A DNA stretch of 64,000 bases from Oscillospiraceae bacterium (GTDB lineage: Bacteria > Bacillota > Clostridia > Oscillospirales > SIG519), in NCBI GenBank assembly GCA_015067255.1, contig SVMS01000007.1:1352-65351 (forward strand), read 5' to 3'. The translations under genes and the position numbers were made by a program. This document shows, piece by piece, positions 1 through 64,000 of the stretch; within the stretch, counting starts at the first letter, position 1, and every line of letters starts with the position of its first letter. The notes under the pieces were generated by a model, which saw nothing but the letters and a program-made list of their open reading frames with translations, searched no databases and had not been told where the DNA came from.

Positions 1-530
1 TTACTCTCGTAATTCTTGTATGTAAAGTTTTGTTCTATGAGTAAATCATACATATTTTGATAAGCATTATAAAGATTTTCGGTTTGCTTTTTTATTTCCT
101 TAATTTTATCATTACTGTATTCAATATCCTTTATACTCTCATATTGAATTTTTATATCTTGCATACTTGTTTTTTCTTTTGAAATTTCTGATAAGCATAA
201 TCCTGTTACATAATTAGTAAAATATTCTTCATCCCACGAATATCCGTGATTTGTCTTAGTAGAAGAAGAATAAAGTGTCCCTATAATATTAAAGTTCGAT
301 TTAGATTTAGTTATCATTTCACTAAAAGCCTGTGCTTCGGCAACACATACTTTAATATTTTTATTTTCGTTAGCTTTAGTAAAAATAAATGACAAAGAAA
401 TGATAAGAGCTATTGCAACTACTGCTATTATAGAAATGATAACAATTTTTTTGTTCTTGCTTATGTTTTTGTAACCACAATTTTGACAAATGTTGCCGCT
501 TATTTCTGCATTACATTCTTTACAAGTCAT
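1..530 (-). CDS. zinc-ribbon, single-pass membrane protein; its 3' end runs off the window edge, so it is missing from the ORF track
   Basis: My translation from the ATG at 530-528 gives MTCKECNAEISGNICQNCGYKN... This has a CxxC-N8-CxxC motif, then a hydrophobic helix IVIISIIAVVAIALIISLSFIF. The frame stays open to position 1. Confidence 0.5.
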   Translation of the reverse strand, partial: MTCKECNAEISGNICQNCGYKNISKNKKIVIISIIAVVAIALIISLSFIFTKANENKNIKVCVAEAQAFSEMITKSKSNFNIIGTLYSSSTKTNHGYSWDEEYFTNYVTGLCLSEISKEKTSMQDIKIQYESIKDIEYSNDKIKEIKKQTENLYNAYQNMYDLLIEQNFTYKNYES

Positions 531-536
531 AGTAAC

Positions 537-1367
537 TTACCCCTCAATTATTTTATTTACTTCATCAACTGTTTCATTAAATGCCTTAGCACTATCAGCT
601 ACTTTCGATGATAGCGTATTATTAGCATAAGTAACATAATTATTAACGGTTAATTCAATATCAATTTCATCACTCAAAATGGTATTTATTTTCTCAAAAC
701 ATTTTTTTACTTCGGTAAATTCTGGAATATCACCACATATATCCCTTGCTATACAGGCGGCTTTTTTTATGTTTAATGCTTCGGTTTTGGCTAAATTACA
801 ATAATATAATTCTCTTAAAGCTGAAGAAGAACTAACACCAAAATACTCAGCAATATTATCAAAAGATTTTTCTAAGCAAGAAAGACTTTCTTCGATTACA
901 GTAAACTCAATTTCGTATTTATTTACAAATTTAGTGCAACGATTACAAATTCCAATATTCACCGTATGTTCAAGCGGTTTTCCCTCGGTCTGCTTACATT
1001 GTAAACAAGTTTTAGGATTGATACAATCCGCTTCTTTCCACTTGTGTTCTAAAGACTTACCTTTTTCCGAATTACATATTGAACAAAATTTGGGTTTATC
1101 ACAAGTCGCACTTTTCCAATGATGATTACCCAAAACACACGAAAAGTTTTTATCTGCAATCAAGTTAAAATATTGTTTCACACTGACTTGTGATGTAATA
1201 AGAGTAACGGCAAACAAAAGAACAACAAGAGCACAAAAGCCACTAATTAAAATAATAATTTTCTTTTTACTTATTTGTTTTTTCTTAAATTCATAACCGC
1301 AATTTATACATTTTTTTGTTTTATCAGAAATAGTATGATTGCATTGGGGACAGTTAATTAAAGCCAT
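537..1367 (-). CDS. zinc-ribbon membrane protein with a Cys/His-rich repeat ectodomain
   Basis: The N-terminus has CPQC...CINC, followed by a TM helix. Repeated HxW..C..C modules follow (GNHHWKSATCDKPKFCSIC, EHKWKEADCINPKTCLQC). Confidence 0.6.
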   Translation of the reverse strand: MALINCPQCNHTISDKTKKCINCGYEFKKKQISKKKIIILISGFCALVVLLFAVTLITSQVSVKQYFNLIADKNFSCVLGNHHWKSATCDKPKFCSICNSEKGKSLEHKWKEADCINPKTCLQCKQTEGKPLEHTVNIGICNRCTKFVNKYEIEFTVIEESLSCLEKSFDNIAEYFGVSSSSALRELYYCNLAKTEALNIKKAACIARDICGDIPEFTEVKKCFEKINTILSDEIDIELTVNNYVTYANNTLSSKVADSAKAFNETVDEVNKIIEG

Positions 1368-1385
1368 ACTAACACACGCTTTCTT

Positions 1386-2276
1386 TCATAACCCTAATAG
1401 TTCTTTTTTCTTTATTTCAAATTCTTCATTACTAATTATGCCGTTGTCAAGCAGTTCTTTATATTTCTTAATTTCATCAAATCTATCACTTGTATTAACA
1501 ACTGTTTGATTTGCGCTTACAACATATTCATAATCCTTTTCGGGAAACCATTGTTCTAATAATGGATATGCTTTTGCACTTAATTTTAGTTTGTATGTAC
1601 TGCCGTTTTGTTGATAATAAACTTCTACATATCTTTCATCAAAATGCTCTGAATAAGAATAAATACGACCTTTATTGTGTTGGCTTCCAATTATGGCACC
1701 GGCATCACCGCCTATTATTCCACCGACAATAGCACCTTTAACATTAACACCGTCATTCGTACTTTGTACTTTTGTCTCTGCTCTTTCTTGTCCCGCTAAT
1801 TTATAGTGTTGTATTTCAGTACGATTTATTTTTATAATTCTAATATCTTCTGAATTAAATTTTGCTTCAATATCTTTTGGTAAATTAGCGTATGTAATAT
1901 GCTTTTCTGTGATATGTTCTTCTGTGGGGAAGATATATAATATATCGTTTTCTTGCCAACAGTAAAAGTCATTTCTTAGAAGATACGATTTACCTACGGG
2001 CGCTTGTGCCGTGTATGAAAAACCAAAAACAGTAGTTTCAACATCTATTTTTTCGCAACCAATAGGTATATTTATCGTGTTGCGAAGTTCATTATACTTT
2101 TGTTCCATAATAGGTAAACATTTTGATAATGCACTTGCTTCTTGTTGTTGTGCGTTTTCAACCATTCTTTGATATGCCGCTTTTTCTTCTTGGTCGCTTG
2201 AATATTTTTTATAAGCCATATAAAAGCAGAATATGGCAAAAGGTATTGCAAATATAACAAAAATAATAGCACCCAT
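1386..2276 (-). CDS. membrane protein with a C-terminal SHOCT-like short oligomerisation motif
   Basis: N-terminal TM helix, a Gly-rich segment GAIVGGIIGGDAGAIIG, and a C-terminal KELLDNGIISNEEFEIKKKELLGL typical of SHOCT. Confidence 0.6.
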   Translation of the reverse strand: MGAIIFVIFAIPFAIFCFYMAYKKYSSDQEEKAAYQRMVENAQQQEASALSKCLPIMEQKYNELRNTINIPIGCEKIDVETTVFGFSYTAQAPVGKSYLLRNDFYCWQENDILYIFPTEEHITEKHITYANLPKDIEAKFNSEDIRIIKINRTEIQHYKLAGQERAETKVQSTNDGVNVKGAIVGGIIGGDAGAIIGSQHNKGRIYSYSEHFDERYVEVYYQQNGSTYKLKLSAKAYPLLEQWFPEKDYEYVVSANQTVVNTSDRFDEIKKYKELLDNGIISNEEFEIKKKELLGL

Positions 2277-2406
2277 ATTATTACCCCTTGCAATTTATTT
2301 GACTAATATTATACCACAATTATAACGATAAATCAACATATCATTGACTAAAATCTATGAATTAGAAACCGCTTTTAATATATAATAATAAAAAGGCGGT
2401 GATACA

Positions 2407-2706
2407 ATGAATGTCTGCGATTTTGGTGCAGTTTTAAAGCAACTACGCAAAAGCCATAATCTAACACAGGAAGAATTAGGCTTACGAATTGGACTATCCA
2501 AAGCGGTTGTTAGCAAATATGAAAATGGTATGGGTTATCCTACATTTGATATGCTAATACAAATAGCGGACTATTTCGGCGTAACTACAGATTATTTGCT
2601 CGGTGTAGCAAAGAATAAAACAATAGATGTATCAAGCCTTAACGAAACACAAATTGAAACAGTACAAAGAGTAATAGCAGAATTTAACAGAGATAATAAC
2701 AGATAG
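2407..2706 (+). CDS. XRE-family helix-turn-helix transcriptional regulator
   Basis: LKQLRKSHNLTQEELGLRIGLSKAVVSKYENG is a Cro/C1-type HTH. The gene is divergent from the membrane-protein cluster. Confidence 0.8.
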   Translation: MNVCDFGAVLKQLRKSHNLTQEELGLRIGLSKAVVSKYENGMGYPTFDMLIQIADYFGVTTDYLLGVAKNKTIDVSSLNETQIETVQRVIAEFNRDNNR

Positions 2707-2707
2707 A

Positions 2708-2747
2708 CCACCTTGCAGATTTGATTTGCAAAGGTGGTTTTATTTTT
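2708..2747 (+). terminator. rho-independent terminator
   Basis: Hairpin ccaccttgca...tgcaaaggtgg followed by ttttattttt. Confidence 0.7.
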
Positions 2748-3113
2748 GAAAGTTAATATTCAAAATCGCATATACAAAGAAAGAGCGGTTTTGTCCGCTC
2801 TCGCTCTGTGTGCTTGTTGGTGTGGTTGTGCTCTGTGCGGTTGTTTGTGCCCTTTCATAGTGGCAAGGATAACCACCGTTAAATCATTCGTTCCATTTGG
2901 AAATGTTTAAATTTTAACTTCTGAAATGTCAACAACAATGGTAACTGAAACAATATTAAACTGCGTGTGCTTGAGTTATCCTTGCAAATATAGTGTATCA
3001 TAACAAAAACCGTTTGCACACTTCAAAAATCACATACCACCCTTCAAAAATTGCACATTTTAAGCGTTTGTGCAATTTTTGTGCAATTTCTCTTGATTTT
3101 ATCAGATTTTGAG

Positions 3114-3150
3114 ATAAAAAAAAAGACTTCCGCTTTTTACGGCGGAAGTC
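3114..3150 (-). terminator. rho-independent terminator of the GGGtGRT / NifU-like operon
   Basis: Hairpin gacttccgc/gcggaagtc with a 9-nt T run on the minus strand. Confidence 0.75.
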
Positions 3151-3165
3151 CTATAAACCTTGTAT

Positions 3166-4170
3166 TTAAGCCTTTTTCAAAGCTTCTTCAACTGCAACTG
3201 CACAAGCAACAGTCATACCAACCATGGGGTTGTTACCAGCGCCGATAAGTCCCATCATCTCAACGTGAGCAGGAACTGAAGAGGAGCCTGCAAACTGAGC
3301 GTCGCCGTGCATTCTTCCCATAGAGTCTGTAAGACCGTAGGAAGCAGGGCCTGCAGCCATATTATCGGGATGAAGAGTTCTTCCTGTACCGCCGCCGGAA
3401 GCAACGGAGAAGTACTTCTTGCCGTTTTCATATGACCACTTCTTATATGTTCCTGCAACGAGGTGCTGGAAACGGGTGGGGTTAGTTGAGTTACCTGTGA
3501 TAGATACGTCAACGCCCTCGTGAATCATAATTGCAACGCCTTCAAGAACGTCATTAGCGCCGTAGCACTTAACCTTAGCCTTGTCCCCGTCAGAATATGC
3601 TTTTTCACGAACTATTTTAAGCTCGCTTGTTGCAAAGTCATAATCTGTTTCAACATAGGTAAAGCCGTTAATTCTTGAAATAATGAAAGCAGCGTCCTTA
3701 CCTAAACCGTTAAGAATAACTCTTAAGGGTTCTTTTCTTACTTTGTTTGCTGTTCTTGCAATACCGATTGCGCCCTCAGCAGCTGCAAAGGACTCGTGGC
3801 CTGCCAAGAAGCAGAAGCATTTTGTTTCTTCCTTAAGAAGCATAGCTGCAAGATTACCGTGGCCTAAACCAACGTTTCTTGTCTGTGCAACAGAGCCGGG
3901 AATACAGAAAGCCTGTAAGCCAAGACCGATTGCTTCAGCTGCTTCAGAAGCTGTTTTAATACCTTTTTTAAGTGCAATAGCACAGCCTAAAGTATATGCC
4001 CATACAGCGTTATCAAAAGCGATAGGCTGTACGTTTCTTACGATAGAGTCAACGTCAATTCCTTTGCTGTCGCAAAGTGCTTTAGCATCTTCAAGAGAAG
4101 AAAAACCGTATTCAGCAAGAGCTTTATCGATTTGCGCCATTCTTCTCTCTTTACCTTCAAAATTAGCCAT
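3166..4170 (-). CDS. GGGtGRT-family protein of unknown function
   Basis: Contains the eponymous motif SGGGTGRTLHPD. Adjacent to a NifU-like gene. Confidence 0.8.
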   Translation of the reverse strand: MANFEGKERRMAQIDKALAEYGFSSLEDAKALCDSKGIDVDSIVRNVQPIAFDNAVWAYTLGCAIALKKGIKTASEAAEAIGLGLQAFCIPGSVAQTRNVGLGHGNLAAMLLKEETKCFCFLAGHESFAAAEGAIGIARTANKVRKEPLRVILNGLGKDAAFIISRINGFTYVETDYDFATSELKIVREKAYSDGDKAKVKCYGANDVLEGVAIMIHEGVDVSITGNSTNPTRFQHLVAGTYKKWSYENGKKYFSVASGGGTGRTLHPDNMAAGPASYGLTDSMGRMHGDAQFAGSSSVPAHVEMMGLIGAGNNPMVGMTVACAVAVEEALKKA

Positions 4171-4189
4171 TATGTTTTTCCTCCCTTTC

Positions 4190-4882
4190 TTATTCTTTTC
4201 TGGGATCTATGTGCTTAACAGCTTCGCTGTAACGGCCATAGGTTCCTATATTTTTCTCATAAGCTTCTTTGGGATCTGTTCCCTTTTTGATAGCATCCAT
4301 CATTTTTCCAAGGTGGATAAACTTGTAGCCGATAACCTCGTTATCAGCATCAAGGCCGATATCAAGGATATAGCCCTCTGCCATCTCAAGATAACGAACA
4401 CCCTTTGCTTTTGTTCCGAACATTGTACCAACCTGTGAACGCAATCCCTTACCCAAATCCTCAAGGGATGCACCAACAGGAAGACCGTCTTCAGAGAAAG
4501 CTGTCTGAGTTCTTCCGTATACTAACTGCTTGAAAATTTCTCTCATAGCAACGTTTATAGCGTCACATACAAGGTCAGTATTCAAAGCTTCAAGAATTGT
4601 TTTACCCTGTAAAATTTCACATGCCATAGCAGCACTGTGAGTCATACCGGAGCAACCGAGAGTTTCAACCAATGCTTCTTCAATTATTCCGTTTTTTACA
4701 TTCAAAGTCAATTTGCATGTTCCCTGTTGAGGAGCACACCAACCAATACCGTGTGACAAGCCGGAAATGTCGCTTATCTGATAAGCTTTTACCCATCTAC
4801 CCTCTTCGGGAATGGGAGCAGGTCCGTGCTTAGGTCCTTTTGCCACACTGCACATATTTTCTACTTCATGCGTGTAGTTCAT
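4190..4882 (-). CDS. NifU/IscU-like Fe-S scaffold-domain protein
   Basis: GWCAPQQGTCKLTLNVKNGIIEEALVETLGCSGMTHSAAMACE resembles the NifU N-terminal scaffold fold with conserved Cys. Confidence 0.7.
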   Translation of the reverse strand: MNYTHEVENMCSVAKGPKHGPAPIPEEGRWVKAYQISDISGLSHGIGWCAPQQGTCKLTLNVKNGIIEEALVETLGCSGMTHSAAMACEILQGKTILEALNTDLVCDAINVAMREIFKQLVYGRTQTAFSEDGLPVGASLEDLGKGLRSQVGTMFGTKAKGVRYLEMAEGYILDIGLDADNEVIGYKFIHLGKMMDAIKKGTDPKEAYEKNIGTYGRYSEAVKHIDPRKE

Positions 4883-4930
4883 AATAATCCCCTTTCAAAA
4901 TTACATAAGTACGTTACCATTATACTATTT

Positions 4931-4937
4931 TGTCGAA
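4931..4937 (+). promoter_or_regulatory. candidate Spo0A box (TGTCGAA) in a divergent promoter region
   Basis: Exact TGTCGAA inside attttgtcgaaaaaatt. This 17-mer is identical to the one upstream of spoIIAA (31568-31584). It is preceded by TATACT. Confidence 0.4.
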
Positions 4938-5085
4938 AAAATTTCAACACATAAAAATTACTAAATAAAAATACATTATATATAATTTTTTGGTATCATT
5001 TTTTCTTATCCTTTTTAAATTGACTGTTTTTTATTTTTATGCTATTATAATGGTTATAGTTTTCACCCCGAAAGGATTGTTCAAA

Positions 5086-7236
5086 ATGGATATTTTAAAA
5101 GCTCTGCAAACTGAATTTAATTTGCGTCCACAGCAAGTGGAAAACACCGTTAAGCTTATTGACGAAGGCAATACTATTCCTTTTATTGCCCGTTACCGTA
5201 AGGAAGTTACAGGCTCCCTTGACGATACTGTACTGCGTGACCTTTATGACAGACTCAAATATTTAAGAAGCCTTGACCAACGTCGTCAAGAGGTTGCCTC
5301 TTCCATTGAAGAGCAAGGCTTTATGACAGAGGAGCTTGCTCAAAAGCTTGAAAAAGCTGTTACCTTAGCAGAAATTGAAGATATTTACAGACCCTTTAAG
5401 CCAAAAAGAAGAACAAGGGCAACTGTTGCAAAGGAAAAAGGACTTGAGCCTCTTGCTCTTAAAATTTATGCTCAGGATGAATTGAAGCTTTCGCCTTTAG
5501 AAATGGCTGAAGAATTTATCAATCCCGATTTACAGGTAGAAACAGCCGAAGATGCTTTGGCGGGCGCTCTTGATATAATTGCGGAAATGATTTCCGACAA
5601 TGCCGACTACAGAAAAGAAATCCGCCGCAAAACCTTTTTAAGCGGTACTGTTAAAACAAAGGCAACAAAAGAAGAGGACAGCGTATACAGCCAATATTAC
5701 GATTATGAAGAGCCTGTACGCACCTGTGCACCTCATAGAATTCTTGCAATCAACAGAGGTGAGAACGAGGAGTTTCTCAGCGTAAGTATAAGCTGTGATG
5801 AGGGCGCAAATGTAGCCTATCTTAAATCTAAGGTAATTACAAACGAGCTTTCCTCCTGTACGCAGGAGCTTGAAAATACCGTTATTGATGCTTATAAAAG
5901 GCTTATTTTCCCTTCCATTGAAAGAGAGATAAGAAATGACCTTACAGAAAAAGCTTCTGAACAGGCAATTAAAATGTTTGCTCTCAATCTTAAAAATCTT
6001 ATTATGCAGCCGCCTCTTAAGGGAAAGGTTGTCTTAGGACTTGACCCTGCATACAGAACAGGCTGTAAGCTTGCTGTTGTTGACGAAACAGGCAAGGTGC
6101 TTGAAACCTCAGTTATATATCCCACTCCCCCTCAATCAAAAATTGAAGAGGCAAACAAAAAGGTTACCGATATGATATTGCGCCACGACATTGACGTAAT
6201 TGCCATAGGTAACGGTACAGCTTCAAAGGAAAGTGAAATTTTTGTTGCTAACCTTATAAAAACACTTTCGAAGCCTGTTTCTTATATTGTGGTTTCCGAG
6301 TCAGGTGCTTCCGTTTATTCCGCTTCAAAATTGGGCGCTGAAGAGTTCCCCGAATATGACGTTTCTTTAAGAAGCGCCGTTTCAATAGCAAGAAGACTTC
6401 AGGACCCCTTGGCAGAGCTTGTTAAAATTGACCCACGTTCAATAGGCGTAGGTCAGTATCAGCACGATATTAAAGGTGCACGTCTTTCCGAATCTCTTGC
6501 AGGAGTTGTAGAAAACTGTGTTAACAACGTAGGTGTTGACGTAAATACAGCAAGCTATTCTCTCTTATCGTATGTAGCGGGAATAAATTCCGCTATTGCC
6601 AAAAACATAGTTGCTTACAGAGAAGAAAACGGAAAATTCACATCAAGAAAACAGCTTTTAAAGGTTAAGAAATTAGGCGAAAAGGCATTTTTGCAGTGCG
6701 CAGGCTTTTTACGTATTCCCGACAGCGACAACGTGCTTGACAACACAGCAGTTCACCCCGAATCATATGAAGCTGCAAAAAGTGTAATATCCGAATTGTC
6801 AATAGACCTTGCTTCAGGAAACCTTTCGGCACTTGAAAATGCAGATATCCCCTCTCTTGCCGAAAAATGTCAGGTAGGTATTCCCACCATGACAGATATT
6901 GTAGAAGAAATGAAAAAGCCGGGCCGTGATATACGTGACAGCTTACCTCCTGTTGTTCTTCGTTCCGATATATTGGATATGAAGGATTTAACCGAGGGTA
7001 TGGTTTTGACGGGAACTGTTAGAAACGTTATTGATTTCGGCGCTTTCGTTGATATCGGCGTTCATCAGGACGGCCTTGTTCACATTTCCGAAATTGCCGA
7101 CAGATATATAAAGCATCCGTCAGACGTTCTTTCCGTAGGCGATATTGTAAGCGTAAGAGTCCTTTCGGTCGATTTGAACAAAAAACGTATCTCTCTTTCC
7201 CTCAAAATGCCGAAAGAAGGGAAAACCTTAGTCTAA
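5086..7236 (+). CDS. tex: Tex-like transcription accessory protein (YqgF/HhH/S1 domains)
   Basis: MDILKALQTEFNLRPQQVENTVKLIDEGNTIPFIARYRKE is the canonical Tex N-terminus, and the C-terminus has an S1 domain. The track ORF starts at TTG 4990, but that 32-aa extension is hydrophobic junk. Confidence 0.9.
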   Translation: MDILKALQTEFNLRPQQVENTVKLIDEGNTIPFIARYRKEVTGSLDDTVLRDLYDRLKYLRSLDQRRQEVASSIEEQGFMTEELAQKLEKAVTLAEIEDIYRPFKPKRRTRATVAKEKGLEPLALKIYAQDELKLSPLEMAEEFINPDLQVETAEDALAGALDIIAEMISDNADYRKEIRRKTFLSGTVKTKATKEEDSVYSQYYDYEEPVRTCAPHRILAINRGENEEFLSVSISCDEGANVAYLKSKVITNELSSCTQELENTVIDAYKRLIFPSIEREIRNDLTEKASEQAIKMFALNLKNLIMQPPLKGKVVLGLDPAYRTGCKLAVVDETGKVLETSVIYPTPPQSKIEEANKKVTDMILRHDIDVIAIGNGTASKESEIFVANLIKTLSKPVSYIVVSESGASVYSASKLGAEEFPEYDVSLRSAVSIARRLQDPLAELVKIDPRSIGVGQYQHDIKGARLSESLAGVVENCVNNVGVDVNTASYSLLSYVAGINSAIAKNIVAYREENGKFTSRKQLLKVKKLGEKAFLQCAGFLRIPDSDNVLDNTAVHPESYEAAKSVISELSIDLASGNLSALENADIPSLAEKCQVGIPTMTDIVEEMKKPGRDIRDSLPPVVLRSDILDMKDLTEGMVLTGTVRNVIDFGAFVDIGVHQDGLVHISEIADRYIKHPSDVLSVGDIVSVRVLSVDLNKKRISLSLKMPKEGKTLV

Positions 7237-7363
7237 TATTATCAGTAAAGTGCTGTTTATTCAATTTATTTTTAGCTAATAAAACACTTTGCAAACAGAA
7301 TATTTTATGGTATCATTATCATATCAATACTGTGTGTAATTATACTGTGGAGGGTATCAAACA

Positions 7364-8485
7364 ATGGCAAGTTTATCATTGAAAAGCATTTTCAAAAAAT
7401 ATCCCGGCGGATTTGAAGCCGTAAAAGATTTCAATCTTGAAATCAAGGATAAAGAATTTATAATCTTCGTTGGTCCTTCTGGTTGCGGTAAGTCTACAAC
7501 TCTCAGAATGATTGCCGGCCTTGAAGAAATCACCGACGGTGAGCTTTACATCGGCGACAAGTTAGTTAACGATGTTGCTCCTAAGGATAGAGATATTGCG
7601 ATGGTTTTCCAGAACTACGCTCTTTATCCTCATATGACTGTTTTTGAGAACATGGCTTTCGGACTTAAGCTCCGTAAGGTTCCCAAGGACGAAATCAAAA
7701 AGAGAGTTGAAGAAGCTGCTCGTATCCTCGATATCACTCACCTTCTTGACAGAAAGCCTAAGGCTTTGTCAGGTGGTCAGAGACAGCGTGTTGCTTTGGG
7801 TCGTGCTATCGTTCGTGAGCCTAAAGTATTCCTTCTTGACGAGCCTCTTTCAAACCTTGACGCTAAATTGCGTGCACAGATGAGAACAGAGCTTTCTAAG
7901 CTTCACTTAAGATTAGGTACAACATTTATCTACGTTACTCACGATCAGACAGAGGCTATGACCATGGCTGACAGAATCGTTGTTATGAAAGACGGCGTTA
8001 TTCAGCAGGTTGATACTCCTCAAAAGCTTTATGACAGACCTTGTAACTGCTTCGTTGCAGGCTTCATCGGTTCTCCTCAAATGAACAACATTGAGGCTGT
8101 TATCGTTGAAAAGGGCGGCGAGTATTTCTTCGAGTTCGGAGAGGAAAACTTCCCCATTCGCATCAAGCTTCCTGAGTCCAAGATTAACGATAAGGTTAAG
8201 GCTGCTGTTGAGAAGCCCGTTATTATCGGTATTCGTCCTGAGCACATTCATAACGAAGAAATGTATCTTACAACTTTAACAGACGGTATTGTTGATGTTG
8301 AGGTTGAAGTTACAGAGCTTATGGGTGCTGAAACCTACTTATATCTTGATTTGTTCGGCAACAAGATTACAGCAAGAGTTAAGCCTACAACTTCTATCCG
8401 TTCCGGCGATAAGATTAAAGTTGCTATTGAGCTTGAGAAGATTCACATTTTCGATAAAGAGACAGAGATGACTTTAGTTAACTAA
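7364..8485 (+). CDS. sugar ABC transporter ATP-binding protein (MsmX/MalK/UgpC type), an orphan ATPase
   Basis: Walker A GPSGCGKST, signature LSGGQRQR, Walker B FLLDEPLSNLD, and a MalK-like C-terminal regulatory domain. Confidence 0.9.
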   Translation: MASLSLKSIFKKYPGGFEAVKDFNLEIKDKEFIIFVGPSGCGKSTTLRMIAGLEEITDGELYIGDKLVNDVAPKDRDIAMVFQNYALYPHMTVFENMAFGLKLRKVPKDEIKKRVEEAARILDITHLLDRKPKALSGGQRQRVALGRAIVREPKVFLLDEPLSNLDAKLRAQMRTELSKLHLRLGTTFIYVTHDQTEAMTMADRIVVMKDGVIQQVDTPQKLYDRPCNCFVAGFIGSPQMNNIEAVIVEKGGEYFFEFGEENFPIRIKLPESKINDKVKAAVEKPVIIGIRPEHIHNEEMYLTTLTDGIVDVEVEVTELMGAETYLYLDLFGNKITARVKPTTSIRSGDKIKVAIELEKIHIFDKETEMTLVN

Positions 8486-8498
8486 TCTCAATAATTCA

Positions 8499-8532
8499 AG
8501 AGCCAGACCTAAAAAGGTTTGGCTCTTTTTTT
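8499..8532 (+). terminator. rho-independent terminator
   Basis: Hairpin agagccagacc/ggtttggctct plus tttttt. Confidence 0.8.
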
Positions 8533-8643
8533 ATGCAATATTGTATTTACTTTTACGCAATTTCGTGTTAGAATATTAAATGGTATATAATTTTTTAAAT
8601 TTATCGAATTTTAAGCCTGCTTTGAAAGGAATGTATATATAAA

Positions 8644-9651
8644 ATGTCAAATTCTGTCGGAATTTATGCTGCCGCAAATGAAGTTTTCGAAACAAGACGG
8701 CAAGAAAATAAAAAAGCGACTCTGCGCAACAGAGAAAAGGCTTATAAAAAAGTGCCTGAGCTTGCAAATATTGAAAAACAGCTTAAAGAGCTTGCTATAA
8801 AAGGAATTCGTGCCGCTATAGAGTCATCAAATGAAGCAGAAAGCAAAAAGGCAGTAAAGAAATTAAAATCTCAGAGTCTTGAGCTTCAGGCAAAGCGTGC
8901 AGAATTGCTATATTCAGCAGGTCTTAATCTTAATATTCTTGACGAAGTAGTCAGCTGTAAAAAATGTAACGATTCGGGCTATATAGGAGTGCAGATGTGC
9001 GACTGCTTCAAAAAGGAGCTAAGACATCAAAGATACAAGCGTTCAAATTTAGGCGCTATGCTTACTGAACAAACCTTCAAAAATTTCGACTTGAATTATT
9101 ATTCCGACAAGGTTGACAAAAAGCTTGACACATCTCCCCGTGAGCATATGGAGCAGGTATTTAAGTACTTAAAAAAATACTGTGATAAGTTGGAAAAAAA
9201 TCCTGAAAATTTATTTTTTACAGGTATGCCCGGCTTAGGTAAAACCTTTTTATCAACTGCAGTTGCAAAAGCAGTAATAGATAACGGGCTTGACGTTATT
9301 TACGAAACCTCAAACAAAATTTTCTCCACCTATCAGCGTGCTCAGTTTGAACAGGATGAGCAAGCAAGAGCAGATATTGAAGAATATATAAGCACCGATT
9401 TGCTTATTATTGATGATTTAGGCGCAGAGTTTACAACCTCTTTTACAGTAACAGCCTTATTTAATCTTATAAACTCAAGGCTTATAGCTAAAAAACCGAT
9501 TATCATCAATTCAAATCTCACCTTAGACGAAATCGGTGACAAGTATGACGAAAGAATTCTTTCAAGAATAAGCGGAGAATTTACATCTATCTATTTCTTC
9601 GGAAGTGATATCCGCAGCAAGAAGCTTGCTACACGGGCAAAAAAATCCTAA
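8644..9651 (+). CDS. DnaC/DnaI/IstB-like AAA+ ATPase with an N-terminal Cys cluster
   Basis: Cys cluster CKKCNDSGYIGVQMCDC, Walker A GMPGLGKTF, Walker B LLIIDDLG. Confidence 0.7.
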   Translation: MSNSVGIYAAANEVFETRRQENKKATLRNREKAYKKVPELANIEKQLKELAIKGIRAAIESSNEAESKKAVKKLKSQSLELQAKRAELLYSAGLNLNILDEVVSCKKCNDSGYIGVQMCDCFKKELRHQRYKRSNLGAMLTEQTFKNFDLNYYSDKVDKKLDTSPREHMEQVFKYLKKYCDKLEKNPENLFFTGMPGLGKTFLSTAVAKAVIDNGLDVIYETSNKIFSTYQRAQFEQDEQARADIEEYISTDLLIIDDLGAEFTTSFTVTALFNLINSRLIAKKPIIINSNLTLDEIGDKYDERILSRISGEFTSIYFFGSDIRSKKLATRAKKS

Positions 9652-9688
9652 AATACGCTATGAAGGGTGGGAACGGGCATAGAAAATT

Positions 9689-10372
9689 ATGCCCTGTCTT
9701 TTGAATAAAGGAAAACTTATTGTAATTGACGGAGTTGACGGCTCCGGAAAGCAAACTCAAAGCCTTCTTTTAACAAAGGCATTGGAAGAACGAAAAATAA
9801 ATGTCAAAAAAATTGAATTTCCCTGCTATGACGATGATTCAAGCGCACTTATAAAAATGTATCTCAAGGGTGATTTCGGAAGCTCTGCTGACGATGTTAA
9901 TCCTTACGCAGCTTCTACCTTTTATGCGGTTGACCGTTTTGCTTCCTATAAAAAGGATTGGGGTACTTTTTATAATGACGGCGGAATAATAGTTGCTGAC
10001 AGATATGTTACCAGCAACGCAATTCATCAGGCTTCAAAGCTTTCGGGTAAAGACAGAGATGACTATTTTTCCTGGCTTGAAGATTTTGAATATGTAAAAA
10101 TAGGACTTCCCCGTCCCGATTTAGTTATTTTCCTTGATATGCACCCCGAATACACAAAAAAGCTTATCGAAAAGCGTTACGAGGGTGATATGAGCAAAAA
10201 GGACCTTCACGAAAAAGACGAGGAATATACCATGCGTTGTTATAACGGCGCTGTTTATGCCTGTGAAAAATTCGGTTGGTGCCATATAAAATGTGCTGAA
10301 AACGGCATAATAAAATCAATAGATGAAATTCACAGTCAGGTGCTTGAAAAAGTTTTGAATATTTTGGAGTGA
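9689..10372 (+). CDS. tmk: thymidylate kinase family protein
   Basis: KLIVIDGVDGSGKQTQ P-loop and a DRY motif (ADRYVTSN). The start is uncertain because ATG 9689 lies inside a hairpin (gggcata/tatgccc). Confidence 0.6.
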   Translation: MPCLLNKGKLIVIDGVDGSGKQTQSLLLTKALEERKINVKKIEFPCYDDDSSALIKMYLKGDFGSSADDVNPYAASTFYAVDRFASYKKDWGTFYNDGGIIVADRYVTSNAIHQASKLSGKDRDDYFSWLEDFEYVKIGLPRPDLVIFLDMHPEYTKKLIEKRYEGDMSKKDLHEKDEEYTMRCYNGAVYACEKFGWCHIKCAENGIIKSIDEIHSQVLEKVLNILE

Positions 10373-10379
10373 ACTGTTT

Positions 10380-11360
10380 TTGGATAAAAAAAATCAGCTT
10401 AAAAGTCTTTGGAAAAACTCTTTTTCCGTAACTCAAAGCTATACCAATCTTTTCTTTGACTATCTTTATTCCGATGAAAATGTTAAGTTTTTAGAGCGTG
10501 ATGGCAAAATAGTCAGCGCTTTATACTCTCTGCCCTATAAAATGCAAGCATTTTCAAAGCCTGTAAAAGCAAGCTATTTATGCGGCGTTTCAACACAGCA
10601 GGAGTACAGAGGTCAGGGACTTGTTTCAACCTTAATTAAGGATACTTTAGCTTCTCTTTATAATGACGGTTTTGAGCTTTGCGCCCTTATTCCCGTTTCC
10701 GAAAGTCTTTACAGCTTTTATTCAAGATTTGATTTTGCTCCCGTTTACAAATATAAAATTATAAAAAAACCTAAAACACAAAATTCAACTCTTATTTTAA
10801 AGCCTATGAAAAACTATCAGCTTTGTTCTGATATTCATAAAAAGCAGCTCTTTTCAAGAGGTTTTTCCTTTGAGCTTGATGCTAATCATTTTGAATTTAT
10901 ATCAAAGGAATGTTTAATGTTTGATGAGCTTCCCTTGGAAATTTATGACGGCGACAAATTTTGCGGATATATTTTCTATAGGGATGAAGATAATATTCCT
11001 TTAATAAGAGAAATGCTTTTAGAAAATGCAGACGAGCAGGATGCAATCAATGCTCTTTGCCAGCTAAAAAACATTGAAGAGGTATCTCTTTGCTCTCCCT
11101 GTTGCGCTTCAGAAACGGAAGGGCTTGAAAATATGGGTATGATGCGTGCTTTAAATGCCGTAAAGCTTTTAGAAAAAATATATTTTGATAATCAACATAT
11201 TGAAATTTGCGATAATATAATCAAACAAAATAACGGTACCTATATATTTACAAAAAACGGTGCTGTAAAAACTAACAAAAAAGCAAAAAACGTTATAAAC
11301 GTGTGCGATATTCCTTCAATGATATGCAAAAACCCCTATATAAATATGTTATTAAACTAA
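10380..11360 (+). CDS. GNAT-family acetyltransferase (Eis-like architecture)
   Basis: QEYRGQGLVSTLIKD acetyl-CoA-binding motif, with a long C-terminal extension. Confidence 0.65.
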   Translation: MDKKNQLKSLWKNSFSVTQSYTNLFFDYLYSDENVKFLERDGKIVSALYSLPYKMQAFSKPVKASYLCGVSTQQEYRGQGLVSTLIKDTLASLYNDGFELCALIPVSESLYSFYSRFDFAPVYKYKIIKKPKTQNSTLILKPMKNYQLCSDIHKKQLFSRGFSFELDANHFEFISKECLMFDELPLEIYDGDKFCGYIFYRDEDNIPLIREMLLENADEQDAINALCQLKNIEEVSLCSPCCASETEGLENMGMMRALNAVKLLEKIYFDNQHIEICDNIIKQNNGTYIFTKNGAVKTNKKAKNVINVCDIPSMICKNPYINMLLN

Positions 11361-11372
11361 GGAAAAAGAAAA

Positions 11373-11915
11373 ATGAAAAAAGAGCTTCGAGATAAATACA
11401 AAAATTTAAGATGCCGTCCTTCTAAAAGAGAAGAGGACGAAAAAATCTTTTTTCATTTGAAAAGCTTTTTAAGCAAAGAAGTCCCTTCAGGTGTTCTTAT
11501 TTATGTTTCCTCCCCTGCCGAAACAGATACGCATTCTATAATCAACTGGCTTTTGGAAAAAGGAATTTGTGTAGCAGTGCCCAAATGCGTTGGCAAGGAT
11601 ATGATTTTTTGCAAAATTGAAAGTCTTGAAGAGCTCACTCAGGGATATATGGGAATATACGAGCCCAAAGACCTTGACAAAAAGGTTGATACCTCCCTTT
11701 ATTCAATATGCGTTGTTCCTGCTTTAAGCGTAGCTCTAAACGGAACCCGCTTAGGCTACGGCGGCGGCTTTTATGACAGATTTTTAGCCTCATACAAAGG
11801 AACAAAGCTTTCTGTTTGTCCCGATTGTTGCATATGCGACAATCTGCCTACCGAAAAGCACGATGTTAAAATGGATTTATATATTACACAGTCCGGAGTG
11901 AAAAAAGTTGTCTAA
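11373..11915 (+). CDS. 5-formyltetrahydrofolate cyclo-ligase
   Basis: RLGYGGGFYDRFL motif; length about 180 aa. Confidence 0.85.
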   Translation: MKKELRDKYKNLRCRPSKREEDEKIFFHLKSFLSKEVPSGVLIYVSSPAETDTHSIINWLLEKGICVAVPKCVGKDMIFCKIESLEELTQGYMGIYEPKDLDKKVDTSLYSICVVPALSVALNGTRLGYGGGFYDRFLASYKGTKLSVCPDCCICDNLPTEKHDVKMDLYITQSGVKKVV

Positions 11916-12813
11916 TTCAAAAAATAAAAGCTATGCAAACTTAATAGTTCTTATACTTTTTGTTTTGCTTACAATATTCTCTGTTTTTTCTCACGAAATC
12001 CTTTCTAAAATACCTCTTTCAAGATATTATATATTAAGTCTTGTAACTGCTCTTGTTTTTCTTATTCCCGCAATTATTCTCAAAAACAAAGCAAGAAACA
12101 AAGCATCCTCTTTTTTCAGATTGAAAAACTTTAAATTGCGTTGGCTGCCTCTTACCTTTTTTGCATCTCTTGTAGCAACAATCGGCGGTGTAGCGCTCAA
12201 TGCAGTTTCTTTAAAAGTATTACCTGACGGATTTAAAGCCTTATCTCTAAATCCTATTGCATCAGTCAGCTGGGAAAGCCCTTTACCTGCTATTCTTGCT
12301 CTTATAATTGTCCCTGCTGTTTTTGAAGAACTCTTTTTCAGGGGTGCTTATCTTTCAAGCTTTGGCAACGAAAAGCGTCCTATCATTATTTTTACAGGTG
12401 CAATATGCTTTGCCGTTATGCACTCTACTCCCTATAATTTTCTTGCTCCTCTTTTAGCAGGTTGTATTTACGGCACTCTTGTATATATTTTAGACAGCGT
12501 ATATCCCGCAATATTTGCCCATTTATTCAACAATGCTATCACCTGTCTTTTTTTCAATCTCAACGAGAAGCTTTCAAACGCAGGTCTTGGCACTTTTCTT
12601 GCCGTTGCATCAATTGTTATATTCCTTATAAGTATATATGTTTCTCTTCGTGAAATTGAAAAATTTATAAAAATAACACCAAAAAAAGCACTCACCGTTT
12701 CTCAGAGAGTGCAAAAGCAAAAAGCAAAATACGTTATAGCTGACGTGTATTTTTTGATTTTGATTGTTTTATGGGCTTTGAAAATCGTATTGCAGTTATT
12801 TAAAATCCTTTAA
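11908..12813 (+). CDS. CPBP-family (CAAX) intramembrane metalloprotease
   Basis: EELFFRG, FAVMHS and AHLFNNA motifs in a polytopic membrane protein. Confidence 0.8.
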   Translation: MSNSKNKSYANLIVLILFVLLTIFSVFSHEILSKIPLSRYYILSLVTALVFLIPAIILKNKARNKASSFFRLKNFKLRWLPLTFFASLVATIGGVALNAVSLKVLPDGFKALSLNPIASVSWESPLPAILALIIVPAVFEELFFRGAYLSSFGNEKRPIIIFTGAICFAVMHSTPYNFLAPLLAGCIYGTLVYILDSVYPAIFAHLFNNAITCLFFNLNEKLSNAGLGTFLAVASIVIFLISIYVSLREIEKFIKITPKKALTVSQRVQKQKAKYVIADVYFLILIVLWALKIVLQLFKIL

Positions 12814-12820
12814 GAAAAAT

Positions 12821-12840
12821 CTGCCGGCTTATGCCGGCAG
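12821..12840. terminator. shared hairpin between convergent transcription units
   Basis: Hairpin ctgccggc-ttat-gccggcag. The T run (attttt) is on the minus strand, which suits the tiny minus-strand ORF best. Confidence 0.55.
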
Positions 12841-12851
12841 ATAAAGCTTTA

Positions 12852-12947
12852 TTAATCGCAGAAACAAATAAGGAATACTATAATCGCTACTACGATAAGG
12901 ATAGTTGTGCAATCATCATCAAAGTTAAATAAATTTCTAAGACACAT
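12852..12947 (-). CDS. unannotated 31-aa hydrophobic, Cys-rich micro-protein
   Basis: My translation gives MCLRNLFNFDDDCTTILIVVAIIVFLICFCD. The RBS is GAGGTGA, 5 nt upstream of the ATG. A hairpin with a T run lies downstream, and CATACTA lies 34 nt upstream. Confidence 0.4.
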   Translation of the reverse strand: MCLRNLFNFDDDCTTILIVVAIIVFLICFCD

Positions 12948-13042
12948 AAATTATCACCTCACTATTAGTCCTCAATAACATAGTATGATGCTACCATTTC
13001 TTTGCTACAAAGAATTTATATATGAAAGGATATCTATGACCT

Positions 13043-14107
13043 ATGGAAAAAACTGTATCCAAAAAGAAAAAAATAATTAAATACATAATAATAAGCTTGT
13101 GTGCTGTTATGCTTATAGCTCTTGCCAGTGCTTCATTTTTAATATACGCTGACTATTCAGCCCTTGCAAATTCTTTTCAAAAAGTAACTTTGAACATTCC
13201 AAAGGGTGCTAATACCGACGATATTGCACAGCTTCTCAAGGAAAACGGCGCTATAAAATTCCCGAATGTATTTAAAGTTTACGTAAAGCTTAAAAAAGCA
13301 GGCGCAGGCTTTATGAGAGGTGAGCACGAAATTTCCTGTGATGCAGGCTATGACGGACTCATACAGGCATTGAGCCAGCCCGCTTCCAACATAATAACAG
13401 TTACAATTCCCGAGGGCTTCTGGCAGGCTCAAATTGTTGACAGATTTATCAACAAAGGACTTGGCACTAAGGAAGAATGGGAAAAAGCGCTTTCAGAAGA
13501 TTACGATTATGATTTTCTGCCTGAAGAAATGGGTGAAAACCGTTTTGAAGGCTATCTTTTCCCCGCTACCTACAATTTTTACAGTGACGATTCACCTCAA
13601 ATAATAATTGACACTCTTCTTTCCGAATTTGGAAAACGAATTAAAAAAATAGGTCTTGAGGAAAAAGCTCAGCAAATGGGCCTTACCTTGAGCGATGCTA
13701 TAAAGCTTGCATCAATCATTCAATCGGAAGTACCCTCTTTAAAAGAGATGCAACGTGTTTCAGCAGTTTTTCATAACAGACTTAATATTGATATGAAGCT
13801 TCAATCCTGCGTTACCGTTATGTACGCTTTAGGAGAGCATAAAAGCTCTGTTTCTATTGCAGATACAAAGACTGAAAGTCCTTATAATACCTACTATGTC
13901 AAAGGATTGCCAAAGGGACCCATCTGCAACCCCGGTGAAGATGCTTTAAGCGCTTGCGTTTCTCCCGACCAGGATACAGTTGAGCAACAGTACTTATATT
14001 TTTACACCCCTAACAGCAAAGAGGTTGTTTACTCAAAAACCTATGCAGAGCATAAAAAAGCTATTGCTAAAAACAAAGGCGGAACAGGAACAAGCACTGT
14101 TAATTAA
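13043..14107 (+). CDS. mltG: endolytic murein transglycosylase MltG (YceG-like)
   Basis: N-terminal TM helix, YceG-type body, conserved EGYLFPATY motif. Confidence 0.9.
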   Translation: MEKTVSKKKKIIKYIIISLCAVMLIALASASFLIYADYSALANSFQKVTLNIPKGANTDDIAQLLKENGAIKFPNVFKVYVKLKKAGAGFMRGEHEISCDAGYDGLIQALSQPASNIITVTIPEGFWQAQIVDRFINKGLGTKEEWEKALSEDYDYDFLPEEMGENRFEGYLFPATYNFYSDDSPQIIIDTLLSEFGKRIKKIGLEEKAQQMGLTLSDAIKLASIIQSEVPSLKEMQRVSAVFHNRLNIDMKLQSCVTVMYALGEHKSSVSIADTKTESPYNTYYVKGLPKGPICNPGEDALSACVSPDQDTVEQQYLYFYTPNSKEVVYSKTYAEHKKAIAKNKGGTGTSTVN

Positions 14108-14162
14108 CATCTTTTAAAATAAAGAAAGGTATTTTGCAATTTTTGCATAATAGGTTTAGTTT

Positions 14163-15047
14163 ATGAACTATGTGAAAACGTCCTTACAAAGCACAGTTGA
14201 AATTAAATCTGTAATAAGCTTTCATTATTTTGAATATTGTAAAAAATATTCCTTCAAGGGTGAAAAACATAATTTTTGGGAAATTGTATATGCAGACAAG
14301 GGCGACATCAACGTAATTGATGCAAACAATGAATACAAATTAACCCAAGGCAGCTTAATTTTACACGCTCCTAATGTTTTTCACAATGTAATTGCCAGTC
14401 AGACAGAGGGTTCAAACACTATAATTTTCTCCTTTGACTCTGACTCCGAAATTCTAAATTCCCTTGCGGGAAAGGTTATTAAAATTTCAGTTGCACACAA
14501 AAAAATACTTGCAAAAATAGTTGATGAAGGCATCAATGCTTTTACTCCCCCATATAATGACCCTAATCAAAAAAAGCTTTGCAAGCGTGATGATATAAGC
14601 TTAGGTGCTGAACAGCTTTTTAAAATATATATTGAAGAGCTTATTATATCTCTTTTGCGTATGCAAAACAGCGGTGATGTTATATCTCACGGCACTTCTT
14701 CAGCTAAATCAGAGGAGCTTTTAGCTGTTAAAATAGAGGAATATTTAAAGGCAAACGTATACTCCTCTCTTTGCTTTGAAGACGTATGCTACCGTTTTTC
14801 AAGAAGTAAAACCAGTGTAAAAACAGCTTTTTCAAAGCACACGGGAAAAGGCGTTATGGAATATTATAATCTTTTGAAAATTGAAGAAGCAAAAAAGCTT
14901 ATACGTAACGAAACGCTTAATTTTACTGAGATTTCAAATCTGCTCTCCTTTAATTCGGTGCATTATTTTTCACGTCATTTTAAAAAACATACGGGAATGA
15001 CTCCCACACAATACTTAAACTCTGTTAAAGCTATGAGCAGAATTTGA
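14163..15047 (+). CDS. AraC-family transcriptional regulator
   Basis: N-terminal cupin-like domain; C-terminal double HTH ending in HYFSRHFKKHTGMTPTQY. Confidence 0.85.
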   Translation: MNYVKTSLQSTVEIKSVISFHYFEYCKKYSFKGEKHNFWEIVYADKGDINVIDANNEYKLTQGSLILHAPNVFHNVIASQTEGSNTIIFSFDSDSEILNSLAGKVIKISVAHKKILAKIVDEGINAFTPPYNDPNQKKLCKRDDISLGAEQLFKIYIEELIISLLRMQNSGDVISHGTSSAKSEELLAVKIEEYLKANVYSSLCFEDVCYRFSRSKTSVKTAFSKHTGKGVMEYYNLLKIEEAKKLIRNETLNFTEISNLLSFNSVHYFSRHFKKHTGMTPTQYLNSVKAMSRI

Positions 15048-15136
15048 AAACAAATAAGCTATGGGGAGGATTTATTCCTTATTCTCTATTTAGTTTGCTG
15101 TTGCAGTATCTGCGCTCTGACAGAGTACAAAGTATT

Positions 15137-15177
15137 AAAAGGCTGTAAAAAACTTTCGTTTTTTACAGCCTTTTTTT
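15137..15177. terminator. bidirectional rho-independent terminator
   Basis: Hairpin ggctgtaaaaaa/ttttttacagcc flanked by an A run and a T run. Confidence 0.8.
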
Positions 15178-15211
15178 AGAGTATAGGAAAAAGTGTGCAG
15201 AATATGTCAAT

Positions 15212-16219
15212 TTACTTATCTAATTTTCGTTTTATAATAACGCCCACGAAAGAAAATATCGCAGTTATAAAAAATCCAATTGCTATAATTATTGCGTCTG
15301 TTTTATCGGCTCCGAAATAAGTAAAAATATCAGAGCTTAAAGTATTTTCTTGAGAGGGAGTATAATCTTTTTCTATATAATCACAGCCGCTTCTCGTACA
15401 TTTTAATACTTTTATATATTCGCCGTTCTTTTTAACGGTTTTTTCTTCAAGCTTATGCCCTAACGCCTTAAAAACCTCTTTCTTTGTATGGGTACTGTCA
15501 TACTCACAAACATAAAAATTTTCACCATCATTTTCGCAGTCAGCCTTTACTACTATTCCTCCATAAACCCATTTGTGATTACAAACGGTAGTTTGCTGAC
15601 TTGTTTGACTTTGAACATTCTCTTGCTCTTGCTCTTGTTCTTGCTCTTGTTCTTGCTCTTGTTCTTGCTCTTGACTTGTCTTTTCTTCCTCTTTTGAAGG
15701 AGCTTGTGAAGCTGTTTTCTCTTTAATTTCTATTTGTATATTCTCATATTCTACGTTCAAAAATCTATTTGCCGAATATAAGGCATCGCTTTTATCATTA
15801 TTGAAGCCGCTGCAAGTAATAGTATGCTTACCGATTGCCGCATTTTCTTTAACATTAAGAAAAATAACTGCAAGCTCTCCGTCTGAAGAAAAGGCATACT
15901 CTCCCTCTTGAGAGCCGAATTTCAACTCAATATATCCGTTTTTCAAATCACTTGTATAATTTACGTATTCCGGTACATTTTCTCCAAAGCAAGCATTTGT
16001 CTGTGTTTTATCGTAGCTAAAGGTTTCAAGAGGAAAGCTTACCTTTAAATGTAAATACACAACAGAGAGGTTTTCTTTTACAGAAAGTGATATCTGCGCC
16101 TTTTCCCCAAGGCTTACCGCTTCACCTTGCAAATATACAGTTGTTTTTTCGGCAAAAACCGCAGTGCAAAAAACAATATTTAAAACTATAACAGTCAAAA
16201 TACAAAATAGCTTTTTCAC
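15212..16219 (-). CDS. cell-surface protein: signal peptide, cohesin-like beta domain, (EQ)n linker, Cys-rich module, C-terminal TM anchor
   Basis: I prefer the GTG start at 16219 (RBS GAGG 9 nt upstream), which gives MKKLFCILTVIVLNIVFCTAVFA. The track start at 16276 would overlap the MATE gene. Confidence 0.6.
   Translation of the reverse strand: MKKLFCILTVIVLNIVFCTAVFAEKTTVYLQGEAVSLGEKAQISLSVKENLSVVYLHLKVSFPLETFSYDKTQTNACFGENVPEYVNYTSDLKNGYIELKFGSQEGEYAFSSDGELAVIFLNVKENAAIGKHTITCSGFNNDKSDALYSANRFLNVEYENIQIEIKEKTASQAPSKEEEKTSQEQEQEQEQEQEQEQEQENVQSQTSQQTTVCNHKWVYGGIVVKADCENDGENFYVCEYDSTHTKKEVFKALGHKLEEKTVKKNGEYIKVLKCTRSGCDYIEKDYTPSQENTLSSDIFTYFGADKTDAIIIAIGFFITAIFSFVGVIIKRKLDK
15620..15673. 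repeat. nine tandem hexanucleotide units (ctcttg/ttcttg) encoding (EQ)n
   Basis: Read directly from the sequence: ctcttg x3, then (ttcttg ctcttg) x3. Confidence 0.95.
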
Positions 16220-16246
16220 TTTCAGCAACCTCAATTTTATACATTT

Positions 16247-16253
16247 TTCGACA
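16247..16253 (-). promoter_or_regulatory. candidate Spo0A box upstream of the surface-protein gene
   Basis: The minus strand reads tatataaaaaatTTGTCGAAaaatgtataaaattgagg. The box lies 28 nt upstream of the GTG start. Confidence 0.35.
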
Positions 16254-16259
16254 AATTTT

Positions 16260-17660
16260 TTATATATCGTCAGCAAGTATCCTTCTCTTTTTCCATCTTC
16301 CCATAAGAAAATAAATCATACTGGGGATTGCAAAGCCGTAGGGCGCAAGACCGTAACCTAAAACAAAGCCGTAAAAGCCCATATTAAAGTAAATTCCAAA
16401 AAGCCAGCTAAAGCCTATACGAAGCACAACCCCGTCTAAAATAGCCAGAACCATACCTAATTTTGCGTTTCCTATTCCTTGGATAAAAGCACCCGAGCCT
16501 CTCATTATTGTAAAAGCAGGAAACATCCATACAATAGCGGAAATAAAGGTACTTGAAAGCTCATGTACCGCTACATCCTCGGAAAACATCATGAAAAGCT
16601 CTTTTCCGAAGCAAATATAAATTGTTAAGAAAATAACTGTAAATATTACTGAAAAAAGCCACGTATACCATACAACGCTTTTTGCTCTTTTAATTTCTTT
16701 TGCGCTTATATTTTGCGCTATCATAGGTATTGCCGCATACTGCATTCCTTGAGAAACTTTGTTTGAAATATCGTCAATTCTCATTCCTACACCAAAGGTT
16801 GCCGACTGTACAACACCCAAACTGTTTACCATAGAATTTACATACAGCATAGAAATATTGATAAAGCCTGACTGTATTGCCATTGGCGTTCCCAAATCAA
16901 CTATCATTTTTACATATTTTTTTACAGGCTTTAAGCTTGCAAGCTTAAAATCAAATCCAAAGTCCTCTTTATTTTTATGTAAATAATAAAGAGAAAACAG
17001 GAAAGATACTCCCTGACCTATGATAGTTGCCCAAGCAGCACCCGCCACTCCAAAGCCTAAAAAGCCTGTGAAAACAATGTCAAGCACCAGATTTACCACC
17101 GATGCAATAAGAATAAATAAAAAAGGCCTTTTACTGTCCCCCATACCTCGAAGCACAGCCGAAACCATATTATAGCCCGCCGTAAAAACAAGTCCTAAAC
17201 CGCATATTATCATATAATCAGAGGACATTGAAATTGATTCGTCGGGAATTTTCATAATATCAATTACTTGATTTTTTAATATTAAAATCAATAAAGAGAA
17301 AATAACTCCTATTGATAAAATAATGGTAAAAAGCGTTCCTATAATTTCATTTAATTCTTTTCTTTTTCCCGAGCCCAATGCCTGCGAAACAACTACCTGT
17401 CCCCCATTTGAAAAGCCAAGACAAATCATAGTTGCAAAATTCAGTATAAGACTGCTCTGGGATACTGCAGAAAGCCCCGCTGTACCTACATATTTACCTA
17501 CAATAATCATATCTATCGTAGAATACAGTACCTGCATAGCATTGGACAGCATAAAAGGTATTGTAAGAAAAAATAATTGTTTTGGAATACTGCCCTTTGT
17601 TAAATCCTTTGATAATTTAGCGTTACTCATTATATTACTATCGCCTTTTCTGTCAAGCAT
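16260..17660 (-). CDS. MATE-family efflux transporter
   Basis: 12-TM profile, about 460 aa, N-terminus typical of MATE (LTKGSIPKQLFFLTIPFMLSNAMQVLYSTIDMIIVG). Confidence 0.9.
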   Translation of the reverse strand: MLDRKGDSNIMSNAKLSKDLTKGSIPKQLFFLTIPFMLSNAMQVLYSTIDMIIVGKYVGTAGLSAVSQSSLILNFATMICLGFSNGGQVVVSQALGSGKRKELNEIIGTLFTIILSIGVIFSLLILILKNQVIDIMKIPDESISMSSDYMIICGLGLVFTAGYNMVSAVLRGMGDSKRPFLFILIASVVNLVLDIVFTGFLGFGVAGAAWATIIGQGVSFLFSLYYLHKNKEDFGFDFKLASLKPVKKYVKMIVDLGTPMAIQSGFINISMLYVNSMVNSLGVVQSATFGVGMRIDDISNKVSQGMQYAAIPMIAQNISAKEIKRAKSVVWYTWLFSVIFTVIFLTIYICFGKELFMMFSEDVAVHELSSTFISAIVWMFPAFTIMRGSGAFIQGIGNAKLGMVLAILDGVVLRIGFSWLFGIYFNMGFYGFVLGYGLAPYGFAIPSMIYFLMGRWKKRRILADDI

Positions 17661-17705
17661 TAAATCCCCTTAGAGTAATTCTACCCTAAGGGGATTGTTC
17701 AAAAA

Positions 17706-19130
17706 TTATAAATTATAATATTTATCAAACTCAGCGGGATGAGGAATTGCTGCCATTTGCTTACATTCTTCACGTTTTGTTTTGATAAAGTTTTTGATAA
17801 GCTCTTCGGGGAATACTCCGCCTTCTGTAAGATAAGCATAGTCTTTCTCAAGAGCATCAAGAGCCGCCTCCAAAGAGGTAGGCAAGCCTTTAAGCTTTGC
17901 TTTTTCCTCTTCGGGAAGATTGTAAAGGTTCATATCATAAGGTCCCCAGCCGTTCTCATGGGGGTCAATCTTATTCTTAATACCGTCTAAGCCTGCCATC
18001 AAAATAGCTGCATAGCAGAAATAAGGATTACAGGTAGCATCGGGATTACGAAGCTCAAAGCGACGTTTGTCAGCACTCTTAGCATAAGCAGGAATACGGA
18101 TAACTGCGCTACGGTTAGAGGTAGCATAACCAACGGTAACAGGAGCTTCAAATCCGGGTACTAAACGCTTGAATGAGTTGGTAGAGGGGTTAGTAATAGC
18201 ACAGAGAGAGCCGATGTGCTTTAAAAGACCGCCCATAAAGTAATGAGCTTCACGGCTTAAATGTGAATATCCGTTATCGTCAGAGAAAACGGGCTGACCG
18301 TCTTTAAGTAAAAGCATATGTACGTGCATACCGCTGCCTGCTTCACCATAGATAGGCTTAGGCATAAAGGTTGCAGTTTTACCGTATTTCAAAGCGGTGT
18401 TATGAATGATATATTTAATCATCATAGTAGCGTCAGCCATTTTGGACATCTGACCTAACTGAGGCTCAATCTCAAACTGACCTGATGCAGCAACCTCGGG
18501 GTGATGATAGTTTAATTTAATTCCTGCATCACCGATAAGCATACACATTTCGCTACGACACTCATAGGAGGTGTCAAAGGGTTTAGCTATATGATAAGCC
18601 TTTTGCTTAGCAACAACAACGCCTTTACCTTCAACAGCGCTGTTCCAATAAGACTGATTTGCATCTACAGAAACTCCGATACTGTTAGGCTGAACCTCCC
18701 AGCCTACCTGATCGAAAAGATAAAATTCAAATTCAGGAAGAATAAGCATAGTATCAGCTATGCCGCTGTCCTTCATATATTTTTCAGCCGCAAGGACAAT
18801 ATTACGAGGATATTGTGCTAAAGGACGGTTTTCAGGATTGTCGATAATCATAGCATTACCTGTCATCGACAGAGTAGGAATTTCACAGAAGGGGTCAATA
18901 ACAGCTGTATCGGGGTCAGGAATAAATACCATATCGCTTTTTTCTACTACGGCATATCCATAGTTAGAAGCATCGAAGCCTATACCGCTTTTCATTGTAT
19001 CCTCAGAAAAATTCTCAGCGGGAATGGTTACATGACGGTACTGACCGTTGATATCAACCATTTTAAAATCAACCATTTTAATATCATTTTCTTTAATTAT
19101 AGAAATAATATCTTTTACACTTTTTCCCAT
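17706..19130 (-). CDS. glnA: glutamine synthetase
   Basis: Conserved GS motifs are present: FDASN, GSGMHVHM, NPY..A. Confidence 0.95.
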   Translation of the reverse strand: MGKSVKDIISIIKENDIKMVDFKMVDINGQYRHVTIPAENFSEDTMKSGIGFDASNYGYAVVEKSDMVFIPDPDTAVIDPFCEIPTLSMTGNAMIIDNPENRPLAQYPRNIVLAAEKYMKDSGIADTMLILPEFEFYLFDQVGWEVQPNSIGVSVDANQSYWNSAVEGKGVVVAKQKAYHIAKPFDTSYECRSEMCMLIGDAGIKLNYHHPEVAASGQFEIEPQLGQMSKMADATMMIKYIIHNTALKYGKTATFMPKPIYGEAGSGMHVHMLLLKDGQPVFSDDNGYSHLSREAHYFMGGLLKHIGSLCAITNPSTNSFKRLVPGFEAPVTVGYATSNRSAVIRIPAYAKSADKRRFELRNPDATCNPYFCYAAILMAGLDGIKNKIDPHENGWGPYDMNLYNLPEEEKAKLKGLPTSLEAALDALEKDYAYLTEGGVFPEELIKNFIKTKREECKQMAAIPHPAEFDKYYNL

Positions 19131-19290
19131 TTAACAACACCTCTTTATTTTTATACAATTCAGTATATCAGCAATAAAAATCAATGTCAATTGTTAAAAT
19201 ACATAAAAGAAAAGCACTTATATATGAATTATGTTTATTGTTTGTAATTGATTTTCTAAGAAAAATATGGTAGAATATTCAAGGTGATGA

Positions 19291-19692
19291 ATGATGGGTT
19301 TTAAAATCAAAGAACTATTGACTCAAATAATAAAATTCGGGTTTACAGGTGTTATTTGTTTTATTATTGACTACTGTGTTTTGCTGTTACTGACAGAGAT
19401 TTTTGGGGTAAACTATCTTATTTCCTCTGCTATCTCCTTTGCTGTATCAGTTATAGTCAATTACATTTTAAGCGTTAAATTCGTTTTCAGTGTGGATAAA
19501 GAAGCTTCTAAGGGGCGCAATTTTATATTGTTTATTGTTTTCAGCGTTATGGGCTTAGGACTTAATCAGCTGCTTATGTGGCTTGGCGTTGACATAATGC
19601 TGCTGGATTACAAGCTTGTAAAAATAGGCGCAACTGCTGTAGTTATGTGCTTTAATTTTATTACAAGAAAGCTTTTTTTAGAAAAGAAATAA
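19291..19692 (+). CDS. GtrA-family membrane protein
   Basis: FGFTGVICFIIDY start, 4 TM helices, about 130 aa. Confidence 0.8.
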   Translation: MMGFKIKELLTQIIKFGFTGVICFIIDYCVLLLLTEIFGVNYLISSAISFAVSVIVNYILSVKFVFSVDKEASKGRNFILFIVFSVMGLGLNQLLMWLGVDIMLLDYKLVKIGATAVVMCFNFITRKLFLEKK

Positions 19693-19697
19693 TTTTT

Positions 19698-19730
19698 GCT
19701 CTCCCTGTTTTAAAAGGGAGAGCATTTTTT
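19698..19730 (+). terminator. rho-independent terminator
   Basis: Hairpin gctctccc/gggagagc plus attttttc. Confidence 0.8.
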
Positions 19731-19834
19731 CTAAATATTAATATAGTAGTTTATTTTCAATATATCAATTTTACAAAAATGAAATTCAACCTTTAAAATT
19801 TAACTGTATTGCTTGAAGATTTATTCTTTTTTGA

Positions 19835-19857
19835 TATAATGTTTGTAGTTTGTCGAA
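19835..19857 (+). promoter_or_regulatory. extended -10 (TGaTATAAT) followed by a TGTCGAA box; also a near-copy of the 52-kb element terminus
   Basis: tataatgtttgtagtttgtcgaa matches tataatgattgtagtttgtcgaa at 52132-52154 at 22 of 23 positions. TTGAAG lies 16 nt upstream of the -10, and the sulP GTG lies 26 nt downstream. Confidence 0.5.
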
Positions 19858-19882
19858 TTTTATATAAGAAAGAAGAATTTTT

Positions 19883-21517
19883 GTGGAAGAGATATTTAAG
19901 CCTAAAATAATTTCCTGTATTAAAAATTATTCTAAAAGTCAATTGATAAAGGATATCGTTGCAGGAATTATTGTTGCTATTATTGCCTTACCTTTATCTA
20001 TCGCCCTTGCCTTAGCTTCGGGGGTAAATCCTGAGCAAGGTATTTATACAGCGATTATTGCAGGCTTTGTTATTGCCCTTTTAGGCGGAAGTAATGTTCA
20101 GATTTCTGGACCTACCGCTGCCTTTGCAACTATTGTTGCGGGCATAGTTGCCAAAAACGGTATGGGAGGACTTGCCGTTGCTACTATTATGGCAGGTATT
20201 ATCCTTATTGTTATGGGGCTTTGTAAATTCGGTAAAATGATAAAATTTATCCCCTTTACAATTACTACGGGCTTTACCTTTGGTATTGCCCTGACTCTTG
20301 TAATAGGTCAGCTTAAGGATTTCTTTGGCCTTACATATACAAAATCCCCCATTGAAACATTGGAAAAGCTTGAACAGGCTATTGTCTGCTTTAAGACTTT
20401 TAATTGGCAGGCTATGCTTATAGGCGTTATTGCTTTAGCTATTCTTATTATTTGTCCTAAATTTTTGAAAAAAATCCCCGCTTCGCTTATTGCCGTTATA
20501 TTTACTGCTGCCATTGTAAAGCTTTTCAATATGAATGTAAATACTATCGGCTCTCTTTATGAGATTTCCGCAGGCCTTCCCTCTTTAAGCTTGCCCTCAG
20601 TTTCTTTTGAAACTGTAAAAAATGTTTTGCCCGATGCTTTTACTATTGCTATTTTAGCGGCTATTGAGTCCCTTCTTTCCTGTGTTGTGTCTGACTCTAT
20701 GACAGGTACTAAGCACAACTCCAATACTGAGCTTATTGCTCAGGGCGCAGGAAACATTTGCTCTGCTCTTTTTGGCGGTATTCCCGCTACAGGCGCTATT
20801 GCACGTACTGCTGCAAACGTTAAAAACGGCGGTAAAACTCCTGTTTCAGGAATAGTTCACGCAATAGTTTTATTTATTATTCTTGCTCTGCTTATCCCTT
20901 ATGCACAGCTTATTCCTATGCCTGCAATTGCCGCTATCCTTTTCGTTGTAGCTTACAATATGAGCGAGTGGCGTGAGTTTATCCATTTAGTAAAAACCTC
21001 GCCCAAAAGCGATATTTTTATACTGATTTTAACCTTCTCCCTCACCGTTATTTTCGATTTGGTTGTGGCTATCGGTATCGGCATTGTTTTGACAGCTATT
21101 TTATTTATGGCACGTATGTCTGCGGTAACCAATATCCGAAAATGGACTTATTCTATTGAAGACCAAAAAAACAGCATCAATGTTCCTTCCGATGTTTTCG
21201 TATACGAAATAAGCGGTCCTATGTTTTTCGGAGCTGCCGATAAAATTGCAGAGCTTCATACAACCGATGCAAAGGTTGTTATTCTGAGAATGAGCGATGT
21301 ACCCGCTTTAGATGCAACAGCAGTACATAAAATTCAAGCTCTTATTGAAAAATGCAATAATAAAAATATAAGACTTTTATTCTCTCACGTAAATCAACAG
21401 CCTATGAAGGTTTTGAAGAAAGCCGGCATTTACAAGCAAGTAGGCTCTGAAAACTTCTGCAGTAATATTTATGTTGCTCTTGAAGAAGCCGAAAACTTTA
21501 TAAATACAAAAGAATAA
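19883..21517 (+). CDS. SulP-family anion transporter with a C-terminal STAS domain
   Basis: Polytopic body; STAS-like C-terminus (VVILRMSDVPALDATAVHKIQAL). Confidence 0.9.
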   Translation: MEEIFKPKIISCIKNYSKSQLIKDIVAGIIVAIIALPLSIALALASGVNPEQGIYTAIIAGFVIALLGGSNVQISGPTAAFATIVAGIVAKNGMGGLAVATIMAGIILIVMGLCKFGKMIKFIPFTITTGFTFGIALTLVIGQLKDFFGLTYTKSPIETLEKLEQAIVCFKTFNWQAMLIGVIALAILIICPKFLKKIPASLIAVIFTAAIVKLFNMNVNTIGSLYEISAGLPSLSLPSVSFETVKNVLPDAFTIAILAAIESLLSCVVSDSMTGTKHNSNTELIAQGAGNICSALFGGIPATGAIARTAANVKNGGKTPVSGIVHAIVLFIILALLIPYAQLIPMPAIAAILFVVAYNMSEWREFIHLVKTSPKSDIFILILTFSLTVIFDLVVAIGIGIVLTAILFMARMSAVTNIRKWTYSIEDQKNSINVPSDVFVYEISGPMFFGAADKIAELHTTDAKVVILRMSDVPALDATAVHKIQALIEKCNNKNIRLLFSHVNQQPMKVLKKAGIYKQVGSENFCSNIYVALEEAENFINTKE

Positions 21518-21525
21518 TATATATC

Positions 21526-21564
21526 AAAAAGCTTTATCGGAAAATTACCGATAAAGCTTTTTTT
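21526..21564. terminator. bidirectional rho-independent terminator
   Basis: Hairpin aaaaagctttatcgg/ccgataaagcttttt. Confidence 0.85.
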
Positions 21565-21568
21565 ACTG

Positions 21569-21844
21569 CTATTTTTTATTTTTTAAAACATTGTCGGGAA
21601 ACACGGAAGCATTTATCAAATCAGCAGGGTCAACATCAAGAGCATCTGCAATATTAAAAAACACTTCAAGAGAAAAAGGACGCACAATTCCGGGCGCTTC
21701 GATTGAGCTGATATGCGAGCGACTGACATTTGCCTTTTCAGATAATTGTTCTTGCGACATTCCACGCATTTTACGCAAAGTGGAAATAGCAATTCCCAAC
21801 TGAATATAACGGTCTCTGTTTTTAAATTGAACTTCTTTACTCAT
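21569..21844 (-). CDS. XRE-family HTH regulator (stand-alone)
   Basis: LRKMRGMSQEQLSEKANVSRSHISSIE is a Cro/C1-type HTH. Confidence 0.8.
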   Translation of the reverse strand: MSKEVQFKNRDRYIQLGIAISTLRKMRGMSQEQLSEKANVSRSHISSIEAPGIVRPFSLEVFFNIADALDVDPADLINASVFPDNVLKNKK

Positions 21845-21891
21845 ATGTGACTCTTCCTAACAATTATATTTTAAAGTTTTCACATTTATAC

Positions 21892-21928
21892 AAAAACTGT
21901 TCGGTTGCTAAGCAGCCGAACAGTTTTT
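21892..21928 (-). terminator. terminator downstream of tuf
   Basis: Hairpin ctgttcggttgc/agcagccgaacag with flanking A and T runs. Confidence 0.85.
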
Positions 21929-21944
21929 ATTATTATAAGTTTAC

Positions 21945-23141
21945 TTAGATAGCACTTACAACGCCGGAACCAACAGTTCTACCACCCTCACGGATAGCGA
22001 AACGAAGACCTTGCTCGATAGCGATAGGCTTAATAAGCTCAACGGAAATTGTAACGTTATCGCCAGGCATACACATCTCTGTTCCTTCAGGAAGCTCGAT
22101 AACACCTGTAACGTCTGTTGTTCTGAAATAGAACTGAGGACGATAGTTGTTGAAGAAAGGAGTATGACGGCCACCCTCGTCCTTAGTAAGAACGTAGATT
22201 TCGCCCTTGAACTTGGTAAGAGGCTTAATGGAGCCAACCTTAGCAAGAACCTGTCCTCTTTCGATATCTGTTCTGTTGATACCTCTTAAAAGACATCCAA
22301 CATTGTCGCCTGCTTCTGCATAGTCAAGAAGCTTTCTGAACATTTCGATACCTGTAACAACAGTCTTCTTAGGAGCATCCTCAAGACCAACGATTTCAAT
22401 TTCTTCTGAAAGCTTGAGCTGACCTCTTTCAACTCTACCTGTAGCAACTGTTCCACGACCTGTGATTGTGAAAACGTCCTCAACGGGCATTAAGAAGGGA
22501 AGATCTGCTTTTCTTTCGGGAGTAGGAATGTACTCGTCAACATTTTTCATAAGCTCAAGGATAGGAGCGTATTTGGGATCGGAAGGATCCTGAGAAGCAC
22601 ACTCGATAGCTTCAAGAGCAGAACCTCTGATGATAGGTGTATCGTCGCCGGGGAAATCATAGCTTGAAAGAAGCTCACGAACTTCCATTTCAACAAGCTC
22701 TAAAAGCTCGGGATCGTCAACCTGATCGCATTTGTTAAGGAATACAACAATCTTAGGAACGCCAACCTGACGAGCAAGAAGGATGTGCTCACGAGTCTGA
22801 GGCATGGGGCCGTCAGCTGCGGAAACAACGAGGATAGCACCGTCCATCTGTGCAGCACCGGTGATCATGTTCTTAACGTAGTCAGCATGTCCGGGGCAGT
22901 CAACGTGAGCGTAGTGACGAACGTCTGTCTCATACTCAACGTGAGCGGTGTTAATTGTAATTCCTCTTTCTCTCTCTTCGGGAGCCTTATCAATCATATC
23001 ATATGCTTCATACTGAGCCTTGCCCTGGAAAGCAAGAACCTTTGTGATAGCAGCGGTAAGAGATGTCTTACCATGGTCAACGTGACCGATAGTACCGATA
23101 TTAACGTGGGGTTTACTTCTGTTAAACTTTTCCTTTGCCAT
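21945..23141 (-). CDS. tuf: elongation factor Tu
   Basis: [29 protein letters not shown] at 23141 preferred; the track start at 23147 is a TTG two codons upstream. Confidence 0.98.
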
Positions 23142-23229
23142 TTTCAATATCTCCTTTTAATCAATTTTAATTTTTCAATTTATATTATTTTACATTCTTT
23201 TCAAGAAAAAAGCAAGCACTTTTTACAAA

Positions 23230-25317
23230 TTAGTCGTTCTTTTTAGCGCGAGTGCTTATAATTTGCTCCTGAATATTCTTAGGAACTTCAGTATAGTGGC
23301 TGGGCTCCATAGAATACTGACCTCTACCCTGAGTCTTGGAACGCATATCAGTTGCATAACCGAACATTCCGGAAAGCGGAACGTGAGCTGTAACTTCCTG
23401 AGCTCCGCCTGAAATGGTTTCCATACCCTGTATCATACCACGGCGGGAGTTAAGGTCACCGATAACGTCACCGAGATATTCCTCGGGAGTAATAACAACA
23501 ACCTTCATAATAGGCTCCATAAGTGCAGGATCTGACTTACGCATAGCCTCTTTGAATGCCATTGAACCGGCAATCTTAAATGCCATTTCTGATGAGTCAA
23601 CCTCATGGTAAGATCCATCGTAAAGTGTTACTTTACAGTCAACAACAGGATAGCCTGCAACAACACCGGACTGCATAGCGCCGCGGATACCGGCATCAAC
23701 AGCGGGGATATATTCCTTAGGAATAGCACCGCCGACAATCTTATTGATGAACTCATAGCCCTTACCGGACTCGTTGGGCTCAAGAATAATCTTAACGTGA
23801 CCGTACTGACCTTTACCACCTGACTGTCTTGCATATTTCATATCTACGTCTGCAGATTTGCGGATTGTCTCCTTGTAAGCAACCTGAGGATTACCGATGT
23901 TTGCTTCTACTTTAAATTCACGAAGAAGTCTGTCAACGATAATTTCAAGGTGAAGCTCACCCATACCTGCAATAATAGTCTGGCCGGAATCTTCGTCTGT
24001 GTAGGTTCTGAAGGTGGGGTCTTCTTCAGCAAGCTTTGAAAGACCGATACCCATCTTCTCCTGTCCTGCTTTTGTCTTAGGCTCAATAGCAACACGGATA
24101 ACAGGCTCCGGGAATTCCATTGATTCCAAGATAACAGGATGCTTCTCATCACAGAGAGTATCACCTGTTGTGGTATTTTTAAGACCAACGGCAGCAGCAA
24201 TATCACCTGCATAAACCTCGGTAATATCTTTTCTGTCGTTTGCGTGCATCTGAACTATACGTCCGAAACGCTCACGGCTGTCTTTAGTAGCATTTAATAC
24301 TGTTGCACCTGTCTCTACATGGCCGGAGTATACTCTGAAGAAAGTAATACGTCCAACAAAGGGGTCAGTTGCAATTTTGAAAGCAAGTGCTGAGAAGGGT
24401 TCATTATCGTCAGCCTTTCTTTCTGTTTCCTCACCTGTTTTCTCATCCACACCTTTGATAGCGGGAATGTCTACAGGAGAGGGCATATAATCAATAACAG
24501 CGTCAAGAAGCTTCTGAACGCCCTTATTCTTATATGATGTTCCGCAGGTTACGGGAACCATATCGTTGGCAATAGTAGCCTTACGGATAACCTTCTTGAT
24601 TTCCTCGATTGTGAGCTGTTCGCCGTCAAGATATTTCATCATAATATCTTCGTCCTGCTCAGCTACACTCTCAAGCATTTCCTGATGGTATTTCTCAGCT
24701 AATTCCTTCATATCCTCGGGAATTTCTTCGCAACGGATATCCTTGCCTAAATCATCATAATAAATATATGCTTTCATTTCAACAAGGTCAATAATTCCCT
24801 TAAAGGTATCTTCACTTCCGATAGGAAGCTGAATCGGAACTGCGTTACACTTGAGTCTTTCCTTCATCATTGCTACAACTCTGTAGAAGTCAGCACCCAT
24901 AATATCCATCTTATTTACATAAGCCATACGGGGTACCTGGTACTTATCAGCCTGACGCCATACGGTTTCAGACTGGGGCTCAACGCCGCCTTTAGCACAA
25001 AATACTGTAACAGAGCCGTCGAGAACACGAAGAGAACGCTCAACCTCAACGGTAAAGTCAACGTGTCCGGGAGTGTCAATGATGTTAATTCTATGGTTTT
25101 TCCAATAGCAAGTAGTAGCAGCAGAAGTAATTGTAATACCTCTTTCCTGCTCCTGCGCCATCCAGTCCATTGTAGCGGCGCCCTCGTGGGTTTCGCCTAA
25201 CTTATAATTAACACCGGTATAAAAAAGTATTCTTTCTGTTGTGGTAGTTTTACCTGCATCAATATGAGCCATTATACCGATATTTCTATATAAGTCAATC
25301 TTATGAGTACGTGGCAT
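23230..25317 (-). CDS. fusA: elongation factor G
   Basis: [26 protein letters not shown]; 695 aa. Confidence 0.98.
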
Positions 25318-25329
25318 AATGTCCTCCTA

Positions 25330-25800
25330 TTAATATCTGTAATGTGCGAATGCTCTGTTAGCTTCAGCCATTTTATGAGTTTCGTCCTTCTTCTTAACGG
25401 CTCCGCCAGTGTTGTTAATAGCATCCATAATTTCGCCTGCAAGTCTTTCTCTCATTGTGCGCTCGCTTCTCTCACGAGAATAACGGGACAACCAACGAAG
25501 ACCCAGGGTTGTTCTTCTTTCGGGGCGAACTTCCATAGGAACCTGATAAGTCGCACCGCCGACACGTCTTGCCTTAACTTCCAATGTAGGCATTATGTTT
25601 TCCATAGCCTCCTGGAATGCTTCAAGGCCATCTTTGCCGGTTTTCTCCTTTACGATAGCAAATGCATCGTATACAATTTTCTGAGCAACGCCTTTTTTAC
25701 CGTCATACATAACGTTGTTGATAAGTCTTGTTACCAACTGACTGTTATACAGCGGATCGGGTAGTACATCTCTTTTTGCTATATTACCTCTTCTTGGCAC
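25330..25800 (-). CDS. rpsG: 30S ribosomal protein S7
   Basis: The GTG at 25800 gives (M)[15 protein letters not shown]. The RBS AAGGAGGGA lies 5 nt upstream. Confidence 0.97.
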
Positions 25801-25946
25801 TTTGCTTCCCTCCTTCATATTCTGATATCATAGGTACTCGAAAGTTTTACTTTCGGCAGTGCTCCGGTAATACAGACAAATATATCTGAATTACAGCAAA
25901 GCACATTTTGTCTTTGCGTAAATTTTTACGCTTTAATTTTTGTCAA

Positions 25947-26363
25947 CTAAGCTTTCTTTGCGCGTTTAGCACCGTACTTACTTCTTGACTGCATTCTCTT
26001 GGCAACACCTTGAGTATCGAGAGTTCCGCGGATAATGTGATAACGCACACCGGGAAGGTCCTTAACTCTTCCGCCTCTGATCATAACCACGCTATGCTCC
26101 TGCAAATTGTGGCCGATACCGGGGATATAAGCTGTAACCTCAATGCCGTTTGTCAGTCTTACTCTGGCAATTTTTCTAAGCGCAGAGTTAGGCTTCTTGG
26201 GAGTCATGGTCTTAACAGTTGTACAAACACCACGTTTTTGAGGGGAGCTCTTGTCATTCAAATCCTTTGTTAAGGAGTTAAGACATTTCTGGAGCGCCGG
26301 AGCTGTGGATTTCTTTGTAGCTGTTTCCCTGCCCTTTCTAACTAACTGGTTAAAGGTTGGCAT
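25947..26363 (-). CDS. rpsL: 30S ribosomal protein S12
   Basis: [13 protein letters not shown]...; RBS AGGAGGTG 7 nt upstream of the ATG at 26363. Confidence 0.97.
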
Positions 26364-26416
26364 CAATACACCTCCTAAAAATTTTTTATATCAAAGGCAA
26401 AAGCCTTGATAACAAA

Positions 26417-26653
26417 TTAAATGTTTTTAATATATGCAGCAACGGACGAACCTACTTCAATTTTGAACATTTCACCCAACGCCTGCATTGTAGGTACCTT
26501 TTCAACAGGAACTCCCTTTTCGTTGCAAAGAAGAACTATCGGCTCGGTATAGCCTTGCGCCGCATCCTCCGCTATAAAAACTTTAGTAGCTTCATTCTTC
26601 TTAAGCGCCCGAGTTACCTGCTTAATTCCTACCACGTGTTTTTCATTAAGCAT
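26417..26653 (-). CDS. L7Ae/L30e-family ribosome-associated protein (YbxF-like)
   Basis: GIKQVTRALKKNEATKVFIAEDA. It sits just upstream of rpsL, as ybxF does in Bacillus. Confidence 0.85.
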   Translation of the reverse strand: MLNEKHVVGIKQVTRALKKNEATKVFIAEDAAQGYTEPIVLLCNEKGVPVEKVPTMQALGEMFKIEVGSSVAAYIKNI

Positions 26654-26722
26654 ATCTCTCTGTTTCCTATATAAAAAAGTAATTTTGGGCGCAAAAATCT
26701 CGTCTTTGCGCAGATGTAATTG

Positions 26723-26751
26723 ATTTTATCGCATTTATTCTCATTTGTCAA
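26723..26751 (-). promoter_or_regulatory. sigma-A-type promoter of the L7Ae-rpsL-rpsG-fusA-tuf unit
   Basis: The minus strand reads TTGACA-N17-TAAAAT. Confidence 0.5.
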
Positions 26752-26799
26752 TAGTTTTAACAAAAATAATCTATAAATTCCTTTTTATCCCTTTTTTTC

Positions 26800-27945
26800 T
26801 TATTTGATATCCCAATCGTAATATTCTACCCAGGTTGCCGAATTAAGAATCAGGTCTTCATTTATTCCGTGAGCGTAATAGAAAAGCTGATATTCAGCAC
26901 TTTCCCCGCCGCCCACAAATTTGCAAGTATCCAGCTTGTCATCGTATGTAATTGTCTGACGGTTGATTTCCTTGCCGTCACGCTCCACAATCATTCCCGT
27001 TCTACGATAAAACCCGTCATATGTATAACGGTACACATTTTTAGGCTCACCGACCCACTCAGAAATATCGGACAGCTTCTCCCCGTGCTCACCGTATGCG
27101 TAAGTATGGACAACAGTTCCGTGTGAAAAAACTTTTTTATTCTCCACGCATTGTCCTTTATCATTGTAGATGCGCTCTACTGTTTCAGTTTTACGACCAT
27201 CGTTGTAGGTAGTAGCCTTATAGGTAAGCTGTCCCGCCGCATTGTAAGAATATGTAGAATCGGCTTGATAACCCTTTGAACCGTTTACTTTTTGTGATAC
27301 TTTGTTACCCTTTTCATCGTAGGAACAGGTTGTGGTACTGTCATCGTCATCATACGACGAATCATATACACGCTTAATCATATTACCCTTTGCATCGTAG
27401 GTGCGGGTTTCTGTTTCCCCGTTACCATATTTATTTGTTCTTATTCTTGTTTGTAACAAACCATTAGCGTAGGTGGAGTCATACTGCTCCCAATACTGCG
27501 CATCACTGTTTTCTTCCGAGCGCTGAACTAAAAGCCGTCCCTCATTATCCCAGGTAAAATATATGGTGTGAATACCCCATACTGACGTCGCAGGATAGCC
27601 CTTGGCATCGTAAGTATGCTTACCCGGGTTTTCCCCTTTTGACCAAAGCGGTTGCCACACAAAATGGCGCAACAGCTCAGGGGCACGTTCATCATTGGTA
27701 GAACAAAGCAAACGGTAGGCTTCTCCGACCTTTCCCTCTTTAATAGCAGTAAGCGCCTGTTCATATTTTCCGTCCTTCTGCACAGTAGGACTGCTTGTAT
27801 CTTCGGATACAGTTGACGACACATCGCTGATATCCGATGTGGTACTTGTAATATCACTGTTAATACCGTTATCAGAAGGCTTCTCACAGCCTGCTAATGC
27901 TGTAATTATCCCGCATACCAACAAAATCAAAAAAATTCGTTTCAT
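26800..27945 (-). CDS. lipoprotein with YD/RHS-like repeats
   Basis: MKRIFLILLVCGIITALAGC lipobox. Repeated YDxxGN motifs follow (TYDAKGN, SYDEKGN, YNDKGQ, TYDAKGY). Confidence 0.6.
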   Translation of the reverse strand: MKRIFLILLVCGIITALAGCEKPSDNGINSDITSTTSDISDVSSTVSEDTSSPTVQKDGKYEQALTAIKEGKVGEAYRLLCSTNDERAPELLRHFVWQPLWSKGENPGKHTYDAKGYPATSVWGIHTIYFTWDNEGRLLVQRSEENSDAQYWEQYDSTYANGLLQTRIRTNKYGNGETETRTYDAKGNMIKRVYDSSYDDDDSTTTCSYDEKGNKVSQKVNGSKGYQADSTYSYNAAGQLTYKATTYNDGRKTETVERIYNDKGQCVENKKVFSHGTVVHTYAYGEHGEKLSDISEWVGEPKNVYRYTYDGFYRRTGMIVERDGKEINRQTITYDDKLDTCKFVGGGESAEYQLFYYAHGINEDLILNSATWVEYYDWDIK

Positions 27946-28007
27946 CTCTTCATCTCCGAAATCAGACAATAGAAGAATTATAACATATTTTTACAAAATT
28001 AGCAAAT

Positions 28008-28034
28008 AAAAAACGGCGGAAAATCCGCCGTTTT
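28008..28034 (-). terminator. htpG terminator
   Basis: Hairpin acggcgga/tccgccgt with a T run on the minus strand. Confidence 0.8.
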
Positions 28035-28036
28035 AT

Positions 28037-29926
28037 TTAAAGCATAAGCTCACATATTTTATTGGAAAATTCAAGAGGATTGTCAATGGGTAAGCCCTCT
28101 ATCAAAAGAGCTTGATTGTATAAAAGCTCTGCGTAGGTTTTGAGCTTTTCTTTATCTGAGGTATAAAGCTTTATAAGAGCTTCAAATACAGGGTGATTTG
28201 CATTGAGCTCTAAAACTCTGTTTGCCTTTGCTCCCATACCCTCTGTGGCATTGGGCATAGCGTTTAAAACCTTTTCCATCTCTAAGGAAAGCTCGCCCTC
28301 GGCAGTAAGACATACAGGGTGAGTTTTGAGTTTGTTTGAAACTGCTACCTTGCTTACCTTTTCCCCTAAAGCTTCCTTCATTTCTTTGAGCATATCGGCA
28401 TTGTTTTCAGACAGCTTCTTTTGTGCCTCTTTTTCTTCCTCTGTATCTAAATCAAGATTATCACTGCTTACTGATTTAAACTCCTTGCCGTCGTATTCGT
28501 GAAGCACCTTAACGGCAAATTCGTCAATATCGTCTGTGAGATATAATACCTCAAATCCTTTATCCTTAATAAGCTCTATCTGAGGAAGCAAATCAATTTT
28601 AGCTACGCTCTCGCCTGTAGCGTAATAGATATATTTTTGTTCTTCCTTCATTCTTGAAGCATATTCTTCAAGCGTTGACATTTTATTCTCGCTTGAAGAG
28701 TGGAACAAAATTAAATCCTGAAGCAAATCCTTATTCATACCAAAGCTGTTATATATGCCGAATTTCAAATTAAGACCGAAGCTCTTATAGAATTCTTCGT
28801 ATTTTTCTCTGTCATTTGCTAACAGCTTTTTAAGCTCTGTCTTTATTTTCTTTTCAAGGCTTTTAGCTATTATCTTGAGCTGTCTGTCGTGCTGAAGCAT
28901 CTCTCTTGAAATGTTGAGGGATAAATCCTCAGAGTCAACAAGACCTCTTACGAAGCTAAAGCAATCGGGCAATAAATCGGCACACTTTTCCATTATAAGC
29001 ACACCGCCCGAGAAAAGCATAAGTCCCTTTTCAAAATTCTTTGTGTAATAATCATAAGGAGCCTTTGAGGGAATAAAGAGTAATGCGTTGTAGGTTGCAG
29101 TACCCTCTGTTTTAGAGTGAATTACCTTTACAGGCTTTTCAAAATCAAAGAATTTTTCTCTGTAAAAATTGTTGTAGCTTTCTTCGTCAACCTCGTCTGC
29201 GCTCTTTTTCCAGATAGGCACCATACTGTTGAGTACGGTATCCTCTACAACCGTTTCAAATTCTTCCTTGTTATCCTCTTTAGGTCTTTGTGTTTCAATA
29301 TACATTTTAATAGGATAACGGATATAATCGGAATATTTTTTAATTATACCTTGTAAACGGTAGCTTTCCAGATATTCGTCATAGCTTTCGTCCTCGGTAT
29401 TTTCCTTAATTGTAAGTGTTATCTGTGTTCCAGCTTCTTTCATTTCACAGGGAGTAATTGTATATCCGTCCGCCCCGTCGGATTTCCATAAATAAGCTTC
29501 GTCAGAGCCGTATGCCTTTGATTTTACCTCTACCGTTTTACTTACCATAAAAGCAGAATAAAAGCCTACACCGAACTGACCTATTATATCAACAGCGGAA
29601 TTTCCGCCGTTTTCATTTTTAAATGCAAAGGAACCGCTTTTTGCGATTGTTCCCAAATTGCTCTCCAATTCTTCCTTACTCATTCCGCAGCCGTTATCGG
29701 AGATAGTGAGTGTTCTTTCGTCTTTATTTGCAGCTATTCTTATATACATATCCTCTTTGGAAAGAGTTACGCTTTGGTCTGTCAAAGAACGAAAATACAG
29801 CTTATCAAGCGCATCGCTTGAATTACTTATAAGCTCACGAAGAAATATTTCTTTATGAGTGTATATTGAATTAATCATTAAGTCCAACAGTCTTTTAGAC
29901 TCTGCCTTAAACTGTTTTTTTGCCAT
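28037..29926 (-). CDS. htpG: molecular chaperone HtpG (Hsp90)
   Basis: [15 protein letters not shown] and [13 protein letters not shown] motifs; 629 aa. Confidence 0.97.
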
Positions 29927-29951
29927 TTGTTATACTTCCTTTATATGAGTA

Positions 29952-29978
29952 TTAGCACTCATAATATCTGAGTGCTAA
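29952..29978. promoter_or_regulatory. CIRCE operator (HrcA binding site)
   Basis: TTAGCACTC-N9-GAGTGCTAA is a perfect match to the consensus. It lies 5 nt downstream of the -10 of the htpG promoter. Confidence 0.85.
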
Positions 29979-29983
29979 TACTC

Positions 29984-30011
29984 ATTATAGTATGATTTTA
30001 TTTTTTGTCAA
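29984..30011 (-). promoter_or_regulatory. sigma-A promoter of htpG
   Basis: The minus strand reads TTGACA-N16-TATAAT. Confidence 0.6.
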
Positions 30012-30039
30012 GCCTAATTTTGTTAACTTTTGTTAACAT

Positions 30040-30753
30040 TTACTCTTCAAAATATTTTTTCAGGCAGGTCATTATTTTCTTTTCTCTTCTTGAAACCTGT
30101 ACCTGTGTCATATTAAGTATTTTAGCAGTTTCACTTTGAGTTTTTGCGCAAAAATAGCGCAGAGAAATAAGCTTTCTATCCTGCACATCAAGGGTATGTA
30201 TGGCATTTTTTAAGGTTAACAGCTCTGTATTTTCATCACTTTTATCAATGCCTGTTGTTTCAAACAAGCTTCTTTCATCTTCATTATTGCTACTGTCAAA
30301 GGATAAGGGCGCAGTTGTTGCTTCAAGAGCTTCAATTATTTCGTCTGTTGAGTCTTTTGTAAGCTCAGATATTTCAGAAACGGTAGGCTCTCTGCCAAGC
30401 TGCTTTAAAAGATTGTTTTTTGCTTTGAGAGTTCTCATCTGAACCTCTTTAAGCTTTCTTGAAACCTTAAGAGCGCTGTTGTCCCTGATATATATTTTTA
30501 TTTCTCCTGTTATCACAGGAAAGGCATAGGTTGAAAATTCGACCTCTTTTGAAAGGTCAAAGCCTCTTATTGCCTTTAAAAGACCTATTGAGCCTGCCTG
30601 TATCAAATCTTCTCTTTCAAAGCCGTAAATATTAAGTCTTGTCGCCGCACTGTAAACAAGCCCCATATTTTCACATACAAGCGTTTCCTCTGCCTGCGAA
30701 TTTCCCGACTGTGCAAGAAAAATAAGCTCTCTTGTTTTATCTCTTGTTATCAT
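30040..30753 (-). CDS. sigF: sporulation sigma factor SigF
   Basis: FSTYAFPVITGEIKIYIRDNSALKVSRKLKE and TQVQVSRREKKI match the SigF/SigG type. It follows spoIIAA-spoIIAB. Confidence 0.9.
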   Translation of the reverse strand: MITRDKTRELIFLAQSGNSQAEETLVCENMGLVYSAATRLNIYGFEREDLIQAGSIGLLKAIRGFDLSKEVEFSTYAFPVITGEIKIYIRDNSALKVSRKLKEVQMRTLKAKNNLLKQLGREPTVSEISELTKDSTDEIIEALEATTAPLSFDSSNNEDERSLFETTGIDKSDENTELLTLKNAIHTLDVQDRKLISLRYFCAKTQSETAKILNMTQVQVSRREKKIMTCLKKYFEE

Positions 30754-31181
30754 TTAAGCTTCAGCTGCTTCGAAAGGGTTACGCTTGTCCCCTTGCCTAA
30801 GGTTGAGCGTACCCTCATTTTATCGGTAAAGCTTTCCATAATAGTAAAGCCCATACCTGCTCTGTCTCCTGTTTCACTGCTTGTGTAAAGAGGCTCTCTG
30901 GCTTTTTTTATGTCTTCTATTCCGCAGCCTCTGTCCCTTACAGTAACTGTTAAAATGCCGTTTTCGAAAAGGCGTGCCCTTATGTAAATTACTCCGATAC
31001 CGTCCTTATAGCCGTGTACTACACAGTTGGTAACAGCTTCTGATATAGCTGTTTTTATTTCCGATATCTCATCAAGGGTAGGGTCAAGCTGAGAGGCAAA
31101 GGCTGCAACTGTTACCCTTGCTAAGCCTTCATTGGCAGAACGGCTTAAAAATGACATTTTCATTTCATTTATACATTTCAT
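30750..31181 (-). CDS. spoIIAB: anti-sigma F factor (serine kinase) SpoIIAB
   Basis: HATPase_c motifs (EAVTNCVVHGY, DRGCGI, GMGFT). Its stop overlaps the sigF start by 4 nt. Confidence 0.9.
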   Translation of the reverse strand: MKCINEMKMSFLSRSANEGLARVTVAAFASQLDPTLDEISEIKTAISEAVTNCVVHGYKDGIGVIYIRARLFENGILTVTVRDRGCGIEDIKKAREPLYTSSETGDRAGMGFTIMESFTDKMRVRSTLGKGTSVTLSKQLKLK

Positions 31182-31193
31182 TTGTTTTTCTCC

Positions 31194-31499
31194 TTAATCT
31201 ACCTTCATATATTTATTAACACCCGAAAGCACCAATACTTTTTTTACCTGCTTTGAAGTGTTTATAATTTTTACTCTTCCGCCTATGCTTTGCATATGCT
31301 TATATCTCCCTATTGCCACAGCTATTCCCGAGCTGTCGCAGAAAGGAACCTGCGCAAAATCCATAATAAGCACCTCGGGTTTAATTCTTGATGCTGTCGT
31401 ATCTATTTGTTCCTTTATTCCTTTTGCGTTATGGTGGTCAAGTTCTCCCTGTAAAGCCACAGTAAGATTTTTTCCGCTATGAGAAAATTCAAGCTTCAT
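31194..31499 (-). CDS. spoIIAA: anti-sigma F factor antagonist SpoIIAA (STAS)
   Basis: GELDHHNA...FCDSSGIAV STAS motif containing the phosphorylatable Ser. Confidence 0.9.
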   Translation of the reverse strand: MKLEFSHSGKNLTVALQGELDHHNAKGIKEQIDTTASRIKPEVLIMDFAQVPFCDSSGIAVAIGRYKHMQSIGGRVKIINTSKQVKKVLVLSGVNKYMKVD

Positions 31500-31571
31500 A
31501 ATTACGGCCTCCGCCTTTCTTTTCCTATACAGTTATTTTTATCCAATATAGCATATCTTATTCAAAAATTT

Positions 31572-31578
31572 TGTCGAA
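31572..31578 (+). promoter_or_regulatory. candidate Spo0A box about 73 nt upstream of spoIIAA
   Basis: Exact TGTCGAA within attttgtcgaaaaaatt. The spoIIA operon is a classical direct Spo0A target. Confidence 0.55.
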
Positions 31579-31588
31579 AAAATTGCAT

Positions 31589-31618
31589 AAAAAAAGAGGA
31601 CAGCTTTTTCTGTCCTCT
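31589..31618 (-). terminator. terminator ending the mazE-mazF-unknown gene unit
   Basis: Hairpin agaggacag/ctgtcctct with a T run on the minus strand. Confidence 0.8.
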
Positions 31619-31622
31619 AAAT

Positions 31623-32315
31623 TTAGTCTATTGTGTATTTTCCTCTTATCAAAAGCACACAGTCCGAAGCGGCTCTTATTCCTCTGCCGTTTCTGTCAAA
31701 CACGTAATAATGCTCGTTTGTAAGCCTTGCTCCGTTGGCACAGAAGCTACCGTCAGTATAATCGTAAATTCCTATTGAGCTTGAAGGTGAAACACAGCTT
31801 GCCGCTCCGCTTCTTATAATAATTTCCGTACCTTCGGAGGCACTCAACAGCTTTCCTTTTTGAAGATTTATAACCTTATATCCATACTTTTCGTCATTGT
31901 TTATGTAATTATCAAGCTTATCCTCTATATTTTGCAAAGCGCTCGAAGTACTTTGAGCGTTGCTTTGAGCTTGTTCAGCTGTGCTTTGAGCTTGATTTGC
32001 AGAGCTTTGAGCCTGATTTGCAGTATCCTGAGCCTGACTTGCTGTATTTTGAGCAGAAGATACATCTTGCTGAGCTTGCAGTATGCTTTGCTTGATATCT
32101 GTGATAGCCTGTGCAGAAGAAAGCGCAGAATTCAAATCCGAATTTTTGATATAGTTCTCTAAGGCTGTGGTAATGGCATTATCCACATAGCTTTTTGTAA
32201 CTATCGGGTCCTCTGCAGAGCCGGGGTCAGCGGCAAAGCCTATGTATACCGCCGATACGGTTATAACAGTACAAACCGCAGCGGTGGTAATAACTCTGAA
32301 TTTTCCTTTTAACAA
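31623..32315 (-). CDS. N-terminally anchored protein of unknown function with a heptad (ANQAQSx)n region and a C-terminal beta-rich domain
   Basis: TTG start 25 nt after the mazF stop, with RBS AAAGGAA. TM helix VITTAAVCTVITVSAVYIGF. No family recognised. Confidence 0.5.
   Translation of the reverse strand: MLKGKFRVITTAAVCTVITVSAVYIGFAADPGSAEDPIVTKSYVDNAITTALENYIKNSDLNSALSSAQAITDIKQSILQAQQDVSSAQNTASQAQDTANQAQSSANQAQSTAEQAQSNAQSTSSALQNIEDKLDNYINNDEKYGYKVINLQKGKLLSASEGTEIIIRSGAASCVSPSSSIGIYDYTDGSFCANGARLTNEHYYVFDRNGRGIRAASDCVLLIRGKYTID
31948..32060. repeat. about five tandem 21-nt units (ctttgagc-N13) inside the unknown gene
   Basis: ctttgagc or its variants recur at 31963, 31984, 32005, 32026 and 32047. 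Confidence 0.85.
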
Positions 32316-32340
32316 TCCGTATCATTCCTTTTCTTTTATT

Positions 32341-32721
32341 TTACGTTGCTGTTTCTATACCTGTTTCACATTTTAATCCAAAGCTTACATACAACGCATT
32401 GTCAACAAAAAGCATCGCATTACTGTCTAAAAAACCTATTTTTTCGCGAAGCCTTTTTTTATCAACTGTTCTTATTTGTTCCAAAAGGATTACCGAATCC
32501 TTTGCTATTCCGTATTTTTTGGCATTGATTTCAATATGCGTAGGCATTTTTGCCTTGTTAATCTGACTTGTAATTGCAGCCACAATAACAGTAGGACTAT
32601 ATTTATTGCCCACGTCATTCTGAATAACCAATACGGGACGGAGACCGCCCTGCTCACTTCCCACAACGGGGCTGAGGTCAGCGTAAAATATATCCCCTCG
32701 TTTTACTGTCAATTTGTTCAC
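32341..32721 (-). CDS. mazF: MazF/EndoA-type mRNA interferase toxin
   Basis: [31 protein letters not shown] is nearly identical to the B. subtilis EndoA N-terminus as I recall it. The true start may be the TTG at 32712 (RBS GGAGAG 8 nt upstream). Confidence 0.9.
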
Positions 32722-32875
32722 TCTCCGCTAAATTTAACTCGATGCGTCTGAGGGCTTCGTTGTCAACACAGAGTCCCTCTTCGGCTAACTCTGTATTTAG
32801 TATTGCCATTTTTTTATAGCCTTTAATCATTGAATTGATATTTTTTTTCATTTTCAGCAAATTAATAATCTTCAT
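32678..32875 (-). CDS. mazE: MazE/EndoAI-like antitoxin; only the C-terminal toxin-binding part is recognisable
   Basis: [27 protein letters not shown] aligns with my recollection of the EndoAI C-terminal half (RRGYMEMAKINLNISSEAHFAECEAE). No ribbon-helix-helix segment is visible. It overlaps the mazF start by 35-44 nt. Confidence 0.55.
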
Positions 32876-32922
32876 GGCAATCCCTCTCTACTATTTTATT
32901 TTAAATTCAGCTTTTTGACAGT

Positions 32923-32946
32923 ATTTATATTAGTATTTATATTAGT
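32923..32946. repeat. perfect tandem 12-mer (atttatattagt x2) just downstream of the mazE -10
   Basis: Read directly from the sequence. Its position is operator-like. Confidence 0.8.
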
Positions 32947-32975
32947 ATTATATTAAAAATAATCTGTTTTTTCAA
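32947..32975 (-). promoter_or_regulatory. sigma-A promoter of the mazE-mazF unit
   Basis: The minus strand reads TTGAAA-N17-TATAAT. Confidence 0.55.
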
Positions 32976-32991
32976 TAACAAAAATTTACCT

Positions 32992-33269
32992 TAAGGTGAC
33001 AAGACTAATCCGAATCTGCCTCAAAGGAGCACATTTCAGTTCTTTTCACCCTATTTATTCTTGCAAGACTCAAGCCTTACTTTGCCTAATCTCCATAAAA
33101 AACTCTCGAAATCTTCTCCCTTTGAGGTCGAAGATTTTAAAAAGAGAGGATTTTTGTTCAAACAAGGCATAAAACGGAGTTAATCCTCAATGGATTAACG
33201 AGTATTTTAACGTAGGATGAGCGAAAATCCGCCTTTTTAAAACAAGTTCGGATTATTCTTGTCACCTTA
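32992..33269. mobile_element. 278-bp non-coding block bounded by 23-nt inverted repeats (MITE-like, or a structured RNA)
   Basis: taaggtgacaagactaatccgaa (32992-33014) matches the reverse complement of 33247-33269 at 22 of 23 positions. There are internal hairpins and no credible ORF. The right repeat supplies the last two codons and the stop of alr. Confidence 0.45.
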
Positions 33270-34419
33270 TATAACTTTCCTCCTCTATTACTTTGTCGTC
33301 TTTTATATAAATTCTCGGTATACGCTTTGAAATACAGCACACCGTTTCATAATTGATAGTTCCCAAAATATCGGAAATTTGCTCTACGGGTAATATATTT
33401 CCGTTCTCTTTTCCGAAAATCAAAACGTTGTCATCGTTGCGTACATCTTCAATTTTGCTTATGTCAGCCATTGTCATATCCATACACACAAGACCTATGA
33501 TATTAGCAGGCTGTCCCTTTATAAGAACCTTTATTTTTCCCGAAAGACCTCTTGCAAAGCCGTCTGCATAGCCTATGGGAAGCACGGCAACCTTTGTTTT
33601 ATCAGTTGTTTTATATGTTCTCGAATAGCTTATAGATGTATCTTTTTCAAAGCTTTTTATCTGTGCAACTCTTGTGCAAAGGCTCATTACCGGCAAAAGA
33701 CCTATATTCTTTGTCTTTGAGCTTGGCAAAAGTCCGTAAAGGATTATTCCGGGACGCACCATATCAAGCTGCATTTCGGGGAAATTTATTATTGCCGCAC
33801 TGTTTGAGCAGTGCTTATATTTAAAGCTGTAGCCTATTTTTTCAACAGCCTTCATAAAATATGAAAACTGCTTTTGAGTATAGTCACTCTCAGGCTTATC
33901 AGACTCTGCAAAATGAGTAAATATACCCTCAAATTCAAGATTTTCAAGCTCTAAAACTTTTTTTATTTCACTTACTGTTTTTTCAATATCCTCATCACTG
34001 CTACACATAAAGCCAAGCCGTCCCATTCCCGTATCAAGCTTTAAATGTATTTTCATTGTTTTGCCTTTTTTTATACAAAAGTCAGAAATTGTTTTTGCCT
34101 GCTCATAGGAAAAAACAGTCTGTGTTATTGAATATTCCAATAGCTCGTTGTAGCTTTCGGGATTTGTATAGCCTAAAACAAGGATAGGTATTTTTATACC
34201 GTTTACTCTGAGCTGTACCGCCTCATCGTTTGAAGAGACCCCAAAGCAAGTAACTCCTTGAGCTTCAAGCTCTCGGGCAACTGTTATGGCACCATGTCCG
34301 TAAGCATCTGCCTTTACTATTGCCATTACAGCGGTATCACTTTTAAGTCCTTTTTTTATTTGAATGTAATTATGCGCCAATGCCGATAAGTCTATTTCAG
34401 CTCTCGTTCTTTTAAACAT
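33262..34419 (-). CDS. alr: alanine racemase
   Basis: AIVKADAYGHG PLP-lysine motif; about 385 aa. Confidence 0.95.
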   Translation of the reverse strand: MFKRTRAEIDLSALAHNYIQIKKGLKSDTAVMAIVKADAYGHGAITVARELEAQGVTCFGVSSNDEAVQLRVNGIKIPILVLGYTNPESYNELLEYSITQTVFSYEQAKTISDFCIKKGKTMKIHLKLDTGMGRLGFMCSSDEDIEKTVSEIKKVLELENLEFEGIFTHFAESDKPESDYTQKQFSYFMKAVEKIGYSFKYKHCSNSAAIINFPEMQLDMVRPGIILYGLLPSSKTKNIGLLPVMSLCTRVAQIKSFEKDTSISYSRTYKTTDKTKVAVLPIGYADGFARGLSGKIKVLIKGQPANIIGLVCMDMTMADISKIEDVRNDDNVLIFGKENGNILPVEQISDILGTINYETVCCISKRIPRIYIKDDKVIEEESYIR

Positions 34420-34430
34420 TATTCTCTTCC

Positions 34431-34970
34431 TTAAACAAATTTGAATTGAGTGATGCTTACTGAAATTTTTTGAGAGTTAAGCATAAGCTCCGCCGTCAAG
34501 GGCATCAAGGTAGAAATATCAAATTTCAGCTCTGCATTTACTCCGTAAAGCTCACCCGCCAAGGTAATCTGAGTTTCATTTTTATTTTTAACAGGTAATT
34601 CTCCCACCGCTTTTTCCAATGACATAAGCATTTGAGAAACTGTGTCCATTCCTATACCTATTTCAGAGGGTAAAAACTGTGAAGGGATATTTAAGTTTTT
34701 ATATTTGATTATCTTTTCACTGCCGTTTGTTTCTATAACTAAGCCCTTTAACGCTTCGGGAGTTATAAACTCTGCTTTGCAATATTCATTTCCACGTCTT
34801 TCAAACAAAAAGCTGTATTTAGTATCCTCAGCAGTAATACTTATACAAGCATCAAAGCCCGAGGCATTTTGATATTTTTTTGTTAAGTCCGTATTTTTTT
34901 CAACTACCCTATTGCAAGAGCAAAGCAAAACTAAAGTTAAAATAAGTATGTATACTGACCTTTTCACCAA
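34431..34970 (-). CDS. lipoprotein (possibly YdcC/LolA-like)
   Basis: LTLVLLCSC lipobox. Its position upstream of alr matches Bacillus ydcC. Confidence 0.55.
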   Translation of the reverse strand: MVKRSVYILILTLVLLCSCNRVVEKNTDLTKKYQNASGFDACISITAEDTKYSFLFERRGNEYCKAEFITPEALKGLVIETNGSEKIIKYKNLNIPSQFLPSEIGIGMDTVSQMLMSLEKAVGELPVKNKNETQITLAGELYGVNAELKFDISTLMPLTAELMLNSQKISVSITQFKFV

Positions 34971-34997
34971 TATTACTCCTCCGCAAGCGGAAGAGCA

Positions 34998-36515
34998 TTA
35001 GCCATTCGCTTTTTCAAGCTCAACCGCCTTAAATATCAGCGGAAGCTCATTTATAATATCGGTAGGTGTCATAGAATACTGTGAAAGCTTTTGAGCAGCA
35101 CTGTCTCCCGCTGCGCTGTGAATATACGCAGCACATAAAGCACTGTCGAACCCGTCAAGTCCTTGAGCAAGCAAAGAAGCAATTATTCCTGCAAGCACAT
35201 CTCCGCTGCCGCCCTTTGCCATACCCGAATTTCCCAAATAATTTATACACACCTGTCCATTCGGCTCCGCTATTATCGTATATGCGCCCTTCAGCACGGT
35301 TATTACATTTTCTTTTTGACAAAATTCTCGGACAATTCCTATTTTATCTTTTTCTATTTCTTCAATTGATAAGCCCGTAAGCCTTGAAAACTCAGCCATA
35401 TGGGGAGTTATTACCGTTGCTTTGCTTCTCTTTAAAGAAATTTTATTTAAAGATGCAACGTTTAAAGCATCAGCATCAAGCACAAGAGGAATATCACTTT
35501 TTAAAAGATATTCAAGAATTTCTAAGCTTGTTTTAGCTTGACCGCTTCCGCACCCAAAAACACAGGCGTTGCTTTTTTCAAGCTGTTGTTCAAGCTTTTC
35601 TTTTATATTTTCATTTGTATATGAGCTGAAAACAGCTTCAGAAACCTTTATTTGCATAACGGGAAGAATTTTTTCGGGCAAGAGCATATTGAGTAAGCCC
35701 ACTCCGCTTTTCAAAGCTCCGTTTGCACAAAAATACGCCGCACCGGTCATATACTCAGACCCGCAGATTTCAAGTAATCTTCCATAGTCGCCCTTATGAG
35801 TATTCCTTTTTCTCGAAGGTATTCTTTCTACAATGTCAGGCATATCAGAAAGAAATATATCAAGCTTTTGTAAATCTATAATTTCTTGTGGAATTGAAAT
35901 ATCCGCTACAATAATTTTTCCGCAATAATCCGCCGCAGGAAAAAGATAATGACAAGGCTTTGGCAGAGCAAAGGTTATTGTATAATCACATTTAATACAC
36001 TTTCCGCCCAAAACTCCCGTATTACATTCTATACCGCTGGGGATATCCACAGCAAATTTAACAGCCTTTGAATTGTTTACAGCCGCAAACAGCTCTTCAA
36101 AAGCACGTTCAAGCGCTCCGTGAAATCCAGTCCCGAAAACTGCATCTATAATAATATCCGCTTCTTCAATATGCCTATAGCTTATCTCTTTAGCAGCAAC
36201 ATCTTTGGGAAGCCTTTCATATACTGATTTAGTAACCTCAGGCAAATTTTCAGCTTCCCCGAAAAAAAGAGCCTTTGTATATGCACCTTTATAAAAAAGC
36301 TGTCTTGCCGCCGAAAAACCGTCTCCGCCGTTTTTGCCGTTTCCGCACAGTATTATTATCTTTTTTCCGGAAACATTACCAACTGCATTTTCTACCTCAC
36401 GGCAAATAGCATTTCCTGCGCTTTCCATAAGATAAGAGACGGAGGTGTTTGCTTTTTCTATAGCTTTTTTTTCTATTTCAAGCATCTGTTCCTTTGTGGC
36501 TATTTTCCTGTTCAT
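34998..36515 (-). CDS. nnr: bifunctional NAD(P)H-hydrate epimerase/dehydratase
   Basis: N-terminal YjeF_N domain (GNGKNGGDGF) plus a C-terminal carbohydrate-kinase domain (GGSGDVLAG). Confidence 0.9.
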   Translation of the reverse strand: MNRKIATKEQMLEIEKKAIEKANTSVSYLMESAGNAICREVENAVGNVSGKKIIILCGNGKNGGDGFSAARQLFYKGAYTKALFFGEAENLPEVTKSVYERLPKDVAAKEISYRHIEEADIIIDAVFGTGFHGALERAFEELFAAVNNSKAVKFAVDIPSGIECNTGVLGGKCIKCDYTITFALPKPCHYLFPAADYCGKIIVADISIPQEIIDLQKLDIFLSDMPDIVERIPSRKRNTHKGDYGRLLEICGSEYMTGAAYFCANGALKSGVGLLNMLLPEKILPVMQIKVSEAVFSSYTNENIKEKLEQQLEKSNACVFGCGSGQAKTSLEILEYLLKSDIPLVLDADALNVASLNKISLKRSKATVITPHMAEFSRLTGLSIEEIEKDKIGIVREFCQKENVITVLKGAYTIIAEPNGQVCINYLGNSGMAKGGSGDVLAGIIASLLAQGLDGFDSALCAAYIHSAAGDSAAQKLSQYSMTPTDIINELPLIFKAVELEKANG

Positions 36516-36559
36516 AAAAGCCCTCTTTTACAATAGTTGTAATATATTAAATATCTGCT

Positions 36560-36599
36560 AAAAATTATACGAACAAACCGAGGAAACCTCGGTTTGTTC
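36560..36599 (-). terminator. hairpin terminator
   Basis: Hairpin gaacaaaccgagg/cctcggtttgttc with a 13-bp stem. Confidence 0.65.
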
Positions 36600-36611
36600 A
36601 GCTTTCAAATA

Positions 36612-37130
36612 TTATTTATCCATAACCTTTCGGGGAATGTAAGTCTTAAAGCTTTCTATCATTCTCTCGTCAGGCTCGAAAACAAGAAGAGTTCTTCCTT
36701 TTTCGGTATCGTTAAAAATACCGAAATACTGACCCTCGGACTGAGGATGGCTTACAGCAAAAATCTTATTTTTTATGCCGGGTGCCTCTATCTCTCTTTT
36801 ATGTTCATTGTTTACAGGAGCAATAATTTCAAACTCTCGACAATTCAAAGATGCGAGCTTCTTTCTTTTTCTTTGAGCAATTATGCAGTCAACATCAAGC
36901 TCACCGTTAGTGAGAGAATACTCATATTCAAGGCTTCTGGAGCTAAGCAAATACCACGCTCCGTAAAGCTCAGCAAAGCCAATAAAAATACCTAATGCGC
37001 CCAGGTATGCTGTTGCAAAAACAGCAATAACCAAAAACAAAATTATTGCCGCAACAACCAGCAAAAGATTGATTGCTATATCAACTGCGGTAGCTCTTTT
37101 TTTAACTATTTTTTCAAGAAAAACGTCCAT
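36612..37130 (-). CDS. two-TM membrane protein of unknown function
   Basis: Hydrophobic N-terminal third; no motif recognised. Confidence 0.55.
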   Translation of the reverse strand: MDVFLEKIVKKRATAVDIAINLLLVVAAIILFLVIAVFATAYLGALGIFIGFAELYGAWYLLSSRSLEYEYSLTNGELDVDCIIAQRKRKKLASLNCREFEIIAPVNNEHKREIEAPGIKNKIFAVSHPQSEGQYFGIFNDTEKGRTLLVFEPDERMIESFKTYIPRKVMDK

Positions 37131-37161
37131 CGTTTTCCACTCCCCTATCGACTGTCAAAAC

Positions 37162-37407
37162 TTAATTATCAAGATAATTTCTGAGAAGCTCCTGCAAAAG
37201 CTCGTCACGGTCTATCTTACAAATAAGGCTGCGAGCGTTCTTATGATTTGTAATATAAGTCGGGTCCTCGCTGAGAATATAGCCTACCATCTGATTGATA
37301 GGATTATATCCCTTTTCCTTAAGAGCGTCATAAACCGTAGTTATAGCTCTTCTTAGCTCATTTTCCTTTTCTTGATTTATTTTAAATACAACTGTATTTC
37401 CGGACAT
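37162..37407 (-). CDS. IreB-family regulatory phosphoprotein (UPF0297)
   Basis: [34 protein letters not shown] is typical of the family. Confidence 0.85.
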
Positions 37408-37507
37408 TAAAAAAACCTCTATTCAATGATTATATAGATATTTTTTGTTACGGTTTAATAATAATACATTTTTTCTTAAATAGCAAGTATTTTTTACTAA
37501 ATATACG

Positions 37508-39889
37508 TTAGCTTCTCAAAAATGCTCCTATTTTTTCAAGCTCCTTGAAAATTTTCTTCATAGCGCTGTCAACCTCTTCGTCAGAGAGTGTTTTTTCCTT
37601 ATTTCTGAAAACAAGAGAATAAGCAACGCTCTTTTTGCCCTGTTCAATTTGCTTGCCCTTATATACGTCAAAAAGCTGTGCCTCTTCAAGAATATTATTA
37701 GCTCCCTTTCTTATAGCTGCTTCAATAGCGGCAACGGGAAGCTCGTCCTCACATACAAGAGCAAGATCTCTTGTTAATGCAGGGAATTTGGGAAGTCCTG
37801 TATAAACAGCCTTCTTTCTTTCGCAAGCATATAGCTCTTCAACATCTATTTCAGCGCAGTAAAGCTCTGCTTCAACGCCGTAGTTCTTAGCAATAAAAGG
37901 ATGTACCTGACCTACTACACCTACGTACTTGCCGTTTACATATATTCCTGCGGTACGTCCGGGATGATAGTAGCTTATATCTGATTTTGCTTCGTAGCTT
38001 ACCTTAACTATATTAAGCTCGTCAAAAATCTCCTGTAAAACGCCCTTGATATCAAAGAAGTCCATTTTATTTTTATACATTCCCACACAAAGAGTTGTTC
38101 TCTCATCGGGAAGCTTGTTGGAATCCTCATCGGGAATATATATCTTTCCAAGCTCAAAAAGTGCGGCGCTTTCATTTCTGAAATTGTAGTTTCTCGTCAG
38201 AGTTTCAAGCATTGAAGGAAGCATCATACGGCGCATAATACTTGTATCCTCGCCCAAGGGATTTAAAATTACAACGCTTTCTTTTTTAATCTGTTCCCCG
38301 TCAAGACCTATTTTGTCATAGAATTTGGGGCTTATAAAGGAATAGGTTGCTATTTCGTAAAGTCCGTTTGCAACAAAGCTGTTTATAATATCCTTTTCAA
38401 ATTTCTGACGTTCGTTAAGACGTCCGCACAAAACCTTTCCCGAAAATACATTTGAAGGAATTTTATCATAGCCGTAAAATCTTGCTATTTCCTCAGCAAT
38501 ATCAGCTTTGTGCTGTAAATCGGAACGGAAGGTGGGAACATATACCTTGCCGTCTTTAACCTCTACGTCAATATTTTTAAGGTACTGAGTCATTTGCTCT
38601 GTTGAAATATCTATTCCCAAAAACTTGTTTATCCACTCTGCTTCAAGAGGGAAGCTGTTTCTCTCGGAAGAAGAATTATTTATATCTATAAGTCCGCTTA
38701 CTACCTCACCTGCATTTAAAAGGTTTACAAGCTCGCAGGCACGGTCGAGGGCAGGGAGAGCGTTGTTGGGGTCAAGTCCCTTTTCATAACGGCTTGATGA
38801 CTCTGTTCTGAGTCCTACTTTTTTTGCGCCCAGACGAACACAGGGAGCGTTAAAGCAAGCAGACTCAAATACAACAGTTACGGTAGAATCCTTAATTTCG
38901 GAATTTTCTCCGCCCATTATACCTGCAAGACCTATGGCACGCTCATTGTCTGCAATTACAAGAATAGAGTCCTGAAGAGTTCTCTCTACACCGTCAAGAG
39001 TATTCATTTTCTCGCCGTTTGATGCACATCTTACATTTATTTTCTTGCCTGTGATACATTCATAATCAAAGGCGTGCATAGGCTGACCATATTCAAGCAT
39101 AACATAGTTTGTTATATCTACTATATTATTGATAGGACGTACTCCGCAGGAACGAAGTCTTGCTCTTAGCCAGGAGGGAGAAGGCTCAATTTTAACGTTT
39201 TTAACCACTCTTGCACAGTATCTTGTGCAAAGTGTAGGCTCTTTAACCTCAACGTCAATATAATCGGAAATTTTTCCGTCACTTTCCTTTACAACAGGTG
39301 TATGCAATTTCAAGGGCAGATTATAGGTTGCCGCTGTTTCTCTTGCAAGACCGATAACGGAAAGACAGTCGGGACGGTTTGAGGTTATTTCAAATTCCAC
39401 AACAGTATCGTCAAGACCTAAAACCTCTGTTATATCCTGTCCTATACTGCACTCCTCCTGCATTATGAAAATGCCGTCCTCAATAGCATAGGGGTAATCA
39501 TTTTTAGTAAGTCCAAGCTCCGAAAGAGAGCAGAGCATACCGTTTGACACTACTCCTCTGAGCTTTCCTGCTTTAATTTTTCTTCCGTCAGGCAAAACAG
39601 CGCCGTCCTTACAAACGGGAATTATATCACCCTCGGAAACATTGTTGGCACCTGTAACTATCTGAACAGGCTCATTTTCACCCACATCTACCTGACAAAC
39701 TATCAGCTTATCTGCGTCGGGGTGCTTTTCTATTTTCAATATTTTTCCTACTACGATATTTTTTATCGTATCTCCAACACACTCAAAGCCTTCAACCTTT
39801 GAGCCTGTTATTGTAAGAGCCTCAGAATATTCTTTAGGGTCGGGGTTTATATCAACATAATCTTTAAGCCACTTTATTGATAATTTCAT
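37508..39889 (-). CDS. pheT: phenylalanine--tRNA ligase beta subunit
   Basis: 793 aa; N-terminus MKLSIKWLKDYVD; B3/4 and B5 domains. Confidence 0.97.
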   Translation of the reverse strand: MKLSIKWLKDYVDINPDPKEYSEALTITGSKVEGFECVGDTIKNIVVGKILKIEKHPDADKLIVCQVDVGENEPVQIVTGANNVSEGDIIPVCKDGAVLPDGRKIKAGKLRGVVSNGMLCSLSELGLTKNDYPYAIEDGIFIMQEECSIGQDITEVLGLDDTVVEFEITSNRPDCLSVIGLARETAATYNLPLKLHTPVVKESDGKISDYIDVEVKEPTLCTRYCARVVKNVKIEPSPSWLRARLRSCGVRPINNIVDITNYVMLEYGQPMHAFDYECITGKKINVRCASNGEKMNTLDGVERTLQDSILVIADNERAIGLAGIMGGENSEIKDSTVTVVFESACFNAPCVRLGAKKVGLRTESSSRYEKGLDPNNALPALDRACELVNLLNAGEVVSGLIDINNSSSERNSFPLEAEWINKFLGIDISTEQMTQYLKNIDVEVKDGKVYVPTFRSDLQHKADIAEEIARFYGYDKIPSNVFSGKVLCGRLNERQKFEKDIINSFVANGLYEIATYSFISPKFYDKIGLDGEQIKKESVVILNPLGEDTSIMRRMMLPSMLETLTRNYNFRNESAALFELGKIYIPDEDSNKLPDERTTLCVGMYKNKMDFFDIKGVLQEIFDELNIVKVSYEAKSDISYYHPGRTAGIYVNGKYVGVVGQVHPFIAKNYGVEAELYCAEIDVEELYACERKKAVYTGLPKFPALTRDLALVCEDELPVAAIEAAIRKGANNILEEAQLFDVYKGKQIEQGKKSVAYSLVFRNKEKTLSDEEVDSAMKKIFKELEKIGAFLRS

Positions 39890-39915
39890 AGCTTTTTATC
39901 CTCTCTGTAATTTAA

Positions 39916-40935
39916 TTAAAACTGCTTTAAAAATCTTACGTCATTTTCATATAAAAGACGCATATCGTCAATATTATAATGACGCATTACAATTCTTTCG
40001 AGGCCTAAGCCGAAAGCAAAGCCGCTGTACTCTTCGGGGTCAATTCCGCAGTTTTCAAGCACCTTAGGATGTACCATACCTGCTCCTAAAATTTCTATCC
40101 AGCCTTCGCCCTTACAAAGACGGCAGCCCTTACCGCCGCAAACGTAACAGCAAACGTCAACCTCTGCCGAGGGCTCGGTAAAGGGGAAATGGTGAGGACG
40201 GAAGCGCACCTTACTGTTCTCTCCGTAAAGACCTTTTATAAACACCTCAAGCGTACCCTTAAGGTCAGCCATTGTAATACCCTTGTCAACAACAAGCCCC
40301 TCTATCTGATGGAACAGAGGTGAATGAGTTGCGTCAACGGCATCGGAACGGTAAACTCTTCCGGGCGCAATTATTCTTATGGGCGGCTTTTTCTTTTCCA
40401 TAACTCTTATCTGCATAGGAGAGGTCTGCGTTCTGAGAAGAATCTTATCATTTATATAGAAGGTATCCTGAGTATCTCTTGCAGGGTGCTCAGGAGGAAT
40501 ATTCAAAGCTTCAAAGTTATAGTAATCGTATTCTACCTCAGGACCGTCTGCCACCTCAAAGCCCATTCCCAAAAAGATTTCCTTTATTTCATCCATAACA
40601 GTTGTCAACGGATGTGGTTTTCCTGTTTTATTTAATTTTCCGGGCATAGTTACGTCAATTTTCTCGGAATTTATTTTTTCTTCAAGAGCTTTTGAAGAAA
40701 GCTGTTGCTTTGCTTTTTCAAGCTCTGTTTCCAAAAATGAACGGACTTGATTTGCCAGCTGTCCCATAGCGGGGCGCTCCTCTGCCGAAAGAGTACCCAT
40801 CTGCTTTAAGATAGCGGTCATTTCTCCTTTTTTACCTAAAAATTCAATTCTGATGTTTTCCAAATCTTCAAGACTTTGCGCATTTGAAAGAGCCTGCTCG
40901 CCCTTTATTCTGATAGCCTCAAGCTGTGCCTTCAT
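39916..40935 (-). CDS. pheS: phenylalanine--tRNA ligase alpha subunit
   Basis: Class II motifs ([19 protein letters not shown]). ATG at 40935 preferred over the TTG at 40944. Confidence 0.97.
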
Positions 40936-40957
40936 AAACTTCAACCTTTCAAATTTA

Positions 40958-41202
40958 ATAAAAAAGCCTTTTCATCCCAAATGGGACGAAAAGGCTGAAT
41001 TTCCGTGGTACCACCCAAATTCCTGCTTAAAGCAGGCACTTTAAAAGCTTTTAACGGAGCCAAACCGTTGCCGCCTACCAGAAAACCTTCAACAGCACCG
41101 TTCACGAGCGAACTTCACTTAAAGCTCATATATGAATGCTCACAGCCGACGACATTCACTCTCTGAATATTCCTTCTAAGCTACTTTCCCGATCACAACG
41201 TT
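40958..41202 (-). promoter_or_regulatory. T-box leader (Phe) with terminator/antiterminator
   Basis: The minus strand has AATTTGGGTGGTACCACGG (T-box sequence, 41001-41021). The terminator is agccttttcgtccc/gggatgaaaaggct plus tttttt. Stem I has the AGAGAG and GNUGNGA elements, and a UUC codon sits in GAAGTTCGC. Confidence 0.85.
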
Positions 41203-41208
41203 TTTTTC

Positions 41209-41237
41209 ATTTTAACACTATTTTTAAAAAAATGCAA
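41209..41237 (-). promoter_or_regulatory. sigma-A promoter of the pheST leader
   Basis: The minus strand reads TTGCAT-N17-TAAAAT. Confidence 0.55.
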
Positions 41238-41285
41238 GTCTTTTCTTTACAAAAGAAAATAATTATGTTACAATAGTAATATTAA

Positions 41286-41609
41286 GTGAAGAAAGATATG
41301 GTGAGCTATATGGCTGAAAAATCAAGTATAAATTCCCTTATGTACCGTGGTTTCCCTTTGGTACGTTGCGGAAACATATTATATTACGGCAATCTCAGTG
41401 ATAAATATATTATTATGCTTCAGGTGCTTGACTCCAAGAAAAATGACGACCTTGAGATAAGCGGAAAGGTTTCCGTTGAGCTTCAGTATACCGACCCTGA
41501 CCTTAAGGCTAAGGACAGAGTTGTTAAGCGCAGTGAAAAATTAGGTCTTTACAATGCTATTGATATAGGCTCTATATGGCTTGAAAGAGCTCTTAAGGGG
41601 AAAATTTAA
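41286..41609 (+). CDS. small soluble protein of unknown function
   Basis: The only long ORF in this gap. Promoter TTTACA-N17-TACAAT lies upstream. The start is ambiguous (GTG 41286 or ATG 41298/41310). Confidence 0.5.
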   Translation: MKKDMVSYMAEKSSINSLMYRGFPLVRCGNILYYGNLSDKYIIMLQVLDSKKNDDLEISGKVSVELQYTDPDLKAKDRVVKRSEKLGLYNAIDIGSIWLERALKGKI

Positions 41610-41653
41610 GTGAGGTTTGCGGCTGTCATTTTTTGACTGCCGCCTTTTTCATT

Positions 41654-42220
41654 ATGAATGTATACGATTTTGATAAAACTATTTATAGGGGCGACAGCTC
41701 AACTCAGTTTTACTTTTTTGCTTTAAAAAAGAAAAAAAGAGTACTCCTTTATCTGCCTTTGCAGTTTTTTGCCTTTATTATGATGTCTTTAAAAATTTTC
41801 AGCAAAACCAAAGCAAAGGGATATTTCTTTTCCTTTTTTAAATGCTTTAAAGACATTGATGCTCTTGTAGCTGAGTTCTGGAAAGAAAAGAAGGATAATA
41901 TTTATAAGCGTTATTATGTATCCCACAGGGCTGACGATGTTATTGTTTCCGCATCTCCTCAGTTTTTGCTTGACCCTGTAAAAAGCATTTTAAACGTAGA
42001 GCGTATTATTGCTTCCCCTGTCGATAAAAAAACAGGCAAGTTTTTCGGTCCTAACTGTTACGGTGAAGAAAAGGTTACAAGGTTTGAGGAATTTTATAAA
42101 AAATCAGAAATCGAAACCTTCTATTCCGACTCTTTTTCCGATACTCCTTTAGCCAAGCTTGCAAAAAAAAGCTATATTGTCAGAGGCGAAGAGGAAATCC
42201 CCTGGGAATACGCAAGATAG
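41654..42220 (+). CDS. HAD-IB family hydrolase/phosphatase
   Basis: MNVYDFDKTIY has the DxD motif I and SDSFSD is motif IV-like. The ATG at 41654 is preferred over the track start at 41633. Confidence 0.75.
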   Translation: MNVYDFDKTIYRGDSSTQFYFFALKKKKRVLLYLPLQFFAFIMMSLKIFSKTKAKGYFFSFFKCFKDIDALVAEFWKEKKDNIYKRYYVSHRADDVIVSASPQFLLDPVKSILNVERIIASPVDKKTGKFFGPNCYGEEKVTRFEEFYKKSEIETFYSDSFSDTPLAKLAKKSYIVRGEEEIPWEYAR

Positions 42221-42503
42221 AAATGTGTTTATATAACAACGTTAATTTTTAAGTCGATATGCAGACTAAAGTCTGCCCGATATTTTTACTATCGTAAAAT
42301 CGACATGTTTAAGCATAGCTCAAACTCGATATGATATAAATCTCGCTTTTGCATTTTGCAAAAGCATATCGAGCAAAAGGCAGTATCTACCGCACCGCCC
42401 CTCTCCGTCCCTAAAAAAATGCAGTATTTCCCTCTATTTTAAGAGGTTTTGCGAAAGTTATGACTTTTTGCGAGAAATTTGCGAGATAGGTGTGAGAAGC
42501 ATT

Positions 42504-42536
42504 AAAACCCTCCCCAAGAAGACTTGGGGAGGGTTT
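42504..42536 (-). terminator. terminator of the NERD gene
   Basis: Hairpin aaaccctcccc/ggggagggttt. Confidence 0.75.
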
Positions 42537-42556
42537 GTCTTCGGTTTAGGTGGTCA

Positions 42557-43402
42557 CTAATTTTCTAAACGAATATAGTCCAATTTGCATAGTGCATAGC
42601 GATATTTGTAACCATTGTCAATGACATAAATGGAGCCATTTTCAATATCAACGATATGACGTGCTCCATCTTTTGTTGTAATCTTAACTTCGTCATAAGA
42701 CCAATGGTGTGATATTGAAATAGATTGAATATTGCTTCGATCCAGTATCCCGTTTGAAGTGGTGAATCTTAACGAATTATCACATACAATGCAGTGCAAA
42801 GATTTCCCCCACGAATTACTGTGAAGATAATCAGCGGTGATGCATTTCTCAAAAAAGGCGCTTGCATTATTTCCCAATGTAACTTTACCGTCACTTACAA
42901 TATGGGATATAAGCTCGTCTACGTTGTCAAACCACACGTTATCACTTTCGGTTTCGATATATTCCGATTCTTCGAAAAACACGACAGTGTTAATCCAAGC
43001 ATAATCCGGAATTTGTTTTCGGAGTAAGTAAACAGCTCGACCAAGCTGTTTGAATGGTGACTTGTGGACTTTGGTATGTATTTCATCCGTCCAACGGTCG
43101 CGTTTATATTGGATGAAGTTGCCGTTGCGGTCAACAAGTCTACCTTTCCAGCACTTGATCTCTATAGCAAATAGCTTATTCTTATAAAGAATCAAGCAGT
43201 CGATTTCCGCATTACCCTCTATTGTCTGAATAATAATATTCTTTTTGATTTCGCAATCAGGCAAACGAGATTGAATGGCATAGACGAATTCGTCCTCACC
43301 CAAATCTCCGTACTTTTTTGCCTGCGTTGTATGCGGAAGCGAAGGTTCACCCATTCTCGCAAAGCCTATTTTGATTTTATGAAAAAAGCTTCTAAGTCCC
43401 AT
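42557..43402 (-). CDS. NERD-domain (nuclease-related) protein
   Basis: GDLGEDEFVYAIQ..., EIDCLILYKNKLFAIEIKCW... matches the NERD pattern (G.GE ... EID.l ... IE.K). Confidence 0.8.
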   Translation of the reverse strand: MGLRSFFHKIKIGFARMGEPSLPHTTQAKKYGDLGEDEFVYAIQSRLPDCEIKKNIIIQTIEGNAEIDCLILYKNKLFAIEIKCWKGRLVDRNGNFIQYKRDRWTDEIHTKVHKSPFKQLGRAVYLLRKQIPDYAWINTVVFFEESEYIETESDNVWFDNVDELISHIVSDGKVTLGNNASAFFEKCITADYLHSNSWGKSLHCIVCDNSLRFTTSNGILDRSNIQSISISHHWSYDEVKITTKDGARHIVDIENGSIYVIDNGYKYRYALCKLDYIRLEN

Positions 43403-43538
43403 ACGATCAACCTAACTAAAAATTTTTACATTTTATTATATCATATTCTTATCTGTTTTTCAATGGCGATGCAATTATCTCTGGACTTATCAGATCTTTG
43501 TGGTATCCTTTGTGTTAAAAAACACAAGGAGAATAAAA

Positions 43539-43766
43539 ATGAACCAAGAAAAACAAAGAGAAGCATATCAAAAGATGCTCAAAAAACGCCCCGATATCTT
43601 AACTCCGATGAAAGCGGCTCGTTGGTCACCCGTAGGCAAGAATACAATCTACGCCGCACTCAAAAACGGTGAGATAGAATCCTATACCTATAAAGGCGGT
43701 TATATCTTCACCAAAGATGCTCTGATTGATTACCTCGTCAGGACCACAAATGATAAAGGCAAATGA
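43539..43766 (+). CDS. excisionase-type / MerR-like HTH DNA-binding protein
   Basis: ILTPMKAARWSPVGKNTIYAALKNGEIESYTYKGGYIFTKDALIDYL. RBS AAGGAG before the ATG at 43539. Confidence 0.7.
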   Translation: MNQEKQREAYQKMLKKRPDILTPMKAARWSPVGKNTIYAALKNGEIESYTYKGGYIFTKDALIDYLVRTTNDKGK

Positions 43767-44036
43767 TATACCCTCCGAGGTGATAAGAAATGTTGAGTAG
43801 CTTACTGTAAGTGCTGTCGGGCGAATAGGTGCGGTGTGTCTTGCATATTAGTAAACGTAAATGCGCGTGGATGCTAAACAACGGCTTCATCAAATGTCAA
43901 AACACTGGCAAGCACATAAGACTAACGCAAAAACTCTTCAAACAGAGCGGTGGCAAGTAACCCTTACCGCCAATTAAATTTAATATGGTTTAAAAGAAAA
44001 TTTGCTATTTGTATTCAAATATGATATAATGATTAT

Positions 44037-45107
44037 ATGAAATGGGGTGATGCTGTGAACGATATTTTTGAAGAATATTTGCGCGAAAAAGAACCGCAAA
44101 AAAAAGAAAAAAGTTATGCTTGGCATACCGCAATCGGTCTTCAAGCAGTTGATGGACTTAACACAAGTGAATACTTGATTGAAACCGCCAAAAAGAACAT
44201 TGACGGCGATATAACTTTTGAAGAAGCTAATGATTTAATTCACAGTTATTATAAAGAAAATATTGCGCATACAGATACTGACAGAACCGAAGAAGCTGAC
44301 AAGGTTTCGGTTCGCATAGCGCAGTTATTATCAGAAAAATCTTTCGTTTTTTCACCGGCGCAGTATATTTCAATTCATTCACAGTTGTTTAGGGATATTT
44401 ATAAACACGCAGGCAAAATCAGAGATTATAACATAACTAAAAATGAATGGGTACTTGACGGTGATACCGTTATGTACGGTGGCGCTTTGGATTTAAGAGC
44501 GACCTTGGATTATGATTTTTCGGTTGAAAAAGAGTTTTCGTATAAGAATCTTGGGGTGGAGGAAATCATAAAGCATTTAGCAACTTTTGTCTCTCGCCTT
44601 TGGCAAATTCATATCTTCTCCGAGGGTAACACAAGAGCGACCGCGGTTTTCTTTATAAAATACCTTCGCACGTTAGGCTTTGACGTTACCAATGATATCT
44701 TTGCTGAAAATGCTTGGTATTTTAGAAATGCTCTGGTACGTGCAAACTATACCAATCTTAAAAAAGGAGTACACGAAACAACCGAGTATTTGGAACTATT
44801 TTTGCGAAACCTATTGCTCGGTGAAAACAATCCGCTCAAAAACCGCGATATGCACATTAGTTGCTCGTTATCTTCCCCAAAGTGCAACGAACGAAACGAA
44901 AATTGCACTTTGAATTGCACTTTGGACGAAACGACAGTTTTAAATTTACTAAAATCTGATGGCAAACTAACACAAAAGAAAATTGCCGAAAGCATTAAAA
45001 AATCTGAAAGAACCGTTAAAACAATTACTGCTTCTCTTGAAAAGAAAGGCTTAATCACCAGAGTAAACGGTAAACGTTTCGGATATTGGAAAGTGAATAT
45101 CGATTAA
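44037..45107 (+). CDS. Fic-domain protein with an N-terminal VbhA-like segment and a C-terminal winged HTH; the Fic motif is degenerate
   Basis: HIFSEGNTRATA (44610-44645) compared with the consensus HxFx(D/E)GNGRxxR. The C-terminus has KLTQKKIAESIKKSERTVKTITASLEKKGLI. The start is ambiguous (ATG 44037 lies 6 nt after a TATAAT; GTG 44052 has RBS GGGGTG). Confidence 0.85.
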   Translation: MKWGDAVNDIFEEYLREKEPQKKEKSYAWHTAIGLQAVDGLNTSEYLIETAKKNIDGDITFEEANDLIHSYYKENIAHTDTDRTEEADKVSVRIAQLLSEKSFVFSPAQYISIHSQLFRDIYKHAGKIRDYNITKNEWVLDGDTVMYGGALDLRATLDYDFSVEKEFSYKNLGVEEIIKHLATFVSRLWQIHIFSEGNTRATAVFFIKYLRTLGFDVTNDIFAENAWYFRNALVRANYTNLKKGVHETTEYLELFLRNLLLGENNPLKNRDMHISCSLSSPKCNERNENCTLNCTLDETTVLNLLKSDGKLTQKKIAESIKKSERTVKTITASLEKKGLITRVNGKRFGYWKVNID

Positions 45108-45338
45108 CATCTTCTATTTCTCGGCTTCGAAACGAACTAAGATCTCAAAACACACGGATAACCCAAAACCTCGGCCAAAATGTGAAACTTTCATATTTTA
45201 GCCGAGGTTCTATTTTATCAGTTAAAAGCATTGCGATATTTTTACGAATATGATATATTTTTTTATTATATATTAACTTTCTATAATTTCGGATATTAAG
45301 AAATTGGAGATTTATATCGATGCGTTACTGCGTAACGC

Positions 45339-45386
45339 AAAAAAAGAGACCTTCTCACAGCAAACACTGTGCGAAGGTCATTTTTT
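45339..45386. terminator. bidirectional terminator (rpmB / Fic side)
   Basis: Hairpin gaccttc...gaaggtc flanked by an A run and a T run. Confidence 0.7.
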
Positions 45387-45402
45387 AATCGACATCAATA
45401 AA

Positions 45403-45591
45403 TTAAACAGCTCTCTGTACCTTATTTGAACGAAGGCAACGGCTGCAAGCATGGATGTGCTTAACTTCTCCGTTTACAACAGCACGTACCCTTTTAACAT
45501 TGGGCTTCCATGTTCTGTTACTTCTTCTATGTGAGTGAGAAACTTTGATACCGAAAACAACGCCTTTTCCACAAATATCACATTTAGCCAT
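45403..45591 (-). CDS. rpmB: 50S ribosomal protein L28
   Basis: MAKCDICGKGVVFGIKVSHSHRRSNRTWKPN. Confidence 0.95.
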   Translation of the reverse strand: MAKCDICGKGVVFGIKVSHSHRRSNRTWKPNVKRVRAVVNGEVKHIHACSRCLRSNKVQRAV

Positions 45592-45817
45592 TATTTAACC
45601 CCCCTACTACTTTTCAATAACGATGCAAGTTGTATTATAACAGATAAATTATCAAAAAGCAAGCATTTTTTTATTCCCAAATAAAATTTTTCAAAAAACA
45701 CTTGCAAAACGCTTAAATGTATGCTATTATTATAGGGCTGATTTTGTGCTTTTAGGCATTTATCTGCATCATTATTAAATAAATTATTATTTATATATTA
45801 TTTTGGAGGTTTAAAAA

Positions 45818-46066
45818 ATGACTGTTTGGCAGTGGGTTTTAGGAATAATTGATATTGTACTTTGTGTGGCGCTTGTTGTTGTTGTTTTGTTCCAGCATGG
45901 TAAGTCTGCAGGTCTTTCCGGTACAATTTCGGGAAGTGCAGAAACTTTCTTTGGTAAAAACAAAGGCAGAAGAATAGATGCTGTTCTTTCAAAATTAACA
46001 GGTATTTTGGCATTCCTTTTCGTTGCTGTAAGCGTTATTCTCGCCGGAGTTTCAATGCTTTCTTAG
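45818..46066 (+). CDS. secG: preprotein translocase subunit SecG
   Basis: Two TM helices; [23 protein letters not shown] motif. Confidence 0.9.
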
Positions 46067-46330
46067 TCAACGCTCGGTTATAAGCCGAAAAAGATTTATA
46101 ATTCCTTTAATATTTAAAAAGATTTCTGTCGGATACTTTTTTGTGTCCGACAGATTTTTTTGTGTATCACTTTTCTGTGAATTGTTTAAAAAAACATTGA
46201 TTGCTGAATCTCCCATATATCCTGCTATATCTTTTGTCTGCACATCTACTGCAACCAAAGCAAAGCTCAGTACCATAAGCATAAAGCTTATTGTTAAAGA
46301 AAGAAGATACGCTTTTATTTTTCCTTTCAT
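46067..46330 (-). CDS. small membrane protein of unknown function, translationally coupled to spoIIP
   Basis: ATGA overlap with the spoIIP stop; one TM helix. Confidence 0.4.
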   Translation of the reverse strand: MKGKIKAYLLSLTISFMLMVLSFALVAVDVQTKDIAGYMGDSAINVFLNNSQKSDTQKNLSDTKKYPTEIFLNIKGIINLFRLITER

Positions 46331-47409
46331 TTTTCACATCTCTCTTTTATCTCTTCAGAAAGTGCTTTGCCTATCAGCACAGCGCTTCTTTTTGTTTCCT
46401 CTAAAGTGTTTCCGCAGGATCCTATCTCAAGTAACAAATATCCTTTGGAAAGATGCATATTGTATCTGCTGTCCCTCAGCATAATAGGTCTTGTCAGTCC
46501 TGAACAGCTTTTATCAAGCCTGCCTTGAAGAGATACCGCAAGACGCAAATTATTTTTCCAGTTATCGTTGGGAAGCGAAGCTGTTCCCGTACCTATAACA
46601 ATCATAACCTGTGCCATTGTAATACCGTCCTTTTCTATAATGGGGCGGTATTTTGTTTTATTCTGAGCTATTAAAGAATCCCTGTGGACATCAAGAACAA
46701 CTTTAATAGTGGGATTTTTCTTTAAAATTTCCTCTGCTGTTTTAAGCGAACGGCCGTATGCCCCCGAATAGCTTTCGCTGTCGTGTAAAACGGTGGAATG
46801 AATAACTCCTATGCCGTTTTTCTCAAGCTCCTGCGCCAATACAGCACCCACCGCAACTACATTTTCCGAAGTATCTTCACTGCGAAAGCTTGCAGCTGCA
46901 TCATATTTTTCAGCTCCGCTTAAATTAAAGCTTTCTGTTGCGTGAGTATGCAAAATCAAAACCTGCGGACCTTGCTCAGAAGCCTTCAGACCCAAATCCA
47001 GCTTTCTTTCAAAAATAGCCTTAATATCAGGCTTTTTAGTGCTGTTATCCTTTATTAAAACATCGTTATATATTAAATAGCCATCACTTGAGGAAGGCTT
47101 AAGGGTAACAACAGATACGGGCAGTTCTGTCTTTTGGTCGTCATATTTTTTAAAATACGGCTGTGAAAAGCTTTGCTGTGCATAAGTAAAGCTTTCTGCT
47201 TCTTCATAAAACCTAAGCAGTGAAAAAGCAGACTCTGCTAAAACCTTCGGCAAAGGAGCTTTTGATATATTCCCCGTCAGCCACGCTCCCGGCAAATTGC
47301 AGTAAAATCCGTTTAATACAATATTTTTTAATGTTTGTATTTTCATTCCCGAAATGAGTACAACAACAGGTAAAATTAACGTAAGTGCATAAAATAAAAC
47401 TTTTTTCAA
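46327..47409 (-). CDS. spoIIP: stage II sporulation protein P
   Basis: ILHTHATESF and VLDVHRD amidase-like motifs. Adjacent to gpr, as in Bacillus. Confidence 0.9.
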   Translation of the reverse strand: MKKVLFYALTLILPVVVLISGMKIQTLKNIVLNGFYCNLPGAWLTGNISKAPLPKVLAESAFSLLRFYEEAESFTYAQQSFSQPYFKKYDDQKTELPVSVVTLKPSSSDGYLIYNDVLIKDNSTKKPDIKAIFERKLDLGLKASEQGPQVLILHTHATESFNLSGAEKYDAAASFRSEDTSENVVAVGAVLAQELEKNGIGVIHSTVLHDSESYSGAYGRSLKTAEEILKKNPTIKVVLDVHRDSLIAQNKTKYRPIIEKDGITMAQVMIVIGTGTASLPNDNWKNNLRLAVSLQGRLDKSCSGLTRPIMLRDSRYNMHLSKGYLLLEIGSCGNTLEETKRSAVLIGKALSEEIKERCEK

Positions 47410-47462
47410 ATTATATCTCTTCCTTTATTTTAAATAATATATAATATGAAAAAATTTTATTC

Positions 47463-48392
47463 TTATGCCAACAAGCTTTCCATTTCTTCAATTGAAATAT
47501 CGCTGTTTACAGCCTTATTTATACTAAAGCCTACTATTTTCGAGATTTCCGTAATAATAAAATCTATATCCTTAGGTGTTACAAAAACGTTTTCATCGTA
47601 AGGTGTAAGTGCTTCTCTTATCGCCTCGTTTTCTTTTTCATCGGGTTCTTTTCCGCTGAGCCTCGACATAACATCTGCCGTCAGAGTTGCGGCATCTACA
47701 ACTGTGGGCACTCCTACCGAAATAACGGGTACGCCTAAGCTCTCTTTTGATATTTTTGCTCTTTGATTGTCCACTCCGCCGCCGGGAACTATTCCGCTGT
47801 CGCTAAGCTGTACTGTTGTAGCAAGCCTTGACATTCTCCCCGAGCATAGAGCATCAATAACAATAACTGCCGCAGGATTTATTTTATTTACTATTCCCTT
47901 TACTATTTCCGCGGTTTCCACTCCTGTCTGTCCTAAAACTCCGGGCGAAATTGCGGCTACGCTTCTTAATTTCCTTTGTTCATAATATTCCTTTGCATAA
48001 GCTTTAAGATGTCTTGTAACAATAATATTCTCTATTGCTTCGGGACCTAAGGAATCGGGAGTAACCTTACTGTTTCCCAAGCCTGCTATAAGCACGGTGT
48101 CATCTTTTTTCAGCTCTATAAGCTTCGAAAGCTCACTTGCAATAAGCTCAATAAGCTTTACAAATCTTTCACCGTCGCTGAAAACATCATCAAATTCTAT
48201 TGTTATATAATTACCAACAGGCTTATTTAAAAGCTCTGCTCCCTCTTCATTTACTATTCTGACTCTGTTTATTTTAAAACCGTCAAATTCCTCGCAATCG
48301 TTCTCAACACCCTTGAGAGTCCCTTGTCTTTGAACTCTTTCCTGTTCTTCTAATGCAAGGTCGGTACGTGAAACCACATTTTTTTTGCCCAT
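47463..48392 (-). CDS. gpr: GPR spore germination endopeptidase
   Basis: RTDLALEEQE..., GLGNSKVTPDSLGP, VIVIDAL motifs. Confidence 0.92.
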   Translation of the reverse strand: MGKKNVVSRTDLALEEQERVQRQGTLKGVENDCEEFDGFKINRVRIVNEEGAELLNKPVGNYITIEFDDVFSDGERFVKLIELIASELSKLIELKKDDTVLIAGLGNSKVTPDSLGPEAIENIIVTRHLKAYAKEYYEQRKLRSVAAISPGVLGQTGVETAEIVKGIVNKINPAAVIVIDALCSGRMSRLATTVQLSDSGIVPGGGVDNQRAKISKESLGVPVISVGVPTVVDAATLTADVMSRLSGKEPDEKENEAIREALTPYDENVFVTPKDIDFIITEISKIVGFSINKAVNSDISIEEMESLLA

Positions 48393-48428
48393 TTTAAAGC
48401 CCTTTCTTTATATAGGTAGTTTTTTGTT

Positions 48429-48458
48429 TAGTTTTCACTATTTTACAAGCAATTATTC
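48429..48458 (-). promoter_or_regulatory. possible forespore (sigma-F/G-like) promoter of gpr
   Basis: The minus strand reads GAATA-N18-AAAACTA, compared with the GHATR-N18-CATxxTA consensus. The match is imperfect. Confidence 0.3.
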
Positions 48459-48549
48459 ATATAATAGTGATAAATTTATAGTAGATTTTATTATTTTAAA
48501 GTGCTAAAATATTCCCAATTAAAAACTTTTATGACAGGGAAGGATAAAA

Positions 48550-49617
48550 ATGGACAAATTTAAAAAATGGTTATCTAAGTTTTTTATTGACGGATTATCA
48601 GGTATGGCGTTAGGTCTTTTTTCGACGCTTATCGTAGGCACAATAATCCAGCAGATAGGAACTCTTATAGGCGGAAATATAGGTGACATTATTTTCACCT
48701 TAGGTAAGGTTGCCGCTTCTGTTACAGGTGCAGGAATAGGTATAGGCGTTGCTTATAAGTTTAAAGAGAGCGCTCTTGTTGTTTTCTCCTCTGCCACTGC
48801 AGGTATGATAGGCGCTTTTGCATCAAAAATAATTGCAGGTACTATTGTTGAAGGCTCCGTTGTTGCTTTTGCAGGTCCCGGTGAACCCTTGGGCGCATTT
48901 ATTGCGGCATATGTTGCTATTGAAATAGGTCATTTAGTATCGGGTAAAACAAAGGTTGATATTCTTATTACCCCTCTTGTTACAATAGCGGCAGGCTCTG
49001 TGGTAGGCCTTTTGTTAGGACCTCCTATTTCAGCTCTTATGAATGGTTTAGGCTCAATTATAAACTGGGCTACTGTTCAACAGCCCTTTGTTATGGGTAT
49101 TGTTATTTCAGTTTTGATGGGTATTTTCCTTACTCTTCCCATAAGCTCTGCGGCAATCGGCGTTGCTCTCGGTCTTTCGGGTATTGCGGCAGGTGCGGCT
49201 ACTGTTGGCTGTTGCTGTAATATGGTAGGCTTTGCAGTTGCAAGCTTCCGTGAAAATAAAACCTCAGGTCTTCTTGCTCAGGGAATAGGTACCTCAATGC
49301 TTCAAATGCCAAACATTGTTAAAAAGCCTATTATTTGGGTGCCTGCAATTGTTGCCAGTGCAATTTTAGGTCCTGTCAGCACTATGCTTTTCAATATGAC
49401 AAGCAACAGCGTCGGTTCAGGAATGGGCTCTGCAGGCTTTGTAGGTCAGATTATGAGCTTCCAGACAATGATTGCTACAGAAAATATCTGGATAGTTCTT
49501 ATTAAAATTGTTGTAATTCAGTTTATTCTGCCCGCTGCTATCTCTCTTTTAGTAAGTGAATTTATGAGAAAAATGAACTGGATTAAATTCGGCGATATGA
49601 AGCTTGATATGCAATAA
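48550..49617 (+). CDS. PTS EIIC-like polytopic membrane protein with no EIIA/EIIB partner nearby
   Basis: About 10 TM helices and Gly-rich segments. The family assignment is from memory only. Confidence 0.5.
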   Translation: MDKFKKWLSKFFIDGLSGMALGLFSTLIVGTIIQQIGTLIGGNIGDIIFTLGKVAASVTGAGIGIGVAYKFKESALVVFSSATAGMIGAFASKIIAGTIVEGSVVAFAGPGEPLGAFIAAYVAIEIGHLVSGKTKVDILITPLVTIAAGSVVGLLLGPPISALMNGLGSIINWATVQQPFVMGIVISVLMGIFLTLPISSAAIGVALGLSGIAAGAATVGCCCNMVGFAVASFRENKTSGLLAQGIGTSMLQMPNIVKKPIIWVPAIVASAILGPVSTMLFNMTSNSVGSGMGSAGFVGQIMSFQTMIATENIWIVLIKIVVIQFILPAAISLLVSEFMRKMNWIKFGDMKLDMQ

Positions 49618-49723
49618 AATTATTTACAAAAATTACTTATAATAAAAAATTAACCTTTGCAAAAAATACTATTGCAACGAAAAAATCGTAGCAACAGTTT
49701 AACGCAAAGGAGTGTAAACAATT

Positions 49724-49912
49724 ATGTCTAACAAATCATTAGTTCCTCAGGCTAAAGAAGCCCTTGACAGATTTAAGATGGAAGCTGCAAATGAAGTAGG
49801 CGTTACCTTGAAGCAAGGCTACAACGGCGACCTTACAGCAAGACAGGCTGGTTCTATCGGCGGTCAGATGGTTAAGAAGATGATTGAATCCGTTGAAAAC
49901 GGAATGAAATAA
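49724..49912 (+). CDS. alpha/beta-type small acid-soluble spore protein
   Basis: KMEAANEVGV...LTARQAGSIGGQMVKKMIE is the SASP signature. Confidence 0.92.
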   Translation: MSNKSLVPQAKEALDRFKMEAANEVGVTLKQGYNGDLTARQAGSIGGQMVKKMIESVENGMK

Positions 49913-49922
49913 TAAGATAACA

Positions 49923-49957
49923 AAAATCGCAGTTTCGATTTCGGAACTGCGATTTTT
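49923..49957 (+). terminator. rho-independent terminator
   Basis: Hairpin aaaatcgcagtt/aactgcgatttt. Confidence 0.85.
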
Positions 49958-50086
49958 CACGTTGCCGAACTATAAGTGTACAAACTATTGTTTTTTGAAA
50001 TAAATCCAATTGACTTTTTTGAATAGCAATAATATAATTAATAAAAAGAAAATATGTATATTCAAGCGGTAAACAAAGGAGATAAA

Positions 50087-51118
50087 ATGGAAAAGTTAAG
50101 AACAACAATTATAGGCTGCGGCAATATATTTACAATGCATTCAACCTCTGTTGCAAATTTGAAAAACGTTGAGCTTGTAGGTGTGTGCGACATCAAAAAG
50201 GACAGAGCCGATGCCGCCGCAAAAAAATATAATACTAAAGCCTTTTACGATTACAAAGAGATGCTCGATACCTTAAAGCCCGATATAGTGCACGTATGCG
50301 TACCTCATTATCTGCATCCCATCATCTCCCGTTATGCCCTTGAAAAAGGAATAAACGTTTTATGCGAAAAGCCCATGTGCATAAAATATGAGGACGGCAT
50401 AAAAAACATTGAAATTGCCGAAAAGAATAATATCCTTTACGGAATTATCTTCCAATGCCGATACAATGATGCTTCCGTGCTTGTTAAAAAAGCTTTGGAA
50501 AGCGGAAAATTGGGAAAGGTTATTTCCGCAAGATGCGTTTTAACCTGGTGCAAGCCTGACAGCTACTATTCTCTTTCCGACTGGAAGGGCACCTGGGATA
50601 AAGAGGGTGGCGGCGTTATCATTGACCAGGCAATCCACTCCCTCGACTTAGCAAACTGGTTTATAAACGATGAGCCTGTTACGGTGCAGGCAAGCCTCTA
50701 TAACAGAAACCACGAAATAATGGAGGTTGACGACTGTGCCGAAGGCTTTATAAAATATAAAAACGGCGCAACCTTAAGCTTCTGGGCGATGAACAACTAT
50801 GGCTGTGATGAGGATATAGAAATCCGTCTTTGCTGTGAAAACGGAAAGGCTACCCTTTCCTATGACGATGCAACAATAACATATAATGACGGAACTGTCG
50901 AAAAAACAACTCAGGATATGACAGATGCCCTTGAATACGAAAACGGAAAAGATTACTGGGGCTTCCAGCACTATAAGCAGATAAAGCAATTCTATGAAAG
51001 TGTAAGAGGCAACGAAAGGCTTGAAATAAGCGCAAAAGAGGCTTTGAAAATTCAAAAGCTTGTATGCGCAATTTATGATAACGGCAGTTTTACAAAGAAA
51101 AGCGATAATAAAATATAA
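50087..51118 (+). CDS. Gfo/Idh/MocA-family oxidoreductase
   Basis: MEKLRTTIIGCGNI Rossmann start; EKP motif. RBS AAAGGAG before the ATG at 50087. Confidence 0.85.
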   Translation: MEKLRTTIIGCGNIFTMHSTSVANLKNVELVGVCDIKKDRADAAAKKYNTKAFYDYKEMLDTLKPDIVHVCVPHYLHPIISRYALEKGINVLCEKPMCIKYEDGIKNIEIAEKNNILYGIIFQCRYNDASVLVKKALESGKLGKVISARCVLTWCKPDSYYSLSDWKGTWDKEGGGVIIDQAIHSLDLANWFINDEPVTVQASLYNRNHEIMEVDDCAEGFIKYKNGATLSFWAMNNYGCDEDIEIRLCCENGKATLSYDDATITYNDGTVEKTTQDMTDALEYENGKDYWGFQHYKQIKQFYESVRGNERLEISAKEALKIQKLVCAIYDNGSFTKKSDNKI

Positions 51119-51129
51119 GGAGCTTTATT

Positions 51130-51786
51130 ATGATTTTTGAAAAAAATGACAAAATAGTTTTTGCAGGCGACTCGGTTACCGATATGGGAAGCGTTTGCCC
51201 CTGCGGTGAAAGACTGGGAAAAGGTTTAGGAGAAGGCTATCCAAATATAATTGACTCTCTTCTGGCAAGCTGTTATCCCGAGCTCAATATAAGAGTTATC
51301 AATTCGGGAATAAGCGGCAACACAAGCCGAGACCTTCTTGCACGTTTTGATACTACTGTGCTTAATCACAAGCCCGATTGGATAAGCATCTGCATAGGAA
51401 TAAATGACGTATGGCGTCAGTTTGACTCTCCTTGTATTCTTGATTTTCATATCAGCCCTGAGGAATACGCTGAAAATTTAGAAAAAATGATAGTTTCATC
51501 AAAAGCAGAGTGTAAGGGCGTTATAGTTTGTACTCCCTATTACATAGAAAATCTCAGAGAAGATAAAATGCGTGCCCGTATGGACGAATACTCTGCAATT
51601 TGCAAAAAGCTTGCAGAAAAATATGGCTGTATTTTTGTAGATTTTCAGACAATGTATGAAAACTACTGTCAGATATGCCACTCTTCAAGTGTAGCTTGGG
51701 ACAGAGTGCATCCCAATCAGATAGGTTCAACTCTTATGGCAAAGGAAATTCTGAAGCATTGCGGCTTTGATTTCAATCACAATTGA
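51130..51786 (+). CDS. SGNH/GDSL hydrolase
   Basis: VFAGDSVTD block I, GINDV block III, D..HP block V. Confidence 0.85.
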   Translation: MIFEKNDKIVFAGDSVTDMGSVCPCGERLGKGLGEGYPNIIDSLLASCYPELNIRVINSGISGNTSRDLLARFDTTVLNHKPDWISICIGINDVWRQFDSPCILDFHISPEEYAENLEKMIVSSKAECKGVIVCTPYYIENLREDKMRARMDEYSAICKKLAEKYGCIFVDFQTMYENYCQICHSSSVAWDRVHPNQIGSTLMAKEILKHCGFDFNHN

Positions 51787-51796
51787 GGCTGCTTTT

Positions 51797-51907
51797 ATGA
51801 CTAACCAAATTGACATTCTTATATTTGCAGGTCAAAGCAATATGCAAGGACAAACGGAGTGCTGTCCTACGCCAAACGAAGCAGGAAACGCACTTGCAAA
51901 ATTATAA
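51797..51907 (+). pseudogene. 36-codon N-terminal stub of a sialate-O-acetylesterase-like (GQSNM) esterase
   Basis: My translation gives MTNQIDILIFAGQSNMQGQTECCPTPNEAGNALAKL-stop. The catalytic-Ser block GQSNM is present but the rest of the enzyme is absent. A terminator hairpin follows at 51914-51945. Confidence 0.5.
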
Positions 51908-51994
51908 ACTAAAGAGCTGTTTTTTACAGCTCCTTTCTTTTATTAAAAATAGTGAAAATTTTTAAAATGAACTATATTCAAAGAAAGTATGCAA

Positions 51995-52038
51995 ACAAAA
52001 AACAGCACCTGATTCCATAAATGGACTCGGGTGCTGTT
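51995..52038 (-). terminator. terminator of the split HTH gene
   Basis: Hairpin aacagcacc...gggtgctgtt with a T run on the minus strand. It overlaps the stop codon. Confidence 0.7.
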
Positions 52039-52445
52039 AATTTTCGATTTCTAATATATCGTCTATGCCGCAGTTAAGAGCTAAACATATTCTTTCCAAA
52101 ACATAACTATCATATCTCTTCACCTTGTTTTTATAATGATTGTAGTTTGTCGAAACGCTGAAAAGCGTTTCAATAAGCCGATTTTATCGGCTTTGTGAAA
52201 TCAAATTCTATAAAATTTAATTTCACAAGACAATCATTGCAATGGTTATTGTCAAATTTTCTTTGAAAATTTGCTTCCAAATCATTGATTTGGTGTCGAA
52301 ACAGTATTTCGTATTACTGTTTCGACTAACTATAACCATTATAATAGTTATCAATAATTTGATACTGTATTCCCGTGCGTTTTGAAAGCTCATAGCGACT
52401 AATATTAAAGTTTGCAAGTGCTTTATCCAAACAAATTCTAATCAC
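52037..52445 (-). pseudogene. Cro/C1-type HTH gene (66 codons when repaired) interrupted by a 202-bp insertion
   Basis: GTG at 52445 with RBS GAGGTGA. The 5' part encodes VIRICLDKALANFNISRYELSKRTGIQYQIIDNYY. The 3' part encodes NKVKRYDSYVLERICLALNCGIDDILEIEN-stop (52037). As it stands, it terminates after 39 codons inside the insert. Confidence 0.7.
52137..52338. mobile_element. 202-bp MITE-like element: 20-nt TIRs, flanking TTATAA direct repeat, hairpin-rich, no ORF
   Basis: The TIRs tgattgtagtttgtcgaaac and reverse complement tggttatagttagtcgaaac match at 17 of 20. TTATAA lies at 52131-52136 and 52339-52344. The element carries two exact TGTCGAA boxes (52148-52154, 52294-52300) and a 12-bp perfect subterminal stem. 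Confidence 0.65.
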
Positions 52446-52556
52446 AAAATCACCTCACATATATATTTTAACCAATATATATGCACTTGACAATTTTCTT
52501 ATATAAATATATACTTATATAAAGATATAGGTAAAAAATAATAGAGCGGTAATAAA

Positions 52557-52739
52557 ATGATGTTTGTTGGAATAACCCGTCGTATTGACGAGCTTGGTCG
52601 CATTACAATTCCTTCGGAGATACGCAAAACTTATCAGCTGGGAAAGAATGATGAAGTAGAAATCTTAGGGACCGAGGATGGTATTCTGTTACGTGTCCCC
52701 AATATACAAATAACAAAATTAAATGAAGAAAAAGACTAA
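52557..52739 (+). CDS. AbrB/SpoVT-type swapped-hairpin DNA-binding protein, 60 aa (copy 1)
   Basis: GITRRIDELGRITIPSEIRKTYQL matches the AbrB N-domain signature (VRKVDELGRVVIPIELRRTL). It lacks the AbrB C-terminal domain. Confidence 0.85.
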   Translation: MMFVGITRRIDELGRITIPSEIRKTYQLGKNDEVEILGTEDGILLRVPNIQITKLNEEKD

Positions 52740-52775
52740 AGGAGAAGGCTCAAAACGAGCGCTTCTCCTTTTTAT
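52740..52775 (+). terminator. rho-independent terminator
   Basis: Hairpin aggagaag/cttctcct plus ttttatt. Confidence 0.75.
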
Positions 52776-52785
52776 TGTGAATTTT

Positions 52786-52944
52786 CTATTGGTTTTCCGT
52801 GTTGTTTTTTCTTTTTTGATTTTTTTCTTTAGGCTTTTCAACCTTTAAAAGTCTGTAAGGGTGAGCCTCGGTGCAATCCCCGTAATCCTGAAACTCAAAA
52901 TCTCTGTCAAATTCCGTTTCATAATTTCTGTTTATTCTTTTCAT
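52786..52944 (-). CDS. unannotated 52-aa highly charged protein
   Basis: My translation gives MKRINRNYETEFDRDFEFQDYGDCTEAHPYRLLKVEKPKEKNQKRKNNTENQ. RBS GGGAGG lies 7 nt upstream. The ORF is below the size cutoff of the track. Confidence 0.4.
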   Translation of the reverse strand: MKRINRNYETEFDRDFEFQDYGDCTEAHPYRLLKVEKPKEKNQKRKNNTENQ

Positions 52945-53127
52945 TGTAAAGCCTCCCTTTTAAACCTATTCTATGTTGTTGCAAAAAAAATATACAGTTA
53001 AATACAAAAATTTGCTTCTTAAATTAGCTAATCGAATTGAAACAACGCTATTTGCTTGTTCAACTAACGATATCCTTTTCGTATACTTGAAGTAAAGAAA
53101 TAATGCTATACGCTTAGGAGTGACGAA

Positions 53128-53448
53128 ATGGACAAGAAAGCATTGGGCAGTAAATTGAGAGAAGCCCGTAAGTCTAAGGGGTATACACAGGAAGTGCTTG
53201 CAGAAAAGGCAGATATCGGTGTTATGTACCTTGGAGAAATAGAACGTGGTATTAAGATGCCGAGTATGAATATCTTTATTAAGCTAATCGAAGCTTTGGA
53301 TATTTCAGCAGACTACGTGTTAAGAGATGAGCTTTCCTCGGGTAAAGAGTATGTGTTTGACGAGATTACAAATAAACTGGCAGGCTTAACTCCGCAACAG
53401 AGAAAGACCGCTGCGGATATTTTAGATGCATACCTACGCAATTTATAG
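53128..53448 (+). CDS. XRE-family (SinR-like) HTH regulator
   Basis: LREARKSKGYTQEVLAEKADIGVMYLGEIERG; RBS AGGAGTG. Confidence 0.85.
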   Translation: MDKKALGSKLREARKSKGYTQEVLAEKADIGVMYLGEIERGIKMPSMNIFIKLIEALDISADYVLRDELSSGKEYVFDEITNKLAGLTPQQRKTAADILDAYLRNL

Positions 53449-53450
53449 AA

Positions 53451-53489
53451 GATGCCGTTGAAAAGATGCCGACAACGGCATCTTTTTTT
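53451..53489 (+). terminator. rho-independent terminator
   Basis: Hairpin gatgccgtt/aacggcatc plus ttttttt. Confidence 0.85.
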
Positions 53490-53523
53490 ATCTTTTTCAA
53501 GAAATTTTTATTTAACAACACAA

Positions 53524-53530
53524 TTCGACA
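53524..53530 (-). promoter_or_regulatory. candidate Spo0A box about 80 nt upstream of AbrB-like copy 2
   Basis: The minus strand reads gTATAATgaaaatttTGTCGAAtt. Confidence 0.4.
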
Positions 53531-53609
53531 AAATTTTCATTATACAAGTGATAACATTGGCGTAAAGCATATAAAATATGCTATTAGCTAATATGAAAGA
53601 GGTAATAAA

Positions 53610-53792
53610 ATGATGTTTGTTGGAATATTCCGTCGCATTGACGAGCTTGGCCGCATTACAATTCCTTCAGAAATACGCAAAACTTATCAGTTGGAAAAGA
53701 ATGATGAGGTTGAAATTATAGGAACTGAAGAGGGTATCCTATTACGCGTTCCCAATATACAAATAACAAAATTGAATAAAGAAAATTTTTAA
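53610..53792 (+). CDS. AbrB/SpoVT-type DNA-binding protein, 60 aa (copy 2)
   Basis: 53 of 60 residues are identical to copy 1. The similarity starts exactly at the RBS (ggtaataaaatgatg) and ends at the stop. Confidence 0.85.
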   Translation: MMFVGIFRRIDELGRITIPSEIRKTYQLEKNDEVEIIGTEEGILLRVPNIQITKLNKENF

Positions 53793-53922
53793 TTCAAATA
53801 ATGCATAGATGTATCGAAATTTCACAAGGCTTTTACTTATCTTTTTCATTGTAAAGGTTATATACCCGTAGCAATTTTTAAAAAAGCTATTGATTGTTTT
53901 AAAAATAGGAGTATACTTATTA

Positions 53923-53934
53923 TATAATGTCGAA
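53923..53934 (+). promoter_or_regulatory. TATAAT overlapping a TGTCGAA box
   Basis: tatataatgtcgaaaagagg lies upstream of the membrane-protein gene. Confidence 0.35.
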
Positions 53935-53946
53935 AAGAGGTGGCGT

Positions 53947-54810
53947 GTGCTTGTATACATTTTCTGTATTCAAGCTATTAAAATGAGCTTAAGTGAATTT
54001 TTCGGTTTCGGCGGATATTCCCGTGAGGCAGAGGGCTATATGTCCCCGGAGCATCTTATATCTGTTACCGTGCTTGTTGCAATAATGATTTTATGCGCCA
54101 TAATTTTTGGACTGAAATATAAAAATAAAGAAATAAAGCAGAAAAACAAGGTTCTTATAGTGTCTGCTTTTCTCATTGATGCCTTTGAGATATTTAAAAT
54201 AGTTATCCTTTCCGTAAGACACGAGGACGCTTTCTATTTTGTTCGTGTTCTTCCCTTATTTTTGTGCAGTATTCAGCTTATAACTATTCCGTTGGCGGCA
54301 TTTTCAAAGGGCAGAATAAAGGAAGCTTCTCTTGATTTTGTAACCGTGTTCGGAGTTTTGGGAGCAATACTCGGTACATATTGTGCAGGAAATAACTACT
54401 CTGCATACCCTGTATTTTCTTTTGACAATCTCATTTCGGGAATTACTCACTGCATTTCCGGCTTTGCCGCCCTGTATATTATTATTTCGGGTATGGTAAG
54501 TATGCAAAAGAGAAATATCGTCATTACAAGCGGCATTTTAGGCGCCTTTTGCGTTGCCGCCTATATTGCCAATATTTTTGTAGACTGTAATTATATGTTC
54601 CTCTCCCGCGGCGACGGCACCCCTTACGATATCGTCTTTAATTTGGTTAAGGGTAATCAGATACTCTATCCGCTGTGCGTAGTGCTTTTGTTTGTAATAT
54701 ATATCATAGCTTTCTATTATATATTCTATGCACTCACCAAAAAGCCAAAGGCTAAAGAAACAAAAGAAGCTCAACCCAAAAAAACTGAGCGTGAATATTC
54801 AAATGTATAA
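53947..54810 (+). CDS. polytopic membrane protein (YwaF/TIGR02206-like)
   Basis: LPLFLC motif, 7-8 TM helices. The start is ambiguous: GTG 53947 has RBS AAGAGG-N6, ATG 53983 has no RBS, and the track start is TTG 53890. Confidence 0.55.
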   Translation: MLVYIFCIQAIKMSLSEFFGFGGYSREAEGYMSPEHLISVTVLVAIMILCAIIFGLKYKNKEIKQKNKVLIVSAFLIDAFEIFKIVILSVRHEDAFYFVRVLPLFLCSIQLITIPLAAFSKGRIKEASLDFVTVFGVLGAILGTYCAGNNYSAYPVFSFDNLISGITHCISGFAALYIIISGMVSMQKRNIVITSGILGAFCVAAYIANIFVDCNYMFLSRGDGTPYDIVFNLVKGNQILYPLCVVLLFVIYIIAFYYIFYALTKKPKAKETKEAQPKKTEREYSNV

Positions 54811-54817
54811 ATACTTT

Positions 54818-54845
54818 GCGGTGGTGTTTCGCCACCGCTTTTTTA
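54818..54845 (+). terminator. rho-independent terminator
   Basis: Hairpin gcggtgg/ccaccgc plus tttttt. Confidence 0.85.
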
Positions 54846-54905
54846 TTGTGGAAAATTTTTTCAAAAAAACTCTTGACAGCAGTATTTTTTTATGTTATTG
54901 TCTTA

Positions 54906-54928
54906 GTGTACTATCTGTAGTAGTACAC
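54906..54928. promoter_or_regulatory. palindromic operator candidate for the YtrA-type GntR regulator
   Basis: GTGTACTA-N7-TAGTACAC lies just downstream of TTGACA-N17-TATTGT. Confidence 0.5.
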
Positions 54929-54954
54929 CTGTTGCAACGGGAAGGAGATATTTA

Positions 54955-55332
54955 ATGATTAAAATAGATAAGCAGAGCCGTGTTCCTATTTACGAACAGC
55001 TTATAGAGCAAGTAGAACAGCTTGTTCTCAGCTCAATATTGGAAGCTGATATGCTTATACCGTCAGTGCGTTCTTTGTCTCTTGAGCTGTCGGTCAATCC
55101 CAACACAATACAAAAAGCGTACAACGAACTTGAGCTTCGGGGAATAACCTACAGTGTCCCAGGTGTTGGGCGTTTTGTATCGAAGAATGCCATTGAAATT
55201 CTGAAAAAAGATAAGCTTCAAAGCTTTGAAAAGCTCAGAGCGACGGTTGAGGATTTAAAGCTATCGGGAGTAGCCTTGGAAACGGTTATAGATAAGATAA
55301 AAGAATATTACGGAGGTAATGACAATGATTAA
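54955..55332 (+). CDS. GntR-family (YtrA-subfamily) transcriptional regulator
   Basis: PIYEQLIEQVEQLVLSSILEADMLIPSVRSLSLELSVNPNTIQKAYNELE; a short 125-aa protein. Confidence 0.9.
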   Translation: MIKIDKQSRVPIYEQLIEQVEQLVLSSILEADMLIPSVRSLSLELSVNPNTIQKAYNELELRGITYSVPGVGRFVSKNAIEILKKDKLQSFEKLRATVEDLKLSGVALETVIDKIKEYYGGNDND

Positions 55333-56224
55333 AGCTGTTGATGTAACCAAAAAATTTGATAGCTTTGTAGCTCTTGATAATCTCAGCTGTGAAATCCCTG
55401 AGGGCTGTATTTACGGTCTTGTGGGCAGTAACGGCGCAGGAAAAAGTACATTTTTAAGACTTATAACAGGCATTTATAAGGCTGAAAACGGATACATTGA
55501 AATAGACGGACAAAAGGTTTTTGAAAATCCTCTTGCCAAAAGCAGCTTTGTTTTTGTGCCTGATGAGCTTTATTTTTTGCCGCAGGCAAATATGAAAAGA
55601 ATGGCAAGGCTTTATTCTAATATTTATGACAGCTTTTCCTATGAGCGTTTTAATAGCTTAACAAACAGCTTCGGACTCAATCCCAAAACACCCATAGGCT
55701 CATTTTCAAAGGGTATGAAAAGACAAGCGGCAACTATTTTAGCTCTTTCCTGTATGCCTAAGTATCTTTTCTTTGACGAAACCTTTGACGGTCTTGACCC
55801 CGTAATGAGAAACCTTGTAAAAAATGTTATTTATTCAGATGTCTGTGAAAGAAAAACAACTGCAGTTATAACAAGCCACAGCTTACGTGAATTAGAGGAC
55901 ACCTGCGACCAGTTAGCTCTTTTGCATAAGGGCGGCATAGTTTTCGAAAGTGATGTTCAAAACCTTAAAACTACACTCTTCAAGGTACAGGTTGCCTATG
56001 AATTTGAATATGATAAGAGCTTTTTTGACGGCATAGAAATTCTTGACTTTTCCAAAAAAGGAAAGGTATCAAGCTTCATCGTAAGAGGAGACAGACAAGA
56101 AACTCTTGACAGACTTACAAAGGACAAGCCTTTACTTGTTGACGTTTTACCTCTTTCCTTAGAGGAAGTATTTGTCTACGAAATGGAAGCTTTAGGCTAT
56201 GCTTTCAAGGATATTTTGATGTGA
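55319..56224 (+). CDS. ABC transporter ATP-binding protein
   Basis: Walker A GSNGAGKST, signature FSKGMKRQ, Walker B LFFDETFDGLD. Confidence 0.9.
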   Translation: MTMIKAVDVTKKFDSFVALDNLSCEIPEGCIYGLVGSNGAGKSTFLRLITGIYKAENGYIEIDGQKVFENPLAKSSFVFVPDELYFLPQANMKRMARLYSNIYDSFSYERFNSLTNSFGLNPKTPIGSFSKGMKRQAATILALSCMPKYLFFDETFDGLDPVMRNLVKNVIYSDVCERKTTAVITSHSLRELEDTCDQLALLHKGGIVFESDVQNLKTTLFKVQVAYEFEYDKSFFDGIEILDFSKKGKVSSFIVRGDRQETLDRLTKDKPLLVDVLPLSLEEVFVYEMEALGYAFKDILM

Positions 56225-56225
56225 G

Positions 56226-58358
56226 GTGATTAAAATGAGAAAAACGTTTTTTGATTATAAGCTTTTTAGAGATGCCTTTAATCAGCTTAAGCTCCCCGGC
56301 ATACTCTTTACTGTTCTTGCAACGGCAATTTCAATTCTTCCGCCCTTTGTTTCAATAATGAATTATCTGGACAGCGCTGAAAACGTAAGCGCTCATACAA
56401 TTGATTTTGCAGAGCTTTCGCCCTATCTTGTTTTCTTTATGTTTCTTGCGCCCTTTGTGCTGTCAAGTAATATATTCGGATTTCTCAATAAAAGAAAGGC
56501 AAGCGATTTTTATCATTCTATCCCTAACACAAGAAGCAGTATATTTATAAGCTTTTCAAGTGCCGTACTTAGCTGGCTGTTAATAATGATTGTTTGCGCT
56601 GTATGCGCTTCGGCATTGTTTTATACAATTTCTCCCGCTGATACCCTTTCGACATTTTTCATTTTCGGAAATATTCTTTTCTTTTTTGTCGGCTCACTGC
56701 TTGTTTTCTCTGCTACTGTTTTAGCTATGAGTATAACAGGCACGCTTCTTTCAAATTTCATCCTAACAGGGCTTGTTATGTTTTTTCCCCGCTTTATAAT
56801 AATGCTCTTTTCCTTTGTGGTAAACCGTCTGACCTTAATTACAACCTCTTCGGATTTAAGCTTTTTTACAAATTCAAAGGTAAATATTCCCTTTAACACT
56901 ATTTACGGCTTTTTGTTTGTAGATGCTGACAGTATAATTTTCTTTGAGCTTCCCTCTTTGATATATACCTTTGTTGTTGCTGTAATATATCTTGCTATTG
57001 CCTGTCTTCTTTTCAACAAAAGAAAATCGGAAACGGCGCAAAAAAGCGCACCAAACAAAACCTTACAGCATATCTACCGCTGTCTTTTGACAATTCCGCT
57101 TTCCTTGGCTATCCCTGTTACTTTTCTCCTTGAAAAGAATATAGACTCTTCAACCTTTATTTCCGCTTGTATAATAGCTCTTGGATGTCTTATAATTTAT
57201 TTTTCCTATGAGCTTATATGCACAAAAAGCTTTAAGGCTTTGCTTGCCGCTGCTCCGGTGTTGCTTGCAATAGTTATGTTTGATGTAATCTTTGCTTTTT
57301 CTGCCTTGCTGACACAGCAGAACGTTTTGTCTTTTCAGCCAACTGCACAGGAAATAAAGGGCGTTTATCTTTTCAACGAGGACAAAAACCAACTGATTAA
57401 AAAGCCCTCATATAATCAGATGCTTTTACAAGGCCTTAAAATTGAAGACGAGCAGTTAAATGAAATAGTTTCCAAAAGCTTGAAAAACACAGTACAGGCA
57501 GTGGAAAACGACAATTTACAAGACCTATATATTGACTGTATTTCAAGAAAAGTTACTGTTCAAACTAAAAATAATAAAAAAGAAAGACGTCTGATATTCT
57601 TCACAGCCGAGGACAGCAAAAGGCTGACAGACATAATAAGTGCGCAAGAAAAATATCAAAAAGCTGTTTCCTCGCTTCCCACTATAAATTCCGAAACCAA
57701 TATATCCTTTGGCGGCGAGACTCTTACAAAAGAGCAGAAAAACAAGCTTTGGGAGCTTTACTCTAAAGAGTTTAACGCCTTAGATACCTCTATGCAGGCT
57801 CTCCACAATTACAGCAATACCTTCTCCTCTCCGGAAAATCTCATTATCTTGAATTACGGCTTAGGTGTCAACGGCTACTATAATATGAAAAGCTATTATT
57901 CGGAATTTAGGATATCAAATAAAACTCCCGAAACGCTGCTCTATGCAACAAATATTATAAACTCTCAGAACGGCGATGATTTTGACGCTTGTATAAATAA
58001 CTTTTTCAATAAGGAAAACCGTTGGGCACAGCTTTATATAGAGCATCTGTCAGCTCGGCAAAATAATACCTTTTCAGTGATAGATGTTTCTCTTTATGAA
58101 GGCAAAGTCGAAAAAAATGATTTTTCTATGGAACAGGCACAGAAAATTGTTGACATTTTCAGCAGGGCAAAGGAAAATCCCATAGACGCTGAAAACCTAT
58201 ATTATATAAATTCAAATATAAGATATGTAAACCCCCAAGCCGAAGAAAAAGAAACTCTGTATGCAGGCTATTTCATAACCCTTAATCAACAGCAACAACA
58301 AGAAATAGACGATATTATAGCAGAGTACAGAGAGGATAACGGCATTACAGAAAAATAA
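56226..58358 (+). CDS. ABC-2-like multi-pass permease with a large C-terminal extracytoplasmic domain
   Basis: About 10 TM helices in the first 370 aa, then a 340-aa soluble domain. It follows the GntR and ATPase genes, as in ytrA-type operons. Confidence 0.6.
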   Translation: MIKMRKTFFDYKLFRDAFNQLKLPGILFTVLATAISILPPFVSIMNYLDSAENVSAHTIDFAELSPYLVFFMFLAPFVLSSNIFGFLNKRKASDFYHSIPNTRSSIFISFSSAVLSWLLIMIVCAVCASALFYTISPADTLSTFFIFGNILFFFVGSLLVFSATVLAMSITGTLLSNFILTGLVMFFPRFIIMLFSFVVNRLTLITTSSDLSFFTNSKVNIPFNTIYGFLFVDADSIIFFELPSLIYTFVVAVIYLAIACLLFNKRKSETAQKSAPNKTLQHIYRCLLTIPLSLAIPVTFLLEKNIDSSTFISACIIALGCLIIYFSYELICTKSFKALLAAAPVLLAIVMFDVIFAFSALLTQQNVLSFQPTAQEIKGVYLFNEDKNQLIKKPSYNQMLLQGLKIEDEQLNEIVSKSLKNTVQAVENDNLQDLYIDCISRKVTVQTKNNKKERRLIFFTAEDSKRLTDIISAQEKYQKAVSSLPTINSETNISFGGETLTKEQKNKLWELYSKEFNALDTSMQALHNYSNTFSSPENLIILNYGLGVNGYYNMKSYYSEFRISNKTPETLLYATNIINSQNGDDFDACINNFFNKENRWAQLYIEHLSARQNNTFSVIDVSLYEGKVEKNDFSMEQAQKIVDIFSRAKENPIDAENLYYINSNIRYVNPQAEEKETLYAGYFITLNQQQQQEIDDIIAEYREDNGITEK

Positions 58359-58369
58359 TCTTAAAGATA

Positions 58370-58408
58370 AATGAGCTGTAAAAACGAAGTTTTTTACAGC
58401 TCATTTTG
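58370..58408. terminator. bidirectional terminator
   Basis: Hairpin aaatgagctgtaaaaa/ttttttacagctcatttt. Confidence 0.85.
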
Positions 58409-58933
58409 TCATATACCATACATTTTTGTTAAAGGGTCTTGAAACAGGGGTATTTCGGGGGTTGCCCAGGTAAATATTACAAAAGTCAAGGCTATCAGGC
58501 ATAATATAAAAAATGCAAAAGACGAATATTTGCAAAACTCTTCTTTTTTCAAAAAATATGCTTCTGTCAAATATGCAATAGCCGCTGCTATAAAAAATAT
58601 AGCTATGTTAAACCAGTCTACCGTTTTACCCAGTATACCCTTATAGGTATAAAAAATTATCGGTATTGATATAAGGCCTGCCGCAATTCCCGCTAATTTT
58701 GCGCACCAGAAATTCGGGTAATTATCCTTGATTAAAAATCTTTGAATTAAAGCGAAAACAAACATAGGAACAAATAATATTTTCATATGCTCCCAGGTTG
58801 ACTCATTAACTGCTGAAAAGAAAGCAGTAAAAGCACTTTCTCCGCTCCAATCATATACAAAATGAAGCAGTGTTCCCGCTATACCTGTAAATATAAAGCC
58901 TGCAAGCTGACGGTATAACAGCTTTTTATCCAT
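58409..58933 (-). CDS. 5-TM membrane protein of unknown function (DUF6512-like, from memory)
   Basis: Hydropathy profile; NESTWEHMKILF motif. Confidence 0.5.
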   Translation of the reverse strand: MDKKLLYRQLAGFIFTGIAGTLLHFVYDWSGESAFTAFFSAVNESTWEHMKILFVPMFVFALIQRFLIKDNYPNFWCAKLAGIAAGLISIPIIFYTYKGILGKTVDWFNIAIFFIAAAIAYLTEAYFLKKEEFCKYSSFAFFILCLIALTFVIFTWATPEIPLFQDPLTKMYGI

Positions 58934-58990
58934 ACATATACACCTCTTTCAGTGGAGTATATGCAATTTTTAAAGGTTATATACACATTT

Positions 58991-59024
58991 AAAAAGCTGA
59001 CTTGAAAAATTTTCAAGTCAGCTT
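58991..59024 (-). terminator. tyrS terminator
   Basis: Hairpin aagctgacttgaaaa/ttttcaagtcagctt with a T run on the minus strand. Confidence 0.8.
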
Positions 59025-59031
59025 AAATAAT

Positions 59032-60249
59032 CTATTCAACTATTATTTTAATAAAGCTCTTCTTTCCTCTTTTTAAAAGCTTTTCATTTACCTGTTCAGC
59101 TGTGAATGCTTCGTTTACATTTGTTATTTTAACGTCGTCTAAAGAAACGCCGCCCTGTTCAACATTTCTGCGAGCCTCACTCTTGGAGGGTGCAAGACCT
59201 GTTTTTATTAAAAGGTCAAGAATTCCTATTTTGCCGTCTGTAAAATCTTCGCCTTTTATTATCGCAGAGGGCACGTCAGCCGCAGCGCCGCCTGAGAAAA
59301 GCGCTCTTGCCGCATCTCTTGCTTTGTTTGCTTCCTCTTCACCGTGTACAAGCTTTGTAACCTCATATGCAAGGATTTCTTTAGCCTTGTTTATCTCGCT
59401 GTCCTTCCATTTAGCCATTTCGTCAATTTCTTCAACGGGGATAAAGGTCAAAAGCTTAAGACATCTTATAACATCTAAGTCGCCTACATTTCTCCAATAC
59501 TGGAAGAATTCATAAGGAGATGTTTTTTCAGGATCAAGCCATACTGCGCCGCCCTGAGTTTTTCCCATTTTAACGCCTTCGGAGGTTGTAAGAAGGGTAA
59601 AGGTCATTCCGTAAGCTTCTTCTCCCTTAACTCTGCGTATAAGGTCTATACCGCCTAAGATGTTGGACCATTGGTCGTCGCCGCCCAATTCAAGCTTACA
59701 GCCGTAATCCTCATTAAGCTTAAGGAAATCGTAGCTCTGCATAAGCATATAGTTAAACTCGATAAAGGAAAGGCCTCTTTCAAGACGGGATTTGAAGCAC
59801 TCAGCCGACAACATTCTGTTAACGGAGAAATGTACTCCGATATCTCTTAAAAAGTTTACGTAATTAAGATTTAAAAGCCAGTCTGCATTGTTTACTGCAA
59901 TAGCTTTTCCGTCGGAAAAATCAACTATTCCTGACATCTGCTTCTGGAAACGGCTTGCATTGTGCTGTATCTGCTCGGGAGTGAGCATTTTTCTCATATC
60001 TGTTCTGCCCGAAGGGTCTCCTACCATAGCAGTTCCGCCGCCTATAATTGCAATAGGTCTATGACCTGCTCTTTGCATATGAGCCATAACCATTATCTGC
60101 AAAAAGTGGCCTACATGAAGGCTGTCTGCCGTGGGGTCAAAGCCTATATAAAAGGTTACCTTTTCTTTTTCTAAAAGCTCTCTTATCTCCTTTTCGTGAG
60201 TTGTCTGAGCTATCATACCTCTTCTTTGAAGTTCGTCAAATACGTTCAT
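59032..60249 (-). CDS. tyrS: tyrosine--tRNA ligase
   Basis: HVGH (HIGH) and KMGKT (KMSKS) motifs; C-terminal S4 domain. Confidence 0.97.
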
Positions 60250-60266
60250 TTTTATACTCCTTATTT

Positions 60267-61925
60267 TTATTGTTTTATCATTTCTTTTGCGGCGGCAATT
60301 GCTGCATCGGACACATTTATTCCTCCGATTATTCTTGCAAGCTCATTTACTCTGCCGTTATAATCAAGCTGTTGAAGAGTCGTCATCGTTTTAATTTTAT
60401 CCTGTTTCTTTTCAATTAAATAATGCTTGTCAGCAAGGGCGGCAATCTGTGCAAGATGGGTTACACAAAAAACCTGTCTTCCCTTTGCTACCTCTTTTAG
60501 CTTAATACCTATTTTTTCTGCGGTTTTTCCCGATACACCCGTATCAATTTCATCAAAAATCAAGGTGTCGGCTCCGTCTGCCTTATTAAGTACGTTCTTC
60601 AGGGCAAGCATAATTCTTGAAAGCTCTCCCCCCGAAGCTATTTTTGCTATCGGCTTAGGCTCCTCGCCTGTATTTGCCGAAATTAGAAATTCAACAACAT
60701 CTACGCCGTTTTGCAGATATTTTTCCGCTTCCTGTATCCTTGTATCAAAGGTTACCTTGGGCATATCCAAAGCAGAAAGCTCGTTTTGAATTAATACCTT
60801 TAATTTTTCTGCACCGATTTTTCTTGATTTTGTTATTTCTTCCGCAGCTTTTTTCAGTTCTGCTTTTTTTAAAGCAAGCTCTTTTTTAAGCTTATCTATA
60901 TGTTCTTCGCTGCTTTCAAGATTTCCTAATTCTTCACTTGCCTGTGAGGATAGCTTTATCAAGCCGCTGTCATCTGTATTATATTTACGGCAAAGCCCGT
61001 TTATTAGAGCTATTCTTTCCTCGACTGCCTCAAGCCTTTGAGGAGAAAAGCCCGTATCCTCAAGATATACGGAAAGCTCGGAGGCTATATCCTTTATTTC
61101 TGCCGCTGCAGAGCTTAGTCTTTGCTTAAGCTCGGCAATCTGAGAGCTGTAATGAGCTCCGTCCTCCAATAACCCTTCGCACTGAGAAAGCATCAAAGAA
61201 GCGTTTTCCTCGTTTTCGTATAAAAGCGCATAGGAATTTGCCGCCGAAGCCACAATTTTCTCGCTGTTTTCAAGGCTTATTCTTTCTGCACGCAGGTTTT
61301 CAAGCTCTCCCTCGGATATATCGGCAAGCTTAAGCTCTTCAAGGCATTTTTTCAGCTCTGCTATACGAATATTTTTCTGCTGTTCATTGAGCTGTAAAGC
61401 CGCTATTTTATTTCTTAAGGATTTAGCTTCATCAAAAATTATTTTATATTCCTTAATAAGATTTTCATTTTTACAAAAGCTGTCTAAAAACTCAATATGA
61501 GCCTCAGGTCTTAAAAGCTCGTAGTTATCGTGCTGTCCGTGAATTACAAGAAGCCTCTCTCCCACTGCTTTCAAGGCTGAAAGATTTATTGGCCTTCCGT
61601 TAATTTTAGAGGTGCTTTTTCCGTCAGTAAACAGCTCTCTGCCTATAAGCAGATTTCCGTCCTGCTCAGGCTCTATTCCTAATTGGCGGAGCATCTCGTT
61701 TACGCTTTCGGGAACATTTGTAAACACAGCGCCCACATATGCGCTTTTCTCTCCCGACCTTATAAGGTCTCTTGAGGCTCTTTGTCCCAACACCATTTGA
61801 ATAGAGTCAATCAAAATGGACTTTCCCGCGCCTGTCTGTCCTGTCAGAACAAGAAAGCCGCCGTCAAAGCTTGCGTCTATTTTTTCAATTATTGCAATAT
61901 TTTCTATATGCAACGATGACAGCAT
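60267..61925 (-). CDS. recN: DNA repair protein RecN
   Basis: [22 protein letters not shown], coiled-coil middle region, C-terminal SGGELSR and FDEID motifs. Confidence 0.95.
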
Positions 61926-61941
61926 ATATCTGTCTCCTTTA

Positions 61942-62394
61942 TTATAACATTATTGCTATGTCGTGCGCCAATGCAGCAGCCTTGTCCTCGCTTCTAACTG
62001 CAATAAAAATAGTATCATCTCCTGCAAGAGTTCCCACTATACTTTCGTGGGCTGTTGCGTCCAATGCCGAGCATACAGCGCCTGCCATTCCTGTATGGCA
62101 TTTTACTATTACAAGATTAAGTGCAAAATCGACAGAAACTGCGCCTTCTCTTATAATATTGAAATATTTTTCGTTATCCAATGAAACAGAGTTTCCCGTG
62201 CCTGCGGGCGCATATTTATATTTGCCGGAGCTGTCAAGAATTTTTACAAGTCTTAAATCCTTTATATCTCTTGAAACCGTTGCCTGAGTTACAACAAATC
62301 CGCTGTCATTCAACAGCTTTGCCAGCTCTTCCTGTCTTGAAACACAGTTCTGAGTAATAAGCTGTAAAATTTTACTCTGCCTTTGTCTTTTCAT
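61942..62394 (-). CDS. argR: arginine repressor
   Basis: RQSKILQLI...QEELAKLL...VTQATVSRDIKDL; C-terminal GTLAGDDT motif. Confidence 0.92.
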   Translation of the reverse strand: MKRQRQSKILQLITQNCVSRQEELAKLLNDSGFVVTQATVSRDIKDLRLVKILDSSGKYKYAPAGTGNSVSLDNEKYFNIIREGAVSVDFALNLVIVKCHTGMAGAVCSALDATAHESIVGTLAGDDTIFIAVRSEDKAAALAHDIAIML

Positions 62395-62412
62395 TTTTTG
62401 CTCCGCCCCTTT

Positions 62413-63249
62413 CTATATGCCCAATTTGGAGTTTAACGTAGCATAAAAATTTATATCATTTTTTAAGCTTATAAGCTTAAGCACTTTTTTAGATTTGATA
62501 AATTCTACCCTGTCTCCGTGGCAAAGCTCAAAGCCTTGAAGACCGTCAACAGTCAGATAAATTTCTTTAAGTCTTTGCTCCGGTATTTCTATATTAAGTA
62601 CAGAATTTGGATTAAAAATAATAGGTCTTGCAGTAACACAGTGAGCACATATAGGAGTAACTCCTATGGCATTTACCGACGGGTCTATAACAGCACCGCC
62701 TGCCGAAAAGGAATATGCCGTAGAGCCTGTGGGTGTACACACTATAATTCCGTCTGCGTGGTAATCGCTGACCTTTTTAGAGTCACAGTAAACACATACA
62801 TCTACAAGTCTTGAAAGAGAGCCTTTTCCTATAACACCGTCATTAAGCGCTGTAAATTCAGCAATTTTTTCATTCTTTCTTATAACGCTTATATCTAAAA
62901 GCATTCTTTCCTGTACTGTATAATTTTTCTCAAACAGGTCTTTTAACAAATGTATTTCATTTAATTCAAGCTGAGTTAAAAAACCTACTCTCCCCAAATT
63001 TATTCCCACTACGGGAATATCATATTGCGCCAGTATCGCCGCCCTGTGCAAAAGAGTGCCGTCGCCGCCTACTGAAATTGCGAATTCGCACTTTTCAATG
63101 GCTTTATCATCACAAAAAACATTGTTTTCTTTGGCAGTATCACTGTCAGTGAAAATTTCACAGCTGAATTTTAACAGCTCATTACATATATTTTTTGCCG
63201 CTTCAATACAGCTTTTTTTATCTCGATTTACAATAAGATATATTTTCAC
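62413..63249 (-). CDS. nadK: NAD kinase
   Basis: GGDGTLL motif; NDGV...; about 278 aa. Confidence 0.92.
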   Translation of the reverse strand: MKIYLIVNRDKKSCIEAAKNICNELLKFSCEIFTDSDTAKENNVFCDDKAIEKCEFAISVGGDGTLLHRAAILAQYDIPVVGINLGRVGFLTQLELNEIHLLKDLFEKNYTVQERMLLDISVIRKNEKIAEFTALNDGVIGKGSLSRLVDVCVYCDSKKVSDYHADGIIVCTPTGSTAYSFSAGGAVIDPSVNAIGVTPICAHCVTARPIIFNPNSVLNIEIPEQRLKEIYLTVDGLQGFELCHGDRVEFIKSKKVLKLISLKNDINFYATLNSKLGI

Positions 63250-63270
63250 GCACTCTTTCCCACCCTTCTT

Positions 63271-64000
63271 TTAAAGCTCATTATGTGCTCTTTTTACTAA
63301 ATCGTCAATATCAAACTCTCCCTCTTGTCCTGTTTTGGAAATATACATTAAAAATTCAATATTTCCCTGAGGACCTTTAATGGGAGAATAATCCAAGCCA
63401 AGTATAGTGTAGCCTATTTCACGGGTAAAATCAAGAGTATTTTCTATAACTTCCTTATGTACCTTTTCATCCCTTACTACTCCCTTTTTACCTACCTTTT
63501 CGCGTCCTGCTTCAAACTGAGGCTTTATAAGACAAACCGCTTCGCCCTTTTCATCTGAAAGCTTATAAAGCACGGGTAATACAAGCTTAAGAGATATAAA
63601 AGAAACATCCACACTTCCGAAATTAAGCTTGTCGGGAACTTCGTTTTCCGTTACGTAACGGATATTGGTACGCTCCATATTTACAACCTTTTCATCAGTG
63701 CGAAGCTTCCAGGCAAGCTGACCGTAGCCCACATCTACCGCATATACTTTTTTTGCTCCGTGCTGAAGCATACAGTCGGTAAAGCCTCCGGTTGAAGCTC
63801 CTATGTCCATACAAATTTTATCTTCAAGCTCTATCCCGAAGCTTTCCATAGCCTTCTGAAGCTTTAAGCCGCCTCTTGATACAAAGGGAAGCGCATTTCC
63901 TCTTACCTCAACAGTATCGTCGGGACCTACCGTATCTCCAGCCTTATCGGCACGCTGATTATTTACAAAAACCTCGCCTGCCATAATCATAGCCTTTGCC
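63271..64000 (-). CDS. tlyA: TlyA-family 16S/23S rRNA (cytidine-2'-O)-methyltransferase; its 5' end lies outside the window
   Basis: SRGGLKL and DIGASTGGFTDC SAM motifs. The frame stays open upstream of M at 63990 (..AKA-MIMAGEVFVN), so the S4 domain is cut by the window edge. Confidence 0.9.
   Translation of the reverse strand, partial: AKAMIMAGEVFVNNQRADKAGDTVGPDDTVEVRGNALPFVSRGGLKLQKAMESFGIELEDKICMDIGASTGGFTDCMLQHGAKKVYAVDVGYGQLAWKLRTDEKVVNMERTNIRYVTENEVPDKLNFGSVDVSFISLKLVLPVLYKLSDEKGEAVCLIKPQFEAGREKVGKKGVVRDEKVHKEVIENTLDFTREIGYTILGLDYSPIKGPQGNIEFLMYISKTGQEGEFDIDDLVKRAHNEL

What the first reader, a model, noticed from the sequence alone, without database searches (positions are those of the whole stretch)
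52037..52445. Small HTH gene split by a 202-bp TIR-bounded miniature element; removing it restores the reading frame
**The split gene**
- The minus strand from GTG 52445 (RBS GAGGTGA) encodes VIRICLDKALANFNISRYELSKRTGIQYQIIDNYY. It then runs into NGYS-stop inside a 202-bp block (52137-52338).
- Deleting the block plus one copy of its flanking TTATAA repeat joins the frame to K-NKVKRYDSYVLERICLALNCGIDDILEIEN-stop (52037). The result is a coherent 66-aa Cro/C1-like protein (107 nt + 94 nt = 67 codons).
- Deleting both TTATAA copies would instead create a TAA stop.

**The block**
- It has 20-nt terminal inverted repeats that match at 17 of 20.
- It is flanked by direct TTATAA copies (52131-52136 and 52339-52344).
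- It has no ORF and is almost entirely hairpins. These include a perfect 12-bp subterminal stem gtcgaaacagta/tactgtttcgac.

This looks like a non-autonomous transposon (MITE) with a target-site duplication. No transposase lies in this window.
Basis: seen in the sequence. Interest (0 to 1): 0.7.

Follow-up and report, generated by a model that had tools for sequence, protein, structure and literature searches.

The report
Small mobile repeat splits regulator gene
A 206-bp non-coding mobile DNA element, one copy of a family found in at least 69 gut Clostridia genomes, has jumped into and broken a small, highly conserved DNA-binding regulator gene; this is an ordinary kind of event, caused by an apparently undescribed repeat family with an unusually well-kept folded shape.

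Summary
A 66-aa HTH_26 (Cro/C1-type) gene on the minus strand (52445 to 52037) is interrupted. Removing 208 bp restores a protein whose junction (…QIIDNYY|KNKVKRYD…) is invariant in 16 uninterrupted homologues; over 1,800 homologues were found. An orthologous locus (L128) has the empty site.

The insert belongs to a multi-copy family. Copies lie at unrelated loci, in both orientations. At least two other insertions break known genes (YjbR, DUF188). So the MITE reading is supported.

The 6-bp TTATAA "target-site duplication" is not supported. Across the family ATAATG…CATTAT is 98% conserved, while the outer TT/AA vary independently. Only 40% of copies have matching hexamers. The element is 206 bp (52135-52340), flanked by AT, inserted into a preferred palindromic TTATAA.

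The element folds into two three-hairpin arms, and 42 of 82 base pairs show compensatory change. There is no strand or orientation bias and no Rfam match. No partner transposase was found. This is a new member of a known kind, of moderate interest.

The parts
52341..52445 (-). 5' part of the split HTH_26 gene: GTG start at 52445, codons 1-35, ending in ...AAC TAT TAT
   Evidence: Searches give the translation. One search shows alignment to intact 66-67 aa homologues. One search shows 87% DNA identity to the orthologous intact locus L128, extending into the promoter.
52037..52132 (-). 3' part of the split HTH_26 gene: AAA AAC AAG ... GAA AAT TAA, with the stop codon at 52037-52039
   Evidence: Joining it to 52341-52445 gives the 201-nt ORF. 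Against L128 there are 20 codons with synonymous-only differences and 6 with non-synonymous differences.
52135..52340 (-). The inserted element, 206 bp (AATGGTTATAG ... CTACAATCATT), given in the family's H1-to-H6 orientation, which here is the minus strand
   Evidence: The boundaries come from the step in conservation across 116-117 copies. They also fit the 208-bp net insertion fixed by the empty sites and by two other restored genes.
52341..52342 (.). AT dinucleotide on the gene-5' side of the element, one of the two copies of the AT repeat or crossover
   Evidence: AT is identical on both sides in 112 of 116 copies.
52133..52134 (.). AT dinucleotide on the gene-3' side of the element, the second copy
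   Evidence: The empty sites carry TTATAA only once.
52319..52344 (.). Terminal inverted repeat arm at the H1 end, as reported by the repeat finder; it includes the flanking TT and the AT
   Evidence: I1: 26 nt, 88% complementary to 52131-52156.
52131..52156 (.). Terminal inverted repeat arm at the H6 end; it includes the AT and the flanking AA
   Evidence: I1. A position-weight-matrix scan scored 40.1 and 39.3 out of a maximum 40.8.
52295..52326 (-). Hairpin H1 (GTCGAAACAGTA ... TACTGTTTCGAC), 12 bp, subterminal
   Evidence: I18. Helix 2 is 97.6% paired across the family.
52277..52293 (-). Hairpin H2 (CCAAATC ... GATTTGG)
   Evidence: Helix 3: CG/AT 86:26 at columns 54-69 and four pair types at columns 53-70.
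52253..52273 (-). Hairpin H3 (CAAATTTTC ... GAAAATTTG)
   Evidence: Helix 4: GC/AT 61:51 at columns 75-93; 98.1% paired.
52230..52249 (-). Centre ATAACCATT-GC-AATGATTGT: an inverted pair of the terminal motif. Its left half pairs with the H1-end terminus and its right half with the H6-end terminus
   Evidence: Folds. Helices 1 and 5: AU/GC 60:50 at columns 9-102. CAATGA is nearly invariant.
52194..52227 (-). Hairpin H4, 15 bp in this copy
   Evidence: In helix 6, 14 of 15 pairs have changes on both sides.
52175..52193 (-). Hairpin H5 (AAAGCCGAT ... ATCGGCTT). It looks like a terminator in many copies, where it is A4-stem-T4
   Evidence: Helix 7: GC/AT 86:25 and AT/CG 85:29. The terminator-like shape is read from the alignment; it is not called in this copy.
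52150..52173 (-). Hairpin H6 (TTGAAACGCT ... AGCGTTTCGA), subterminal
   Evidence: I23. Helix 8 is partly misaligned between subfamilies.
52465..52493 (-). Promoter-like site of the HTH gene (TTGTCA, 17 nt, TAAAAT), still intact. The RBS GAGGTGA lies at 52450-52456
   Evidence: The region is conserved in the orthologous locus L128.
51995..52038 (-). Likely intrinsic terminator of the HTH gene: an 18-nt imperfect inverted repeat followed by TTTTTTGTTT
   Evidence: I8, and the sequence. It is partly conserved in L128. The pattern scan does not call it.

Best explanation
The block is one copy of a non-autonomous mobile DNA element (a MITE-type repeat). It inserted into the preferred palindromic target TTATAA inside codons 34-36 of a small, highly conserved HTH_26 regulator gene.

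The element proper is 206 bp (52135-52340). It has about 24-nt terminal inverted repeats and is flanked by the same AT dinucleotide on both sides. The net gain of 208 bp puts a stop four codons after the junction, so the gene now encodes at most a 39-aa N-terminal fragment.

**Shown**
- The insertion and its exact size.
- The family and its spread.
- The target preference.
- The conserved two-arm, eight-helix fold.

**Inferred**
- The element is moved in trans by a transposase encoded elsewhere that cuts the target with a 2-bp stagger at the central AT.
- The closest mechanistic analogue is IS30-type copy-out-paste-in. IS30 makes 2-bp repeats, prefers palindromic hot spots, and also inserts next to its own ends.
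- The insertion is recent relative to the split from the nearest relative, and it inactivates the regulator.
For: **Insertion**
- The reconstructed 66-aa protein matches HTH_26 at E = 1.2e-15.
- It has 1,809 homologues at E of 0.001 or better, with the best 120 listed at 76-91% identity.
- In an alignment with 16 intact homologues all six residues at the join (NYY|KNK) are invariant.
- Empty-site DNA in L001-L004 carries TTATAA once.
- L128 is an orthologous empty site with 87% and 80% identity that extends into the promoter and terminator.

**Family**
- These hold 116 aligned copies and 121 full-length regions, in 69 MAGs labelled Acutalibacteraceae, Oscillospiraceae, Ruminococcaceae or Clostridia, with up to 6 loci per MAG.

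**Mobility**
- Flanks are unrelated.
- Orientation relative to neighbouring genes is unbiased: 28 / 26 / 21 / 17.
- Independent insertions sit at different positions and in opposite orientation in the same intergenic region of two species.
- Tandem copies share one TTATAA.
- Removing the element plus one TTATAA restores whole YjbR (L121) and DUF188 (L086) domains across the junction.

**Ends and target**
- ATAATG / CATTAT is 98% conserved; the outer TT / AA are 75-85% conserved and independent of each other.

**No coding capacity, no known RNA**
- No conserved ORF.
- No Rfam match.

**Recency**
- Against L128 there are 20 synonymous-only and 6 non-synonymous codon differences.
- The split gene keeps every column that is invariant in the alignment.

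**IS30 properties**
- Taken from PMC9333248.
Against: - No autonomous partner was found.
  - No long TIR-bounded element was found in about 0.9 Mb around the copies or in the window, and no repeated transposase-like ORF among those loci.
  - tblastn with E. coli IS30 and IS5 transposases found nothing there.
  - Nothing was found in viral contigs, plasmids or phages.
- The 2-bp duplication cannot be told apart from a 2-bp crossover or from no duplication, because AT is invariant.
- Eight helices maintained by compensatory changes are more than a plain transposase substrate needs: 42 of 82 pairs, with 0 of 500 shuffles reaching this.
- At shared sites the element is 93-97% identical while the flanks are 57-99% (mostly 70-87%) over 300 bp and 76-92% by BLAST.
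- Copy number in the window's own genome is unknown. All contigs of this strain that were read are identical and carry the insert.
Confidence: 0.7

Rival explanations
1. The element is mobile but is not moved by a DDE transposase. One option is a site-specific recombinase acting on the abutted ends, for example a serine recombinase exchanging at the central AT or a tyrosine recombinase with a TTATAA overlap. The other is a hairpin-recognising single-strand (HUH/Y1, IS200/IS605- or REP/RAYT-like) enzyme. In either case the flanking repeat would be a crossover or cleavage sequence, not a duplication.
For: - The joined ends would form a perfect palindrome, CAATCATT-AT-AATGATTG, and the preferred target ATTATAAT mimics its core.
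- Tandem copies are joined exactly through this sequence.
- Both ends have subterminal hairpins with an invariant GTCGAAAC/GTTTCGAC stem, preceded by (A/G)TAG.
- The hairpins covary with no GU/AC bias, as expected for a DNA-level structure.
- No transposase partner was found.
Against: - Beyond +/-4 bp the target shows almost no similarity to the ends.
- The 18 nt outside the hairpins are true inverted repeats, and conservation is symmetric at both ends. IS200/IS605-type elements have asymmetric ends and no TIRs (own knowledge).
- A self-complementary AT core would give a serine recombinase no polarity (own knowledge).
- No recombinase or Y1 gene was seen in the window.
Confidence: 0.15
2. The family is primarily a functional structured module that spreads as a mobile element and is kept by selection on the host. 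It could be a non-coding RNA, or a UTR, terminator or stability element. On this view the copy in the HTH gene is a by-product.
For: - 90.8% of cells are paired. 42 of 82 pairs have double-sided changes, against 25.8 +/- 2.2 in shuffles and 21-25 when the partners are slid.
- z is about -13 to -14 for folding.
- The element is more conserved than the flanking, mostly coding, DNA at shared sites.
- Many copies sit within 30 nt of a start or exactly at a stop codon.
- H5 looks like a bidirectional terminator in many copies.
- The review PMC10969869 notes that MITE transcripts form stable stem-loops and may act as terminators or regulators.
Against: - There is no orientation bias relative to neighbouring genes.
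- There is no excess of G-U over A-C, about 68 versus 51 once one ambiguous pair is excluded, so no transcribed strand is indicated.
- No Rfam family matches.
- Some copies destroy genes.
- High identity at shared regions is partly explained by independent recent insertions.
Confidence: 0.1
3. The interruption is harmless because the 208 nt are removed again, and the HTH gene is still functional. Removal could be intron-like at the RNA level, or by programmed or precise DNA excision.
For: - Both gene halves are intact and show mostly synonymous change against the orthologue.
- The promoter, RBS and terminator are intact.
- The insert is flanked by repeats that would allow seamless removal.
Against: - There is no match to any intron or ribozyme family.
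- 206 bp with this architecture is too small for group I or II introns (own knowledge).
- The same family sits mostly in intergenic DNA in both orientations.
- In L054 the similarly interrupted DUF188 gene has decayed further, with a deletion of about 187 nt relative to L086.
- Every contig of this strain that was read carries the insert.
Confidence: 0.03
4. The insert is an assembly artefact, a mis-join of a repeat into the gene.
For: None specific. Repeats can mislead assemblers.
Against: - The same 771-bp interval is 100% identical in independent assemblies from JGI and ENA samples.
- The junctions fall exactly at the family's ends and at its preferred target.
Confidence: 0.01

Closest known systems
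Bacterial MITEs in general, e.g. Correia elements of Neisseria, RUP/BOX/SPRITE of pneumococcus, ERIC, QMITE of Coxiella (review PMC10969869; Correia and RUP details from own knowledge)
   Same: - Small, AT-rich and without an ORF.
- Terminal inverted repeats.
- Many copies per genome, mostly intergenic, with occasional intragenic copies.
- The predicted transcript or single strand folds very stably.
- Some copies carry terminator-like hairpins.
   Different: - The flanking repeat is AT inside a palindromic TTATAA hot spot, not the TA of IS630/mariner-derived MITEs. That was tested and rejected by the 208-bp net size.
- The architecture has two arms, with an inverted pair of the terminal motif in the centre.
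- Eight helices are kept by compensatory change.
- No parent IS is known.
IS30 family insertion sequences, copy-out-paste-in (PMC9333248)
   Same: - 2-bp direct repeats from a 2-bp staggered attack.
- Preference for palindromic hot spots.
- A second preference for inserting next to its own inverted repeats, which gives end-to-end junctions like the tandem copies seen here and like the element's own centre.
   Different: - No IS30-type transposase was found near any copy.
- The IS30 ends of E. coli (TGTAGATTCAATTGGTCAACGC) share only a loose resemblance (TGTAG ... GTC.AACGC) with this element's ends.
- Membership is therefore untested.
Rickettsia palindromic elements (RPE) and other intragenic MITEs (PMC10969869)
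   Same: A small palindromic repeat found inside protein-coding genes.
   Different: RPEs usually insert in frame and are translated as part of the protein. This copy introduces a stop after four codons, and the other intragenic copies also break the frame.
REPINs / REP sequences mobilised by RAYT, and IS200/IS605-derived palindrome-associated elements (own knowledge)
   Same: - Inverted pair of hairpin units.
- An (A/G)TAG just 5' of each terminal hairpin.
- Hairpins maintained by Watson-Crick covariation without G-U bias.
   Different: - About twice the size.
- True 18-nt TIRs outside the hairpins.
- Symmetric end conservation.
- AT-rich target.
- No Y1 transposase seen.
bcr1 repeat of the Bacillus cereus group (own knowledge, not checked here)
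   Same: A Firmicute repeat of about 150-200 bp with an AT-rich specific target (TTTAT), a stable predicted fold, and mobile-element behaviour without a known transposase.
   Different: - Different sequence and different hosts.
- A 5-bp duplication.
- No two-arm architecture is reported for it.

Membership tests
MITE (non-autonomous TIR transposon of bacteria) | Small size (under about 500 bp) and no coding capacity | tested here: met
   206 bp. Only short, non-conserved ORFs. Family lengths including both hexamers are 202-216 bp.
MITE (non-autonomous TIR transposon of bacteria) | Terminal inverted repeats | tested here: met
   23 of 26 in the window. A conserved 24-nt end motif at both ends of 116 copies.
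MITE (non-autonomous TIR transposon of bacteria) | Many copies at unrelated loci within and between genomes | tested here: met
The window's own genome could not be counted.
MITE (non-autonomous TIR transposon of bacteria) | Filled versus empty sites | tested here: met
   Orthologous empty site L128. Intact homologues. YjbR and DUF188 domains restored by removing the element.
MITE (non-autonomous TIR transposon of bacteria) | Target-site duplication | tested here: inconclusive
   A 6-bp or 4-bp duplication is rejected: hexamers are identical in 46 of 116 copies and TATA in 77 of 116. A 2-bp AT repeat fits 112 of 116 copies, but because AT is invariant it cannot be told from a crossover or from no duplication.
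MITE (non-autonomous TIR transposon of bacteria) | An autonomous partner IS with the same ends | tested here: inconclusive
   None found in the window, in 0.9 Mb of loci, in viral contigs, plasmids or phages. Whole genomes could not be searched.
IS630 / Tc1-mariner-derived MITE (Stowaway-like) | TA target duplicated symmetrically next to the TIRs | tested here: not met
   A symmetric TA model predicts a net insertion of 206 or 210 bp and an empty site of TTATATAA or TTAA. The observed net is 208 bp with TTATAA in the empty sites, and the frame is restored in three genes.
IS30 family derivative | 2-3 bp repeats, palindromic hot spot, insertion next to own IRs | tested here: inconclusive
   The AT repeat, the TTATAA consensus and end-to-end tandem junctions fit. 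These properties are shared with other possible mechanisms.
IS30 family derivative | IS30-type DDE transposase with matching IRs | tested here: inconclusive
   tblastn with E. coli InsI found nothing in the loci or the window. Complete genomes were not searched.
IS200/IS605-type palindrome-associated element or REPIN | Subterminal hairpins with asymmetric ends, no TIRs, insertion 3' of a fixed tetra- or pentanucleotide | tested here: not met
   Hairpins are present, but the 18 nt outside them are inverted repeats, and both ends show the same symmetric step in conservation.
Known structured RNA family (Rfam 15), including introns and ribozymes | Match to a covariance model at or near its gathering score | tested here: not met
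   The only gathering-score hit in the window is a T-box at 40979-41205. Within the element itself the best match is 21 bits against a cut-off of 47; the best in the scanned 51900-52600 region is 24 bits against a cut-off of 100, just outside the element.
HTH_26 (PF13443) Cro/C1-type regulator (the interrupted gene) | Full-length domain match after reconstruction | tested here: met
   E = 1.2e-15, residues 6-65 on profile positions 2-61 of 63. No NCBIfam name. Only weak PDB relatives, 5y6a/5y69 at E about 1e-3.

The most novel reading that the evidence does not exclude
The family is not a plain transposase substrate. It is a structure-dependent mobile element whose eight covarying helices and central end-to-end motif are required for its own propagation or for a host function. 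It might move as a folded single strand, or through a recombinase acting on the palindromic joint, or act as a mobile non-coding RNA or terminator module kept by selection. It would have no protein-coding parent.
Probability: 0.15. Interest if true: 0.7.

Novelty: new member of a known kind. Interest (0 to 1): 0.4.

Why it matters
**For annotation**
- The locus holds a recent pseudogene of a very conserved small regulator, not two small ORFs. Gene callers left the interval empty.
- The repeat family is apparently undescribed. It is spread through uncultured ruminant-gut Acutalibacteraceae and will recur in their MAGs, where it can break contigs and genes.

**For mobile-element biology**
- The family offers a clean data set: over 100 copies, several subfamilies, empty sites and tandem joints.
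- The data set bears on an element with an unusual AT/TTATAA target, a two-arm fold and strong compensatory evolution but no known transposase.
- If the partner or an RNA role were found, the family would say something about how structure is maintained in selfish repeats.

As it stands this is a well-documented but ordinary MITE insertion.

Tried and rejected
1. **TA (mariner/IS630-type), 4-bp TATA and 6-bp TTATAA duplications.** Rejected by the net size and family statistics.
2. **Known RNA families.** Nothing found.
3. **Partner transposase.**
   - A PWM scan for ends found only short elements, one half copy and contig-cut tandems.
   - A relaxed 15-nt end scan gave only chance pairs.
   - All-against-all comparison of 680 ORFs gave only syntenic orthologues.
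   - tblastn with IS30 and IS5 transposases found nothing.
   - Viral contigs gave 0 hits. Plasmids gave only 38-nt chance matches in Proteobacteria. Phages gave none.
4. **Empty allele of this very strain in metagenome contigs.** 0 hits. A second scan with the filled pattern also failed to return the window's own locus. That collection therefore does not hold these samples and the negative means nothing.
5. **Strand assignment from G-U versus A-C counts.** No clear bias.
6. **Independent half-units.** Only one was found, L073 1776-1873. The similarity of the two arms to each other is modest: 69% against 59.6 +/- 2.6% for shuffles.
7. **In-situ inversion at shared sites.** Rejected. The two copies lie 35-50 nt apart, so they are independent insertions.
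8. **Spanning-ORF screen for other gene disruptions.** It was noisy, flagging 27 of 117. Only YjbR and DUF188 were confirmed by Pfam. A third candidate, L108 (a membrane protein), had no Pfam hit.
9. **Literature searches for this family.** Nothing found.
10. **Organism name.** The cluster look-up returned no names.
Full report
**1. The observation**

The minus strand from GTG 52445, preceded by GAGGTGA at 52456-52450, encodes VIRICLDKALANFNISRYELSKRTGIQYQIIDNYY. It then reads NGYS-stop inside the block.
- Deleting 52137-52338 plus one flanking TTATAA joins it in frame to KNKVKRYDSYVLERICLALNCGIDDILEIEN-stop. The result is 201 nt, or 66 aa.
- Deleting both hexamers creates a stop.
- The ends match 17 of 20, or 23 of 26 when the hexamers are included. 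The 12-bp stem is perfect.
- The block occurs once in the window.
- It folds far better than shuffled sequence, with z of -13 to -14 and 0 of 200 shuffles as good.

**2. It is an insertion**

The reconstructed protein is a full-length HTH_26 domain (E = 1.2e-15).
- It has 1,809 database relatives at E of 0.001 or better. The best 120 listed are 65-95 aa, mostly 66-67 aa, and 76-91% identical.
- In an alignment with 16 of them, every residue from R17 to D43 except S21, K38 and K40 is invariant. The six residues at the join, NYY|KNK, are all invariant.
- DNA of four intact genes reads ...AAT TAT TAT AAA AAY AAA..., with TTATAA once.
- The 565-bp contig L128 is the orthologous locus of a relative. 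Identity is 87% and 80%, and it extends upstream into the promoter (TTGTCA-17-TAAAAT) and downstream into the terminator. The gene there is uninterrupted.
- Between the window's two halves and L128, 20 codons differ synonymously and 6 non-synonymously. The gene was therefore under purifying selection for most of that divergence, and the insertion is comparatively recent.
- All assemblies that carry the neighbouring GDSL gene with an identical product have the same gene neighbourhood. The three that were read are 100% identical to the window, including the insert.

**3. It belongs to a large family**

A pattern built from the two hairpin stems and one end was scanned over one genome per species.
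One, from an Acidiferrales MAG, was a chance hit at 36% identity.
- The rest gave 116 alignable copies and, by BLAST, 121 full-length regions, three contig-cut tandems and one half copy.
- They come from 69 MAGs labelled Acutalibacteraceae, Oscillospiraceae, Ruminococcaceae, Eubacteriales or Clostridia. Most are from sheep, goat, cattle and deer guts, with up to six loci per MAG.
- The window copy is 75-88% identical to them.
- The window itself is core chromosome of a spore-former: sigF operon, SpoIIP, GPR, SASP, rpsL-rpsG-fusA-tuf, pheST with a T-box. No transposase or recombinase family appeared among its called genes or ORFs of 180 aa or more that were examined.

**4. Boundaries and the "duplication"**

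TTATAA is its own reverse complement, so in a single copy it can be read either as a direct repeat or as part of the inverted repeat.

The family statistics decide between these readings:

| Position | Left side | Right side |
|---|---|---|
| Outer dinucleotide | T 79%, T 85% | A 81%, A 75% |
| Inner four bases | A, T, A, A at 98-99% | T, T, A, T at 98% |

- The outer dinucleotides vary independently of each other. Both were consensus in 45 copies, against 51 expected under independence.
- They are not complementary to each other (1 of 70 departing copies).
- Hexamers are identical in only 46 of 116 copies and TATA in 77 of 116, whereas the central AT is identical in 112 of 116.
- The net insertion is fixed at 208 bp by the empty sites. 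It is fixed independently by two other interrupted genes, where removing the element plus one hexamer restores a complete YjbR domain (L121) and a complete DUF188 domain (L086) across the junction.

With symmetric ends, this leaves two possibilities: a 206-bp element (AATG...CATT; 52135-52340) flanked by a 2-bp AT repeat, or a 208-bp element with no duplication. A symmetric TA duplication, as in IS630/mariner-type elements, predicts 206 or 210 bp and is excluded. The target consensus is the palindrome (A)TT-AT-AA(T).

**5. Architecture**

Read on the window's minus strand, the element runs in this order:
- an 18-nt outer end;
- H1, with the invariant stem GTCGAAAC/GTTTCGAC;
- H2 and H3;
- a centre, ...ATAACCATT-GC-AATGATTGT...;
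- H4 and H5;
- H6, again with GTCGAAAC/GTTTCGAC;
- the outer end in reverse.

The centre is an inverted pair of the terminal motif. In the predicted folds its left half pairs with the left terminus and its right half pairs with the right terminus. This gives two arms, each a closing stem around three hairpins.

On the 117-sequence alignment, this structure was counted:

| Measure | Observed | Control |
|---|---|---|
| Cells paired | 90.8% | 33-47% when partners are slid |
| Pairs with changes on both sides | 42 of 82 | 25.8 +/- 2.2 in shuffles (0 of 500 reach it) |
| Covariation score | 0.184 | 0.092 in shuffles; 0.058 or less when slid |

- Clear swaps occur in every helix, for example CG/AT 86:26, GC/AT 61:51, AT/CG 89:22 and GC/AT 86:25. 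This includes the closing stems (AU/GC 60:50).
- Many of these swaps separate subfamilies, so the number of independent events is smaller than the number of cells.
- G-U and A-C departures are about equal, roughly 68 versus 51 after setting aside one ambiguous pair.
- Copies show no orientation preference relative to neighbouring genes: 28 / 26 / 21 / 17.

The constraint on structure is therefore real, but nothing identifies a transcribed strand.

The two arms resemble each other only modestly: 69% against 59.6 +/- 2.6% for shuffles, mainly at the termini and the first hairpin. Half-elements are almost never found alone. The two-arm unit is what moves.

**6. Behaviour in genomes**

- Most copies are intergenic, often within 30 nt of a start codon or overlapping a stop codon. 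The hexamer contains TAA on both strands.
- A few copies break genes: this window, L121, and L086 with its relative L054. In L054 the gene has decayed further.
- Tandem copies are joined end to end through a single TTATAA.
- In two species pairs the same intergenic region carries the element at positions 35-50 nt apart and in opposite orientation. These are independent insertions.
- At shared sites the element is 93-97% identical. The surrounding DNA is 57-99% (mostly 70-87%) identical over 300-bp flanks and 76-92% by BLAST. This fits recent activity of very similar source copies in several lineages, homogenisation, or selection on the element.

**7. What moves it**

No candidate was found.
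- No long element bounded by the same ends was found in the window or in about 0.9 Mb around the copies, and no repeated transposase-like ORF among those loci.
- tblastn with the IS30 and IS5 transposases of E. coli found nothing.
- There was no match in viral contigs, plasmids or phages.
- The literature searches found no description of this family.

The best-supported mechanism is inferred, not shown. It is mobilisation in trans by a DDE transposase that attacks the target with a 2-bp stagger at the central AT.

The closest described behaviour is that of IS30. IS30 produces 2-bp repeats, prefers palindromic hot spots, and also inserts next to its own inverted repeats to form end-to-end junctions (PMC9333248). 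Membership in that family is untested. The ends share only a loose resemblance with IS30's.

Three alternatives cannot be excluded:
- a recombinase acting on the palindromic joint CAATCATT-AT-AATGATTG;
- a hairpin-recognising single-strand enzyme;
- a host-selected RNA or terminator module.

**8. Consequence at this locus**

- The promoter, RBS and terminator of the HTH gene are intact. Translation, however, stops four codons into the element.
- That leaves a 39-aa fragment lacking the C-terminal 31 residues of the 66-aa protein, that is positions 36-61 of the 63-position HTH_26 profile.
- The gene is best annotated as a recent pseudogene.
- It lies divergent from one of two duplicated AbrB/SpoVT-like genes. 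Whether it regulated that gene is unknown.

**9. Comparison and verdict**

The element meets the operational definition of a bacterial MITE. It is small, has no ORF, has TIRs, is multi-copy and has empty sites, and it folds stably as reviewed in PMC10969869.

It differs from the well-known families in three ways:
- its AT/TTATAA target;
- its two-arm design with a central end-to-end motif;
- the extent of compensatory change.

This is a new member of a known kind. The 202-bp limits and the 6-bp duplication need correcting.

**Caveats**
- The window's own genome could not be searched.
- The negative search for an empty allele is uninformative, because that collection does not hold the window's own locus.

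Noticed in passing
window 52537-52732 and 53590-53785: A 196-nt direct repeat (87% identical) duplicates a 60-aa AbrB/SpoVT-like gene (52557-52739 and 53610-53792; Pfam MazE_antitoxin, NCBIfam AbrB domain). The first copy is divergent from the split HTH_26 gene. The second follows a 106-aa HTH_3 gene (53128-53448).
   Followed up: partly
window 40979-41205 (-): A T-box leader (131.5 bits, gathering score 93) lies upstream of pheS/pheT. It is the only Rfam family in the window that reaches its gathering score.
   Followed up: no
L018 3142-3355 vs L091 2278-2490; L028 1700-1912 vs L056 4467-4680: The same intergenic region in two species carries the element in opposite orientation. In the L018/L091 pair the two insertion points lie 35-50 nt apart. 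These are independent insertions, not in-situ inversion.
   Followed up: yes
L008/L038/L114, L024/L046, L060/L061, L054/L086: At shared insertion sites the element is 93-97% identical between species, while the 300-bp flanks are mostly 70-87% identical. The element is kept more similar than the neighbouring, mostly coding, DNA.
   Followed up: partly
L070 5003-5306, L083 1-348, L127 2170-2463, L084 4774-5007: Copies are joined end to end through a single shared TTATAA (...CGTT-AT-AATG...). In L084 the second copy is a degenerate remnant.
   Followed up: partly
L073 1776-1873: This is the only solo half-element (the H6-H5-H4 arm) among 125 family regions. A full copy lies about 450 bp further on, at 2310-2513.
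   Followed up: partly
L050 3643-3856 and L102 2553-2765: The flanks of these two copies are themselves inverted repeats (AGGTTTGTC.../...GACAAACCT and ACCACCACAAGTC.../...GACTCGTGGTGGT). The element landed in the loop of a terminator-like palindrome.
   Followed up: no
L121 6419-6632; L086 2074-2286 and L054 3334-3544; L108 4243-4456: Other copies interrupt genes: YjbR (L121) and DUF188/YaiI (L086). In L054 the same DUF188 gene also has a deletion of about 187 nt. L108 may split a small membrane protein, but it had no Pfam hit.
   Followed up: partly
window 42557-45107: A NERD-domain protein (42557-43402, -) and a Fic/DOC protein with a winged-helix tail (44037-45107, +) lie next to each other. 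A PemK/MazF-type toxin gene lies further off, near 32 kb by position in locus L133.
   Followed up: no
Metagenome-contig collection: A pattern that matches the window's own filled locus returned only two unrelated contigs (JAEIGA01). That collection therefore does not contain the JGI samples in which this locus was found by protein look-up, and negatives from it say nothing about this strain.
   Followed up: yes
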